Source of the DNA: Minisyncoccia bacterium
GTDB taxonomy: Bacteria; Patescibacteriota; Minisyncoccia; SW-4-49-11
Assembly (NCBI GenBank): GCA_044356725.1
Contig: JBIKVS010000010.1
Coordinates: 1 to 38,152, forward strand
Direction: 5' to 3'
DNA: 38,152 bases
The notes beneath the pieces were generated by a model, which saw only the letters and a list, made by a program, of their open reading frames with translations, ran no database searches and was not told where the DNA came from. Shown here piece after piece: positions 1 to 38,152 of the stretch (position 1 is the first letter of the stretch; the number at the start of each line of letters is the position of its first letter). Position numbers and translations under genes: made by a program.

Positions 1-96
1 CCTATTAACTTCCTTCATCTTATCTCTAAATCTCCTAAACTTTCCTCTAAACCTTCCAAACTCTAAAGTGGTGCGTTTGTTCCTTGACTTTTCCAG
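1..96 (+). mobile_element. Probable right end of an IS element (IS30/rve-like); transposase C-terminal tail and terminal inverted repeat, cut by window edge
   Basis: Plus frame 1 reads [21 protein letters not shown] (stop 64-66), followed by GTGGTGCGTTTGTTCCTTGACTTTTCCAG. Its reverse complement shares CAAAnGCACCACT with the IS30-like end at 38025-38053. The pilin consensus on the minus strand breaks off at this point. Confidence 0.45.
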
Positions 97-285
97 GTAT
101 TGTTCTATTGCTTTGTAGATTGTATTTATATCTGCTCTTCTTTGTGCATTCCTGGCTTGTGCTATCTGTCTATTTGGGTTTACTGCTACTAGTACTATTG
201 CCGCTAATATCCCTATCGCTGCTATTACTAAGAGTATCTCTAGTAGGGTGAAGCCTTTACTTGCTCTCTTTTTATTTATATTCAT
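97..285 (-). pseudogene. Type IV pilin / prepilin-type N-terminal cleavage-methylation protein, apparently interrupted after about codon 63
   Basis: Hand translation from ATG at 285: [11 protein letters not shown]|[52 protein letters not shown]. Class III signal G|FTLxE plus hydrophobic helix. The frame stays open to the window edge but becomes non-pilin-like after EQYL. Not in the ORF track. Confidence 0.8.
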
Positions 286-435
286 ATGTTTGAGTTTGTT
301 ATTGTTACTTTTATTACAGTCTATTTTATCTCTATATTCTATTGTATCATACTATTGTCTTTTTTTAAATTTTGTATTGTGGATAACTGTAAAAAATTAT
401 AAATTATGAATGGTGAATGCTGAATTGGGAGTTTC

Positions 436-520
436 GTAGCGGAAGGTTTATCCTTCCATTTCGTAGGTGCGACCTGCCCCAAGGGAGGACAAATACAGGC
501 GACTGTAAGGTCGCCCCTAC
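436..520. repeat. GTAG-type REP-like palindrome cluster
   Basis: GTAGCGGAAGG..CCTTCC and GTAGGTGCGACC...GGTCGCCCCTAC. The reverse complement of 481-520 matches 15201-15240 at 36/40 positions. Confidence 0.75.
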
Positions 521-564
521 ATAATATTTCTTTTACACTAGCTAATAGGAGGACAGAATAAAAG

Positions 565-595
565 AAAAAACCGAGCCCCTTCAAGGTGCTCGGTT
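565..595 (-). terminator. Intrinsic terminator of 581..778
   Basis: Minus strand AACCGAGC-ACCTTGAAGGG-GCTCGGTT followed by a T tract. Confidence 0.7.
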
Positions 596-778
596 ACGAT
601 TTCGAGGTTTTGAACTTAAACTAATATCTACAATGATTCCGACTAAAAGATAGATTAAACCTATTACTATTAAAATATACCTAACCCAATAGTATGAAAA
701 GAAGAATATGCATAGTACAATTATTATCATTGGGAGTACAATGAATAAAAATTTTCTCCAAAAGAAATTCCAAGACAT
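581..778 (-). CDS. Small two-TM membrane protein, hypothetical
   Basis: 65 aa with two hydrophobic segments and a basic tail. TTGACA upstream (829-834, minus) and a terminator at its end. Confidence 0.6.
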   Translation of the reverse strand: MSWNFFWRKFLFIVLPMIIIVLCIFFFSYYWVRYILIVIGLIYLLVGIIVDISLSSKPRNRNRAP

Positions 779-838
779 AAAAAGTACAGTGTCACAACCC
801 CAATATACTACCCCACTATACTCTATTTTGTCAAATGA

Positions 839-2404
839 TTATTTAGTTTTCTTCTGATTAGATAAGACTTTTGTGAGCCCCAATTTCCAAGTTATAAAGA
901 TATATATGGCGAGGGCAGGGGAGGATGCTCCTAGTACTTGTATTATTAAGGATATAAGAGTATTGGTTCCAATAAATGACCCTATTAATTGCTTGAATAT
1001 ATAAGCAATAACTAACATGCCAATTGACCACATAGATACTTGTACTCCGTATATCATTGTCTTAATGACACTACCGTGATTGATAGCTCTAAATATAATA
1101 ACTCCGTATATAATACAAGTAATAGCCATAGTTATAGAAAAAGCTGCAGCCACACCTAAGACTCCCCAGTAATTACTCAAAACTAGGGCTAGGACAATAT
1201 TTATCAGCATACCGATGATACCCACTATCATTGGAGTTTTGGTATCATGCCGGGCAAAAAGGGCACGGCTAAATAATGGGATAAGTCCCTGAAATGGTAT
1301 GGAAAGTGCTAGAATAGTAAAAGTTTGAAAAGTAATTTTAGTTGCTTCCCAACTAAATCCGCCTCCTCCGTATACTATTCGCACGATTTGTGACCTAAAG
1401 TTAAGCATTAACATCATTATTGGGATTAGCAATAATAAATTCTTGGATATTCCGCCAATTACATAATCTCTAAATGATTCTTCATCCTTCTTTGCATACG
1501 CCTCAGTTAAATATGGGAATATAGCAGTAGCAAAAGAAATGGCTATAACTCCTAGAGGTAGTGCATTTAGATTAAAGGCTAAAGTAAAGTAAGTGACGGC
1601 ATCAGGTTTAGTAGAAGCTATAATAGTACCGATAAATAGACTGAGCATAGCGGTGTCTATCACTAATAATCGGGGCCAATATAAATCCCATAGTCTTTTT
1701 AGATTTTTTATATATAATTTGGTATCTACCTTTAGACTAATATTGAGTTTAAGGACACTTGGAATCTGGATTAATAGATGTAATATTGCTCCTAATACTA
1801 CTCCATACCCTAATCCTGAAACTCCCCAAATTGGATAAAAGTAAATAATTCCGATTATAATTCCAATATTATAGACTATTGGAGCTAGAGCCACTATAAT
1901 GAATTTTTTATAAGCATTCAGAACACTAGATAAAACACTAGATATACTAAATATAAAAGGTGAAATAGCCATAATACGAGTCAGGGTGACTGCATCTACA
2001 AGTTTCTGTCCTTCATAAGAAATCGCCACTAATTTCACTAAATAAGGAGCAAAAACAACCATTATGACCGATATTATACCCATCACAACTCCTACAATCA
2101 GTAAAACATCATCTACTAAACTCTGAGCTTCTTGTTGTTTATCTTTACGATGGATTAATTTACTAAATAATGGTATAAAAGCACTAGAAAGGGTACCTAG
2201 AATCAAAATATTATATAAAAAATCTGGTATTCTAAAGGCTGAAAAATAGGCATCTAGAATTGAAGTCTCAAAATTACTAGTTAATAATCTATCTCGAAAC
2301 AATCCTAACAAACGAGAAAATATACTCAAGATAACCAAATATCCTGTAATATGCATAATAGCTGACTTAGGCAAAAATTGCTTTAATTTTTTGACTGTAA
2401 ACAT
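839..2404 (-). CDS. murJ: Lipid II flippase MurJ (MviN)
   Basis: SRLLGLFRD, DAYFSAFRIPD, GTLSSAFIP and ARHDTKTPM motifs; about 14 TM segments. Start chosen at MFTVKK (2404); the ORF track begins at 2422. Confidence 0.95.
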   Translation of the reverse strand: MFTVKKLKQFLPKSAIMHITGYLVILSIFSRLLGLFRDRLLTSNFETSILDAYFSAFRIPDFLYNILILGTLSSAFIPLFSKLIHRKDKQQEAQSLVDDVLLIVGVVMGIISVIMVVFAPYLVKLVAISYEGQKLVDAVTLTRIMAISPFIFSISSVLSSVLNAYKKFIIVALAPIVYNIGIIIGIIYFYPIWGVSGLGYGVVLGAILHLLIQIPSVLKLNISLKVDTKLYIKNLKRLWDLYWPRLLVIDTAMLSLFIGTIIASTKPDAVTYFTLAFNLNALPLGVIAISFATAIFPYLTEAYAKKDEESFRDYVIGGISKNLLLLIPIMMLMLNFRSQIVRIVYGGGGFSWEATKITFQTFTILALSIPFQGLIPLFSRALFARHDTKTPMIVGIIGMLINIVLALVLSNYWGVLGVAAAFSITMAITCIIYGVIIFRAINHGSVIKTMIYGVQVSMWSIGMLVIAYIFKQLIGSFIGTNTLISLIIQVLGASSPALAIYIFITWKLGLTKVLSNQKKTK

Positions 2405-2433
2405 AATAGAATTATTATACACTATTTTTACAT

Positions 2434-2476
2434 AAAATAAAACAGATTCCTCAATATTAGAGAAATCTGCTTTATT
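2434..2476 (-). terminator. Probable terminator downstream of 16S rRNA
   Basis: Hairpin CAGATT(C)CTC-AATATTA-GAGAAATCTG flanked by A/T tracts. Confidence 0.55.
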
Positions 2477-2634
2477 AAATCATTTAATAACTATATCAGA
2501 TATTAGTAAATAGCTTTTAGCAACAATCTGACGCACCTTGTCTCAAAAGACAAGGATTTGTTGGTGTAAAAGTATCAAGATATAAATCTTGACCGACCAT
2601 TCCTTGTTGAATTACTTCAACAGGCATATCCTTA

Positions 2635-4137
<1,503 letters not shown>

Positions 4138-4267
4138 AACGTCAGATTGTTCCTAAAAAACATCTACTCTTTAAATATTCAGGATATAGTTATTGAACCT
4201 TACAATTTTTAGTTGTAAGTTGATTGAATTATAAACGAACTGTCTTGCTTTACAAGACGGTATGTAT

Positions 4268-4296
4268 ATAATAATTGAAATCTAAACTTTTGTCAA
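4268..4296 (-). promoter_or_regulatory. sigma70 promoter for 16S rRNA
   Basis: TTGACA-17 nt-TATTAT on the minus strand, about 130 bp upstream of mature 16S. Confidence 0.8.
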
Positions 4297-4318
4297 GAGA
4301 TTTTGGAACAGTTTTGAT

Positions 4319-5803
4319 TTATTTTTGATTTAGTCTAGGAAATATGTGTAATTCCTCACCATTTAAGAGTTTTTGCATCAATATTGAGGTACTTGGCATA
4401 ATAGGTTTTATAGCTTCTGTAATCTGAGTTAGAGATTGTAGCCATTTGTGAATATTTTGTTCTAACTCTTCTATTTGCCCTGATTTATATAGTTCCCATG
4501 GCTTAGTACTTTCAATTTCTTGCCCAATTAGAGTGATTTGGTCTAATAATAAATGTATAGCTTTATAAACATCGTATTCTCTCATTGCCTCATGATATTG
4601 TTGATCTGGCAAATTATCTGCTTCATATTGGGCTAACATATTATATTTGCGAGCCATACCAACTACTCTGCTAAAGGTATTCCCAAATTTATTAACTAAT
4701 TCTGAGTCATAAACAGACATAATTTTCTCTTTGGTAATATCTCCGTCATTGCCAATTTTCATCTCTCTTAATATTACATATCTTAGAATATCATTCCCTA
4801 GATTATCTGTAGTCTGATTTAACTCATTAATTATATCTTGTGGTACTATTACATTTCCAAGACTTTTAGACATTTTTCTACCATCAGATAGGAAAAATCC
4901 TGTAATTAACATTGTCTTTGGTAATTTATCTTCAGCTACTCCAAGAGCTAATAAAAAGGCTGGCCAAAATATAGTATGAAATTTCATTATATCCTTACCC
5001 ATCACTTGTAAATCTGGAGGCCAAATATCCTGAATTTTCTCAAGAATTTCATCTATAGATAAATTATTAATATCAATATTCTGACTGGCTAAAATTCCAG
5101 ACATATAGTTAAATAGAGCATCAATCCACACATACAGTGTTTGAGTGGTATCAAATGGCACCGGTATTCCCCAACTAACTTTTTCTCTGGTGACAGAAAA
5201 ATCTCCTACATCTGGATTCTTTAACAATTCCAAAGCCTCATTTCGTCGTGATTCTGGGATAATTTGAATAGTATTATTCTCTATTAATTCACGGACTCTA
5301 TCTTTATACTTAGTAAGCCGGAAAAAGTAGTTTTTCTCTAAGATTATCTGAGGTTTCTCATCATGATAGGGACACAAGCCACCTTCTCTTAGTTCAGATT
5401 GAGTGACAAAAGATTCATCTCCCACACAATATAAAGCTTCATACGAATTTGGATAAACCGCATCATTTTCTAATAATTTGGTAATTACAAATTGACAAAG
5501 AGCCTTATGCACTGGATTGGTAGTACGAATAAAATAATCATAGCTAAGTCCTAACTTATCCCAAGAGTCCTGCCAAATCTTTGACATTTTATCAGTATAT
5601 TCTTGGGGAAGTAAATTATTTTTTTGAGCAGCCTCTGCTACTTTCTGTCCATGTTCATCAGTTCCAGTTAAAAAAAATGCACCAGAAGAAAATTGCCGAT
5701 GATAGCGAGCTAAAACATCAGCAATAGTGGTAGCATAATAATGCCCAAGATGAGGTTCTCCATTTAAGTAATAGATTGGAGTCGTGACAAAAAACTTTTT
5801 CAT
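4319..5803 (-). CDS. metG: Methionyl-tRNA synthetase (short form, no C-terminal tRNA-binding domain)
   Basis: TTPIYY..PHLGH (HIGH motif), GTDEHG, YVWIDAL and KMSKS motifs. Confidence 0.97.
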   Translation of the reverse strand: MKKFFVTTPIYYLNGEPHLGHYYATTIADVLARYHRQFSSGAFFLTGTDEHGQKVAEAAQKNNLLPQEYTDKMSKIWQDSWDKLGLSYDYFIRTTNPVHKALCQFVITKLLENDAVYPNSYEALYCVGDESFVTQSELREGGLCPYHDEKPQIILEKNYFFRLTKYKDRVRELIENNTIQIIPESRRNEALELLKNPDVGDFSVTREKVSWGIPVPFDTTQTLYVWIDALFNYMSGILASQNIDINNLSIDEILEKIQDIWPPDLQVMGKDIMKFHTIFWPAFLLALGVAEDKLPKTMLITGFFLSDGRKMSKSLGNVIVPQDIINELNQTTDNLGNDILRYVILREMKIGNDGDITKEKIMSVYDSELVNKFGNTFSRVVGMARKYNMLAQYEADNLPDQQYHEAMREYDVYKAIHLLLDQITLIGQEIESTKPWELYKSGQIEELEQNIHKWLQSLTQITEAIKPIMPSTSILMQKLLNGEELHIFPRLNQK

Positions 5804-5845
5804 ATATCTATTACTATATCAGATTAATACTTTTGCTTCAAGTAT

Positions 5846-6301
5846 CTACTTAATCTCCAAAATAGTATATTTTTGGATACCTGCTGGAGTTTCTACCTCT
5901 ACTTCTTCTCCAACACTACGATGGATAAAGGCTTGTCCAAGAGGAGACTCATCAGATATTTTGCGCTCAGCTGGATTAGCTTCTGATGGTCCAACGATTA
6001 AGAATTCCCGCTCTCCTGCACCATTCCTTACCTTAATCTGAGAACCTAAGGATACAAATTGAGAGTTAGTTGGAGATTCTACAACCTCAGCATTACGAAT
6101 CAAATCTTCTAGTTCTAGAATTTTGGATTCATTAAAGGCCATATCATTTTTAGCTTCATGATATTCTCCATTTTCTTTCAAGTCTCCTTGTTCTTTCGCT
6201 GATTTAATCTTCTCGATTATTTCTTTACGCCTTAAAACCAGAGCTTCAAGTTCTACTTGTGCTTTTTCAAGACCCGATTGTGTCATATGATATTTCTTCA
6301 T
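5846..6301 (-). CDS. greA: Transcription elongation factor GreA
   Basis: GDLKENGEYHEAK and ISDESPLGQA motifs. Confidence 0.97.
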   Translation of the reverse strand: MKKYHMTQSGLEKAQVELEALVLRRKEIIEKIKSAKEQGDLKENGEYHEAKNDMAFNESKILELEDLIRNAEVVESPTNSQFVSLGSQIKVRNGAGEREFLIVGPSEANPAERKISDESPLGQAFIHRSVGEEVEVETPAGIQKYTILEIK

Positions 6302-6417
6302 ACTTGAATATAATTAATTTAATAAAATACAGTAAATACTTATATTTTATATTGGGCTTAATTCTGGTTGATGTGATTTGATATTCACTTTTACTGTGAT
6401 TGGAGTATACTATAGAT

Positions 6418-8355
6418 ATGTATATTTTGCAAGTAGTACCCCTTATCAAACTTCCTGGGCAGATGAGCCACACTCTGACTTACTATTCATCCGAAGAGAT
6501 ACTTCCGGGTAGTCTTATCATAGTTGAAGTTCGTACCTCCTATATTACATCAATTGTTTATTTTTGTCAAGAGTTGACAAAAGATAGGCAAAATCTCCGT
6601 AAGTTCGCTAGTTTTAGCCCTAAACCTATAGAAAAGAGTTTTTCTAATACTCCCCTTTTAAATGATAATCAATTAAAATTAGCTGAATGGATTAGTAATT
6701 ATTATGCTCATCCGTTGGGGAATATTATGAAGTGGTTTTTACCAAGATTATCTAATAAAATTAAAAGATACCCTAAAATCCTTGAGGCTCCTGTTGATAC
6801 TGTAAAACTTGGAGCAGAATACATCCCTAAATTAATCATTTATCCTACCTCTAAAAGATTTGAGCATTACCATAAAATTATTCGTCAAAACCAAGGTCAG
6901 ATTCTAATTCTAACCCCAGATAATATTAGTCTTGAAACCCTAACTCAAGAATTACAACATCATCAACCAATTATTATTCATTCCGGACTAAAGACAAGCG
7001 AATTTCGAAAAATATGGATGCAAATCAAGTCTGGAGAAGCTAAATTAATTCTAGGGACTAGAAGTAGCTTATTCCTACCATTTCAAAATTTGGAACATAT
7101 TATTATAGAAGATGAGTCATCAGAAGCTTATTATTCTTTTGAAACCAAACCTCATTATCAGACCACTAAGATTGCAATCAAACTAGCCAAACTATATAAA
7201 GCTACTTTGACCTTAGCCTCTAATCTACCTAGTATTAACAGTTTGAATATTTTAGAAAATCGTCATTTAAGCCTACCAGCTGAATTTTATCCAGATACTA
7301 ATAATCTCAAGACTGAATTGATAGAAATGCCCGTAGAGTTTTATAAAGGGAATAAAGAATTACTATCTATTCCAGCTCAGAAAGCAATTACTAAAGCTCT
7401 TAAAAATAATCAATCTATTATTATATATATCAACCGTCGTGGTGAATCACTATATATGTCTTGCCGTGATTGTGGATATCACTTAAGAGACCCAAAATCT
7501 GGTAGTTTGTTAACTGTGCATAGAGTAGATACTTTATCCAAAAAAATCCCCAATTATACTGAGACCCAAATTCTAATGTCACATACCTCTCGGAAATGGT
7601 TCAAGATGATACACAAATGTCCTCAATGCAAATCTCTGAACCTCAAACAAGGTGGTATAGGAATACAAAAAATACAATCTATGATACAAGAGCTATATCC
7701 ACAAACTCCCAATTTTATTCTCTCCAGTGACACTGCCTCTAATGTAGATACACAAAAAGAAATTATCACTAAGTTTATACATACCAGTCCCTCTATATTG
7801 CTAAGTACTAGTATGATTCATAAATTTTTAGATATTATCCCTCAAACAATTACGATTATCCCATCTGCCGAATCTTTGATTAATTTTCCAGATTATAGTA
7901 TTCAAGAAAAATCAATTCAGACTTTAACTGAACTTATTCAACATAGTAAAAAAACTTTTATCCAAACCTTCACTACCTGGAATAGAGATGAAGAACTCCC
8001 ATCCCATATTTATAATATTATCAATCGCCCAGTATCAGAACTTTGGCAACAAGAATATAATAATAGAAAATTATATCAGTACCCACCTCATTATGAGATT
8101 ATTGCCATTCACTCTCAGCATAACAAGCGACAATTCGCACTAGATCAAGCTCTCAGGATTAAAACAGCTCTTGATAATATCAGTATCAAGGCTTTAGGAC
8201 CACTAGAAAAATATTTAGCTAAAGGTAAAGGGATATATAAATTCACTGTAATTATACAAAGTTCCCCCACTCAAGCCAAAACAATTAAAGCTAAATTAGT
8301 CCCAATCTTAGAAAGAGGACAGGATATTGAGATTAATCCACAGAATTTATTGTAA
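6418..8355 (+). CDS. priA: Primosomal protein N' (PriA), degenerate helicase motifs
   Basis: N-terminal 3'-DNA-binding-like region (LTYYS, WISNYY), GTRSSLFLPF, INRRG..CRDCG, CPQC and YPP motifs. Start chosen at ATG 6418. Confidence 0.9.
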   Translation: MYILQVVPLIKLPGQMSHTLTYYSSEEILPGSLIIVEVRTSYITSIVYFCQELTKDRQNLRKFASFSPKPIEKSFSNTPLLNDNQLKLAEWISNYYAHPLGNIMKWFLPRLSNKIKRYPKILEAPVDTVKLGAEYIPKLIIYPTSKRFEHYHKIIRQNQGQILILTPDNISLETLTQELQHHQPIIIHSGLKTSEFRKIWMQIKSGEAKLILGTRSSLFLPFQNLEHIIIEDESSEAYYSFETKPHYQTTKIAIKLAKLYKATLTLASNLPSINSLNILENRHLSLPAEFYPDTNNLKTELIEMPVEFYKGNKELLSIPAQKAITKALKNNQSIIIYINRRGESLYMSCRDCGYHLRDPKSGSLLTVHRVDTLSKKIPNYTETQILMSHTSRKWFKMIHKCPQCKSLNLKQGGIGIQKIQSMIQELYPQTPNFILSSDTASNVDTQKEIITKFIHTSPSILLSTSMIHKFLDIIPQTITIIPSAESLINFPDYSIQEKSIQTLTELIQHSKKTFIQTFTTWNRDEELPSHIYNIINRPVSELWQQEYNNRKLYQYPPHYEIIAIHSQHNKRQFALDQALRIKTALDNISIKALGPLEKYLAKGKGIYKFTVIIQSSPTQAKTIKAKLVPILERGQDIEINPQNLL

Positions 8356-10690
8356 TAATTTTCTTATATCTCAATACTCCATTATACCCCCACCAAATTA
8401 AGTTTAGGGCTATAGCTACACTAAAGGATTTGTAGTTTAAGATAGTTTCCCATAGCTTATTATACCAAGTTTTATTCTTAGAGTTAGTATCAACTCCTGA
8501 AATCTGATATTCATCTAGCCCTCTATATTCTTTTGTGGGAATAGACACAAGGTTAGATGGATTATTATCTAGCACTGCCTTGTTAATTTGGGAACTATTT
8601 GTAGTAGATTTCTTGATTGCGGGAATTACTTTAATTTGACTTACTTTCCATGGGATTACCCTTATTTCTCCATCATAAACCTCTGTAAACCCAGTCAATT
8701 TGACTAAGTCTCCTTTTTTCATCTTGGGTTTAGTGAATTTATCAGAGTATAATTTCACGGTAGTATCTGAATTTTTATTATTTAATACTAATTTAGTTTT
8801 AGTATTAGTATCTAAAACTCCTGTGACATTGACTACTCTACCCCAATCGGAAGTTTCTAATTTGGTAGTATTTTGTGTTTGTAGTTCTATTTTTTGATCT
8901 GAGATTATCTGTATATTATCTATAGAATTGGTTTTGAGATATTGCTGTGTATCGGTATTATGCCATTCAGCTTGAATTTTGACTATATCCCCTTCTTTTA
9001 GTGTTGGGAATCGCTTCTGCCTATCATAAATCTTCACTACTCTATTATCTTTGATGATATAAAAACTATTATCAATCAATGTACCTACTGGAATAATAAC
9101 CTGACCTTCAATTTCTACATATTCTCCATCTTCTATTTGTGATAATTGCTCTATATTTTCAATTCCAATATAGTTTTTAGTGCTATCTGGATTCTCTTTT
9201 TCGGTGAATATATTCGAAGCATTAGGAGTTATAGTTTTAGTCCAGCCCCATCCTTGTAAAATTGGAATATAGGAGAGACCATTATAAGCTTTGGTATAAG
9301 AAGTTGTTGACTGTATTTGATTATAATTATCTGTCAAAGTGACTGTCTCACTCGTATTATTAAGAGAAATCTTAGTCTCTGATTGAATATACATTTTATA
9401 GCTTTTAGCTGGTATAATACCTGACAAAATAAAGCTTTTAGCTAAATCAGATATTTTCCAACCGTTAAGATCAATATCTTGCTCAGTATTATTATACAGT
9501 TCTACAAACTCTTCCCCTATACTGGGATAAGGGTAAATCTCAGATATTATAATACTTCCAATATTATATTTTGATAATTGAGGAATGATTGGGATAATGG
9601 GCTTTGGCTCAATCGGAGTAATTTCTACAGGCGGGGACACTGGAGCTATATTAATATCATTAGGTGAAGAAGTTTCATTCCATATCCAAATATTATCTAT
9701 CAACATATAGCTATACCCTTTTTGAGATGTTTTCATTGTATAATCTACTTGAGATTGCATCTTACCGTCTGGGTCATATAATATAACTGAATCTTGATCA
9801 TTATTTAATATAATCTTAAGTCCTGACCCACTTTCTAAGAGTAGAAATCCTTTAGCAGGGATGATACCACTTAAAGTCTGTATAGTAGAGCCACCATTAG
9901 GTATATCATCTAATTTCCAATTATTAAGGTCTATGTCTTTGTCTGTAGTATTATATAATTCTACAAATTCCTTGCCACCATCTATTGGATTTGGATAAAT
10001 TTCGGATATGATTACACCTCCGTAAGATATTTTCTCTGGCGCTGGTACTATTTCTGGTTCTGGAATGGTTGGAGTAATAGGAGTTAAAGGAATATTTAAT
10101 GGCGAGTGTGCTTTAACTTCCCAAACTAAATTACTAACTTTGTGTAGAGATTGAGTGTTATTAGTGGTAGCAGGCCATTTATCTTTAAAATTTACCGCAT
10201 CAATAGTAATGTTTTCACTATTTCTAAGCTCAATATAAGCTCCAGTGGTATTATTTAGAGATCCAAAATTAGTGCTAGTTATATTAATAACTTTTTCAAT
10301 AGGAGGCAGACTGCTTTGAGCTGAGGTAATACGTCGAATAACTAAATAGTCAGTAATAGTACCAGACAAAGTTATAGTCTTGTCTCCCGAGCCAGATAAA
10401 ATTCTTAATTTCCAGCCATCTAATATAATTGGGGAGCTAGGATTAGAATTCTTTAGTTCAATAAACTCATCCCCCGAACCTGGGGTATTATCTTTCCAGT
10501 CAGTATAGCCAATATAGTTAATCTCATTTATCTCAACTGATTGAAAACTAGCCAAAGTAAGATTTGGAATAAACAAAAATAGCCCCAAGATGAGGGCTAT
10601 TAATTTATGATATTGTATTGTCTGTATTAGTGGTATTTTCTTGTGAGTTTTGATTAGGTTCGGTTTTATTTGGCTCATAAGTATATGCAT
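8333..10690 (-). CDS. Secreted/membrane-anchored lamin-tail-domain protein with C-terminal OB-fold-like repeats
   Basis: Three repeats of I(S/N)EI.....EF(V/I)EL.N.....DLNGWK; N-terminal signal-like helix, Pro-rich linkers and a C-terminal hydrophobic segment. Start uncertain. Confidence 0.85.
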   Translation of the reverse strand: MHILMSQIKPNLIKTHKKIPLIQTIQYHKLIALILGLFLFIPNLTLASFQSVEINEINYIGYTDWKDNTPGSGDEFIELKNSNPSSPIILDGWKLRILSGSGDKTITLSGTITDYLVIRRITSAQSSLPPIEKVINITSTNFGSLNNTTGAYIELRNSENITIDAVNFKDKWPATTNNTQSLHKVSNLVWEVKAHSPLNIPLTPITPTIPEPEIVPAPEKISYGGVIISEIYPNPIDGGKEFVELYNTTDKDIDLNNWKLDDIPNGGSTIQTLSGIIPAKGFLLLESGSGLKIILNNDQDSVILYDPDGKMQSQVDYTMKTSQKGYSYMLIDNIWIWNETSSPNDINIAPVSPPVEITPIEPKPIIPIIPQLSKYNIGSIIISEIYPYPSIGEEFVELYNNTEQDIDLNGWKISDLAKSFILSGIIPAKSYKMYIQSETKISLNNTSETVTLTDNYNQIQSTTSYTKAYNGLSYIPILQGWGWTKTITPNASNIFTEKENPDSTKNYIGIENIEQLSQIEDGEYVEIEGQVIIPVGTLIDNSFYIIKDNRVVKIYDRQKRFPTLKEGDIVKIQAEWHNTDTQQYLKTNSIDNIQIISDQKIELQTQNTTKLETSDWGRVVNVTGVLDTNTKTKLVLNNKNSDTTVKLYSDKFTKPKMKKGDLVKLTGFTEVYDGEIRVIPWKVSQIKVIPAIKKSTTNSSQINKAVLDNNPSNLVSIPTKEYRGLDEYQISGVDTNSKNKTWYNKLWETILNYKSFSVAIALNLIWWGYNGVLRYKKIITINSVD

Positions 10691-11243
10691 TATGTAATTC
10701 TACAGTTCTATTGGCCTCAGCAAATTTTAAGATAATATCCTTCGCCTTATACGGATAAGGGATATTATCAAAAAATAAGGTTTTTTGGTCGGCTCCAGCC
10801 GTTTGTATTCTGACATCACCAAAATGTAATATATTTGAAAAAAAACCTTTGGCAACAACTTCTATATCTTGAACATTGCCAATATCTGCCTCGGACACTT
10901 TACGATGAAAAAAGTCAATCTGGTCAATGGTAAGAACCCTCTGATTAGTCACAATATAAGCATCTAGATAATAATGCGTCCAGGTTAAAAAGGCAGTATA
11001 TAAAATAAATAATATAATCAATGTAATTATAAAATCAAAAACCGCTCCAAAAAATGGATCTTGTAATATTGTGATATTATTGGGAATAATATTAGATAAA
11101 ATTAATACTGCAGCCAATAAAAATAAATTGAGTATATATGGCATTATAAGAAAGAATATAGCTCTCCTGAAGACAATTTTTACTTCCTCATCTTTATGTT
11201 GTCCTGGGAAATGGATATGTTGACCTGTAATTCTATCAAGCAT
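10605..11243 (-). CDS. Bacterial PH-domain (bPH_2-like) membrane protein
   Basis: Two TM helices followed by YIVTNQRV...VQDIEV...FGDVRIQTAG. Confidence 0.85.
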   Translation of the reverse strand: MLDRITGQHIHFPGQHKDEEVKIVFRRAIFFLIMPYILNLFLLAAVLILSNIIPNNITILQDPFFGAVFDFIITLIILFILYTAFLTWTHYYLDAYIVTNQRVLTIDQIDFFHRKVSEADIGNVQDIEVVAKGFFSNILHFGDVRIQTAGADQKTLFFDNIPYPYKAKDIILKFAEANRTVELHNAYTYEPNKTEPNQNSQENTTNTDNTIS

Positions 11244-11249
11244 ATTTGT

Positions 11250-11456
11250 TTAATTAGTTAGATTCAAAATTGACTGTAAATTCATAAACAGCATAATTAA
11301 CAAAAAAGAACTACCCACAATATAGGCAACAGTAGAGACAATTCCAATTTTATTATTAATCCCAAAAGCAAAAATATGATAAGTCATCACGATACTACCA
11401 ATGATATAAGCTATTAGTATAATCAGATAGGTAATAATAAACAGTTGATTAGACAT
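11250..11456 (-). CDS. Small two-TM membrane protein, hypothetical
   Basis: 68 aa hydrophobic ORF packed with 6-7 bp gaps between ruvB and the PH-domain gene. Confidence 0.75.
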   Translation of the reverse strand: MSNQLFIITYLIILIAYIIGSIVMTYHIFAFGINNKIGIVSTVAYIVGSSFLLIMLFMNLQSILNLTN

Positions 11457-11463
11457 AAAGTTT

Positions 11464-12468
11464 TTATATTAAAGGTTTTTGAGGAGGGGTCTTACCAAAA
11501 TATTCATAACATAAATTTGTCACCATTCTACCCTTAGGAGTCCTTTGTAAAAGACCTTGCCTCATTAAAAATGGCTCATAGATCTCCTCAATTGTGACTG
11601 TTTCCTCAGAAGTAGAAGCCGCCAAAGTTGACAGCCCAACTGGACCACCATTGAACACATTCATAATAGTCTCCAGGATTTTCCTATCCCCTGCCTCAAG
11701 CCCCTTATCATCTACATCTAAAAGCTCAAAAGTATCTCTTATAACCCTATTATCAATCACTCCATCATTATGAACCTCGGCATAATCTCTGACCCTCTTC
11801 AATAATCTATTAGCTACTCTAGGAGTATGACGACTTCTAGTTGATATATGTTGATATACTTCAGGAGACTCAGCTTTGACGCCTAATATTGTACTAGATC
11901 TTTTCAAAATATCTATAATATGATCCTGATTATAAAAGTCAAAACTATAAATATTACCAAAACGACTACGGAATGGACCAGATAAAGAGCCAAACTTAGT
12001 CGTAGCCCCAATCAAAGTAAATTTAGGTAAATCCAGTCTCAAAGTTCGAGCAGATGGCCCCTTACCTACAATTATATCCAAGACAAAATCCTCCATAGCT
12101 GAATATAAAATCTCTTCTAAAGTCTTAGATAATCTATGAATTTCATCAATAAACAAAATATCTCCTGCCTCTATATTGGTAAGTATTGAAGCTAAATCTC
12201 CAGCCTTTTCTAGAGCTGGTCCTGAAGTAACTTTCATATTAGAACCTAAATATTTAGCAATAAGATAGGCTAAACTAGTCTTGCCAAGCCCGGGAGGTCC
12301 ATAAAACAAAAGATGGTCTAAAGAATCTCCCCTTTTCTGAGCTGCCTGAATTGAAATAGAAAGATTTTTTTTAATCTGGTCTTGTCCAATATAATCATCA
12401 AAAGTCTGTGGCCTCAAACTCTGATCTATACTGCTATCTTCTTGTATTTCTTTTGATGATGTAATCAT
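11464..12468 (-). CDS. ruvB: Holliday junction branch migration helicase RuvB
   Basis: LRPQTFDDYIGQ, GPPGLGKT, FIDEIHRL and RTPKGR motifs. Confidence 0.98.
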   Translation of the reverse strand: MITSSKEIQEDSSIDQSLRPQTFDDYIGQDQIKKNLSISIQAAQKRGDSLDHLLFYGPPGLGKTSLAYLIAKYLGSNMKVTSGPALEKAGDLASILTNIEAGDILFIDEIHRLSKTLEEILYSAMEDFVLDIIVGKGPSARTLRLDLPKFTLIGATTKFGSLSGPFRSRFGNIYSFDFYNQDHIIDILKRSSTILGVKAESPEVYQHISTRSRHTPRVANRLLKRVRDYAEVHNDGVIDNRVIRDTFELLDVDDKGLEAGDRKILETIMNVFNGGPVGLSTLAASTSEETVTIEEIYEPFLMRQGLLQRTPKGRMVTNLCYEYFGKTPPQKPLI

Positions 12469-12550
12469 AGATTACTATAGTTATATAATCTAATTATATC
12501 ATATTTTGGTAGGTTTGTATAGAGTTGATATATCCACAAAACATATAATC

Positions 12551-13348
12551 TTATAATTTCATCTCATAGATATAAGGCCAGAGCTTACCGGTGATGAAAA
12601 AAGTATCTGTACTATCTCTATAGGCTATGCCATTGAATTCTGCTATATTTGGGTATTCTGCCAACAACTGGTTCACAACTGGACTTAAGTCTAATATACC
12701 TACTATATCTCCATTTTTGGGATTGATTTTGACAATTTTATTCGTCTGATAAATATTAGCATAGATAAATCCAGCTACATATTCCAGCTCATTGATATTA
12801 TATTGAGATTGACCTTGATACTTAACTGAGATTTGTTTTTTTATCTCAAAATTCTCTGGATTAAGATAAGTAATTTTATCTGTACCATCACTCATAATGA
12901 GATGAGCTTCATCATTAGTCATGCCCCAACCTTCCTTACTTGAAAACTGAAATTCTCTAATTTTCTCAAAAGTAGTTGCATTATATACAAAACCTTTTTG
13001 ATTTTTATAAGTCAATTGATAAATTTTGTCACCCAGGATTGTACTACCTTCACCAAAATATATCTCTCGGTCTAACTCTACTTTCACATCTATATCTCCT
13101 GTTTCTAAACTTAATATCCCGAAGACTGATTTTGTCTCTGGTAAATACCCTGGTGACCCTGTGCTTTCATACAGAATATCTTGACTAAAAAATAATCCTT
13201 GAGTATAAGAGTTAGTGCTATGTGGATATTTTGCTATAAGATTATATGAAATATTATTGTCTGTATTGGGTCTGATATAGCTTAAATATAACAAAATAAT
13301 AGATATACAAAATAATATTAGAGCAATAATTATTGATAGTTTTTTCAT
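12551..13348 (-). CDS. Glutaminyl-peptide cyclotransferase (beta-propeller type)
   Basis: YTQGL, YESTG, YFGEG, EGWG, NELEY, NGIAY and TGKLWP motifs; N-terminal signal anchor. Confidence 0.92.
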   Translation of the reverse strand: MKKLSIIIALILFCISIILLYLSYIRPNTDNNISYNLIAKYPHSTNSYTQGLFFSQDILYESTGSPGYLPETKSVFGILSLETGDIDVKVELDREIYFGEGSTILGDKIYQLTYKNQKGFVYNATTFEKIREFQFSSKEGWGMTNDEAHLIMSDGTDKITYLNPENFEIKKQISVKYQGQSQYNINELEYVAGFIYANIYQTNKIVKINPKNGDIVGILDLSPVVNQLLAEYPNIAEFNGIAYRDSTDTFFITGKLWPYIYEMKL

Positions 13349-13450
13349 ATATATTTATAGCTTATACTTATAAATATATCATAATTCTATAAAATATATA
13401 CAAAAATCAGAAATATGATAAAATATTTTAGTGAATTTAAGAAAATATAT

Positions 13451-14896
13451 ATGCCAACAAACAAATGCCAGCTGATTGTATATCCAAATAGTTTAGGGAA
13501 TAATCTGTCTGATTTAAACTATGCTTTAGAAACTTATTTTAGCGATATCATTGGAGGAGTTCATATTTTACCCTTTTATCCCTCTTCTGCAGATAGAGGT
13601 TTTTCTCCTATTACCTATGATACTGTGGATAGCCAATTTGGTTCTTGGCAGGATATTCATAAGATTGCTGACAAATTTGAAATTATGGTCGATTTTATGG
13701 CCAATCATATTTCCAAACAATCAATTTATTTTCAGGACTTCTTAGAAAAAGGTCATTCTTCCGAATATGCGGATATGTTCTTACCAACTACTAAGCTAGC
13801 TCCAGATGGAAATATATCTACCCAAGATATTGCAAAGATTTATACCCGTAAGCCCCGAGCACCATTTGTAGAAGTTGTAGCTAAAGACGGTACCAAACAT
13901 ATTGTATGGAGTACCTTTGAGGAAGAACAAATTGATGTAGACATATATTCTCCTGTAACTCGACGAGTTTTTGAATATTATTTAGATTTCTTATGCCAAC
14001 AAAATATAAAATATCTGCGAATTGATGCCTTTGCCTATGTGACAAAACAACTAGGAACCCATTCTTTTTTCTTAGAGCCTTATGTTTGGGAAGTATTAGA
14101 CTGGATTGAAAATAAAGTCTCTTCTTATGGAATAACCATATTACCCGAGATTCACGAACACTATTCTATCCAAAAATCTATTCAAGAAAAAGGATTTTGG
14201 GTATATGACTTTTCCTTACCGATGTTATGTCTAGAAGCTATTTTTCATAATAATGCCATTAATCTAAAGTACTGGTTAAGCATCTGCCCACGGAATCAAT
14301 TTACCACCCTAGACACTCACGACGGGATAGGAGTTGTAGATGTAGCAGATTTATTATCCGAAGAACAAATTCAAAAAACAGCTGAACAAATATCTATTAG
14401 AGGAGGCAATCTCAATGAAAGGTTTAGTAATAATGCCGAATACCAGAATGTAGATATATATCAGATTAACTGCACCTACTACTCCGCTTTAGGAGAGGAT
14501 GATAACTCTTATATAGTAGCCCGTACCATTCAAATATTTACCCCTGGAATTCCTCAGATATACTATGTTGGACTATTAGCAGGTAAAAATGATGTAGAAT
14601 TATTAGAACAGACAAAGGTCGGTCGAGATATTAATCGACATTTTTATACTTTAGATGAGATTAAAGAAAATATCCAAAAACCTGTAGTCCAAAGATTATT
14701 CAATTTGATGAAATTTAGAAATAATTGTGAAGCCTTCTTGGGAGAATTAACTATTTTAGAATCCGAAAATGATATTCTACACCTTAGATGGGATTATAAT
14801 GATATCTATGCCATTGCTTATATTGATTTGACCAATTATATTGCTCAAATTGAACATAATAACCCTCAGGGAGAAGTTGTATATTTTAATGCCTAA
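13451..14896 (+). CDS. gtfA: Sucrose phosphorylase (GH13_18)
   Basis: VHILPFYPSSADRGFSP, RIDAFAY (nucleophile), LPEIHEH (acid/base), THDGIG, DIYQINCTYYSAL and GRDINRH motifs. Start chosen at 13451. Confidence 0.9.
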   Translation: MPTNKCQLIVYPNSLGNNLSDLNYALETYFSDIIGGVHILPFYPSSADRGFSPITYDTVDSQFGSWQDIHKIADKFEIMVDFMANHISKQSIYFQDFLEKGHSSEYADMFLPTTKLAPDGNISTQDIAKIYTRKPRAPFVEVVAKDGTKHIVWSTFEEEQIDVDIYSPVTRRVFEYYLDFLCQQNIKYLRIDAFAYVTKQLGTHSFFLEPYVWEVLDWIENKVSSYGITILPEIHEHYSIQKSIQEKGFWVYDFSLPMLCLEAIFHNNAINLKYWLSICPRNQFTTLDTHDGIGVVDVADLLSEEQIQKTAEQISIRGGNLNERFSNNAEYQNVDIYQINCTYYSALGEDDNSYIVARTIQIFTPGIPQIYYVGLLAGKNDVELLEQTKVGRDINRHFYTLDEIKENIQKPVVQRLFNLMKFRNNCEAFLGELTILESENDILHLRWDYNDIYAIAYIDLTNYIAQIEHNNPQGEVVYFNA

Positions 14897-14951
14897 AGTA
14901 TAGGTTTTATATATTTCATTGTACAAAAATTTAATAATTTGATATTTATTA

Positions 14952-14995
14952 TGTCCTCCCTTGGGGGAGGTGTCACGAAGTGACGGAGGAGGACA
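14952..14995. repeat. REP-like multi-hairpin repeat (GGAGGTGTCACGAAGTGACGGAGG family)
   Basis: Closed by TGTCCTCC...GGAGGACA; related copies at 15397-15457 and 25602-25645. Confidence 0.7.
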
Positions 14996-15034
14996 ATATA
15001 TCTATATTAGATTAAAAATAATTAATTTTAATTG

Positions 15035-15105
15035 TTCGAATGCAGGGACTCGAACCCCAATTGCTGGTGCCAGAAACCAGCGTCCTACCGTTAGACGACA
15101 TTCGA
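15035..15105 (-). tRNA. tRNA-Gln(CUG), CCA not encoded
   Basis: Acceptor TCGAATG/CATTCGA, anticodon arm CTGGT-TTCTGGC-ACCAG, T arm GGTTCGAGTCC. Upstream promoter TTGAAT-17-TATAAT. Confidence 0.93.
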
Positions 15106-15200
15106 TTTACATTGTTTATTATACATTATATATGTCAAGTATTCAAGGAGTGAGACGGGGGTGAAAAAAATGAAATTATGAATGATAAATTACGAATTTT

Positions 15201-15457
15201 GTAGGGGCGACCTTTAAGTCGCCTGTTTTTGTCCTCCCTCCCCTGTCGCAAATAGGATTTGCTCCTGTGAAACCTCACGGTTTCCCAACCTTCCTCCACG
15301 GAAAAACTACCGTTTTCCCGACCCCTTTCCCAGACTTGCAGTCTAACTACGGGTACTCCCACTCCCTCCTAAGGGAGACAAAAATACCAACCAACTGTCC
15401 TCCTTTCTACCTACGGCAGATAAATGGAGGAGGTGGCACGAAGTGCGGGTGGTGGAC
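15201..15457. repeat. Composite REP-like array including copy A of a ~155-bp multi-hairpin element (15228-15382)
   Basis: GTAG REP at 15201; 15228-15382 aligns with 25692-25845; a further CACGAAGTG-type repeat at 15397-15457. Confidence 0.85.
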
Positions 15458-15504
15458 TAGTCTAAAAATTACATTCAAGAGGGGCATTTTTGAATTTCAT
15501 ACTT

Positions 15505-17118
15505 TTATTTTAATCTTATTTTTTCAAAATAATTGTTTAATTCTTTATAAAACTCGCCATTTACTGCTAAATCTTTTACAAGCTCTCCTTCATAATCATC
15601 GAACTTCATCATAGCTGCACTGGTGTCTACATCAAAAATTTCACTTGGTTTTACAGCTGGTTTGGTATCTGAGATTCCATCCCAAGAATTTATACTAAAT
15701 ATTCTAGTAAGCCCAATATCCCAAGTAGGATCTAAGATAATCCATTTATTATTTATCAAGACCTCTAGCCAAACATGTTCTGCATTATCATTATGTTCGG
15801 CTTTCATTACCTCCTCTGGAATATTTAACTGACTCCATAAAAATGTACATATTCTATATCTACATTCTAAACCTTCTGATTCTAATAGATTTTTGAGTAG
15901 TTCAACTTTATACAGACAACTCCCCCCATACTCACCTTCTGTCTCATCTAAGGCTAAGGGTATTCTATAAGGTATATCTCGAATTTGATTAAAAATTTCT
16001 ATTAAATTATTTATTTTCATAATTACCAAACCCTCTGGGTCAAGATATAATCTGCCTATTTTATAATCCGCATAGCCTTCTGGTCTGTTATTATTAACCG
16101 CATATTTACCTTCTGGAGGATTGGGTATGCTATGCACAGTTTTGAATTGATTATATAACATCACAGTTCTATCGGCATTATAATGCTCATGATAATAACT
16201 TGCTGGACCTTTTATCTGATGATGTACGAAGACTTCCCAATTAATTTGCTCAGTTATAAATTCTATATATGGACCATGATCCCCATAGACTACTCTCTCA
16301 TAGCCTATAGCTAAAATTTTTCCATTTTTATCATAAAATACAAATTCATTTGACCCTTTTTCTGGTAAATTATATTCTTTTTCTATTCTCTGACGGTCTC
16401 GCTCACGATTCGGACTATTGACTGTGGAATAGAATTCACTAGGCTTAGGTGTGGCTATAGGTAAATCCATCCCAACCGCCTGCCAAGACTGATTTAATAG
16501 TTTGTCAAATTCTGCTTTAGATGTATTCTCCAGCTCGATGTAGAATTTGTGTGGATTTGGAGTGTTTTCTTGAATATTATCTTGTACATTAAACTTGGGG
16601 TTCATCCTTAAAATAACATCTTTACGGTTTGGATATTCCTTCATTCCATCATTTGTAAACCCAAAGGAAGTATATAGATTTATAACATATTGATTCCAAA
16701 CTGCTGAGTTATTTTGAATACTATAATTAACAGATCCTTTTAGATGGTAAAATTTTATATTAAGTTCTAACCATAGTTTCAATAACTGTTTGGCAATACC
16801 TTGCCTTCTATAATTTGATTTTACAGCTAATTCAGATATATATATAGTATTTTGGGGATAGAGATTATTATTTTCTGATTGCCTTTCATAGGCTATAATT
16901 ATAGCTATTGGTGTTTTATTATCAAAAACTATAAGACTATGCTCCCATTTCCCATAGAATATTCTATCTTTTTTATAATCTGCTAAAATATCTTGCTCTT
17001 TATATTCAACTAAAGGAATATCATTGACTAAATTAGTTATTTGTTTACTATATATTTTAGCTATATCTTTATCTAATTTATATACAATGTATTTTCCAAT
17101 TTGTCCAACTTCTTTCAT
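15505..17118 (-). CDS. Three-domain fusion: GNAT acetyltransferase + uncharacterised domain + transglutaminase-like domain
   Basis: LAVKSNYRRQGIA..LY.SFGF (GNAT); central GYERVVYGDHGPYIEF...GYADYKIG; C-terminal Cys (SCLYK), His (EHVWLEV), Asp (LDPTWD) pattern. Confidence 0.75.
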   Translation of the reverse strand: MKEVGQIGKYIVYKLDKDIAKIYSKQITNLVNDIPLVEYKEQDILADYKKDRIFYGKWEHSLIVFDNKTPIAIIIAYERQSENNNLYPQNTIYISELAVKSNYRRQGIAKQLLKLWLELNIKFYHLKGSVNYSIQNNSAVWNQYVINLYTSFGFTNDGMKEYPNRKDVILRMNPKFNVQDNIQENTPNPHKFYIELENTSKAEFDKLLNQSWQAVGMDLPIATPKPSEFYSTVNSPNRERDRQRIEKEYNLPEKGSNEFVFYDKNGKILAIGYERVVYGDHGPYIEFITEQINWEVFVHHQIKGPASYYHEHYNADRTVMLYNQFKTVHSIPNPPEGKYAVNNNRPEGYADYKIGRLYLDPEGLVIMKINNLIEIFNQIRDIPYRIPLALDETEGEYGGSCLYKVELLKNLLESEGLECRYRICTFLWSQLNIPEEVMKAEHNDNAEHVWLEVLINNKWIILDPTWDIGLTRIFSINSWDGISDTKPAVKPSEIFDVDTSAAMMKFDDYEGELVKDLAVNGEFYKELNNYFEKIRLK

Positions 17119-17232
17119 ACAATATAATTATTTCATATAATATAGCATATTTTAGATAAAAGAATAAATGGTTATTATATTTTGTAAACTACTATAGTAT
17201 TGATTTCATACTTGGATATCGCTTACAGGCTT

Positions 17233-17826
17233 TTAGCTGGTCGTTGTTTTATTATCTGCTTTTGCTTCATCTTTACTAATTGAAGTCCAATTTACACTAA
17301 AGGCTAAAATAAGTTTCATTGAATATAAAAGTATTACTATTTGGAGCAAATTGTCGGAATAATTTAATATTGGAGTTAGAATTATACACAAAAGTAAAAG
17401 TGTCACAGCAATTATTCTTTGGGTATACTGATTTTTTAAATTCAAAACAATTATTGAGCTTGTCAAAGTCAATAATGATATGCCCATTATAGCTAATGAA
17501 TCACTTGGATAAATCCAAATTAGAATTAAAGGCTGTAAAATATGAAAGAAAATAAACAAGTATCTCTTTCTTAATGACTCAAAATAATAATTGTTTGCTC
17601 CTGTCGTAAAGTTTGCAACAACACCTCCCCCAATGTCGAGAGCCAAGATGGTGAGGATAATTTTTTTAATTGTTGATATGTCTACATTCCATTTCAGTAT
17701 CATTGTCAGTGTTGCAAATGAAACAGAGCAGATAATTATTGCCAACAAATCAAATCTTGTTGTTTCTCGACCGAAAAGTTCAACTAGAAACTTATTTACT
17801 TGAATTTTCTTATTTTGCATATTCAT
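17233..17826 (-). CDS. Multi-pass membrane protein, hypothetical (cassette-like gene)
   Basis: 197 aa with about 6 TM segments and a DIGGGVVANFT motif. Confidence 0.8.
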   Translation of the reverse strand: MNMQNKKIQVNKFLVELFGRETTRFDLLAIIICSVSFATLTMILKWNVDISTIKKIILTILALDIGGGVVANFTTGANNYYFESLRKRYLFIFFHILQPLILIWIYPSDSLAIMGISLLTLTSSIIVLNLKNQYTQRIIAVTLLLLCIILTPILNYSDNLLQIVILLYSMKLILAFSVNWTSISKDEAKADNKTTTS

Positions 17827-17844
17827 TATTTTATTGTCTTTTTA

Positions 17845-17872
17845 CAGTAACCACATACGCAGTGTTAGCTGA
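17845..17872 (-). other. Collapsed attC-like site (R'' box joined almost directly to next R'-like box)
   Basis: Minus strand TCAGCTAAC-ACTGCGTATGTG-GTTACTG; AGCTAAC is complementary to the GTTAGCT core at the 5' end of the same cassette (18519-18525). Confidence 0.55.
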
Positions 17873-17921
17873 TGTAATGTAGATTTTTCTTTTGGCGACA
17901 GCCAAACAAATAAAAGAGCAA

Positions 17922-18455
17922 TTATTTTTCGTCGTTTTTTGGAATCCAATAATCTCTAAATGTCCATGTTGTTCCTCTGGCCGTTGTTTTCTCATATTCT
18001 CTATGGACTTTACCACCAAGTGACTCTGCTAATTTACAACTTGATTTATTCGCAACCGCACAAGGCCAGAGGATATGACCATATTCAAGATGCTCTTCAG
18101 CCCATTGCTTAAGAGCTGCTGCGGCTTCTCTGCCATAACCGTGACCATGAGCAGATTTTTTTAGCCATCCACCCATTTCAGGATTTTCTTCTTGGAGATC
18201 TTCCAGAGCCATACAGCCAATAAACTCTCCAGTTTCTTTTAGCAAAATAGCCATGAATAACTGCACGCCTTCTTTCATTTCAGTTTCACGATTTTTCATC
18301 CGTCCTTTTAAAATTTCTAGACTTTCTGGCGGGCCATAGTTCATATATTTAATGACTGGATCACGATATTCTAAAAAAATATTCTCCGCAAAATCTACAT
18401 TTCCAGACACTAATAGCAGTCGCTCTGATTCTATTTTTACTTTGCTTAAATTCAT
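17922..18455 (-). CDS. GNAT N-acetyltransferase, RimJ/RimL family (cassette gene)
   Basis: IESERLLL, GEFIGC, HGHGYGREAA and N..S.KLAESLG motifs. Confidence 0.9.
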   Translation of the reverse strand: MNLSKVKIESERLLLVSGNVDFAENIFLEYRDPVIKYMNYGPPESLEILKGRMKNRETEMKEGVQLFMAILLKETGEFIGCMALEDLQEENPEMGGWLKKSAHGHGYGREAAAALKQWAEEHLEYGHILWPCAVANKSSCKLAESLGGKVHREYEKTTARGTTWTFRDYWIPKNDEK

Positions 18456-18521
18456 ACTAAAAAAATAATTGCTCTTTTATTTTATGTCCGAAGGAGCAAG
18501 AAAGATATAAGTTATCTCAGC

Positions 18522-18659
18522 TAACACAAATTTTTGCGAAGTTCGACTATTAATCGCAAATTAAATGTATTTATATAATATCATTTTTAATTATTTTATA
18601 CCAGTGTATATAAATTATATATAAATATATGATTAGGAATTTTTTAATTTCATATTTTA
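18522..18659 (-). repeat. 138-bp direct repeat copy 1; attI-like site ending at a GTT core
   Basis: Aligns without gaps to 19886-20023 with about 11 mismatches by hand count; similarity stops at GTGTTA|G. Confidence 0.85.
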
Positions 18660-18701
18660 CTACTATGTACTTACAATATTATAACATATTTTAACTTCCC
18701 A

Positions 18702-18739
18702 AAACAAAAAAGTCCTTGCAATGATCTACTTTCCCCACT
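18702..18739 (-). repeat. Perfect 38-bp duplicate of 5S rRNA 3' end plus trailing T tract (att-like)
   Basis: aaacaaaaaagtccttgcaatgatctactttccccact is identical to 20538-20575. Confidence 0.92.
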
Positions 18740-18751
18740 TTTTCAAAAATT

Positions 18752-19147
18752 TTAATATCTATCCTTAATATATTTAAGAACTTCTATATCGTGGTCAATA
18801 ATTTTTAGCCCATCAATTTCTGAAAGATGAAACCAACCAAGATTTTGACCTTCACATAAAGTGAGTTTTTTACTAGGATCATATTCTTCCATAAAAATAT
18901 GTTTTTCGTTAGTTTCGTTTTTCCACAAAAAATCTTGCTTTAATATTAATCTCGGGTTTTGGAGAGTGTAATTCAACTCTTCAAGTGTTTCTCTCCTAAC
19001 GGCTTTTTCAGGAGTTTCACCAGCTTCAATACCTCCACCGAAAAAAGCCCAATATCCTGGTAAGTTTTTTGCATCCTCAGTACGATGCTGAAGCAATATT
19101 TTTTTGTCTTTATCATACAATATGATAATAGCTAAGTTTCTTGCCAT
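18752..19147 (-). CDS. NUDIX hydrolase
   Basis: Nudix box [22 protein letters not shown]. Confidence 0.93.
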
Positions 19148-19193
19148 ATAGAAATTCTTAAATTTAAACTTAAATTTTACTTGATGGGCAGAT

Positions 19194-19259
19194 CACATAA
19201 AAAGTATACAAGAAAAAAGAAGCTTTTGGAAGTATATTTTGTATAGTTGCTGTTATGTG
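19194..19259 (-). other. Degenerate attC-like site
   Basis: Minus strand CACATAAC-AGCAAC-TATACAA...TTGTATA-CTTT-TTATGTG; the gene stop codon lies inside ACATAAC, which is complementary to GTTATGT at 19883-19889. Confidence 0.6.
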
Positions 19260-19837
19260 CTGGGCGGTGTTTCCATGATATTTATACCTTTTGATTTTAA
19301 ATAAATGTAAAAATCAGAATAATTTACAATATCATTTTCAAGAACAGCTTCATATATATCAGTACTATAAAATTCTTTTCGATAATTTATTTGCTTATAA
19401 CATTTAGATTTAATATCAAGAATTATTTCCCTATTGGATTTATTTAGTAAATTGCATATTTTAGAGGTATATGAATTTAATTTTTCGAATTCATTTTCAT
19501 TGATATACCAAATATCAATTTTCCATTTATTATTATAAGAATCTTTAAGATAAATTCCCCAGTATAAACCAACAGGTAAATGCTTTGCTTTTAATAAGTA
19601 TTCATTTCTCCAATGCATTTTCGAAGGAGTAAAATGGGATTCAATTTGTTTCCCTAATTCGAAAAATTGTTGTCTGGATATTTCATTATTTACAAGATAA
19701 ATATCTAAATCTCTCCATGTCATCAGATTGAGTTTATAGCTACCATGCAGATTTACAACACCATATTTTTCGAGAATATTGTGTAATTTATTATGGTATA
19801 GAATATTGTCGGCTTCACTTTTTAAAATATCATTCAT
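19253..19837 (-). CDS. Pol-beta-like nucleotidyltransferase-fold protein (cassette gene)
   Basis: hGSY..nLMtwrDLDI motif and a later WKIDIW strand. Confidence 0.7.
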   Translation of the reverse strand: MNDILKSEADNILYHNKLHNILEKYGVVNLHGSYKLNLMTWRDLDIYLVNNEISRQQFFELGKQIESHFTPSKMHWRNEYLLKAKHLPVGLYWGIYLKDSYNNKWKIDIWYINENEFEKLNSYTSKICNLLNKSNREIILDIKSKCYKQINYRKEFYSTDIYEAVLENDIVNYSDFYIYLKSKGINIMETPPST

Positions 19838-19885
19838 AAAAATAATCCATAAATTATTGAATCCGTTTCAAAGCTGTCTTGTACA

Positions 19886-20023
19886 TAACACTAATTTTTG
19901 CGAAGTTCGACTATTAATCGCAAATTAAATGTAGTTATATAATATCATTTTTAATTATTTTATTCTAGTATGTATAAATTATGCATAAATATATGATTAC
20001 GAAGTTTTTAATTTCATACTTTA
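19886..20023 (-). repeat. 138-bp direct repeat copy 2; attI-like site ending at a GTT core
   Basis: See copy 1; ends GTGTTA|TGT. Confidence 0.85.
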
Positions 20024-20097
20024 ACATAATTATTATATTTAATTATATCGTATAATTTTATATACCCCATAATAATACATAAGTTTGTAAATATATA

Positions 20098-20126
20098 TTG
20101 ACATTTTTAATATTTTATGGTATAAT
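20098..20126 (+). promoter_or_regulatory. Consensus sigma70 promoter of orphan gene
   Basis: TTGACA-17 nt (ending TGG)-TATAAT, perfect consensus. Confidence 0.85.
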
Positions 20127-20153
20127 GACTTTTGTAAATTTGAGGAAACTCTA

Positions 20154-20477
20154 GTGCTTTTATCAGAACAACCTGAATACCACGAAATGATTCGGGGTAT
20201 TCTCGAAGATGGTCCGCTCTCACCGAGAAGACTACTCGAAAAAGTTATTTTGGATACCAGTGGATGCAATCCCAACAGTGAATTTGGTATCCAACATGCT
20301 CTAGAATGCTTTCTGGGATTCTCGATTCCAGAAGGTGAAGAGGAAGGATTTGTATTCCTCCAGGGAGATTTGGTAAGAGCAACCACAATTAGTTATGACA
20401 TCCTTCTCAAGGATAGTCAGTCTATATGGAATGATATTTGCGACATTCCAGACGTAGAAATACCACATCAGACTTGA
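20154..20477 (+). CDS. Hypothetical acidic protein (orphan module)
   Basis: GTG start with GAGGA SD, own promoter and terminator; 107 aa. Confidence 0.7.
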   Translation: MLLSEQPEYHEMIRGILEDGPLSPRRLLEKVILDTSGCNPNSEFGIQHALECFLGFSIPEGEEEGFVFLQGDLVRATTISYDILLKDSQSIWNDICDIPDVEIPHQT

Positions 20478-20503
20478 TACTTCACCACTCTCCAAGCATT
20501 CCC

Positions 20504-20535
20504 ACCTCAGTCAGCAATGGCTGGGGTCTTTTTTT
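20504..20535 (+). terminator. Intrinsic terminator
   Basis: ACCTCAGTCA-GCAA-TGGCTGGGGT followed by C and a T7 tract. Confidence 0.8.
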
Positions 20536-20546
20536 ATAAACAAAAA

Positions 20547-20659
20547 AGTCCTTGCAATGATCTACTTTCCCCACTAGGAGTATCATCGACTCACAGAGGC
20601 TTAACTTCTAGGTTCGGAATGTAACTAGGTGGACCCCTCTGCGATAAATCACAAGGACA
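20547..20659 (-). rRNA. rrf: 5S ribosomal RNA
   Basis: Terminal helix GTCCTTG/CAAGGAC, CCGAAC loop and GAAGTTAAG motif; lies downstream of 23S. Confidence 0.95.
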
Positions 20660-20770
20660 TTTTTGTTCTCGAACACAAGATTATCTAAAAAAGATAATCT
20701 TATGCTCCAGAATTGGTGTAAATTTAGGTAATGCAATACTACATTCTCTTGAGTATCAATCAAAAGTTAA

Positions 20771-23780
<3,010 letters not shown>

Positions 23781-23962
23781 TAAATTCTGATTCATACTTT
23801 ATTGGTGAAAGTAGTAAAATTGCATTTACCTAAATTTACTTGTGAATGAACCCTCTTATAGAAACAGATGATAATATCTCAAAGGTTGAACTTTAAGAGG
23901 TCATCTCTGTCGCCATATTGCTCTCTTGGTGAGCTGAGTGTGAAGTTGCGAGTACGATATTT

Positions 23963-23991
23963 ATAATACATTAAATCTGAAGAGGTGTCAA
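23963..23991 (-). promoter_or_regulatory. sigma70 promoter for 23S-5S rRNA
   Basis: TTGACA-17 nt-TATTAT on the minus strand. Confidence 0.8.
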
Positions 23992-24163
23992 GGGTTTTGG
24001 GAGAGGAATTTTATATATTCCAAAATATAGTATATTTATAATGATATTAAACCATAGCACTCATTAAAAACACCTACAAGAAAGATATTCATACTATAAA
24101 TAATTTACTATATATTAAGTATGTGTGGATGTATAATATACTTAATTTTTAAGTTAATTAACC

Positions 24164-24192
24164 TTGACAAAAACCGCAAAATATGCTATGTT
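24164..24192 (+). promoter_or_regulatory. sigma70 promoter of orphan gene
   Basis: TTGACA-17 nt (ending TGC)-TATGTT. Confidence 0.7.
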
Positions 24193-24273
24193 TGTGAAGC
24201 ACACCCAGCTTGATTGCAGGTCTTGAAGCAGAAAGACCTCCCAAACTGGACTCGTCCCTTGGAGGGCAAAACA

Positions 24274-24747
24274 ATGTTCGTTTCCAATCTCTGCGTCCGT
24301 ACCGGACGAATCCTCAGTCTCATCGACTGGGAAGAAGTGAGCAAGATCGTGTTCCACGGTCTGATCGCCCTGATGGTCGGCATCTGGGTTGCCGGGGAAA
24401 CTCTCGGCCACTGGGTGCATCGCCTCAACGACTGGCTAGCCCATCATTGGGTTCAGCTGATTGTGCCCCAGACTTCCGTTGAAACGGAACAGGCACTGAT
24501 CATCGTCGAGGAAGTCTCGACCACTACCCTACCCATCGCCGTCGAGGTTGAGCCGAAGCTCCCTCCAGCAACAACTGAAGTGGTCGAGACTCCAGTACTT
24601 GACGAGCCCCCGCCAACATCACCATGCAAGCGCCGCAGGCAGTCCGCACCACCAACAGCGGTGGTAGTGACTGAAGAGCTTGAGCTCTTGCAAAAACGAC
24701 GCCCTCATGGTCGCCGAGCTCACGAGAGACGTCATGAGGCTGCTTGA
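24274..24747 (+). CDS. GC-rich hypothetical protein, one TM helix, Pro/Glu-rich and Arg-rich tail (orphan module)
   Basis: ATG 24274 preceded by GGAGGG; 157 aa; promoter and terminator flank it. Confidence 0.8.
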   Translation: MFVSNLCVRTGRILSLIDWEEVSKIVFHGLIALMVGIWVAGETLGHWVHRLNDWLAHHWVQLIVPQTSVETEQALIIVEEVSTTTLPIAVEVEPKLPPATTEVVETPVLDEPPPTSPCKRRRQSAPPTAVVVTEELELLQKRRPHGRRAHERRHEAA

Positions 24748-24809
24748 CAATCAATATACCAAGACAAGAGAATATAATTCTCACCATTACCACTAACCCA
24801 CCCTAGAGA

Positions 24810-24835
24810 CCCCAGCATAGTGCTGGGGCTTTTTT
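24810..24835 (+). terminator. Intrinsic terminator
   Basis: CCCCAGCA-TAG-TGCTGGGG followed by C and a T6 tract. Confidence 0.85.
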
Positions 24836-24870
24836 ATTTTTAAAAATAATATTTTTCTATATAGCAATAA

Positions 24871-24900
24871 TTGACAAAATGTAATAATTATGCTAATAAT
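24871..24900 (+). promoter_or_regulatory. sigma70 promoter
   Basis: TTGACA-17 nt (ending TGC)-TAATAA(T). Confidence 0.65.
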
Positions 24901-24944
24901 CAACTGCAAACTTTTATCTCCAACATCAGGAGAAGGAGCTCTTT

Positions 24945-25451
24945 ATGGACACTGCTTGTGTAGCTTTTGCCTTTGGAGCGCCTAGCTCCACAATGGCAAA
25001 CCAAAAAATTGCCAAAATGGCTTGCGGGATACAAATCCCTTCATACCCTGGAATCTACACCCAAATAGATGTAGATATAACTCTTTTACAAAAGGCTGGG
25101 TTTAGAGACAGGATGCAAGTGCTCTACACTGTAGAAAGACCCGGTTATCCACCACCAACATTGAGAATAGCTAGAGGAGCCGTTGCTTGGGCAATGGCGA
25201 ACAATTTAAGCACATTATATATAGCTTGTGCTTACCCACATCTGTGGAGATGTAGAAGAGATCTCAAGTTAGCAATCAATGAAAAGAAAGCTAATATCGC
25301 AATCAGAGTTTGCCCTGAAGCCTTGAGCAAAAAAGGCTGGTTCTGTAAAGACTGCACTCAATCTAGAACCAAGACCAAATCCAATTGGTATTTCAGAGAA
25401 TTAATTCTCATGATAATGCCAGTATGGCTATACAAAAAGATCGCTAGTTGA
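24945..25451 (+). CDS. Hypothetical protein (possible YdcF/DUF218-like alpha/beta fold)
   Basis: AAGGAG SD; VAFAFG N-terminal strand and AYPHLWRC motif reminiscent of the H..R motif of DUF218 proteins. Family call is tentative. Confidence 0.7.
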   Translation: MDTACVAFAFGAPSSTMANQKIAKMACGIQIPSYPGIYTQIDVDITLLQKAGFRDRMQVLYTVERPGYPPPTLRIARGAVAWAMANNLSTLYIACAYPHLWRCRRDLKLAINEKKANIAIRVCPEALSKKGWFCKDCTQSRTKTKSNWYFRELILMIMPVWLYKKIAS

Positions 25452-25474
25452 AAGCGCCTTCAGGCCGTTTAGAT

Positions 25475-25506
25475 AGTTCAGAGTAACCCAATACTCTGAA
25501 CTTTTT
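25475..25506 (+). terminator. Intrinsic terminator
   Basis: AGTTCAGAGTA-ACCCAA-TACTCTGAACT plus a T tract. Confidence 0.8.
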
Positions 25507-25601
25507 ATTTTGAATAAACGATCTAGACCACCTTCTGAAAAACAAATAAATGTTCATGCATTATGAGGAGAAAGAAATACACAAAATATTAGATAAGTGA
25601 C

Positions 25602-25645
25602 TATCCTCCTTTGGAGGATGTGGAACGAAGTGCCGGTGGTGGATA
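25602..25645. repeat. REP-like repeat (ACGAAGTG family)
   Basis: TATCCTCC..GGAGGATGTGGAACGAAGTGCCGGTGGTGGATA, similar to 14952-14995 and 15397-15457. Confidence 0.65.
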
Positions 25646-25691
25646 AAGTTTAATATTATTACAAACAAGAGTTTATTTTAGTATTTCAAAG

Positions 25692-25845
25692 TTTGTCCTC
25701 CCTCCCCCGTCGCAAATAAGATTTGCTCCTGTGAAACCTCACGGTTTCACAGCCTTCCTACACGGGAAAACTACCGTTTTCCCGACCCCTTTCCCAAAGG
25801 CTAAGGCCTTTTTACGGGTACTCCCTGCCTCCAAGGGGAGACAAA
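25692..25845. repeat. Copy B of ~155-bp multi-hairpin element
   Basis: Collinear with 15228-15382; closed by TTTGTCCTCCC...GGGAGACAAA. Confidence 0.85.
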
Positions 25846-25894
25846 GTAAACTTCAACCTTAAAATATTACCTATGATGTTTCTCATCTAATTAA

Positions 25895-26662
25895 CTATTT
25901 TAATCGATATAAACCACTTCCTATAAACTCAAGATATCCCTTATCTCTTAAAAACTGTAGTTGTTGACGAATTTTAGGTTTAACATTCTTATTCTCAGGA
26001 TGAATAATAGATAAATCATATTCAAAAGCATATATCTCTTGCAGTGAAAAATCTTCTTTATCTAGCATATCAATACAATTCATAATATCCAAAATCCACC
26101 CCTTAGATTCAGTTTTCTTTATTTGTTTTAAAAATACCGTTTTTTGCCATTTATCTAATACCTCTTGTTTAGGAATGATACTCCCATTTTCAATATAAAA
26201 AATTTTACCAGCTTTTGGTATCTTTGAAAAAATAATATTTGATCCAACCCATCCAGCTCTACGAGCTGTATCTGATAATGGGTTTCTTTTTTCAATAATT
26301 TCAGTTATGAAAAAATGCTTTGGGACTACAAAAAAATTATTCACACCTAATACATCCAACAGATAGCTCATAAAGAAAAAATTTGGCTTTTTGTCTGAAT
26401 TAACTCGCTCTATCATTTTAGAATAGGCTCCAGCCGATATCTTATTACCAAATTTACCTTGCTTTGACTTTAACTCAAAATCCTCTAAACATTTTAAACA
26501 ATAAAAATCAGCTACAGGTTTATTATTCTTATAGCCTGAGACTACACCTCCACAATTTGGGCAATAAATTTCTTCCAAAACCCAAGACTCACTCAGAACT
26601 CTTATTTTTTGTGAGGTATTAGTATAATTTGCTACGAGATTTTTATCTAAAGTTAACTTCAT
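25895..26662 (-). CDS. DpnI-like (Dam-replacing protein family) methyl-directed restriction endonuclease
   Basis: SQKIRVLSE, CPNCG, NNKPVADFYC..C, ELKSK, ARRAGWVG and C-terminal winged helix KIRQQLQFLRDKG. Confidence 0.92.
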   Translation of the reverse strand: MKLTLDKNLVANYTNTSQKIRVLSESWVLEEIYCPNCGGVVSGYKNNKPVADFYCLKCLEDFELKSKQGKFGNKISAGAYSKMIERVNSDKKPNFFFMSYLLDVLGVNNFFVVPKHFFITEIIEKRNPLSDTARRAGWVGSNIIFSKIPKAGKIFYIENGSIIPKQEVLDKWQKTVFLKQIKKTESKGWILDIMNCIDMLDKEDFSLQEIYAFEYDLSIIHPENKNVKPKIRQQLQFLRDKGYLEFIGSGLYRLK

Positions 26663-26694
26663 ATTATTATATTTTGTATCCTATACTAGATTAT

Positions 26695-27360
26695 TTAATT
26701 ATTTTTGATAATTTGTTGAGCAAGCTCAAACTCCTCAAGTAATATTAAAAACCTATCAAATAATCCATATATGATGTTTTTGACTTCTTCATTTTGTTTT
26801 ACTTCAGAAATTAATTTATTTATAAGGAATGCATCTTGTTTAGAAAACCCAATTTGTGTAATGAATCGCTCTCGACTCTCAGGAGTTGGTGAAAAAGCAA
26901 AATATTCACGAAGAGCTGAATACCATTTATCAATATAAACTTTATCTAATTTAAAAGGTATATTATCATAGGGAATATTATTATTAAGAGATTGTGATAT
27001 ATCTTGCCATGTATTGATTTTTTCATATAATAATTCATCTTCTAAACCTTTTATACACTGTGTCAAATACTTAGATTCTGGGACTAGATTATATAAATTA
27101 TTGTTAACAATATATTGCTCTCTAACTTCATCCACTATAACATGAAACTGGGCACCAGCAATAAAGCTATTATCTTTATCTAAACTTTTTAAGTTTAAAT
27201 TAGTACCATTAAAATGTGTAGTGTCCCTATCTATACTGTTTGTTAAATAGCGTATATCTGGAAAACTAGTACCTATCAAAAATTCATTTTTATTAAAATT
27301 TGAGAAAAATTGATTAAAAATTTTATCCGTTAAGACTATATGTGTTATAGGTCCTGCCAT
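26695..27360 (-). CDS. Hypothetical metal-dependent hydrolase (Zn-phospholipase C-like N-terminus)
   Basis: MAGPITH...GTSFPDI...TH...FHVIVDE pattern. Confidence 0.65.
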   Translation of the reverse strand: MAGPITHIVLTDKIFNQFFSNFNKNEFLIGTSFPDIRYLTNSIDRDTTHFNGTNLNLKSLDKDNSFIAGAQFHVIVDEVREQYIVNNNLYNLVPESKYLTQCIKGLEDELLYEKINTWQDISQSLNNNIPYDNIPFKLDKVYIDKWYSALREYFAFSPTPESRERFITQIGFSKQDAFLINKLISEVKQNEEVKNIIYGLFDRFLILLEEFELAQQIIKNN

Positions 27361-27475
27361 ATTTTATTATTATAATACATGCTCATTATAGCATTTCCTA
27401 AGCTATTTGTTAAATATTTACTCATCTCAATGTTGAAGTATGATATAATTTAATAATATTTGATAAATCTACTAT

Positions 27476-29137
27476 ATGTCCCTCAAAATTAGGCCTATTT
27501 ATATTTTTATTATAGTTGCAATTATTATTTTTCATTATAAAATTGGGATTTGGAATGTTTTACCTTTTAATGTGGAGTGGCTTTTACAAGCTTCGGACTG
27601 GCCGCAACATCATTTAGGTTGGGAGTTTTTTAGAAGAGATACTTGGAATTGGCCTTTAGGAGAATTTAATAATTTACTATATCCTGTCACAACTAATATT
27701 GGATATACTGATAGTATTCCCCTTTTAGCGATTAGCTTTAAGTTATTTAACTTTATTTTGCCGGGATTTTTTCAATATATCGGATTATGGCTTTTGCTAA
27801 ACCTTATTTTACAAGGCTATCTGGCTTTTCTGATATTCAAAAAACTTAATTTACCTAATAATTATTCTATTTTAGCTGGAGTATTATTACAATTAACTCC
27901 GGCTTTGATTGCTAGATTTAATCATCCTGCTTTGACTGCTCATTGGCTAATCTTATTGACTATTTACAATTATCTGAATTTCAAGGGTAGCTCTAAAGAT
28001 ATTTATCTAAACTTTTTAGCTATTATATTGAGTAGTTTAATTCACCCTTATCTAGCTATTATGATTATTACTTTGAGTTTAGCTAATTTATGGAGATTTC
28101 AATCTTGGCCTAAGGTTATATTACTATCTATATTAGCTATTATCATACCTTATATTTTATGGTTATACATTGGCTATTTTGTAGAATATTCTATTGGAGA
28201 CAGACAAAGTCTGGGATATTATTCAGCTAGTTTACAGACTTTCTTTAATCCTGCTTATGCGATTTGGAATCATCATATTAGAGACGCTTCTTTTTGGCTA
28301 AATGTTCGCGAACCAAGATATATGCTACAGTACGAGGGCTTTGCTTATCTTGGATTTGGTTTGTTGATTGCTATTATATTAAATTGTATTGTTTTAATAG
28401 TAAAACTTATTCAAAAACCAGTTCCAATATTAAAGATTATATTTAATTATATAAAATCTTTATTACAAAGTAAAAAAATATTCTTTATCTTGGCTATATT
28501 AGGAATATCTTTGTATGCCATATTATATAGAGATATTGCAGTAAAACTGGAGGCTCATAGTAATATTTATTTAATTAGATTGTTTTTGGAAAAAGCTGGA
28601 GTAATTAGAGCTAATGGTAGGTTTATATGGCCTCTGATGTATGTTGTTATAGTTTTTGTTATATATTTATTGTATAAATTATTACCTAAAAAAGCTTACT
28701 CTATTTTATTAATCTTATTAACTGCCCAGGCTTTAGATATTGGTCCATTGATTAAAGAGAGATTATTCAAGAATCAAGAGTTTACTACCATCAACTCTAA
28801 AGAAGGAGCTTTTTGGAGAGATTTAATCAAGAATTATAAAGCTGTATACATGTATCCCGGGGGGCAAAGAACTTATAACAGAAGTGATGATTATATAATA
28901 TTCACCTTCTGGGCAGCTCAAAATAATATTCCTATCAATGCTGGATATTTATCTCGTTACGATGCTGATATAGCTAAAAAATTTAATACTCAATTAGAAA
29001 AAGATTTACAGAATAACAAATTAGAAAAAAATGTTTTATATATTACTAATAAAGAAAACAAGGCATTATTCCAGAATATTAGTCAGTCTACTGGAAGAGA
29101 ATTTGTTGAATTTGATAATTATTATATTTTGAAATAA
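27476..29137 (+). CDS. Multi-pass membrane protein, GT-C/YfhO-like (DUF6311-type)
   Basis: DWPQHHLGWEFFR, YTDSIPL, EGFAYLG and RANGRFIWP motifs; many TM segments. Confidence 0.8.
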   Translation: MSLKIRPIYIFIIVAIIIFHYKIGIWNVLPFNVEWLLQASDWPQHHLGWEFFRRDTWNWPLGEFNNLLYPVTTNIGYTDSIPLLAISFKLFNFILPGFFQYIGLWLLLNLILQGYLAFLIFKKLNLPNNYSILAGVLLQLTPALIARFNHPALTAHWLILLTIYNYLNFKGSSKDIYLNFLAIILSSLIHPYLAIMIITLSLANLWRFQSWPKVILLSILAIIIPYILWLYIGYFVEYSIGDRQSLGYYSASLQTFFNPAYAIWNHHIRDASFWLNVREPRYMLQYEGFAYLGFGLLIAIILNCIVLIVKLIQKPVPILKIIFNYIKSLLQSKKIFFILAILGISLYAILYRDIAVKLEAHSNIYLIRLFLEKAGVIRANGRFIWPLMYVVIVFVIYLLYKLLPKKAYSILLILLTAQALDIGPLIKERLFKNQEFTTINSKEGAFWRDLIKNYKAVYMYPGGQRTYNRSDDYIIFTFWAAQNNIPINAGYLSRYDADIAKKFNTQLEKDLQNNKLEKNVLYITNKENKALFQNISQSTGREFVEFDNYYILK

Positions 29138-29139
29138 AG

Positions 29140-29165
29140 AAAAAAGCCCCCGCAAGCGAGGGCTT
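29140..29165 (-). terminator. Intrinsic terminator between convergent genes
   Basis: AAGCCC-CCGCAAGCGA-GGGCTT with an A tract on its left. Confidence 0.75.
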
Positions 29166-29194
29166 GGGGGGAAGGGGTTTTTTTTGGAGGTGAG

Positions 29195-29878
29195 TCAGGT
29201 AGAAAAACATTCCTTAATCGACCTGAAAAGTAAATTGAAATCGGTGTCCCAACCATTCCAGGTAATTTGCCCCAGTTTGCTGGAAATACACCGGGCTACA
29301 TCCAGAATGGTTTTCTGACCATTTCTATGAGACTGTGAAGACTCGGTGCGAGACTCCTGTCTCAGAGGCTGTTGTAGCACCACTGGAGGTGGTGGAGCCA
29401 CTGGGTGAGGCAAGGTGGAGGCTTCAGACACAGTCTCGTGAGAATTATATTCTCCACAAAATCGTATATTGGGGTACCCACTATTAGGTTCACTTTTTAT
29501 AACGATTCTTTGATCATATCTCCCAGAAGGAGTTAGTCCGTATGTAGGAGTGACGTACACCTTATCAACTGCATAGCATCCGCCCTTATAGATTGGGTAG
29601 GGGTTACTCACCCACCTACTTGTAACTTTTGTTAAAGTTATAGGATGAGGATGATTATGGAAGAGTACTCCAATCTCATTTGATACTGGACAGTCAACTG
29701 AGTTGACTTCGTCGATTGCCAAAACATTGTTACGAGTATCAAAGTATACTAGAAAATCATCTGCTCTGCAATCCCTTATTGAAGGCGTGGCCTTGGCCGG
29801 GGATGCAGGAAGTGCAACCCCAAGAGTAGCGGTTGCAGCCAGCACGGTGCCGGCAAGTTTGTGAAATGAACTGGACAT
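29195..29878 (-). CDS. Secreted hypothetical protein with six Cys (orphan module)
   Basis: ATG 29878 preceded by GGGGAG; signal peptide ending PASPAKA. The track's TTG start at 29935 is actually the -35 box. Confidence 0.8.
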   Translation of the reverse strand: MSSSFHKLAGTVLAATATLGVALPASPAKATPSIRDCRADDFLVYFDTRNNVLAIDEVNSVDCPVSNEIGVLFHNHPHPITLTKVTSRWVSNPYPIYKGGCYAVDKVYVTPTYGLTPSGRYDQRIVIKSEPNSGYPNIRFCGEYNSHETVSEASTLPHPVAPPPPVVLQQPLRQESRTESSQSHRNGQKTILDVARCISSKLGQITWNGWDTDFNLLFRSIKECFST

Positions 29879-29906
29879 TGAGGAAACTCCCCAAAACTGC
29901 CCTTTA

Positions 29907-29935
29907 TATATACCAAAAAATACTAATATTGTCAA
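29907..29935 (-). promoter_or_regulatory. sigma70 promoter of orphan gene
   Basis: TTGACA-17 nt (ending TGG)-TATATA. Confidence 0.7.
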
Positions 29936-30021
29936 GTCTTAATAACATAAAAAACAGCTGAACTATATACAAAATAGCAATTTTATGATATAATAATATT
30001 ATATAATTAAAAATTATATAA

Positions 30022-30366
30022 ATGGGATTTATTATTTCGATTATTGCTAATAGTGTGGGGCTGTATGTGGCTAGCGTTATAGTCCCAGGGGTTATAGTTA
30101 GTCCTGATATACCTTTATATTACTTTTTGATTGCTGGGTTGATATTTACTGTTATATTCTCGATTATCTTACCTATTATTAAACTTATCTCTTTCCCGAT
30201 TATATTTCTGACTCTTGGTTTGTTTTCTTTTGTCTTAAATTTAATAGCTTTCTACGCTCTAGATCAGCTTTTAGTTGGCTTAGATTTTAGTTCTATTTTA
30301 TCAATGATATTGACCTCAATCGTAATTAGTAGTATAAATATGTTATCTAATGTATTTTTACGATAA
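30022..30366 (+). CDS. Four-TM 'phage holin family' (YvlD-like) membrane protein
   Basis: PIIKLISFPIIFLTLGLFSFVLN motif. Confidence 0.85.
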   Translation: MGFIISIIANSVGLYVASVIVPGVIVSPDIPLYYFLIAGLIFTVIFSIILPIIKLISFPIIFLTLGLFSFVLNLIAFYALDQLLVGLDFSSILSMILTSIVISSINMLSNVFLR

Positions 30367-30378
30367 TAATTAATTCTT

Positions 30379-30594
30379 ATGGAAACCTATATCTCTATTG
30401 CTCTTATTACCCTTTCTGTCTTGCTAGTAGCATCCGTTTTGTTACAACAAATGGGTAGCGGACTATCCTCTACCTTCGGTGGTGGCGGAGCCTCTTACCA
30501 AACTAGAAGAGGTTTAGAAAAAGTTTTATTTAGAGCTACTATATTTTTTGGAATTCTGATTATAGTTGGAAGTGTTGTCTATATTGCTCTATAG
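30379..30594 (+). CDS. secG: Preprotein translocase subunit SecG
   Basis: VLLQ..GSGLSSTFGG....TRRGLEK.L...T motif. Confidence 0.92.
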   Translation: METYISIALITLSVLLVASVLLQQMGSGLSSTFGGGGASYQTRRGLEKVLFRATIFFGILIIVGSVVYIAL

Positions 30595-30643
30595 ATTAGT
30601 ATTTAATATTTTATTAGATATCTTAACTCATTAAATTATATTT

Positions 30644-32437
30644 ATGGACATTATCAAACGAATTCCTAGATCTATTAATCCAAAGAATATTCCTAAGAAT
30701 ATTCCCAAAAACATCCCTAAAGGCATCAAGAACCTCAATAAAAATAATCCTCTAAATCACTTAAATCTCAAGGATATTTCTAAAAATATCCCTACTGGTA
30801 AATTACCTAAATCTTTTAAAAATAATATCTTTTTCAACTTTATTATTCTTTTTATTGTTTTAATCGTACTTGGAAGTGTAGTCTATCGTGTTATAACTAA
30901 AGAAGTTCCTACAACTGGAGGTATTATCAGAGAAGGTATTATAGGGCAACCACAATATATTAACCCTGTTTTATCTTTTTCTAATGATGTCAATAAACCT
31001 GATAGAGTTTTGGAGTATTTGATTTACCCAACATTATTTAGATTGAATGCCGAAGGAAATATAGTAAATGAATTGGTGGAAGAATATACAGTTGGAGATA
31101 ATGGCAAGGAATATATTTTCAAGATTAAATCTGGAATTACTTGGGATGACAATACTCCTCTGACTATTGATGATATTATTTTTACAATAGAGACTATACA
31201 AAATCCTGATTATAATAGCTCTCTTAACTCTGCTCTCAAAGGGGTTATTATAACTAGAGTGGATGACTCTACCTTAAAATTAAATCTAAATGCTAGCTAT
31301 TCACCCTTTTTATCTGGATTAACCTTTGGTATTTTGCCAAAACATATTTGGAAAAATCTAGAGCCTAGTGCCTTTCTTTTATCTAAAGCCAATTTGGAAC
31401 CAGTAGGTGCTGGTAAATTCCGTTATAAATCGATTCAAAAGAAAAAAGATGGGAATATTGCATCTGTGACCATTGAGAGAAACCCTAATTATTTTGGTGA
31501 AAAACCTAATATAGAGACATTTATTTTAGTGTTTTATGCTCAAGAAGAGGATATGATTCAAGATTTCAAACAAAACAAAATACAAGCTATCACCCAACTC
31601 AAAAACCCTTTAGATGAATCAGATAAATTCCAAACCAATATTCTGAACATCCCCCAATCTTTTGGAATTATATTTAATGTCAAAGATCCTTTATTCACTA
31701 ATAAAGAAATCAGACAGGCTATTTCTAATTCAATTAATCGAGATGAGATTATAAATAATGTTTTACAAAGAGAAGCAACCTCTATTAATGGCGTGCTTAG
31801 TCCTTTTAATAAATTTTATGTAGACACTCCGATTGAACAAAATATTGATAATGCTAAAAGAATATTAGATGAAGCTAATTGGAAAGATAATGATGGGGAT
31901 GGTATTAGAGAAAAAGATAATCAGAAAGCTGAATTCACCCTATTAGTGGCTGGAGGTAATAAAGTAGATGAAGTTACCCAAATGCTAAAAGAGCAAATTA
32001 AGGCTACCGGAATCCAAATGAATACTGAGGTAATACCATTTAATGAACTATCTAATAATCAAATTAGAAATCGCTCTTATCAAGCTCTATTCTTGGGACT
32101 TGGGCTTAATATATATCCTGACCCTTATATTTATTGGCATTCTTCGCAAATCAATAGTCCTGGTCTGAATTTATCTCAATACACCAATATAAATAATGAT
32201 GGATATCTTGAAACTGCTAGAACTAACACGGATGTAAATGTTATCACTTCTAGTTTAGCTCAATTCCAAAAGCAAATCGCTGATGATGTACCTGCTATCT
32301 TTATCTATTCACCACAATATCTATACTATACTAACCCGATTATTAATAATATTAAATTATCTACTGGTAATTCATCTGTTGATAGATATGCCTCAATTTC
32401 TGAGTGGTATGTGATGACCAAAAGAGTATTGAAGTAA
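30644..32437 (+). CDS. ABC transporter substrate-binding protein, peptide/nickel family 5
   Basis: WDDNTPLTIDDIIFT, PVGAGKF, IRQAIS..INRDEII and PDPY.YWHS motifs; N-terminal TM anchor. Confidence 0.9.
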   Translation: MDIIKRIPRSINPKNIPKNIPKNIPKGIKNLNKNNPLNHLNLKDISKNIPTGKLPKSFKNNIFFNFIILFIVLIVLGSVVYRVITKEVPTTGGIIREGIIGQPQYINPVLSFSNDVNKPDRVLEYLIYPTLFRLNAEGNIVNELVEEYTVGDNGKEYIFKIKSGITWDDNTPLTIDDIIFTIETIQNPDYNSSLNSALKGVIITRVDDSTLKLNLNASYSPFLSGLTFGILPKHIWKNLEPSAFLLSKANLEPVGAGKFRYKSIQKKKDGNIASVTIERNPNYFGEKPNIETFILVFYAQEEDMIQDFKQNKIQAITQLKNPLDESDKFQTNILNIPQSFGIIFNVKDPLFTNKEIRQAISNSINRDEIINNVLQREATSINGVLSPFNKFYVDTPIEQNIDNAKRILDEANWKDNDGDGIREKDNQKAEFTLLVAGGNKVDEVTQMLKEQIKATGIQMNTEVIPFNELSNNQIRNRSYQALFLGLGLNIYPDPYIYWHSSQINSPGLNLSQYTNINNDGYLETARTNTDVNVITSSLAQFQKQIADDVPAIFIYSPQYLYYTNPIINNIKLSTGNSSVDRYASISEWYVMTKRVLK

Positions 32438-32440
32438 ATT

Positions 32441-33139
32441 ATGGGTTATTTTATCTTTGATAATACCACCAATAGCTTAGATCTAGATGAAATACATCAT
32501 ATAAAAGATGTTTTGAGATTAAAGCCTGGGGCTAATATCAAAGCCACTGATGGCAAAGGGAACTTATATAACCTAAGAATAGCTAATCTCAAACCATTTA
32601 ATCTAGAGATTATAAATATAGAAAATATAGCTAATAATAATATTTATATTAGATGTGTTATAGCCACAATCAAAGTACCTTTATTAGAGTTGATAATTCA
32701 AAAATTAACTGAAATTGGGGTTGATGAGATTATTGTCACTAAGACAAAGTTTGCTCAAATTGGCCTAGACAAACTTGAGAATAAATTACAGCGTTGGCAA
32801 ACTATTATTAATACGGCTTGCAAACAAGCTGAAAGAGTTCACTTCCCTACTATGTCAATTCAAAATATAGATGAAATTGAGTATGCAGCTAATAACAGTT
32901 TAAACTTAATTGGAGATACTCAGTTTAGTGATAATCCTCAGGATATAAAATCTATCAATCTTAATAATATTACAAATATCACACTTCTAATTGGTCCAGA
33001 AGGAGGTTTTGAGAAGCAGGAATACACTAATTTAGTAGAGAAATATAATTATGTCCCTGTAACCTTTACTCCATATATTCTAAGGTCTGAGACAGCTGCA
33101 ATTGTTGGTACAGGAATATTAAAAAATTTAGTTTTATAG
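32441..33139 (+). CDS. rsmE: 16S rRNA m3U1498 methyltransferase RsmE
   Basis: HHIKDVLRL, IQKLTEIGV, IGPEGGF and ILRSETA motifs. Confidence 0.95.
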   Translation: MGYFIFDNTTNSLDLDEIHHIKDVLRLKPGANIKATDGKGNLYNLRIANLKPFNLEIINIENIANNNIYIRCVIATIKVPLLELIIQKLTEIGVDEIIVTKTKFAQIGLDKLENKLQRWQTIINTACKQAERVHFPTMSIQNIDEIEYAANNSLNLIGDTQFSDNPQDIKSINLNNITNITLLIGPEGGFEKQEYTNLVEKYNYVPVTFTPYILRSETAAIVGTGILKNLVL

Positions 33140-34420
33140 TTCTAACTCAGCTTCTATAACATCCACTTCTACCTTGGGTAGCTCTAGAGTATCTACATTT
33201 TTAAGTTTTCTCTCAATTGCACGCGCTCTCGTTGCTCCTGCATCAATTTGATTAGAGGCTTCTTGTAATTTTTTCTGAGTTCTTTCTAAAATTTCTCCAA
33301 ATCTACCGAATTCAGTTTTAACCTCAGATAAAGTTTGCCAAATTTCACTGGATTGTTTTTCAATAGCGAGTGTCCTAAATCCCATTTGTAAGCTATTCAA
33401 AATCGCAGTAATAGTAGTAGGTCCAGTTATCATAACTCTATATTCTCTTTGTATAAAATCCACTAATCCAGGTAATTTTAACACTTGTGCATAAAGACCC
33501 TCAATTGGTATAAATAAAATAGCAAAGTCGGTGGTATTAGGCGGATCAATATATTTAGTCTTAATCTTTTTACCTTCATCTTTGAGCCTTTTTTCAATCG
33601 CTTTATTAGCAGCATCAATAGCTAGTCTATCATTAGCATCCTCCGCATCTAGGAGTCGTTGATAATCTTCAATCGGGAATTTTGCATCAATAGGTAGCCA
33701 AATATGGTCTAGATTTTTATCTTTACCTGGTAATTTGATAGCATACTCTACAATATCTTTAGAATCTTTTTTAGTAGCTACATTAGCTTGATATTGGTCT
33801 TTAGTCAAAATTTGCTCTAAGAGATTGCCAAGCTGAACTTCTCCCCAAGTTCCTCTAGTTTTAACATTGGATAATACCTTTTTTAAATCTCCCACTCCAA
33901 CTGCTAAATGCTGCATTTCTCCAAGCCCCTTATGAACTTGTTCTAATCTTTCACTTACTGACTGGAATGATTGAGCTAATCTTTTTTCTAAAGTAGATTG
34001 TAATTTTTCATCTACAGTTTCTCGCATTTTTTCAAGCTTCTGATTATTATCTTTTTGCAGTTCGGTTAATCTTTGTTCTACTGTATTACGAATAAGTTCT
34101 AATTTAGTACTATTTTGTTTAGTTAATTCCATTAATTGCTGAGAGAATATTTCTAATTGACTTTTTTGCATTACAGAGGATTCATGCATTCGCTTCAATA
34201 ATGAATTGCCAAAGGCATTTAAATTATTCCCCATTTCAACTCTTCCTTCTTGAGCTAATTCTCTAGAGTCTTTTCGAATTGTCTGTAAATCATCCTTTAA
34301 TCTTTTTTCTGAATTAGATAATAGATTATCTAGATTATTATCTGTTTTATTGTTTTTAACCAAAAAGATGACTAATATCTGTAAAATAACAATAATTGAT
34401 CCTATTATATAAATTTCCAT
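33134..34420 (-). CDS. rmuC: DNA recombination protein RmuC
   Basis: KTRGTWGEVQL, PIDAKFP and YIDPPNTTDFA motifs. Confidence 0.96.
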   Translation of the reverse strand: MEIYIIGSIIVILQILVIFLVKNNKTDNNLDNLLSNSEKRLKDDLQTIRKDSRELAQEGRVEMGNNLNAFGNSLLKRMHESSVMQKSQLEIFSQQLMELTKQNSTKLELIRNTVEQRLTELQKDNNQKLEKMRETVDEKLQSTLEKRLAQSFQSVSERLEQVHKGLGEMQHLAVGVGDLKKVLSNVKTRGTWGEVQLGNLLEQILTKDQYQANVATKKDSKDIVEYAIKLPGKDKNLDHIWLPIDAKFPIEDYQRLLDAEDANDRLAIDAANKAIEKRLKDEGKKIKTKYIDPPNTTDFAILFIPIEGLYAQVLKLPGLVDFIQREYRVMITGPTTITAILNSLQMGFRTLAIEKQSSEIWQTLSEVKTEFGRFGEILERTQKKLQEASNQIDAGATRARAIERKLKNVDTLELPKVEVDVIEAELEL

Positions 34421-34421
34421 A

Positions 34422-35453
34422 TTATTCTTCTTCTAAACCTTTTACAAAAATTGAGATAACCGATACTACTGGCAAAGCAATTAAGGCTCCTAAAGCCCCA
34501 GCCAATGATGTACCTAGTAGAATAACTATCATCACAATCAAAGTATGTATACCGGTTACTTTTCTCATAATTAATGGGGTCATAAAGTTCCCATCCACCT
34601 GTTGTAATATGAGATAAAATAAGCCTGTAGCTAAAAATATCTTAAAGCCACCAGTTAAGGCCAAAATTAAAGCTGGTATTGCTGATAGAATTGGTCCAAT
34701 AATTGGAATTATATTCAAAAAAGCAGCTATGACAGACAATAACAAGGCATAAGGAACTTGGATAATTAATAAAAATGGATAAGTTACAATGGCCAGTATA
34801 AGGGATATAAGTAATTGTCCTGCCAACCAATAACCCACCTTATATCTGGCTTGATTAATTTTAGTACTGACCAATCTATGCTTTTTGGCAGGGAAAAACA
34901 TATTAATAATATCATCTAAATTTTTTGGTCTAATCGCCATATAAAAGGTAGCGGCAAAGAAAAACGCTATATAAAAGATAGTATTAATAATATTTTGGGT
35001 TGTAAAAAATAAACCCGTAATAATATCCCATGTTACCTCACCAATATTAACATTCCCTCCTGTGGTAGAGTTCAGATATTCAACTATATTAAAGTCTGGT
35101 CTATCAATGATATTACCTATAAATGAATTAAAGTCACTAAATAGTTTTGGCAAATTATTAACTAAAGTTGTGAATTCACTACTAATAGTAGGCACTATTA
35201 GTTGATATAATAATGCAGCTATTCCAAATATTACTGAAAGTACGAAGAACACTCCTAGCTGATAAGGAATTTTTAGTGAGCTATTCATAAATCTTGCCCC
35301 CAATACAAGCCCAGAAGAGACAATAAAAGCTAAAATAGTAATAACTACTACATCTCTTAGTAAAAATATAATCCAAATCCCCCCCAAAAATAAAGCTCCT
35401 TGCAATAAAGATTTCAAATTAAGATCGAGAACATAATTATTATTTTGTTTCAT
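34422..35453 (-). CDS. AI-2E family transporter (PerM-like)
   Basis: NIIPIIGP, QQVDGNFMTPLIM and GALIALPV motifs. Confidence 0.92.
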   Translation of the reverse strand: MKQNNNYVLDLNLKSLLQGALFLGGIWIIFLLRDVVVITILAFIVSSGLVLGARFMNSSLKIPYQLGVFFVLSVIFGIAALLYQLIVPTISSEFTTLVNNLPKLFSDFNSFIGNIIDRPDFNIVEYLNSTTGGNVNIGEVTWDIITGLFFTTQNIINTIFYIAFFFAATFYMAIRPKNLDDIINMFFPAKKHRLVSTKINQARYKVGYWLAGQLLISLILAIVTYPFLLIIQVPYALLLSVIAAFLNIIPIIGPILSAIPALILALTGGFKIFLATGLFYLILQQVDGNFMTPLIMRKVTGIHTLIVMIVILLGTSLAGALGALIALPVVSVISIFVKGLEEE

Positions 35454-35485
35454 ATATATATTAGATTATATAATCCTATTATACA

Positions 35486-36382
35486 CTATTTTTGACAAAA
35501 TGGACAGAAGACAGTAGTACGACTATTAATGACTGTTTTCTGTAAGAGTTTTTGGCATCCAAAACACTGTTTTCCAGCTTTACCATATACTTTATGTTCT
35601 CTAGCATAAGTCCCTCTAGAGCCATCAGCCATAATATAATTAGCAATTGAAGAGCCTCCCATCTCAACAGCTTTTGGTATAATTTCTATAATGGACTGAT
35701 AAAGTTTATCCACCTCTTTTTTGGTTAGGGTATTAGATAATCTAGTTGGTAGAATACCCGCTTTGAAACATACCTCATCGGCATAGATATTCCCAAGACC
35801 TGTGACAATTTCTTGATTTAATAGAACTGTTTTTAGCTTAGATTTTTTGGCTTTTAAATTTTTATATAAATACTCAGCCGTAAATTTATCATCAAAAGGA
35901 TCAAGTCCAATTTTATCAAAATGTCCTAATTTATAAACCACCTCTAAATCTGGATAAAGGAGCACATACCCAAACATCCTCACATCATTGTAATATAAAT
36001 TACCTTTATCTAGCTCAAAAATAATATGACTATGCTGATTTGGCAATTTACTCTCTGATAGCTCAATCGGATGTCCTCCTAGGACTTTATTTTTATCATC
36101 ATCTTGATAAACTAACTGACCTGTCATCTTGAGATGCACCAAAAGAACCTTCCCATTACTTAAATGAATAATTAAATTTTTGGCAACTCTAGTAATATCT
36201 GTAATCTTACTCCCAATGAGTTCGGTTTCAAACTCTTGTTTTTTATGCTCTAGAGGTTGCCTCACGGTCCCAGAACCACTCACTAATTTAGGTTTATGAA
36301 CTACTATAGATTGAATAGTCTTACCGATAACATAGGGTTTTAGACTTCGTCTTAAGCTCTCTACTTCTGGTAATTCTGGCAT
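35486..36382 (-). CDS. mutM: Formamidopyrimidine-DNA glycosylase
   Basis: MPELPEVE, HLKMTG, GLGNIYADE and a C-terminal C4 zinc finger. Confidence 0.97.
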   Translation of the reverse strand: MPELPEVESLRRSLKPYVIGKTIQSIVVHKPKLVSGSGTVRQPLEHKKQEFETELIGSKITDITRVAKNLIIHLSNGKVLLVHLKMTGQLVYQDDDKNKVLGGHPIELSESKLPNQHSHIIFELDKGNLYYNDVRMFGYVLLYPDLEVVYKLGHFDKIGLDPFDDKFTAEYLYKNLKAKKSKLKTVLLNQEIVTGLGNIYADEVCFKAGILPTRLSNTLTKKEVDKLYQSIIEIIPKAVEMGGSSIANYIMADGSRGTYAREHKVYGKAGKQCFGCQKLLQKTVINSRTTVFCPFCQK

Positions 36383-36394
36383 AATATTGAATGA

Positions 36395-37141
36395 TTATTT
36401 TTTCTTATACTCTAATTTTTGCCTCAAATCATCTACAAAATCAGTTTTAATATCCAAAAAATCATAGAGATTAGAATATGCCTTTTCATTAGGTACTAAT
36501 AAGGTATTTAGTTTTCCTTGACTTTTCAGATACTGAACTAAAGTATAAAAATCACCATCTCCACTCACTATAACTGCTTGGTCATATTGATTAATTTGAG
36601 TGAGAGCATATAATACCATCTCAGCATCTACATTGCCCTTTAATTCACCTTGTTTAGTGGCTAAAGTTGGTTTAAAAACAAGATGATATCCAAAATCTTG
36701 CAAAGCCGAATATAATTGCTGATTGGTATTCACCATACCAATAAACATATACGCCTTTTTAACCCCATAATGCGTATCTAAATACTCTCTGAATGCCTTA
36801 TAATCTAAGCTCCAACCTTGACTTTGAATAGATTTATTTAAATTCTGCCCATCAATGAAAGCAAAGTTTGGCCGCTTTGGAGAGTACTTGGATTGTGAAG
36901 AATTAACTCCCACTCCAATATTCTTCTTCATACCTTTATGCATGGGCTTTATTGCTTTCGACTGCGGTGTATGTGAGGGTTTATAGGCTTTATGCTCTGA
37001 TAATAACTTAGCTTTAAGTTCTGAGTTATTAGCTTTAACTTCAATCTTAGTAGCTGGCTTAATATCTTTATCTACAATTTCATCTGCACTACTAAAAAAG
37101 CCTCCTTTAGGTCTAAAGGGTTGCTTATATTTTTTTTTCAT
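36395..37141 (-). CDS. NYN-domain (LabA/DUF88 PIN-like) protein with basic N-terminal extension
   Basis: AFIDGQNL, KGNVDAEM and SGDGDF motifs. Confidence 0.9.
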   Translation of the reverse strand: MKKKYKQPFRPKGGFFSSADEIVDKDIKPATKIEVKANNSELKAKLLSEHKAYKPSHTPQSKAIKPMHKGMKKNIGVGVNSSQSKYSPKRPNFAFIDGQNLNKSIQSQGWSLDYKAFREYLDTHYGVKKAYMFIGMVNTNQQLYSALQDFGYHLVFKPTLATKQGELKGNVDAEMVLYALTQINQYDQAVIVSGDGDFYTLVQYLKSQGKLNTLLVPNEKAYSNLYDFLDIKTDFVDDLRQKLEYKKK

Positions 37142-37239
37142 AACAAAATATTAAAATAATAACAATTTAGAGTAACAATATTTAATTAACAATAATCTCA
37201 AATAACCAATATCAAATACTACTCTTTGCTTATTATAGC

Positions 37240-37818
37240 TTATAATTTGAATTTATGCAAAAACTCATCAATACTATCCAGAGATTGTTTTACCGTATCT
37301 GCAAATTTAATATTAGGAATAACTATATCAAATTTATATTTAAAAGATAATTCATACTCTGCGCGTTGCAATCTTTTCTCTAATTCGGCTTGTGTCTCAG
37401 TAGCTCTATATTTTAATCTCTCTCTCAATACTTCTATACTTGGAACATCTAGAAATATAGTCAATAATCTACTTCCAAGTCGTTTTTTTAATTCCAAAGC
37501 CCCGTGTACATCTATAGCTAGAATTGGCACCTTACCCTGTTTAGCAAAATTTTCAATCTCCGAGTTAAGAGTGCCATACAAAATATCCGGATAAACTTCT
37601 TCCCACTCCAAAAATTCATCTTTTGATATCTTCTCTTGAAATTCTTGTAAACTTAAAAAATGATAGTCTTTCCCTTCTATTTCATTCACTCTTGGAGCTC
37701 TGGTAGTAGCTGAGATAGATCTTGCAAATCTCCTAGATGATCTTAGTATTTTTTGAGTTACAGTAGACTTCCCTCCTCCTGAAGGTGAGGAAATAGTGAT
37801 TAACGGAGATTTTAACAT
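37240..37818 (-). CDS. gmk: Guanylate kinase
   Basis: SPSGGGKST, SATTRAPR..E..G.DYHF and YGT motifs. Start chosen at MLKSPL (37818). Confidence 0.96.
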   Translation of the reverse strand: MLKSPLITISSPSGGGKSTVTQKILRSSRRFARSISATTRAPRVNEIEGKDYHFLSLQEFQEKISKDEFLEWEEVYPDILYGTLNSEIENFAKQGKVPILAIDVHGALELKKRLGSRLLTIFLDVPSIEVLRERLKYRATETQAELEKRLQRAEYELSFKYKFDIVIPNIKFADTVKQSLDSIDEFLHKFKL

Positions 37819-37888
37819 TAATTTATAATATTTTATAGTATATCTTATAATTATACCATAAATTAGATAAAAATTCAATAAAACAAAG

Positions 37889-37923
37889 AAAAAAGCCCGC
37901 TTCACCGATACTGATGTGCAGGC
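37889..37923 (-). terminator. Intrinsic terminator
   Basis: Minus strand GCCTGC-AC...GTGAA-GCGGGC followed by a T tract. Confidence 0.55.
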
Positions 37924-38024
37924 CATAGAGTTTACTAGTATCCGGTTTCATCTGTATATTTATAATCTATTCTTTCGTCACCATTGATACCATTATCTTC
38001 TTCCGCTTGTTCTTCCGCTTGTAT

Positions 38025-38152
38025 GCGCATATTCTATAATCAAAAGCACCACTAGGGTATATAATAAATAAGTAGTGGCATATATAAGCTAAGAAATAGA
38101 ATATATGAAACATATAGATATAGAAGAAAGGGTAAAAATAAGTGAATTTGTC
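38025..38152 (+). mobile_element. Left end of probable IS30-family element with transposase start at 38105 (cut by window edge)
   Basis: ATG 38105 gives MKHIDIEERVKISEFV, like the IS30 transposase N-terminal HTH start (KHLTxEER..I); preceded by IR-like CATATTCTATAATCAAAAGCACCACT. Confidence 0.6.

Follow-up and report, generated by a model that had tools for sequence, protein, structure and literature searches.

We propose, with a probability of roughly 80%, that a sedentary chromosomal integron, now decayed and with its integrase gene deleted, occupies the region that immediately follows the 23S-5S rRNA unit in a Parcubacteria (CPR) genome, and that its present tandem arrangement arose from a second, non-integron process. 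The window (the whole 38,152-nt stretch of DNA that was analysed) belongs to a 99%-complete genome of 897 kb, hereafter G000; its relevant features are listed in Table 1. An earlier, sequence-only reading had described a 138-nt repeat, a copy of the 3' end of 5S, GTT/AAC brackets and genes between them, all of which were found where that reading had placed them.

Table 1. Features at the 5S-proximal locus of G000 (positions in the window; assignments of integron parts are predictions)
Feature	Position	Strand	Remarks
23S rRNA gene	20771-23777	-	
5S rRNA gene, last of the 23S-5S unit	20549-20656	-	Rfam RF00001, 59.3 bits
38-nt repeat, copy A	20538-20575	-	last 27 nt of 5S, T-run and GTTT
Small gene convergent with 5S	20098-20527	+	including promoter and terminator
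Element copy 1	19886-20023	-	putative integrase-gene remnant, intergenic region, attI
Cassette 1 (NTase-like)	19180-19888	-	starts TTATGT; ORF 19253-19837; degenerate attC to about 19180
NUDIX hydrolase gene	18752-19147	-	Pfam PF00293, 1.9e-18
38-nt repeat, copy B	18702-18739	-	5S 3'-end fragment, 100% identical to copy A
42-nt spacer	18660-18701	-	between copy B and element copy 2
Element copy 2	18522-18659	-	putative integrase remnant, intergenic region, attI
Cassette 2 (GNAT)	17802-18524	-	starts TTAGCTGA; ORF 17922-18455; 5' half of attC only (17878-17802)
Gene for 197-aa predicted membrane protein	17233-17826	-	no attC
GNAT + transglutaminase-like gene	15505-17118	-	conserved flank

A repeat search of the window showed that the two 138-nt elements are direct repeats of 92% identity. 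The reverse complement of the 5' part of the element reads MHKYMITKFL, and this is the N-terminus of an intact 277-aa recombinase on the metagenome contig L036, where the recombinase gene is divergent from the element and overlaps it. In copy 1 the reading starts from an ATG at 19981 on the plus strand; in copy 2 the start codon has been lost (ATA at 18617) and the remnant reads IYKYMIRNFL. The remnants in G000 extend for 10 codons only, and longer truncated ones are kept in the congener G002 and in locus L033. On these alignments the 138-nt element is predicted to comprise what remains of a deleted tyrosine-recombinase gene, namely its first 10 codons, together with an intergenic region and attI. 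Since each unit retains the 10 opening codons of an integrase gene of which L036 has the intact version, the units appear to be deletion remnants of the ordinary integrase-attI-cassette layout, and their earlier description as minimal non-autonomous units of an undescribed integrase-less system is not supported. Both elements have a common deletion endpoint, yet they have diverged by 8%.

We compared the element among relatives. Eight distinct copies are conserved as far as GTG(T/G)T and are unrelated past that point, which bears out the proposal that the element carries attI. The crossover GTG↓TT falls between 19889 and 19888 in copy 1 and between 18525 and 18524 in copy 2, and the junctions read GTGTTATGT (19891-19883) and GTGTTAGCT (18527-18519), respectively. 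In seven of the eight copies the 6-8 nt that follow GTG↓ are the complement of an inverse core that lies downstream of the cargo; in the eighth, that of L033, this complementarity is ambiguous. The cargo past the same GTG↓TT differs among relatives, as had been anticipated; an attI adjoining intI with varied cassettes joined at a fixed G↓TT, an integron feature, was observed. Copy 2 is identical in the metagenome loci L032, L034 and L035. A 22-nt core (19900-19921 and 18536-18557) is 100% identical across all element copies, including those of integrase-less genomes, and could have another role, for example as an operator or an RNA. The sequence-only reading had called for a genome-wide search for more copies of the element; among the 36 matches listed for the 897-kb genome the two known copies are the only full-length ones, and the next best covers 42 nt.

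Judged from their junctions and flanks, the NTase-like and GNAT genes are the probable first cassettes at the two attI copies, with attCs that are degenerate or truncated. The opening bases of both cassettes are still complementary to their own inverse cores, which are ACATAAC at 19258-19252 (CACATAAC at 19259-19252) and AGCTAAC at 17870-17864 (CAGCTAAC at 17871-17864), and the GTT...AAC brackets stand as real integron-cassette signatures. The half attC after the GNAT gene was matched by R1, a covariance model built from the clear attCs of relatives described below, with 20 bits and E 3e-4. GTTACTG, formerly taken for a further core site, sits in the 5' arm of this truncated attC. With a mean column identity of 72%, the 3' flank of the NTase-like gene can be aligned to a second attC type, which is repeated in L038 and present in G005, and its stem is broken in G000. 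These two, one 20-bit match and one flank recognised by similarity alone, make up the rather thin attC evidence inside G000. No attC was recognised for the membrane gene or for the NUDIX gene, whose 3' flank is cut 12 nt past the stop codon by the 5S-fragment junction. R1 detected no further site in the rest of G000 (E <= 0.01), nor in 10 of 11 congeners.

Pfam confirmed the GNAT (Acetyltransf_3, 3.2e-19) and NUDIX assignments. The NTase-like gene is present as described; its identity as an NTase is a lead only, with no Pfam match and with Atlas look-alike clusters carrying PF01909 in 14-16% of their members. Across 400 genomes of the class it matches one other, and no R1 attC site lies inside the 3.6-kb locus of that sole homologue. 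In 8 congeners, none of the four G000 cargo genes has a homologue downstream of 5S. We also observed inverted repeats of ∼67 nt flanking the GNAT ORF (18527-18461 and 17929-17862), of which integron logic gives no account.

The stretch between the 5S gene and element copy 1, previously termed an orphan module, is a plus-strand gene with its own promoter and terminator. Its ORF (20154-20477; 107 aa) is preceded by a perfect TTGACA-17-TATAAT promoter (12/12 consensus, 20098-20126) and followed by a terminator at 20504-20527. Homologues lie after 5S in G005, G008 and G009; the protein has no family, and neither Pfam nor the Atlas gave a lead. At the other end, the membrane protein gene is the last gene of a segment (∼17187-20044) absent from G009-like relatives: in G009, the sequence of 17118-17187, upstream of the GNAT + transglutaminase-like gene, directly follows the 5S-proximal promoter region, and in a co-occurring relative one contig joins 17186 to 20045. 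The junction of the NUDIX gene, the 5S-end copy and the element was spanned without differences by contigs of two other metagenome runs (X7, 18540-18991; X12, 18064-18837).

Beyond the last 27 nt of 5S the 38-nt repeat reads TTTTTTGTTT. By BLASTN, the 5S fragment and spacer of unit 2 match the true 5S flank of the congeners G004 (89% over 18738-18636), G002 (87% over 18738-18671) and G011 (83% over 18738-18676). In strain L034, 23S-5S is 99.3% and the GNAT region 99.9% identical to that of G000. Unit 1 is missing there, and the same place has a different insertion with a 76-nt 5S fragment; the cargo of this insertion is a ricin-type lectin-domain protein and a 121-aa protein, with no attI and no recombinase or remnant. 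The claim that segments stack at the 5S 3' end is thus upheld by two independent events, in G000 and L034. The left junctions of both 5S-fragment copies have no GTT core and, therefore, the stacking is not attI x attC recombination. These end products alone point to recombination as the mechanism by which the 5S end was duplicated, with the 38-nt copy as its scar.

The history of the locus probably ran as follows. The ancestor would have resembled L036, with 5S, a convergent recombinase, an attI ending in GTG↓TT, and cassettes pointing away from the recombinase, each closed by an attC. In G000 the recombinase gene would then have been deleted down to its first 10 codons, remnant and attI together forming the 138-nt element, and the cassettes would now be fixed, the genome having no such recombinase. 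The tandem would have come about by the second, non-integron process, in which 5S-proximal DNA of a diverged relative, comprising the orphan gene, element 1 and the NTase and NUDIX genes, recombined in with the conserved rRNA genes as homology anchor. Behind this segment would remain the former 3' end of 5S (38 nt) together with the flank that belonged to it, namely the spacer, element 2, the GNAT gene and so on.

Genomic islands at tRNA and tmRNA genes with tandem accretion are well known, as is homology-facilitated illegitimate recombination. Like such islands, the DNA here lies after a small RNA gene and is followed by a partial 3'-end copy, and the site is reused; unlike them, the inserted segments have no integrase, their repeats are unequal and the target is a 5S rRNA gene. 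Our literature searches, which were not made specifically on 5S as an insertion target, returned no paper on it. An unlikely alternative is that small integrative islands accreted in tandem at the 5S 3' end; in this scheme the recombinase would be that of the island, attB would be the 5S end, the partial copies of 5S would be attR and the cassettes cargo. Direct repeats of the small-RNA-gene 3' end do flank inserted DNA in two strains and terminate at the same GTTT, but they differ in length (38 versus 76 nt), neither segment has an integrase, and unit 2 has no third 5S fragment to close it. In L036 the recombinase gene lies right against the 5S end, and a tRNA gene adjoins its homologue in L048 (= G091, the genome of L079); in other CPR families, however, it adjoins miaA-like, infB-like or other genes, always beside attC arrays, and an integron integrase fits this better than an island integrase specific for 5S.

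The integron reading with loss of the integrase was examined against the recombinase content of the genome. No tyrosine recombinase is encoded in the window, as had been noted before, and the whole genome gave one Phage_integrase match, a 347-aa XerC/D-like protein on contig 19 that scores 81 bits against TIGR02249 (cut-off 265). A protein of the L036 type was not found in G000 or 11 congeners, the G002 remnant excepted. Among related contigs, L036 and L079 have an intI gene at the locus; G000 has none there. As the 99%-complete genome has no L036-type integrase, the G000 platform is most likely inert. The earlier suggestion that an integrase acts in trans is not supported, the XerC/D-like gene being the only one for a tyrosine recombinase in the genome. 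In its full form, in which the 5S-end/element units are working non-autonomous attI platforms that are loaded in trans and multiply at rrf, we regard it as improbable, even more so than the island scheme. It would accommodate two attI copies with different first cassettes, the fully conserved 22-nt core, the 5S-fragment duplications in two strains and the intact integrases of the same type that exist in related populations. Against these stand the lack of such an integrase, the broken attCs of G000, the truncated integrase gene in each unit, which marks the units as derived from an autonomous layout, and stacking junctions that have no GTT core at the 5S fragments and, in L034, no attI.

The clear attCs come from L036, L037, L038, G002 and L072-L079. 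Six sites share one aligned fold of 26 pairs, with compensatory changes in 18, and have the architecture R''(NNNNAAC)-L''...L'-R'(GTTNNNN). R' matches the next R'' at 4/4 consecutive sites in L036 and L037. In predicted minimum-free-energy folds of four of the six sites the L stem is uninterrupted (9-13 bp), and the extrahelical bases that direct strand choice were not seen. That the repeats are merely a duplicated AT-rich promoter or leader region with chance GTT/AAC heptamers is highly improbable: the genome is AT-rich (promoter-like sites, 29 found versus 23.5 expected) and 7-nt inverted repeats are easily spotted by eye, but a recognisable integrase N-terminus overlaps the element, 7/8 distinct copies obey the junction rule, the attCs covary, and the derived model matches beside recombinase homologues across the class.

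The intact layout in L036 consists of 5S, the convergent recombinase, the same element and co-oriented cassettes with clear attCs. Residues 11-184 of this recombinase align with 11-184 of V. cholerae IntI4 (2a3v), and 207-273 with 250-316; between the blocks IntI4 has 65 residues and the L036 protein 22, ∼43 fewer at the IntI-specific domain. TIGR02249 matches in two stretches with 208 bits (cut-off 265). Among NCBIfam models NF040815, 'XerA / integron integrase', fits best, with a score under its cut-off, and the XerA structures 4a8e and 5hxy can be aligned over the full length (E 7e-36 and 2e-34). The additional domain around patch III is stated, in a passage of PMC9668308, to define integron integrases; the L036 recombinase does not have it. 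We describe the protein as a putative integron integrase without the IntI-specific domain. It shares with the dimer recombinases XerA, XerC and XerD its length, two-domain build and catalytic residues, and differs from them in lying beside attI and attC arrays, not acting at a dif site; G000 is without it and keeps the separate 347-aa Xer-like gene.

Compared with sedentary chromosomal integrons (V. cholerae array, IntI4/VchIntIA), the layout likewise has an integrase gene divergent from attI, co-oriented cassettes pointing away, crossover in GTT, cassette openings complementary to their own inverse cores, and an attC family that is uniform throughout the lineage and branched in its variable part. 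In contrast, the CPR integrase (271-289 aa) has no IntI-specific extra domain, the attC L stem is uninterrupted in 4/6 folds without extrahelical bases, and the host has a genome of roughly 0.9 Mb, with, in G000, a deleted integrase and decayed attCs. IntegronFinder distinguishes CALIN, attC clusters without integrase, from In0, an integrase without cassettes. G000 resembles a CALIN in having cassette remnants without an integrase, whereas its two attI sites with integrase stubs fall outside both categories. CALIN requires at least 2 recognisable attCs in the definition quoted in PMC11386340, by which one truncated and one degenerate attC (one R1 match) are too few.

Beyond this locus, we consider it somewhat better than an even bet that the Parcubacteria class of CPR has a widespread integron lineage, with a minimal, Xer-length integrase lacking the IntI-specific domain, attCs without extrahelical bases, a single attC family and even entire cassettes shared between families, and some cassettes far GC-richer than the host. 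Searches of the IntegronFinder type that key on the IntI domain would not class such integrons as complete. G000 would exemplify its decay and a second route of gene gain, the rRNA-anchored stacking of foreign 5S-proximal segments; for G000 itself this means a fossil platform and a strain-level hotspot beside 5S. In our literature searches we came upon no account of such an integron type. The IntI-specific domain is regarded as necessary for integron recombination, and software recognises integron integrases by it. A family without that domain or extrahelical bases, if real, would open the minimal requirements for recombination of folded DNA to testing, would mean that surveys keyed on the domain undercount integrons in whole phyla, and would provide very small CPR genomes with a dedicated gene-capture system.

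Several data sets bear on this wider distribution. In other CPR families, 8/8 extended loci have R1 matches to the 5' side of a recombinase homologue and on the strand opposite to it, and the hexamer expected at attI was found 44-125 nt upstream of the start codon in six of these. attCs were detected in 15 of 151 class genomes and the recombinase in 34 of 401, that is, either one in about 8-10% of the genomes sampled; 10 of the 15 are recombinase-positive. A cytosine-methyltransferase restriction-modification cassette is common to L036 and L079.

We consider it about 80% probable that this locus is a decayed integron combined with a hotspot at which inserts are stacked, anchored in the rRNA genes. 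The integron type behind it appears to be a variant that has not been described before. What the sequence-only reading had observed was confirmed, while its interpretation stands only in part. The window is contig 6 of its genome (G000; 897 kb, 20 contigs, 99% complete). The gene list of that reading was borne out by Pfam and ORF analyses: an NTase-like ORF, a NUDIX gene, a GNAT gene (Acetyltransf_3) and a 197-aa membrane-like protein. The 194-aa NTase-like product has no Pfam match itself, and PF01909 occurs in 14–16% of the members of Atlas look-alike clusters. The "orphan module" is indeed present after 5S, but proved to be a plus-strand gene of 107 aa that has a terminator of its own and a promoter agreeing with the consensus at 12/12 positions. 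The junction of NUDIX, 5S fragment and element is spanned with zero differences by contigs of two other lake-water runs, which rules out a misassembly. Over 17000-20700, neither the element nor the cassette flanks matched a known RNA family in Rfam at E <= 0.1.

Features of the window, in window coordinates
Feature	Coordinates	Strand	Remark
23S	23777-20771	-	RNA gene
5S	20656-20549	-	RNA gene
138-nt direct repeat (element copies 1 and 2)	20023-19886 + 18659-18522	-	92% identical; downstream of 23S-5S
38-nt exact repeat	20575-20538 + 18739-18702	-	last 27 nt of 5S, its T-run, GTTT
16S	2636-4137	-	~16.6 kb downstream of 23S-5S
GNAT-transglutaminase-like ORF	15505-17118		537 aa
Inverted repeats around GNAT	17862-17929, 18461-18527		~67 nt; 22 nt perfect + 30 nt at 80%
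Orphan-gene promoter	20091-20125		perfect TTGACA-N17-TATAAT
Pre-5S stem	20538-20672		GAGAAC-AAAAATGTCCTTG...CAAGGACTTTTTT-GTTT
GC-rich region upstream of 23S	24000-25500		GC 44-45% vs genome ~31%

Several other features of the window were recorded. The orphan-gene promoter with its surroundings matches at dozens of places in related genomes and seems to be a strong-promoter module that they share. Between 23S-5S and 16S lie a tRNA and protein genes; the rRNA genes are unlinked. The GC-rich region upstream of 23S has two plus-strand ORFs (177 and 168 aa) with no Pfam match and no Rfam match. The 537-aa ORF is a GNAT domain fused to a transglutaminase-like protein that is separate or split in relatives (189 + 170 aa in the congener G009; 355 aa without the GNAT part in the metagenome locus L032).

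The 138-nt element was the starting point for identification of the integron. No further full-length copies were found: G000 has these two only, and therefore a dispersed mobile element or dispersed repeat is ruled out. A scan of public collections with the invariant 22-nt core of the element yielded two congeners (G002 and G005) and seven metagenome loci. In the metagenome locus L036, the element has the cargo on one side and a divergent ORF of 277 aa on the other; the first codons of this ORF are the reverse complement of the 5' part of the element. The peptide MHKYMITKFL is still readable in copy 1 of G000 up to the deletion endpoint; copy 2 shares this endpoint and has lost the ATG. Longer integrase stubs are retained in G002 and in the metagenome locus L033. 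The eight distinct element copies are conserved as far as GTG(T/G)T and unrelated past that point.

In seven of these eight copies, the first 6–8 bases past GTG complement an inverse core 3' of the cargo; L033 is ambiguous. Complete attC sites are present in L036, L037, L038 and G002, with the pattern ...CATC-NNNTAAC-A-(L'')...(L')-RAAC-GTTNNNN and a predicted fold of a basal stem with two inner hairpins. Six sites could be aligned, and RNAalifold gave 26 pairs with compensatory changes at 18. In 4/4 consecutive attC sites R' equals the next R''.

Cassette starts and inverse cores in the genome under study (G000), two congeners (G002, G005) and three metagenome loci (L036-L038)
Element copy	Cassette start	Inverse core
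G000 copy 1	TTATGT	ACATAA(C)
G000 copy 2	TTAGCTGA	TCAGCTAA(C)
G002	TTGTAC	GTACAA(C)
G005	TTAGCCAA	TTGGCTAA(T)
L036	TTATGTG	CACATAA(C)
L037	TTCTGG	CCAGAA(C)
L038	TTATATG	CATATAA(C)

A covariance model (R1) was built from those six sites, all of this genus. In the window it has a single, weak match immediately 3' of GNAT (20 bits; E 3e-4 for the 4.5 kb scanned), and the alignment covers only the 5' half of attC. The 3' flank of the NTase-like gene can be aligned (72% mean column identity) with another type of attC, which recurs in L038 and is also found in G005; in G000 the stem of this flank is broken. No attC was found in G000 for NUDIX or the membrane gene. R1 had no match elsewhere in G000 and, among its 11 congeners, matched only the G002 site. 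As the attC sites of G000 are truncated, stem-broken or absent and R1 is otherwise empty, the cassettes of this genome are most probably fossils. The proposed membrane-gene cassette with a GTTACTG core was rejected, since GTTACTG lies inside the 5' arm of an attC and the gene is not followed by an inverse core that would match.

Our own scanner for AAC...GTT stems also flags the pre-5S stem, and its results were therefore used as leads only. This stem, found at the same place in congeners, has the scanner's AAC...GTT geometry, and the sequences of relatives part immediately past its closing GTTT. The inverted repeats around the GNAT ORF, which span from the first base of the cassette to the inverse core, are unexplained by integron logic; in a circular GNAT cassette they would make one long hairpin with GTT/AAC at its tip. 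An NTase-like homologue in the class genome G398 has no R1 site in its 3.6-kb locus. One integron cassette of L038 contains an Rfam DUF805 RNA motif (RF03081, 70 bits; 344-411, minus strand), which precedes an ORF for a membrane protein. An ORF-less, GC-rich cassette of ~175 nt (start TTCTGG, inverse core CCAGAAC) with a very stable fold of -45 to -50 kcal/mol is repeated both inside single arrays and from one array to another, in genomes of roughly 30–35% GC: in L036 (reverse-complemented) at 5035-5176 and 5900-6041 and in L037 at 112-253 and 975-1111. The first cassette of L038 is likewise visibly GC-rich, and this suggests cargo of foreign origin.

The second part of our reading, the stacking of inserts at the 5S end, draws on a comparison of the nine regions, G000 among them, in which 5S was assembled (9/12 genomes of the genus). 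The cargo variability downstream of rrf that had been suspected was borne out: the gene content from 5S up to a conserved glutamine-cyclotransferase gene, an anchor seen in 8/9 regions, differs in all nine. None of the four G000 cargo genes occurs in the other eight. In G009, the flank that begins at window 17187 directly follows the 5S-proximal promoter region. The same joint, 17186 to 20045, was seen in runs X7 and X17; excision within the G000 strain was rejected as its source, because in these contig data, where circles and rare variants are invisible, the joint belongs to a more abundant co-occurring relative with sequence differences.

Unit 2 (5S fragment, 42-nt spacer and element 2) resembles the true 5S flank of congeners (G004, 89%; G002, 87%; G011, 83%). 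The metagenome strain L034 shares 99.3% identity with G000 in 23S-5S and 99.9% in element 2 plus GNAT. It is without unit 1, and after 5S it has a ricin-type lectin-domain gene, a 121-aa gene, a 76-nt exact 5S fragment, a methyltransferase gene and element 2. These two very close strains thus differ in what was recently inserted at the 5S end. The partial 5S copies in the two strains differ in length, and their left junctions are without GTT. Stacking probably arose by recombination for which the conserved rRNA genes served as anchor, either through one-sided homology or through one crossover with a fragment that had circularised. A site-specific island targeting 5S would also place inserts here, and we regard it as quite improbable.

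The integrase in trans that had been proposed was not found: the only Phage_integrase match in the G000 genome lies on contig 19, in an XerC/D-like gene of 347 aa (TIGR02249, 81 bits), and a homology search found no L036-type protein in G000 or its 11 congeners, except for the G002 stub. Close homologues of the L036 recombinase were found in 0/17 species genomes of the order (E <= 1e-60) and 0/401 of the phylum sample (E <= 1e-65). Two domains, Phage_int_SAM_4 and Phage_integrase, were recognised in the L036 ORF. Among NCBIfam models it scores best with NF040815, "XerA / integron integrase" (216.5 bits; cut-off 220), and with TIGR02249, "integron integrase" (208 bits in two stretches; cut-off 265). 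Alignment with its closest relative of solved structure, V. cholerae IntI4, is in two segments and leaves out IntI4 residues 185-249; with archaeal XerA proteins it runs over the full length. These alignments and the scores below cut-off identify it as an IntI/Xer-like recombinase without the IntI-specific domain.

In architecture and junction logic this integron type of CPR bacteria is like a sedentary chromosomal integron. It differs from these in its hosts, in attC L stems that have no extrahelical bases in the predicted folds, and in an integrase lacking the domain held to be defining. The portions consulted of PMC9668308 treat the IntI-specific domain as defining for integron integrases, citing Messier and Roy 2001. 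No CPR phylum is among those listed in the consulted portions of the IntegronFinder 2 paper. The full-text literature, searched with incomplete coverage and including parts of PMC13323075, PMC9024848, PMC9668308 and PMC11386340, yielded no description of CPR integrons or of domain-less integron integrases.

Homologues of the recombinase with 35–46% identity occur in 34/401 sampled class genomes (271–289 aa in the eight loci examined). Since 5S was present in 0/30 loci fetched for them, the position beside 5S is specific to this genus. Eight loci, chosen non-randomly (four with scanner matches, four with long contigs), were extended to 11–18 kb. R1, a model of this genus's sites only, matched in 8/8 (E 1e-11 to 1e-20), and in every case the matches lie 5' of the recombinase gene, on the other strand; R1 also matched in 6/22 short loci. 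The attI hexamer expected from the inverse core of the first attC lies 44–125 nt upstream of the start codon in 6/8 extended loci. Among nine consecutive R1 pairs, five are perfect (one read by eye), two agree at 6/7 nt and two are misfits, for one of which an intervening site missed by R1 does fit. The cytosine-methyltransferase cassette of L036 is also found in L079, which belongs to another CPR family; there it has a nearly identical attC and a different, self-consistent core. R1 sites occur in 15/151 class genomes, 10 of them recombinase-positive.

Sites resembling attC were also seen by eye on a Flavobacteriaceae plasmid (NZ_CP092416.1, locus L082, 4886-5750), where they flank a dihydrofolate-reductase-family gene; ~1.4 kb away there is a 47%-identical "xerA / integron integrase" gene. 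The sites obey the rule of cassette start and inverse core (TTGGCAT / ATGCCAA); the R1 score at this place is only 14.8 bits.

Follow-up and report, generated by a model that had tools for sequence, protein, structure and literature searches.

The two copies of a 138-nt direct repeat behind the 5S rRNA gene of genome G000 are best explained, with a probability of about 0.7, as relics of a recombination platform made up of the stub of an Xer/IntI-like recombinase gene, a control region and a dif-like site. On the plus strand, each copy comprises the first 10 codons of a deleted gene for a small Xer/IntI-like tyrosine recombinase, and on the minus strand it has a divergent control region and a 29-bp dif-like site with left arm ACTTCGCAAAA, a 7-bp centre and a right arm beginning TTA. 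We identified the following repeat features in a stretch of 38,152 nucleotides, hereafter the window:

18522-18659, minus strand, repeat copy 1, putative relic platform (repeat search and genome-wide search)
19886-20023, minus strand, repeat copy 2, putative relic platform (repeat search and genome-wide search)
18533-18560, minus strand, 28-nt invariant core of copy 1
19897-19924, minus strand, 28-nt invariant core of copy 2, TTTGCGATTAATAGTCGAACTTCGCAAA

The copies are ungapped, spaced 1364 bp apart and identical at 127/138 positions (92%), with mismatches at minus-strand positions 5, 20, 24, 40, 41, 52, 54, 58, 60, 90, and 132 (n = 11). A base-by-base count placed nine of the 11 within the distal 60 nt, in agreement with an earlier note made from the sequence, which had described two ungapped copies at this spacing with about 11, mostly distal, mismatches. 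The internal inverted repeat TTTGCGA/TCGCAAA that it also reported is present in each copy and spans the cores listed above. A search of all contigs yielded a copy number of two in the 897,185-base genome (E 6.8e-68 and 7.7e-53), and the third-best match was a 39-nt AT-rich stretch (E 1.6e-5). Past GTGTTA, the next 30 nt are wholly unlike between the copies (GCTGAGATAAC... versus TGTACAAGACA...). The repeated unit is longer than 138 bp: upstream of each copy, 38 nt from the 5S rRNA 3' end are repeated exactly (18702-18739, identical to 20538-20575). Copy 2 is 95.2% identical to the related locus L042 and 92% identical to copy 1, and the copies are therefore not recent duplicates of each other. 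The surrounding locus is composed as follows:

20771-23777, 23S rRNA gene, upstream of the 5S gene (Rfam RF02541, 2412.9 bits)
20549-20656, minus strand, 5S rRNA gene (Rfam RF00001, 59.3 bits), whose 3' end anchors the variable locus
20538-20575, minus strand, 38-nt segment within the real 5S, its final 27 nt plus a T-run, exact direct repeat D4
20098-20527, plus strand, module with a 107-aa ORF (20154-20477) and a terminator, between the 5S gene and platform copy 2
19253-19837, minus strand, cassette gene A, 194 aa (structural match to an Atlas row with PF01909, TM 0.78)
19202-19256, minus strand, S-element remnant (3' part of a structured repeat between cassettes), ending GCCCA|TCAAGTAAAAT
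18752-19147, minus strand, cassette gene B, NUDIX hydrolase, 131 aa (Pfam PF00293, E 1.9e-18)
18702-18739, minus strand, orphan 5S 3'-end copy, 27 nt plus T-run, exact repeat
18660-18701, minus strand, 42-nt 5S trailer before copy 1, also found behind the real 5S in G004, G002, and L047
18461-18527, minus strand, proximal inner inverted repeat of the GNAT cassette, beginning at GTGTTA
17922-18455, minus strand, cassette gene C, GNAT acetyltransferase, 177 aa (Pfam PF13302, E 3.2e-19)
17847-17929, plus strand, distal inverted repeat of the GNAT cassette (17862-17929) and conserved outer flank GTAACCACATACGCA (17847-17861)

The 107-aa ORF matched no family among Pfam, NCBIfam, and Atlas, but has a homologue with 63% amino acid identity at the matching position in G005, and its module carries a promoter of the form TTGACA-17-TATAAT (12/12). 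Cassette gene A had no match in Pfam or NCBIfam; the structural match is a lead only, towards a possible nucleotidyltransferase fold. The S-element remnant matches both S copies of the related locus L047 at 82% and is the sole S match in the genome. The GNAT gene lies between 68-nt inverted repeats that start in the right arm of the site. The outer flank motif GTAACCACATACGCA recurs at cassette ends in L045 and L047, and the distal GNAT site has an outer arm that is only weakly dif-like (about 5/9 match to the dif left arm, by eye).

The origin of the plus-strand part of the repeat was indicated by the metagenome relative L045, which encodes an intact recombinase of 277 aa (Pfam PF00589, E 3.7e-42) between the 5S gene and the repeat, divergent from the core. 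Positions 2399-2527 of L045 are homologous to window positions 20011-19883 at the DNA level (91.5%), and the stubs in the window read:

19981-20010, plus strand, recombinase stub of copy 2, codons 1-10 (MHKYMITKFL), identical to the N-terminus of the L045 recombinase
18617-18646, plus strand, recombinase stub of copy 1, reading IYKYMIRNFL, start codon lost (ATA)

The stop codon of the L045 gene lies about 10 nt past the 5S trailer, with the gene's 3' end facing the 5S 3' end. Longer stubs, as read from the printed sequence, were found in G002 (about 36 codons) and L042 (about 45 codons), and none in L047 and G005. The recombinase was kept on one of eight distinct platforms of the clade (L045), the other seven carrying stubs of four lengths. 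In profile searches, the L045 recombinase scored 216.5 bits with the XerA/'integron integrase' model NF040815 (cut-off 220), 208 bits in two stretches with TIGR02249 (cut-off 265), 201.5 bits with XerD (cut-off 329.6), and 192.3 bits with XerC (cut-off 335). Its best PDB match was IntI4 (2a3v, 1.1e-37), with residues 11-184 aligned to 11-184 and 207-273 to 250-316. IntI proteins carry a specific domain near patch III (about 35 residues), and at this place the L045 recombinase is missing about 43 residues, i.e. it has no IntI-specific domain. A genome search of G000 found no platform-type recombinase; the sole tyrosine recombinase is of the XerC/D type (contig C19), and no serine recombinases were found in the genome. 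Each of five recombinase carriers checked has a second, longer tyrosine recombinase, the only type that G000 retains. The platform system of G000 is probably a dead relic and its site probably inert for recombination.

The minus-strand end of each copy was recognized as dif-like by alignment with other sites, including the dif table of PMC2731167:

19878-19906, minus strand, dif-like site of copy 2, ACTTCGCAAAA / ATTAGTG / TTATGTACAAG
18514-18542, minus strand, dif-like site of copy 1, ACTTCGCAAAA / ATTTGTG / TTAGCTGAGAT

The site consists of an 11-bp arm, a 7-bp centre and an 11-bp arm, with GTGTTA straddling the border between centre and right arm. Across 30 aligned sites (22 from other families and eight from this clade), the information content per position amounts to 0.99 bits (left arm), 1.15 bits (centre) and 0.97 bits (right arm), and drops to 0.12 bits past +11. 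The 11 nt of the right arm past G|TT (TTRNNNGAAAT-like) are conserved throughout these 30 sites. Compared to the Thiobacillus dif as listed in that table (ACTTCGCATAA TGTATA TTATGTTAAAT), the left arm of G000 and the right arms of L045, L066, and L077 (TTATGTGAAAT) each match at 10/11 positions. Secondary sites in the S repeats have centres of 6, 9 or 10 bp versus 7 bp in the platform site, which would be awkward for a classical double-strand Xer reaction. The pattern ATANNAACSAGTTRNNNGAAAT occurred at 31 places in 28 of 401 class genomes (reversed control, 0) and was present in 14/34 recombinase-positive genomes versus 14/367 others; in 13 of those 14 positive genomes it lay at most 170 nt from the recombinase gene. 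A weight matrix trained on other families ranked the copy-1 site fifth in the genome (9.9 bits) and copy 2 below 8 bits, and was not used for mapping more sites because it did not separate sites from the AT-rich background. Two candidates for a chromosomal dif were rejected. The core, or a TTTGCGA-N14-TCGCAAA variant with at most one mismatch, was present in just 3/12 genomes of the genus and its palindrome arms point outward, and a candidate at C18:59771 marks the start of a GTPase gene, lepA-like by eye, found in 2/17 family genomes.

Homologues of the recombinase (35–46% identity) were detected in 34 of the 401 class genomes, and in none of the 11 searched in this genus. The same site accompanies them at equal distance, followed by cassettes with bracketing inverted repeats or with structured repeats of about 170-290 nt in between; cassettes of these recombinase-bearing relatives appear to join the site at G|TT, bracketed by inverted right arms or separated by the repeats. 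Among 18 extended loci, an inverted repeat bracketing the first cassette and starting at most 60 nt past the site was found in 10, direct repeats at least 400 nt apart in eight (read from the repeat list), and a first ORF oriented away from the recombinase gene in 16, one of them ambiguous. A tRNA 3' end faces the recombinase 3' end (converging genes) in 8/30 homologue loci. The repeats between cassettes have a hairpin of polarity 5'-GTT...AAC-3' (by eye), and Rfam searches with the core and the S repeats gave sub-threshold miRNA-hairpin matches and no family.

Within the clade, a 34-nt core is identical in both copies of G000, in G005 and in G002, and was not found with up to three mismatches in the other 398/401 class genomes; its 28-nt version is also present on seven metagenome contigs, giving 11 occurrences. 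Downstream of GTG(T/G)T, these 11 occurrences show eight distinct sequences. As expected of integrons, the cassettes join the platform at one fixed position and vary from relative to relative. L046 equals L045 at 97.6% up to GTGTT and then continues with the S repeat that L045 has behind its methylase/HNH cassette (98.8%), so a single cassette, both of its ends at G|TT, separates the two loci. The methylase/HNH cassette of L045 is flanked by inverted right-arm copies. L102 has the order platform, 166-nt repeat, cassette, repeat (96%) and next cassette, and L047 an array of three cassettes. The element in L063 opens with a right-arm-like sequence and closes with a left-arm-like one, behind which lies the original right arm. 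One cassette leader (94.8% over 134 nt) is shared by platforms whose recombinases are 37% identical. The constancy of the platform side and the differences on the cargo side account for the end of copy identity at GTGTTA, the point at which the earlier note had placed the crossover. The copies do diverge there, but the conserved right arm reaches 11 nt past G|TT. Homology running past the GTT into a shared gene, which that note had named as evidence for an ordinary duplicated promoter, was seen in none of the core occurrences, and its question whether the site lies next to intI elsewhere led to L045, where a recombinase gene lies divergently beside it. Of its attI-like target, the part that stands is a tyrosine-recombinase target beside variable cargo, and the canonical attI does not, given a recombinase without the IntI-specific domain. 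It had seen no inverse core, yet an inverse ...AGCTAACAC exists beyond the GNAT gene (17862-17872).

Taken from this anatomy, two related elements most likely lodged successively at the 5S 3' end, each later losing its recombinase gene, which would have left the tandem platforms and the 5S fragments; the cut at G|TT would have been made by the recombinase itself. The remaining relic most likely serves as promoter and leader of the 194-aa gene, possibly also of the NUDIX gene, and of the GNAT gene, and the role of a cassette promoter proposed in the earlier note is plausible. An extended -10-like TGATATTAT was read from the sequence about 20 nt upstream of the core. A scan for promoter consensus gave 16 promoter-like sites versus 17.2 ± 4.0 in shuffles, and among them that of the 107-aa ORF alone stands out. 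Metatranscriptome run X1 contributed a lone 151-nt contig (17842-17992) and no sequence across the repeats, too little to bear on their transcription.

The layout resembles the integron platform (intI, attI, Pc and array) in that the recombinase gene is transcribed away from an adjoining site, that varied, mostly co-oriented cassettes are joined at G|TT with repeats between them, and that IntI4 is the best solved-structure match. It differs in the missing IntI-specific domain, in a dif-like 11-7-11 site instead of attI, in repeats that are longer, partly 5' of cassette genes and have a variable stem starting GTT, and in many cassettes being held in inverted-repeat brackets, with the unit located at a 5S or tRNA 3' end. 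By the definition in PMC4889954, membership in the integrons needs an integron integrase gene adjoining the site, and arrays without integrase are termed CALIN; G000 has only the 10-codon stubs, and a recombinase at this place occurs only in L045. The dif modules of Acinetobacter, as described in PMC6449649 and PMC13141974, are gene modules between inverted Xer-type sites in varied contexts, comparable to the GNAT cassette and the methylase/HNH cassette of L045 with their bracketing inverted right-arm copies. Here, the locus is chromosomal instead of plasmid-borne and ends on one side in a dedicated recombinase gene. Its inverted repeats measure 25-134 nt and are cassette-specific instead of just 28-bp sites, and the centre has 7 bp instead of 6. 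Single-recombinase Xer modules (xerS-difSL, xerH-difH, XerA) share a gene adjoining its own two-armed site (PMC5357621), and IMEX elements share the small insert that restores an arm at its far end, as in L063. Unlike in both, the gene is sporadic and repeatedly lost, carriers that were checked have a second tyrosine recombinase, and the cargo is organized in arrays with shared repeats. Islands at tRNA 3' ends, e.g. the tycheposons of Prochlorococcus, also combine a recombinase gene whose 3' end points at that of a small RNA gene with partial direct repeats of the RNA gene and tandem accretion, but the target here is 5S, and a second, dif-like site with its own array lies 5' of the recombinase gene.

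Several of these likenesses lend themselves to other explanations. It is unlikely that the copies mark ordinary integrative islands that a classical integrase inserted at the 5S 3' end, with the repeat as conserved integrase-proximal regulatory end and cargo differing by island. Integrative islands at RNA genes are marked by a direct repeat of the target's 3' end and an adjoining integrase gene, and the exact 38-nt repeat of the 5S 3' end and the L045 recombinase gene beside the 5S gene fit this. An exact 76-nt direct repeat of the 5S 3' end in L043, the recombinase 3' ends directed at 5S or tRNA 3' ends and the lack of a recent duplication between the two copies agree with it. Such islands leave unexplained the conserved right arm on unrelated cargo, the single-cassette difference between L045 and L046, the repeat-cassette-repeat arrays and the cassette leader shared despite dissimilar recombinases. 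For the 5S fragments the island account is compatible with relic platforms, so it is a rival only in part. Even less probable is chromosomal dimer resolution, in which a housekeeping Xer gene lies beside its dif, IMEX have colonized that site, and the two copies in G000 would be pseudo-dif scars. The dif-like site, the gene-beside-site layout, which PMC5357621 describes for xerS/difSL, and the L063 element, which is built as expected of an IMEX insertion, speak for it. A dif for dimer resolution is a single site per replicon, present genus-wide, whereas the core is missing from 9/12 genus genomes and lies in two direct-order copies in G000; the recombinase is sporadic in the class, absent from the 11 genomes of the genus and lost from all seven other clade platforms, and the longer tyrosine recombinase is the one that G000 still has.

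We regard as highly improbable that the repeat is a plain duplicated promoter or operator with a 5' leader, its palindrome an operator or RNA hairpin, preserved as a selected module in a hotspot of gene turnover. The -10-like motif, the co-orientation of first genes and, in our own reading, the outward palindrome arms, which are unlike dif geometry, would suit this. The promoter scan was not above shuffles, and a promoter accounts neither for the recombinase stub within the repeat, nor for a site homologous to the recombinase-linked site across families with 35-46%-identical proteins, nor for gain or loss of cassettes at G|TT. The chance of a canonical integron remnant, i.e. an attI whose integron integrase gene was lost, is close to negligible. 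Its layout of divergent recombinase gene, site and co-oriented cassettes is the same and IntI4 is the top structure match, but the recombinase is without the residues at the IntI-specific domain and falls below the TIGR02249 cut-off, and the inter-cassette repeats of 170-290 nt have, by eye, a hairpin polarity opposite to that of attC R''/R'.

Arrays of an integron-like or dif-module-like kind did not turn up for CPR/Patescibacteria in the literature searched. PMC8138268 only gives the name 'Cand' to a subgroup of recombinases related to Xer that come from candidate phyla. With relic platforms as the preferred reading of the repeat, we give even odds to an unpublished integron-like capture system in small-genome (probably CPR) bacteria, of which the repeat in the window would be a remnant without integrase, corresponding to CALIN or In0. 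At the same even odds, the system would consist of a small Xer/IntI-like recombinase that has no IntI domain, a docking site of compound, dif-like build adjoining the gene, and cassettes exchanged at G|TT with structured repeats of about 170-290 nt between them. Evenly poised, too, is the proposal that the first hairpin of its repeats combines a freely varying stem with a fixed loop, and that the unit lodges at tRNA or 5S rRNA 3' ends.

If the system works as its anatomy suggests, it would be a second, independently built answer to the integron problem, from an Xer-like enzyme and dif-like sites. It would provide for gene exchange in tiny genomes believed to be poor in such machinery, would bear on the origin of integron integrases from Xer-type recombinases, and would account for a hypervariable locus behind the rRNA genes that holds genes for restriction-modification, acetyltransferases, NUDIX proteins, and methyltransferases. 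The sites are short and well defined, and the recombinase-site pair could become a new tool for site-specific recombination.

The repeat is ungapped, with its two copies (18522–18659, copy 1; 19886–20023, copy 2) lying 1364 bp apart at 92% identity over 138 nt, as found by a repeat search of the window. A base-by-base count gave 11 mismatches, nine falling within the distal 60 nt, and both copies contain the internal inverted repeat TTTGCGA/TCGCAAA, so the earlier note's description of about 11, mostly distal, mismatches and of a palindrome holds. Searching all 897,185 bases of the assembly (genome of 0.9 Mb at 99% completeness) returned these two copies only, with E-values of 6.8e-68 and 7.7e-53, so that the repeat is real and lies far outside chance expectation. 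The 30 nt past GTGTTA are unrelated between the copies. The minus strand is the sense strand here, and along it the features come in this order.

20771–23777, 23S rRNA gene (Rfam)
20549–20656, 5S rRNA gene (Rfam)
20098–20527, plus strand, 107-aa ORF, first downstream of the 5S gene
19886–20023, repeat copy 2
downstream of copy 2, 194-aa ORF
downstream of the 194-aa ORF, NUDIX gene
18702–18739, after the NUDIX gene, 38-nt exact copy of the 5S 3' end (20538–20575)
between this copy and repeat copy 1, 42-nt trailer
18522–18659, repeat copy 1, between trailer and GNAT gene
after copy 1, GNAT gene between 68-nt inverted repeats starting at GTGTTA
beyond the GNAT cassette, in order, 197-aa ORF, 537-aa ORF and tRNA-Gln

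The 38-nt direct repeat consists of the last 27 nt of the 5S rRNA and a T-run. Because this copy stands ahead of the 138-nt repeat, the repeated unit is longer than 138 bp and extends from within the 5S gene to GTGTTA. The 107-aa ORF has a TTGACA-17-TATAAT promoter (12/12 consensus positions, with TG), shares a terminator with the 5S gene and is conserved in the related genome G005 (63% aa identity); a family search found no family for it. Several further places in the genomes of the genus carry the promoter stretch of about 50 nt. The 537-aa ORF (15505–17118) encodes a GNAT domain fused to a transglutaminase-like core; relatives match its C-terminal 170–360 residues alone, in one or two pieces, and its N-terminal GNAT part may thus be another acquired module. 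The 16S rRNA gene (2636–4137) is unlinked from the 23S–5S pair (20549–23777): some 16 kb, holding many genes, separates the two. This unlinked arrangement and the small, nearly complete genome suggest a member of the candidate phyla radiation.

All eight same-genus genomes for which the region was fetched have 1.6 to 9.4 kb of differing content between 23S–5S and tRNA-Gln. The 34-nt extended core of the repeat, TTAATTTGCGATTAATAGTCGAACTTCGCAAAAA, is identical in both copies of the genome under study and in G005 and G002, and was not found with up to three mismatches in the other 398 of the 401 class genomes searched. Scanning metagenome contigs for exact matches to the 28-nt core added seven contigs. 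The resulting 11 occurrences have eight distinct downstream sequences; the core and AAYTNGTG(T/G)T are common to all of them, and divergence sets in after that. None of the 11 runs on into a shared gene, the outcome that by the earlier note would have marked an ordinary duplicated promoter. In G002, G003, G005, G008, G009, G010 and G011 (loci L029–L036), the 3' end of tRNA-Gln is repeated once or twice, as 16–19-nt copies about 120–310 nt downstream of the gene; no such copies were seen in the genome under study. They may be scars left at a further insertion site, or they may belong to an adjacent tRNA.

The metagenome relative L045 carries a 277-aa ORF between the 5S gene and the repeat, divergent from the core, whose product has a Pfam Phage_integrase domain (E 3.7e-42) and an N-terminal SAM-like domain. 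This recombinase gene starts within the distal portion of the repeat. A stub of the gene in copy 2 reads MHKYMITKFL, identical to the first 10 residues of the L045 recombinase; copy 1 has lost the start codon. Elsewhere the stub has about 36 codons (G002) or 45 codons (L042), and L047 and G005 have none; given these differing remnants, the gene left stubs of four lengths across the clade. By our reading, the deletion joints of copies 1 and 2 differ in place within one 13-nt stretch of similarity between the 5S trailer and codons 7–11. Stub lengths, arm matches and tRNA orientations were likewise read by eye. The genome itself has a single tyrosine recombinase, XerC/D-like, 347 aa long and encoded on contig C19; a search of the genome for serine recombinases found none. 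Homologues of the L045 recombinase (35–46% identity) occur in 34 of the 401 class genomes, and none was found in the 11 other genomes of the genus. Each of five carrier genomes checked has exactly two tyrosine recombinases, one of the L045 type and a longer one.

Upstream of the homologue genes the layout is shared: a first site, (A)CTTCG(C/T)ATAATATACAA, lies about 45 nt from the start codon, and a second, (A)CTTCG(C/T)ATA(T/A)AAACGAGTT(A/G)NNNGAAAT, about 25 nt beyond the first; sequences past the second site differ between loci. The counterpart of the second site in the genome under study is ACTTCGCAAAAATTTGTGTTAGCTGAGAT. We aligned 30 sites on G|TT, the border between centre and right arm (22 from other families and eight from this clade, leaving out three truncated loci). 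Mean information per position rose from 0.32 bits upstream to 0.99 in the left arm (11 nt) and 1.15 in the centre (7 nt), was 0.97 in the right arm (11 nt) and fell to 0.12 beyond it. The right arm is thus conserved on unrelated cargo, and conservation does not end exactly at the predicted crossover, contrary to what had been proposed. The strict pattern ATANNAACSAGTTRNNNGAAAT matched 31 places in 28 of 401 genomes and its reversed control none in the same 401. It is present in 14 of 34 recombinase-positive genomes versus 14 of 367 others, which gave no recombinase hit at E 1e-45 or better, and in 13 of the 14 positive genomes a match lies within 170 nt of the recombinase gene. Together with the adjoining recombinase in L045, this site–gene link across homologue loci supports a recombinase target. 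Some class genomes (G330, G177) have two or three strict-pattern copies on different contigs, which suggests several platforms per genome.

The architecture of 11, 7 and 11 nt agrees with the general Xer site of two 11-bp half-sites flanking a 6–8 bp centre, and xerS adjoins difSL as a single module (both from PMC5357621). Against the chromosomal dif example in PMC2731167, ACTTCGCATAA TGTATA TTATGTTAAAT, the left arm in the genome under study matches at 10 of 11 positions, its right arms at 7 (copy 1) and 8 (copy 2), and the right arm TTATGTGAAAT of L045, L066 and L077 at 10. The arms are hence alike, but the centre has 7 nt versus 6 in that dif, and the site is not the one conserved dif per chromosome.

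Cargo joined at G|TT differs between loci by whole cassettes. L046 and L045 are 97.6% identical up to GTGTT, past which L046 matches (98.8%) part of a structured repeat, S, located behind the C5-methylase/HNH cassette of L045; the difference between them is thus a single cassette, each end of which is at G|TT. L045 and L079 share 94.8% identity over 134 nt directly after the junction; their left arms differ, and their recombinases have just 37% identity. L043 (5339–6130) and G002 (1372–2163, oriented), two species with 96% identical 5S genes, carry at different positions a 792-bp methyltransferase cassette of 97.6% identity. It is flanked by GGGT(A/C)TCCCACA-N-AATATG(G/T)TATAAT, a motif also found twice in G005. 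L047 has the order 5S, core and site, cassette 1 (with inverted repeats on either side), S, cassette 2, S, cassette 3. Its GC-rich, structured S copies measure 263 and 276 nt between chosen anchors, the 3' 155 nt of the second being 93.5% identical to the first, and the cassette between them encodes a 120-aa membrane protein. In L102 the platform is followed by a 166-nt S part, two ORFs, the S left part, the same 166 nt (96%) and the next cassette. Members of the S family (about 170–290 nt, GC-rich, structured, between cassettes) were seen in L047, L045, L046, L102, G002 and G005. The first S hairpin begins at G|TT (six or seven stems) and has a shared loop motif resembling ATCGCTTCGCTC; S had no match in Rfam. 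The sole S survivor in the genome under study is a 55-nt remnant (19202–19256), and the distal end of its GNAT cassette retains the motif of L045 and L047 cassette ends. In 18 extended loci, with the first ORF taken at 80 aa or more, an inverted repeat starting within 60 nt of the site brackets the first cassette in 10, direct repeats at least 400 nt apart occur in eight (by-eye reading of the repeat list), and the first ORF is directed away from the recombinase gene in 16, one of these ambiguous. A motif at 344–411 on the minus strand of L047, the DUF805 RNA (Rfam RF03081, 70.1 bits), lies upstream of the third cassette gene, so a cis-regulatory RNA arrives with at least one cassette.

The locus resembles an integron platform in how it works, but the defining tests for an integron, where feasible, came out negative, which speaks against the attI reading of the earlier note. 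The best family scores of the L045 protein are 216.5 bits against NF040815 ('site-specific tyrosine recombinase/integron integrase'; curated cut-off 220), 208 bits in two stretches against TIGR02249 (integron integrase; cut-off 265), and 201 and 192 bits against XerD and XerC, both under curated cut-offs. Its closest solved structure is IntI4 (2a3v, E 1.1e-37), and the alignment omits about 43 IntI4 residues at the place where integron integrases carry their specific domain (PMC4889954). The locus also works like the Acinetobacter dif modules (PMC6449649). Our literature search found no description of integron-like or dif-module-like arrays in candidate-phyla bacteria; the sole related mention, in PMC8138268, is a 'Cand' subgroup of Xer-related recombinases with an assumed role in chromosome maintenance. 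An L045-type recombinase would bind the arms and exchange strands at the border of centre and right arm. Secondary sites vary in centre length (6, 7, 9 and 10 nt), and these lengths and the hairpins allow the exchange partner to be either double-stranded or a folded single strand. The platform would also supply the promoter, for which neither a consensus promoter scan nor the sole RNA run gave support.

Copy 2 is closer to L042 (95.2% identity) than to copy 1 (92%) and therefore does not derive from a recent local duplication. A 5S 3'-end copy precedes each platform copy, and L043, from a 99%-identical strain, has a different insert at the same place, bounded by a 76-nt 5S repeat. Between the real 5S and the 5S fragment of L043 lies a 594-aa ORF (2936–4720) with a ricin-type beta-trefoil lectin domain (Pfam E 7.4e-16), and L044 has a diverged third 5S 3'-end copy right before tRNA-Gln. 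To judge from these sequences, insertion at the 5S 3' end seems to be recurrent. The 3' end of the recombinase gene faces the 5S 3' end in L045 and a tRNA 3' end in eight of 30 homologue loci. On the simplest reading, small RNA genes receive whole units of recombinase, platform and cassettes at their 3' ends, and two such units lodged in tandem in this genome, the recombinase gene then being lost from both.

Follow-up and report, generated by a model that had tools for sequence, protein, structure and literature searches.

Cis-mobilisable elements (CIMEs) are att-flanked elements that lack recombination genes. Homology-facilitated illegitimate recombination (HFIR), described from natural transformation of Streptococcus pneumoniae, Acinetobacter baylyi, and Pseudomonas stutzeri, is presented as a RecA-dependent process in which one end of the incoming DNA is homologous and the other is joined illegitimately, and that inserts about 1 kb of foreign DNA (PMC3240628). 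In displacement arrays, as outlined in a second source, a new module enters beside a conserved anchor and pushes the old one outward, leaving an orphaned 3′ end (PMC5361080). For Saccharibacteria, natural competence is stated in one published account (PMC10187176). Here, we compare with such systems a locus from a lake-dwelling Minisyncoccia bacterium (genome G000), in which a fragment of the 5S rRNA 3′ end (the stub) and the intact 5S rRNA gene enclose an islet of approximately 1.8 kb with three ORFs. The window, that is, the whole stretch of DNA analysed, is 38,152 nucleotides long.

The two copies of the direct repeat around the islet (18702–18739 and 20538–20575) were 100% identical over 38 nt in a repeat search of the window, and each consists of the last 27 nt of the 5S rRNA gene and an 11-nt T-rich trailer (Table 1). 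A pattern search with up to 3 mismatches found just these two copies in the whole 897,185-base genome, with 0 matches in the reversed-sequence control; blastn gave E-values of 3.3e-12 for the genome and 1.1e-17 for the 7 kb on the left side. These searches bear out the sequence-only reading, which had described a perfect 38-bp duplication of the 5S 3′ end and its T-rich trailer around three ORFs. Base 38 of the repeat (T) is G or A in 8 of the 8 sister genomes that hold the sequence, and the block that is truly shared could be one base shorter (37 nt), the T being part of the T-run that follows. The intact gene matched Rfam RF00001 at full length (model positions 1–120; 59.3 bits against a threshold of 38). 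Rfam found nothing 5S-like around the stub, the stub alone gave no match at E ≤ 10, and on its own it formed no hairpin (fold z-score, +0.28). The stub is neither a gene nor a stand-alone hairpin, and a role as the terminator of a NUDIX operon was ruled out by the same fold result. The suggestion that the duplicate might be the remnant of a decayed second rrf comes close to our reading, but the stub corresponds to a truncated, displaced 5S 3′ end rather than to a decayed whole gene. The earlier step from the lack of mismatches to a recent event is weak, because 4 other species share 37 of the 38 nt and the sequence was therefore already conserved before the event; the identity does mark the stub as still undecayed. 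In the Rfam alignment, the joint between the stub and the islet (18739|18740) coincides with the base that opens the terminal loop of the last 5S hairpin, and it is 12 nt behind the NUDIX stop codon.

Table 1. Features of the islet and its flanks, in order of position in the window.
Feature	Position	Strand	Basis or remark
tRNA-Gln(CTG)	15034..15105	-	ARAGORN and Rfam; marks the left end of the variable interval, whose other end is 5S
197-aa ORF	17233-17826		found in G000 only (9 genomes compared)
GNAT acetyltransferase, 177 aa	17922..18455	-	Pfam Acetyltransf_3, 3.2e-19; strain-specific cargo, outer (older or resident) allele
D1a, 138-nt promoter-like block, outer copy	18522..18659	.	upstream (minus strand) of the GNAT gene
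42-nt spacer	18660..18701	.	native sequence behind the 5S trailer in sister species
Stub	18702..18739	-	trailer 18702-18712 (11 nt) and last 27 nt of 5S, 18713-18739
NUDIX hydrolase, 131 aa	18752..19147	-	Pfam NUDIX (PF00293), 1.9e-18, 67.2 bits against a threshold of 21.1; foreign cargo, judged by sequence comparison
Pol-beta-type nucleotidyltransferase-fold protein, 194 aa	19253..19837	-	fold prediction and conserved motif; cargo
D1b, inner copy of the promoter-like block	19886..20023	.	upstream (minus strand) of the 194-aa ORF
ORF107 consensus sigma-70-type promoter	20098..20126	+	12/12 hexamer matches, 17-nt spacer, TG extension; consensus match only
ORF107, small genus-specific protein	20154..20477	+	convergent with 5S; native 5S neighbour
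ORF107 intrinsic-terminator-like hairpin	20504..20527	+	10-pair stem, then T-run; fold z-score -1.9
Trailer and intact 5S rRNA gene	20538..20656	-	gene 20549-20656; repeat copy 20538-20575
23S rRNA	20771..23777	-	Rfam RF02541; possible homology anchor

To the left of the islet, the GNAT acetyltransferase gene is bracketed by a 67-nt imperfect inverted repeat (17862–17929 and 18461–18527), and no orthologue of this gene was found in 16 other genomes of the family, in which the best matches were 27–31% identical. A second direct repeat, missed in the sequence-only reading, is the promoter-like block D1, with one copy outside the islet (D1a) and one inside it (D1b). The two copies are 92% identical over 138 nt (11 positions differ) and are the only ones in the genome. 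Blocks homologous to D1 adjoin 5S in G002 and G005, but D1a and D1b are closer to each other than to those of G002 (87–89%) or G005 (84–88%), as expected, together with their restriction to two genomic copies, of two alleles of one locus. Both D1 and the inverted repeat around GNAT were rejected as multi-copy mobile repeats, given that the genome holds local copies only. A decayed older stub beside D1b was also sought and rejected: neither the local alignment of 20024–20160 with the spacer and stub (62 of 300 shuffles reached the score) nor that with a virtual spacer and 5S (156 of 300) was significant.

The NUDIX hydrolase is 82% identical in amino acids and 84% in nucleotides to a sequence from a Ca. 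Uhrbacteria MAG, and only distant paralogues, with no orthologue, were found in 16 genomes of its own family. Judged by these comparisons, it is foreign cargo, the MAG being of another lineage. The DNA similarity of its homologues to the window ends 2 nt past the stop codon, and the loci examined elsewhere (30 of 30 in metagenomes and 8 of 54 in genomes) were without 5S, D1, or the stub. Pol-beta-superfamily nucleotidyltransferases carry a signature in which G-S is followed by D-x-D and by a further carboxylate D. The 194-aa protein belongs to no Pfam or NCBIfam family (no Pfam model reached its threshold) and has 441 homologues, the best of which are 51–52% identical; in 33 aligned sequences, G32 S33, D43 L44 D45, and D108 are invariant. 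Its structure model (pLDDT, 94.2) matched the CCA-adding enzyme, Cid1/URT1, poly(A) polymerases, and CdnC in a Foldseek search of the PDB (TM, 0.5–0.59), with a Foldseek probability of 1.00 against the CCA-adding enzyme and TUTases, and its neighbours in the Atlas include PF01909 clusters. The motif and the modelled fold agree in showing a Pol-beta-superfamily nucleotidyltransferase fold. For ORF107, searches returned no Pfam or NCBIfam family, no Atlas lead of at least 0.9, and no PDB match at E ≤ 0.001, and the pLDDT of its structure model was 69.

A profile search located ORF107 in 4 of the 12 genomes of the genus (G000, G005, G008, and G009), in a single copy each and always beside 5S. In G005, G008, and G009, all of which lack the stub, it lies 63–90 nt from the 5S trailer, and the joint between its terminator and the trailer (20537|20538) is native. 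On the other side, spacer and trailer adjoin each other natively (18701|18702) next to a complete 5S gene in G004, G002, and G011, in which the contiguous matches are 89% over 103 nt, 87% over 69 nt, and 83% over 65 nt, respectively. No second piece of 5S was present at 8 sister loci (longest chance match, 14 nt), and among the 9 genus genomes that hold the 38-nt sequence, only G000 has two copies. Homology to 8 sister genomes starts at 20501–20538, which means that the repeat's left edge just marks the point at which the alleles of the genus become alike. On this comparison, half of the “islet” (ORF107 and the D1 block) is native beside 5S in sister species without the duplication, and a single new joint, 18739|18740, which had no counterpart in any relative, is enough to account for the structure. 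The tRNA-Gln-to-5S interval, 1.6–6.2 kb long in 8 genomes, is a hot spot of mosaic structure, and tRNA-Gln lies at this distance from 5S in 7 sister genomes. The 197-aa ORF and the GNAT, NUDIX, and 194-aa genes all occur in G000 alone within the set of 9 genomes, which includes G002, whose examined stretch stopped short of any tRNA-Gln.

We propose that the stub is the leftover of two alleles of the hypervariable tRNA-Gln-to-5S interval that were stacked by homologous exchange and one illegitimate joint, an explanation to which we give roughly an even chance. Read in the sense of 5S, one allele would have comprised 5S, trailer, spacer, D1, and GNAT, and the other 5S, trailer, (ORF107), D1, nucleotidyltransferase, and NUDIX. 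The DNA of one allele was probably taken up from a related strain. Homologous recombination would have occurred at one end, either in the rRNA operon or on the side of tRNA-Gln and the 537-aa gene, and the illegitimate joint would have formed at the other end; alternatively, the incoming DNA may have been circularised and have entered by a single crossover within the shared 38 nt. The only new joint would have arisen 27 nt inside the 5S gene of the other allele, just behind NUDIX. The intact 5S gene would stay functional, and the stub would have no function. The net effect would be the capture of two foreign nucleotide-metabolism genes beside the rRNA operon, each gene block having its own copy of D1. 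A single joint is novel and every other adjacency occurs natively in some allele, which is the pattern of HFIR or of a displacement scar; an illegitimate joint of this type would also be expected to have a short microhomology (3–10 bp). Two contigs from public lake metagenome runs hold intermediate forms and count in favour of allele stacking: in X20, the 194-aa ORF and D1b (1 mismatch in 536 nt) lead to the trailer and 5S without ORF107, and in X19, a contig of depth 68 contains 31 nt of the stub and NUDIX with 2 mismatches and covers the joint 18739|18740. The repeat, the joint, the native character of the two flanks, the foreign source of the cargo, and the missing recombinase are established by the comparisons. 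The event is reconstructed rather than observed, because no donor genome with the inner allele and without the stub was recovered, and we infer the recombination route, the donor, and the direction.

The genome of G000 (897 kb, 99%-complete) encodes one Xer-like tyrosine recombinase (PF00589) and 0 serine recombinases (PF00239), and no integrase or transposase was found in the islet or among the 28 scanned ORFs of the 38-kb contig. Xer/dif-type integration was set aside given that the repeat is not palindromic, as read by eye against the dif consensus. The known target-site duplications of transposases and casposases are far shorter than 38 nt, and a long duplication of this kind was rejected, no such gene having been found. 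No phage, plasmid, or viral contig matched, and an origin of the islet from any of these was also rejected. The recombination and DNA-uptake proteins RecA, DprA, and ComEC, which would suit HFIR, scored over the cut-off in the genome, but they did likewise in non-competent control genomes, so their presence is not specific. Over 20538–23900, a stretch that begins at the 5S trailer and extends some 120 nt beyond the 23S 5′ end, 21 of 3363 aligned columns differ between G000 and G004. The rRNA operon showed no clear mosaic that would mark a recombination tract; the only incongruent cluster (21293–21323) is a G004-specific change, and the max-chi-square permutation p of 0.004–0.016 for a tract in 23S was discounted as the product of five clustered G004-specific sites in one helix. 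A literature search at the level of titles and abstracts returned no relevant report of 5S as an integration site.

The sequence-only reading had seen in the locus the attL/attR signature of an element that integrates into the 3′ end of an RNA gene. The 38 nt would then be the attachment sites of a 1.8-kb integrase-less islet, inserted at the 5S loop by a recombinase acting in trans (the Xer-like protein or one encoded on an unassembled or lost element), and stubs at tRNA genes would have formed likewise. We consider this unlikely. The geometry does resemble that of tRNA and tmRNA islands, with a full gene, an insert, and then a 3′ stub with the original flank, and the first loop base of the last 5S hairpin is also the first base of the repeat. 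The tRNA genes offer a parallel: in G000, 4 of 39 have an exact copy (23–57 nt) of their own 3′ end 143–172 nt downstream, beginning 16–18 nt before the gene end, and 3 of these 4 stubs enclose one conserved core of approximately 100 nt. The ~100-nt elements follow tRNA-Gly, -Leu, and -Glu in G000 and tRNA-Gln in sister species; tRNA-Gln stubs of similar geometry occur in 6 of 7 sister genomes, and the stubs start in the T-loop in the three aligned. Recurrence of stubs at a hairpin or T-loop position would not be expected of random illegitimate joints and counts against allele stacking, and it is these tRNA stubs that keep a site-specific mechanism alive, albeit at a low probability. One could extend the idea to a lineage-wide insertion at the terminal hairpin loops of stable-RNA genes, which would restore each gene by duplicating its 3′ end and trailer, but this seems doubtful; it is similarly improbable that the ~100-nt tRNA elements are miniatures and the 5S islet their cargo-bearing product, with 5S a genuine attachment site and the recombinase supplied in trans. 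What became of the attL/attR claim is that the direct-repeat geometry stood, whereas the recombinase and a foreign 5S-proximal end did not: apart from the one Xer-like gene, neither the islet, the contig, nor the 99%-complete genome encodes an integrase, the 5S-side end (ORF107 and D1b) is native in the stub-less G005, G008, and G009, and D1b is homologous to the flank outside the islet. Furthermore, the two copies are confined to one of the 9 genus genomes, among which the borders do not recur with other cargo, and the tRNA-linked core has no copy in the 5S islet. The alleles of G004, G002, and G011, in which the spacer is contiguous with a full 5S gene, provide the empty sites that were to be sought, but they are equally expected under recombination. 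No circle or restored-site joint was seen among the contigs of 4 lake runs, which, as 31-mer contigs, cannot show absence. The reading that had been offered only as the alternative to att sites, in which the allele of a related strain is integrated in tandem through homology-facilitated recombination, is the account favoured by the single new joint and the native flanks.

Two further explanations dispense with a second allele or with the linkage itself. In an in-situ duplication, a block of ~230 nt (5S 3′ end, trailer, spacer, and D1) would have been copied around NUDIX and the nucleotidyltransferase, after which the copies diverged and ORF107 replaced the inner spacer. The 38-nt repeat and D1 are indeed both duplicated in the same order and orientation, and the X20 contig, with the 194-aa ORF, D1b, a short spacer, and 5S, has the predicted form. 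Nevertheless, the D1 copies differ at 11 of 138 positions and the 38-nt copies at none, which at 8% divergence has a chance of ~0.04 (0.92^38); the spacer shows no significant similarity to the beginning of the ORF107 module (score reached by 62 of 300 shuffles); and several further steps (cargo insertion and the ORF107 swap) are needed, which makes this scenario quite improbable. Very improbable, in our estimation, is an assembly chimera in which two strains were joined at the repeat, so that the GNAT-side flank and the stub-NUDIX unit belong to different chromosomes. Several related strains do co-occur in the lake runs, and the public contigs were built at k = 31, which cannot bridge a 38-nt repeat, so that they leave the linkage of flank, stub, and NUDIX on one molecule unconfirmed. 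However, the stub-NUDIX joint is real in the independent run X19, and an error in the left linkage would not remove the 5S stub from the side of NUDIX. In the run X5, the modules from 17500 to 20917 occur with 0 differences at an even depth of 4.4–6.4, except for one short contig (18782–18947) at a depth of 2.4 and a coverage gap at 18717–18781; X20 and X21 cover the stretch only in part and are uninformative on absence. The word sizes usual for final assembly exceed 38 nt, and the repeat falls below them.

If allele stacking is correct, the locus would be a clean natural case of the capture of foreign genes beside the most conserved sequence of the genome in an uncultured ultra-small bacterium, and the 3′ side of the rRNA operon would be a hot spot of gene accretion. 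Such accretion bears on how reduced genomes without mobile-element machinery gain accessory genes. If site-specific integration were correct instead, 5S rRNA would join tRNA and tmRNA as an integration target, and the tRNA-linked mini-elements would mark a new insertion system. Allele stacking would also be a warning that the duplication of an RNA-gene 3′ end is not automatically an att site.

In integrase-borne islands at tRNA and tmRNA genes, a tyrosine or serine recombinase gene usually adjoins one att site, and the DNA is foreign up to both sites, the attP arms being element sequence. Like these islands, the 5S locus has a direct repeat that is built from the RNA-gene 3′ end and begins within a hairpin loop; one side carries the complete gene, and relatives have empty-site alleles. 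Unlike them, it lacks an integrase, its gene-proximal end is native in relatives, and it shows neither recurrence in the genus nor a link to phages or plasmids. It resembles CIMEs in its att-like repeats around integrase-less cargo, although no parent element or trans-acting integrase was found in the G000 genome. An orphaned, displaced 3′ end beside an anchor is also seen in the C-terminal and effector displacement arrays (Rhs, CDI, and the effector-immunity clusters of the Vibrio cholerae T6SS), but the displaced gene here is an rRNA gene rather than a toxin gene, the stub is single, and there is no immunity logic. Unlike HFIR, the 5S case was deduced by comparative anatomy, the organism being uncultured, involves no deletion of resident genes, and has a donor that was not found; as in HFIR, one novel joint together with conserved rRNA or flank homology accounts for the structure.

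The 38-nt direct repeat reported in the sequence-only reading was confirmed, with positions 18702–18739 identical to 20538–20575 over the whole length. Because the 5S rRNA match from Rfam is full length (model positions 1–120, 59.3 bits) and lies at 20549–20656, directly downstream of the 23S rRNA gene, the repeat consists of the last 27 nt of the 5S gene, rather than the 28–29 nt first counted, plus an 11-nt T-rich trailer. The host genome (897 kb, 33% G+C, 99% complete; the window is one entire 38-kb contig) contains these two copies and no others at up to three mismatches, and a chance origin was ruled out genome-wide (E = 3e-12). The copy at 18702–18739 (hereafter, the stub) starts at the first loop base of the last 5S hairpin; by itself, it was not recognised as 5S by Rfam and had no stable fold (z = +0.28). 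The lack of mismatches had been read as a sign of a recent event. It does show that the stub has not yet decayed, but four other species share 37 of the 38 nt, and it therefore says little about age.

The layout of the locus is given in the table. A 138-nt promoter-like block, missed in the sequence-only reading, occurs both outside (D1a) and inside (D1b) the islet, as we call the stretch between the two 38-nt copies, with 92% identity and no further copies in the genome. This pair alters the picture, in that the islet includes a copy of its own flanking sequence.

Features of the 5S locus in the order of the rRNA operon (minus-strand sense), and sites of tRNA 3'-end stubs
Feature	Position	Strand	Remark
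23S rRNA, 5S rRNA, trailer	20771–23777 (23S), 20549–20656 (5S)	-	operon-side start
ORF107 cassette (small genus-specific gene)	20098–20527	+	next after trailer; self-contained, convergent with 5S
Cassette terminator	20504–20527
ORF107	20154–20477
Cassette promoter	20098–20126		12/12 consensus match
Block D1b	20023–19886		follows ORF107 cassette
194-aa ORF, then 131-aa NUDIX hydrolase			past D1b
Stub (27 nt of 5S plus trailer)	18739–18702		12 nt beyond NUDIX
42-nt spacer, then block D1a	18659–18522 (D1a)		past stub
GNAT acetyltransferase			past D1a; bracketed by 67-nt inverted repeat
197-aa membrane-like ORF, 537-aa GNAT/transglutaminase gene, GC-rich repeat, tRNA-Gln			far end
tRNA stubs, host genome	C19:15385–15600 (L131 3055–3301), C10:36840–37090, C9:69440–69666, C10:22279–22550		other contigs
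tRNA stubs, sister genomes	L018 1708–2134, L020 309–571, L021 381–643, L022 779–1036		fetched loci

On its left side, the D1 block ends sharply (window 18517–18527 and 19881–19891; L016 ~5540; L017 ~4870) at one and the same motif, AACAC, in four alleles (two in the host genome, one each in G002 and G005), past which the alleles have unrelated sequence and carry different genes. The block also contains, 9 nt in from this edge, a 6-nt inverted repeat whose arms are 14 nt apart. The edge may reflect selection on a promoter or operator, or it may be a preferred breakpoint. The inverted repeats around the GNAT gene (17862–17929/18461–18527; 22-nt core 100% complementary) and the NUDIX gene (18769–18789/19146–19166; 21 nt, 90%) both pair the start-codon region with the 3' end of the gene, and visual inspection shows the NUDIX pairing in a homologue from Candidatus Uhrbacteria (L067) as well. 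Elsewhere in the window, the 16S rRNA gene (2636–4137) is unlinked from the 23S–5S unit (20549–23777); the two are on one strand, separated by 16.4 kb that includes genes for MetRS, GreA, PriA, RuvB, and others. Just upstream of the 23S rRNA gene, a 600-nt patch (24180–24780) of 55–60% G+C, partly conserved in G004 and G005, contains an ORF (24214–24747) with no Pfam family and a minus-strand fold (z = -3.6, 20 shuffles) with no Rfam match.

When the locus was compared across eight congeneric sister genomes, both kinds of flank were found behind a complete 5S gene. The spacer that follows the stub lies directly behind it in G004, G002, and G011 (89%, 87%, and 83% identity), with D1 also present there in G002, whereas the ORF107 cassette lies there in G005, G008, and G009, adjoined by D1 in G005. 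In a profile search, ORF107 was found in just four of 12 genus genomes, each time as a single copy adjoining 5S, with one weak match among ~390 genomes from elsewhere in the class. No second 5S piece was seen at any of the eight sister loci, and among the nine genus genomes containing the 38-mer (up to three mismatches), two copies were found only in the host genome. On these comparisons, both the outer-end and the inner-end adjacency of the islet are native to the genus, and only the joint 18739|18740 is new. Homology to the sister genomes begins at 20501–20538, and the repeat has its left border simply where the alleles all begin to match.

Synteny of tRNA-Gln and 5S was retained in the host genome and in seven of the eight sister loci (the stretch fetched from G002 contained no tRNA-Gln), with a gap of 1.6–6.2 kb and mosaic gene content. 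The 197-aa ORF, the GNAT gene, the NUDIX gene, and the 194-aa ORF were confined to the host genome among the genus genomes compared. The NUDIX protein is 82% identical (84% at the nucleotide level) to one from a Candidatus Uhrbacteria MAG, where its context lacks 5S, and the 194-aa protein is a member of an unnamed ~193-aa protein family (441 matches, best 51–52%) with a predicted Pol-beta nucleotidyltransferase fold (pLDDT 94). Hence the cargo has a foreign origin; its surrounding frame does not. The 537-aa gene (15505–17118) fuses a GNAT domain, a conserved middle, and a transglutaminase-like end; in sister loci (L017 3480–4558; L018 4698–5776; L022 3108–4216), it takes the form of two neighbouring ORFs or is missing the GNAT part or the end. 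Between it and tRNA-Gln, at the far edge of the variable interval, lies one copy of a modular GC-rich dispersed repeat of short perfect hairpins (15228–15505 and 25571–25888; z = -5.4 on the plus and -3.7 on the minus strand; no Rfam match), with ~60 blastn pieces in the host genome; each of the 11 other genus genomes also has many.

Parts of the stretch occur in 24 public lake or freshwater metagenome runs, four of which were aligned to the window in detail using contigs built from 31-mers. An X19 contig (depth 68) extends from the NUDIX gene over the joint and includes 31 nt of the stub, with two differences, diverging from the window past the NUDIX start; the joint is thus genuine and is not confined to this assembly, and an assembly chimera is highly improbable. 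In X20, ORF107 is skipped: a contig with one mismatch to the window in 536 positions passes from the 194-aa ORF through D1b to the trailer and 5S, with ~57 other letters (by subtraction) between D1b and the trailer. Every module was present in X5 with no differences at an even depth of 4.4–6.4, except for one short contig (18782–18947) at 2.4. No excision or circle joints were among those listed in the four runs, although 31-mer contigs can neither bridge the 38-nt repeat nor prove absence.

The interpretation of the repeat as attL/attR was not supported as stated, given that the inner end of the islet is native in sister species and the 28 contig ORFs that were scanned include no integrase, transposase, or other recombinase. 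The genome encodes one tyrosine recombinase, nearest to XerC/XerD, and no serine recombinase, and neither the islet nor the 194-aa family resembled anything in phage, plasmid, or viral-contig collections. Site-specific insertion by a recombinase acting in trans nevertheless stays alive through a recurrent stub geometry. Four of the 39 tRNA genes in the host genome (Gly, Leu, Glu, and Arg) have their own 3' end and local flank copied exactly (23–57 nt) 143–172 nt downstream; such copies also occur at tRNA-Gln in six of seven sister genomes (G009 has two tandem units) and not at the host tRNA-Gln. The host copies begin 16–18 nt short of the end of the gene, a position within the T-loop for the three aligned (Gly, Leu, and Glu), and thus, like the 5S stub, in a hairpin loop. 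One geometry at both tRNA and 5S genes argues for some site preference. However, the Gly, Leu, and Glu copies enclose a conserved ~100-nt core, dispersed through the genus and folding well (z = -3.4; no Rfam family), that is absent from the 5S islet, and we consider insertion in trans unlikely. In-situ duplication seems more doubtful still, and some probability was assigned to none of these readings.

The tRNA-linked unit itself (tRNA gene, local terminator hairpin, core enclosed by a short stem of T-arm-like sequence, 3'-end copy) may represent either a miniature integrative element or an RNA module linked to tRNA genes. Separately, a pair of full tRNA-Gly genes in direct orientation, 2.6 kb apart on another contig of the host genome (C19:12943–13016 and 15527–15600), has downstream flanks 96% alike and encloses ORFs of 247 aa and 495 aa (the latter with a weak T4SS_pilin match), suggesting a tandem duplication of a gene-plus-tRNA unit. 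A 300-nt part of the 495-aa ORF is 86% like DNA found ~340 nt downstream of the first gene of the pair (L131 5–304), which may be part of a paralogous gene.

We favour the alternative already raised in the sequence-only reading, homology-facilitated recombination with the allele of a related strain, because it accounts for a single new junction between native flanks. There is, in our judgement, an even chance that the 38-nt copy is a scar from the stacking of two alleles of the tRNA-Gln–5S interval in one chromosome. This could have occurred by homologous exchange in the conserved frame plus one illegitimate joint (homology-facilitated illegitimate recombination, HFIR; PMC3240628) or by a single crossover within the 38 nt of a circularised fragment; both routes would yield the observed structure with one new junction, leaving the former 5S 3' end as an orphan stub. 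The NUDIX-bearing block would somewhat more likely be the newcomer, because the spacer-type flank is found in G004, the sister whose rRNA operon is closest (21 differences over 3363 aligned columns). RecA, DprA, and ComEC are present in the genome, and natural competence has been reported in Saccharibacteria (PMC10187176). Scars of the displacement or HFIR type are already known, and the 5S 3' end is an unusual place for one. The 5S stub would be analogous to the orphaned toxin 3' ends left after displacement in Rhs and T6SS arrays, as described in PMC5361080.
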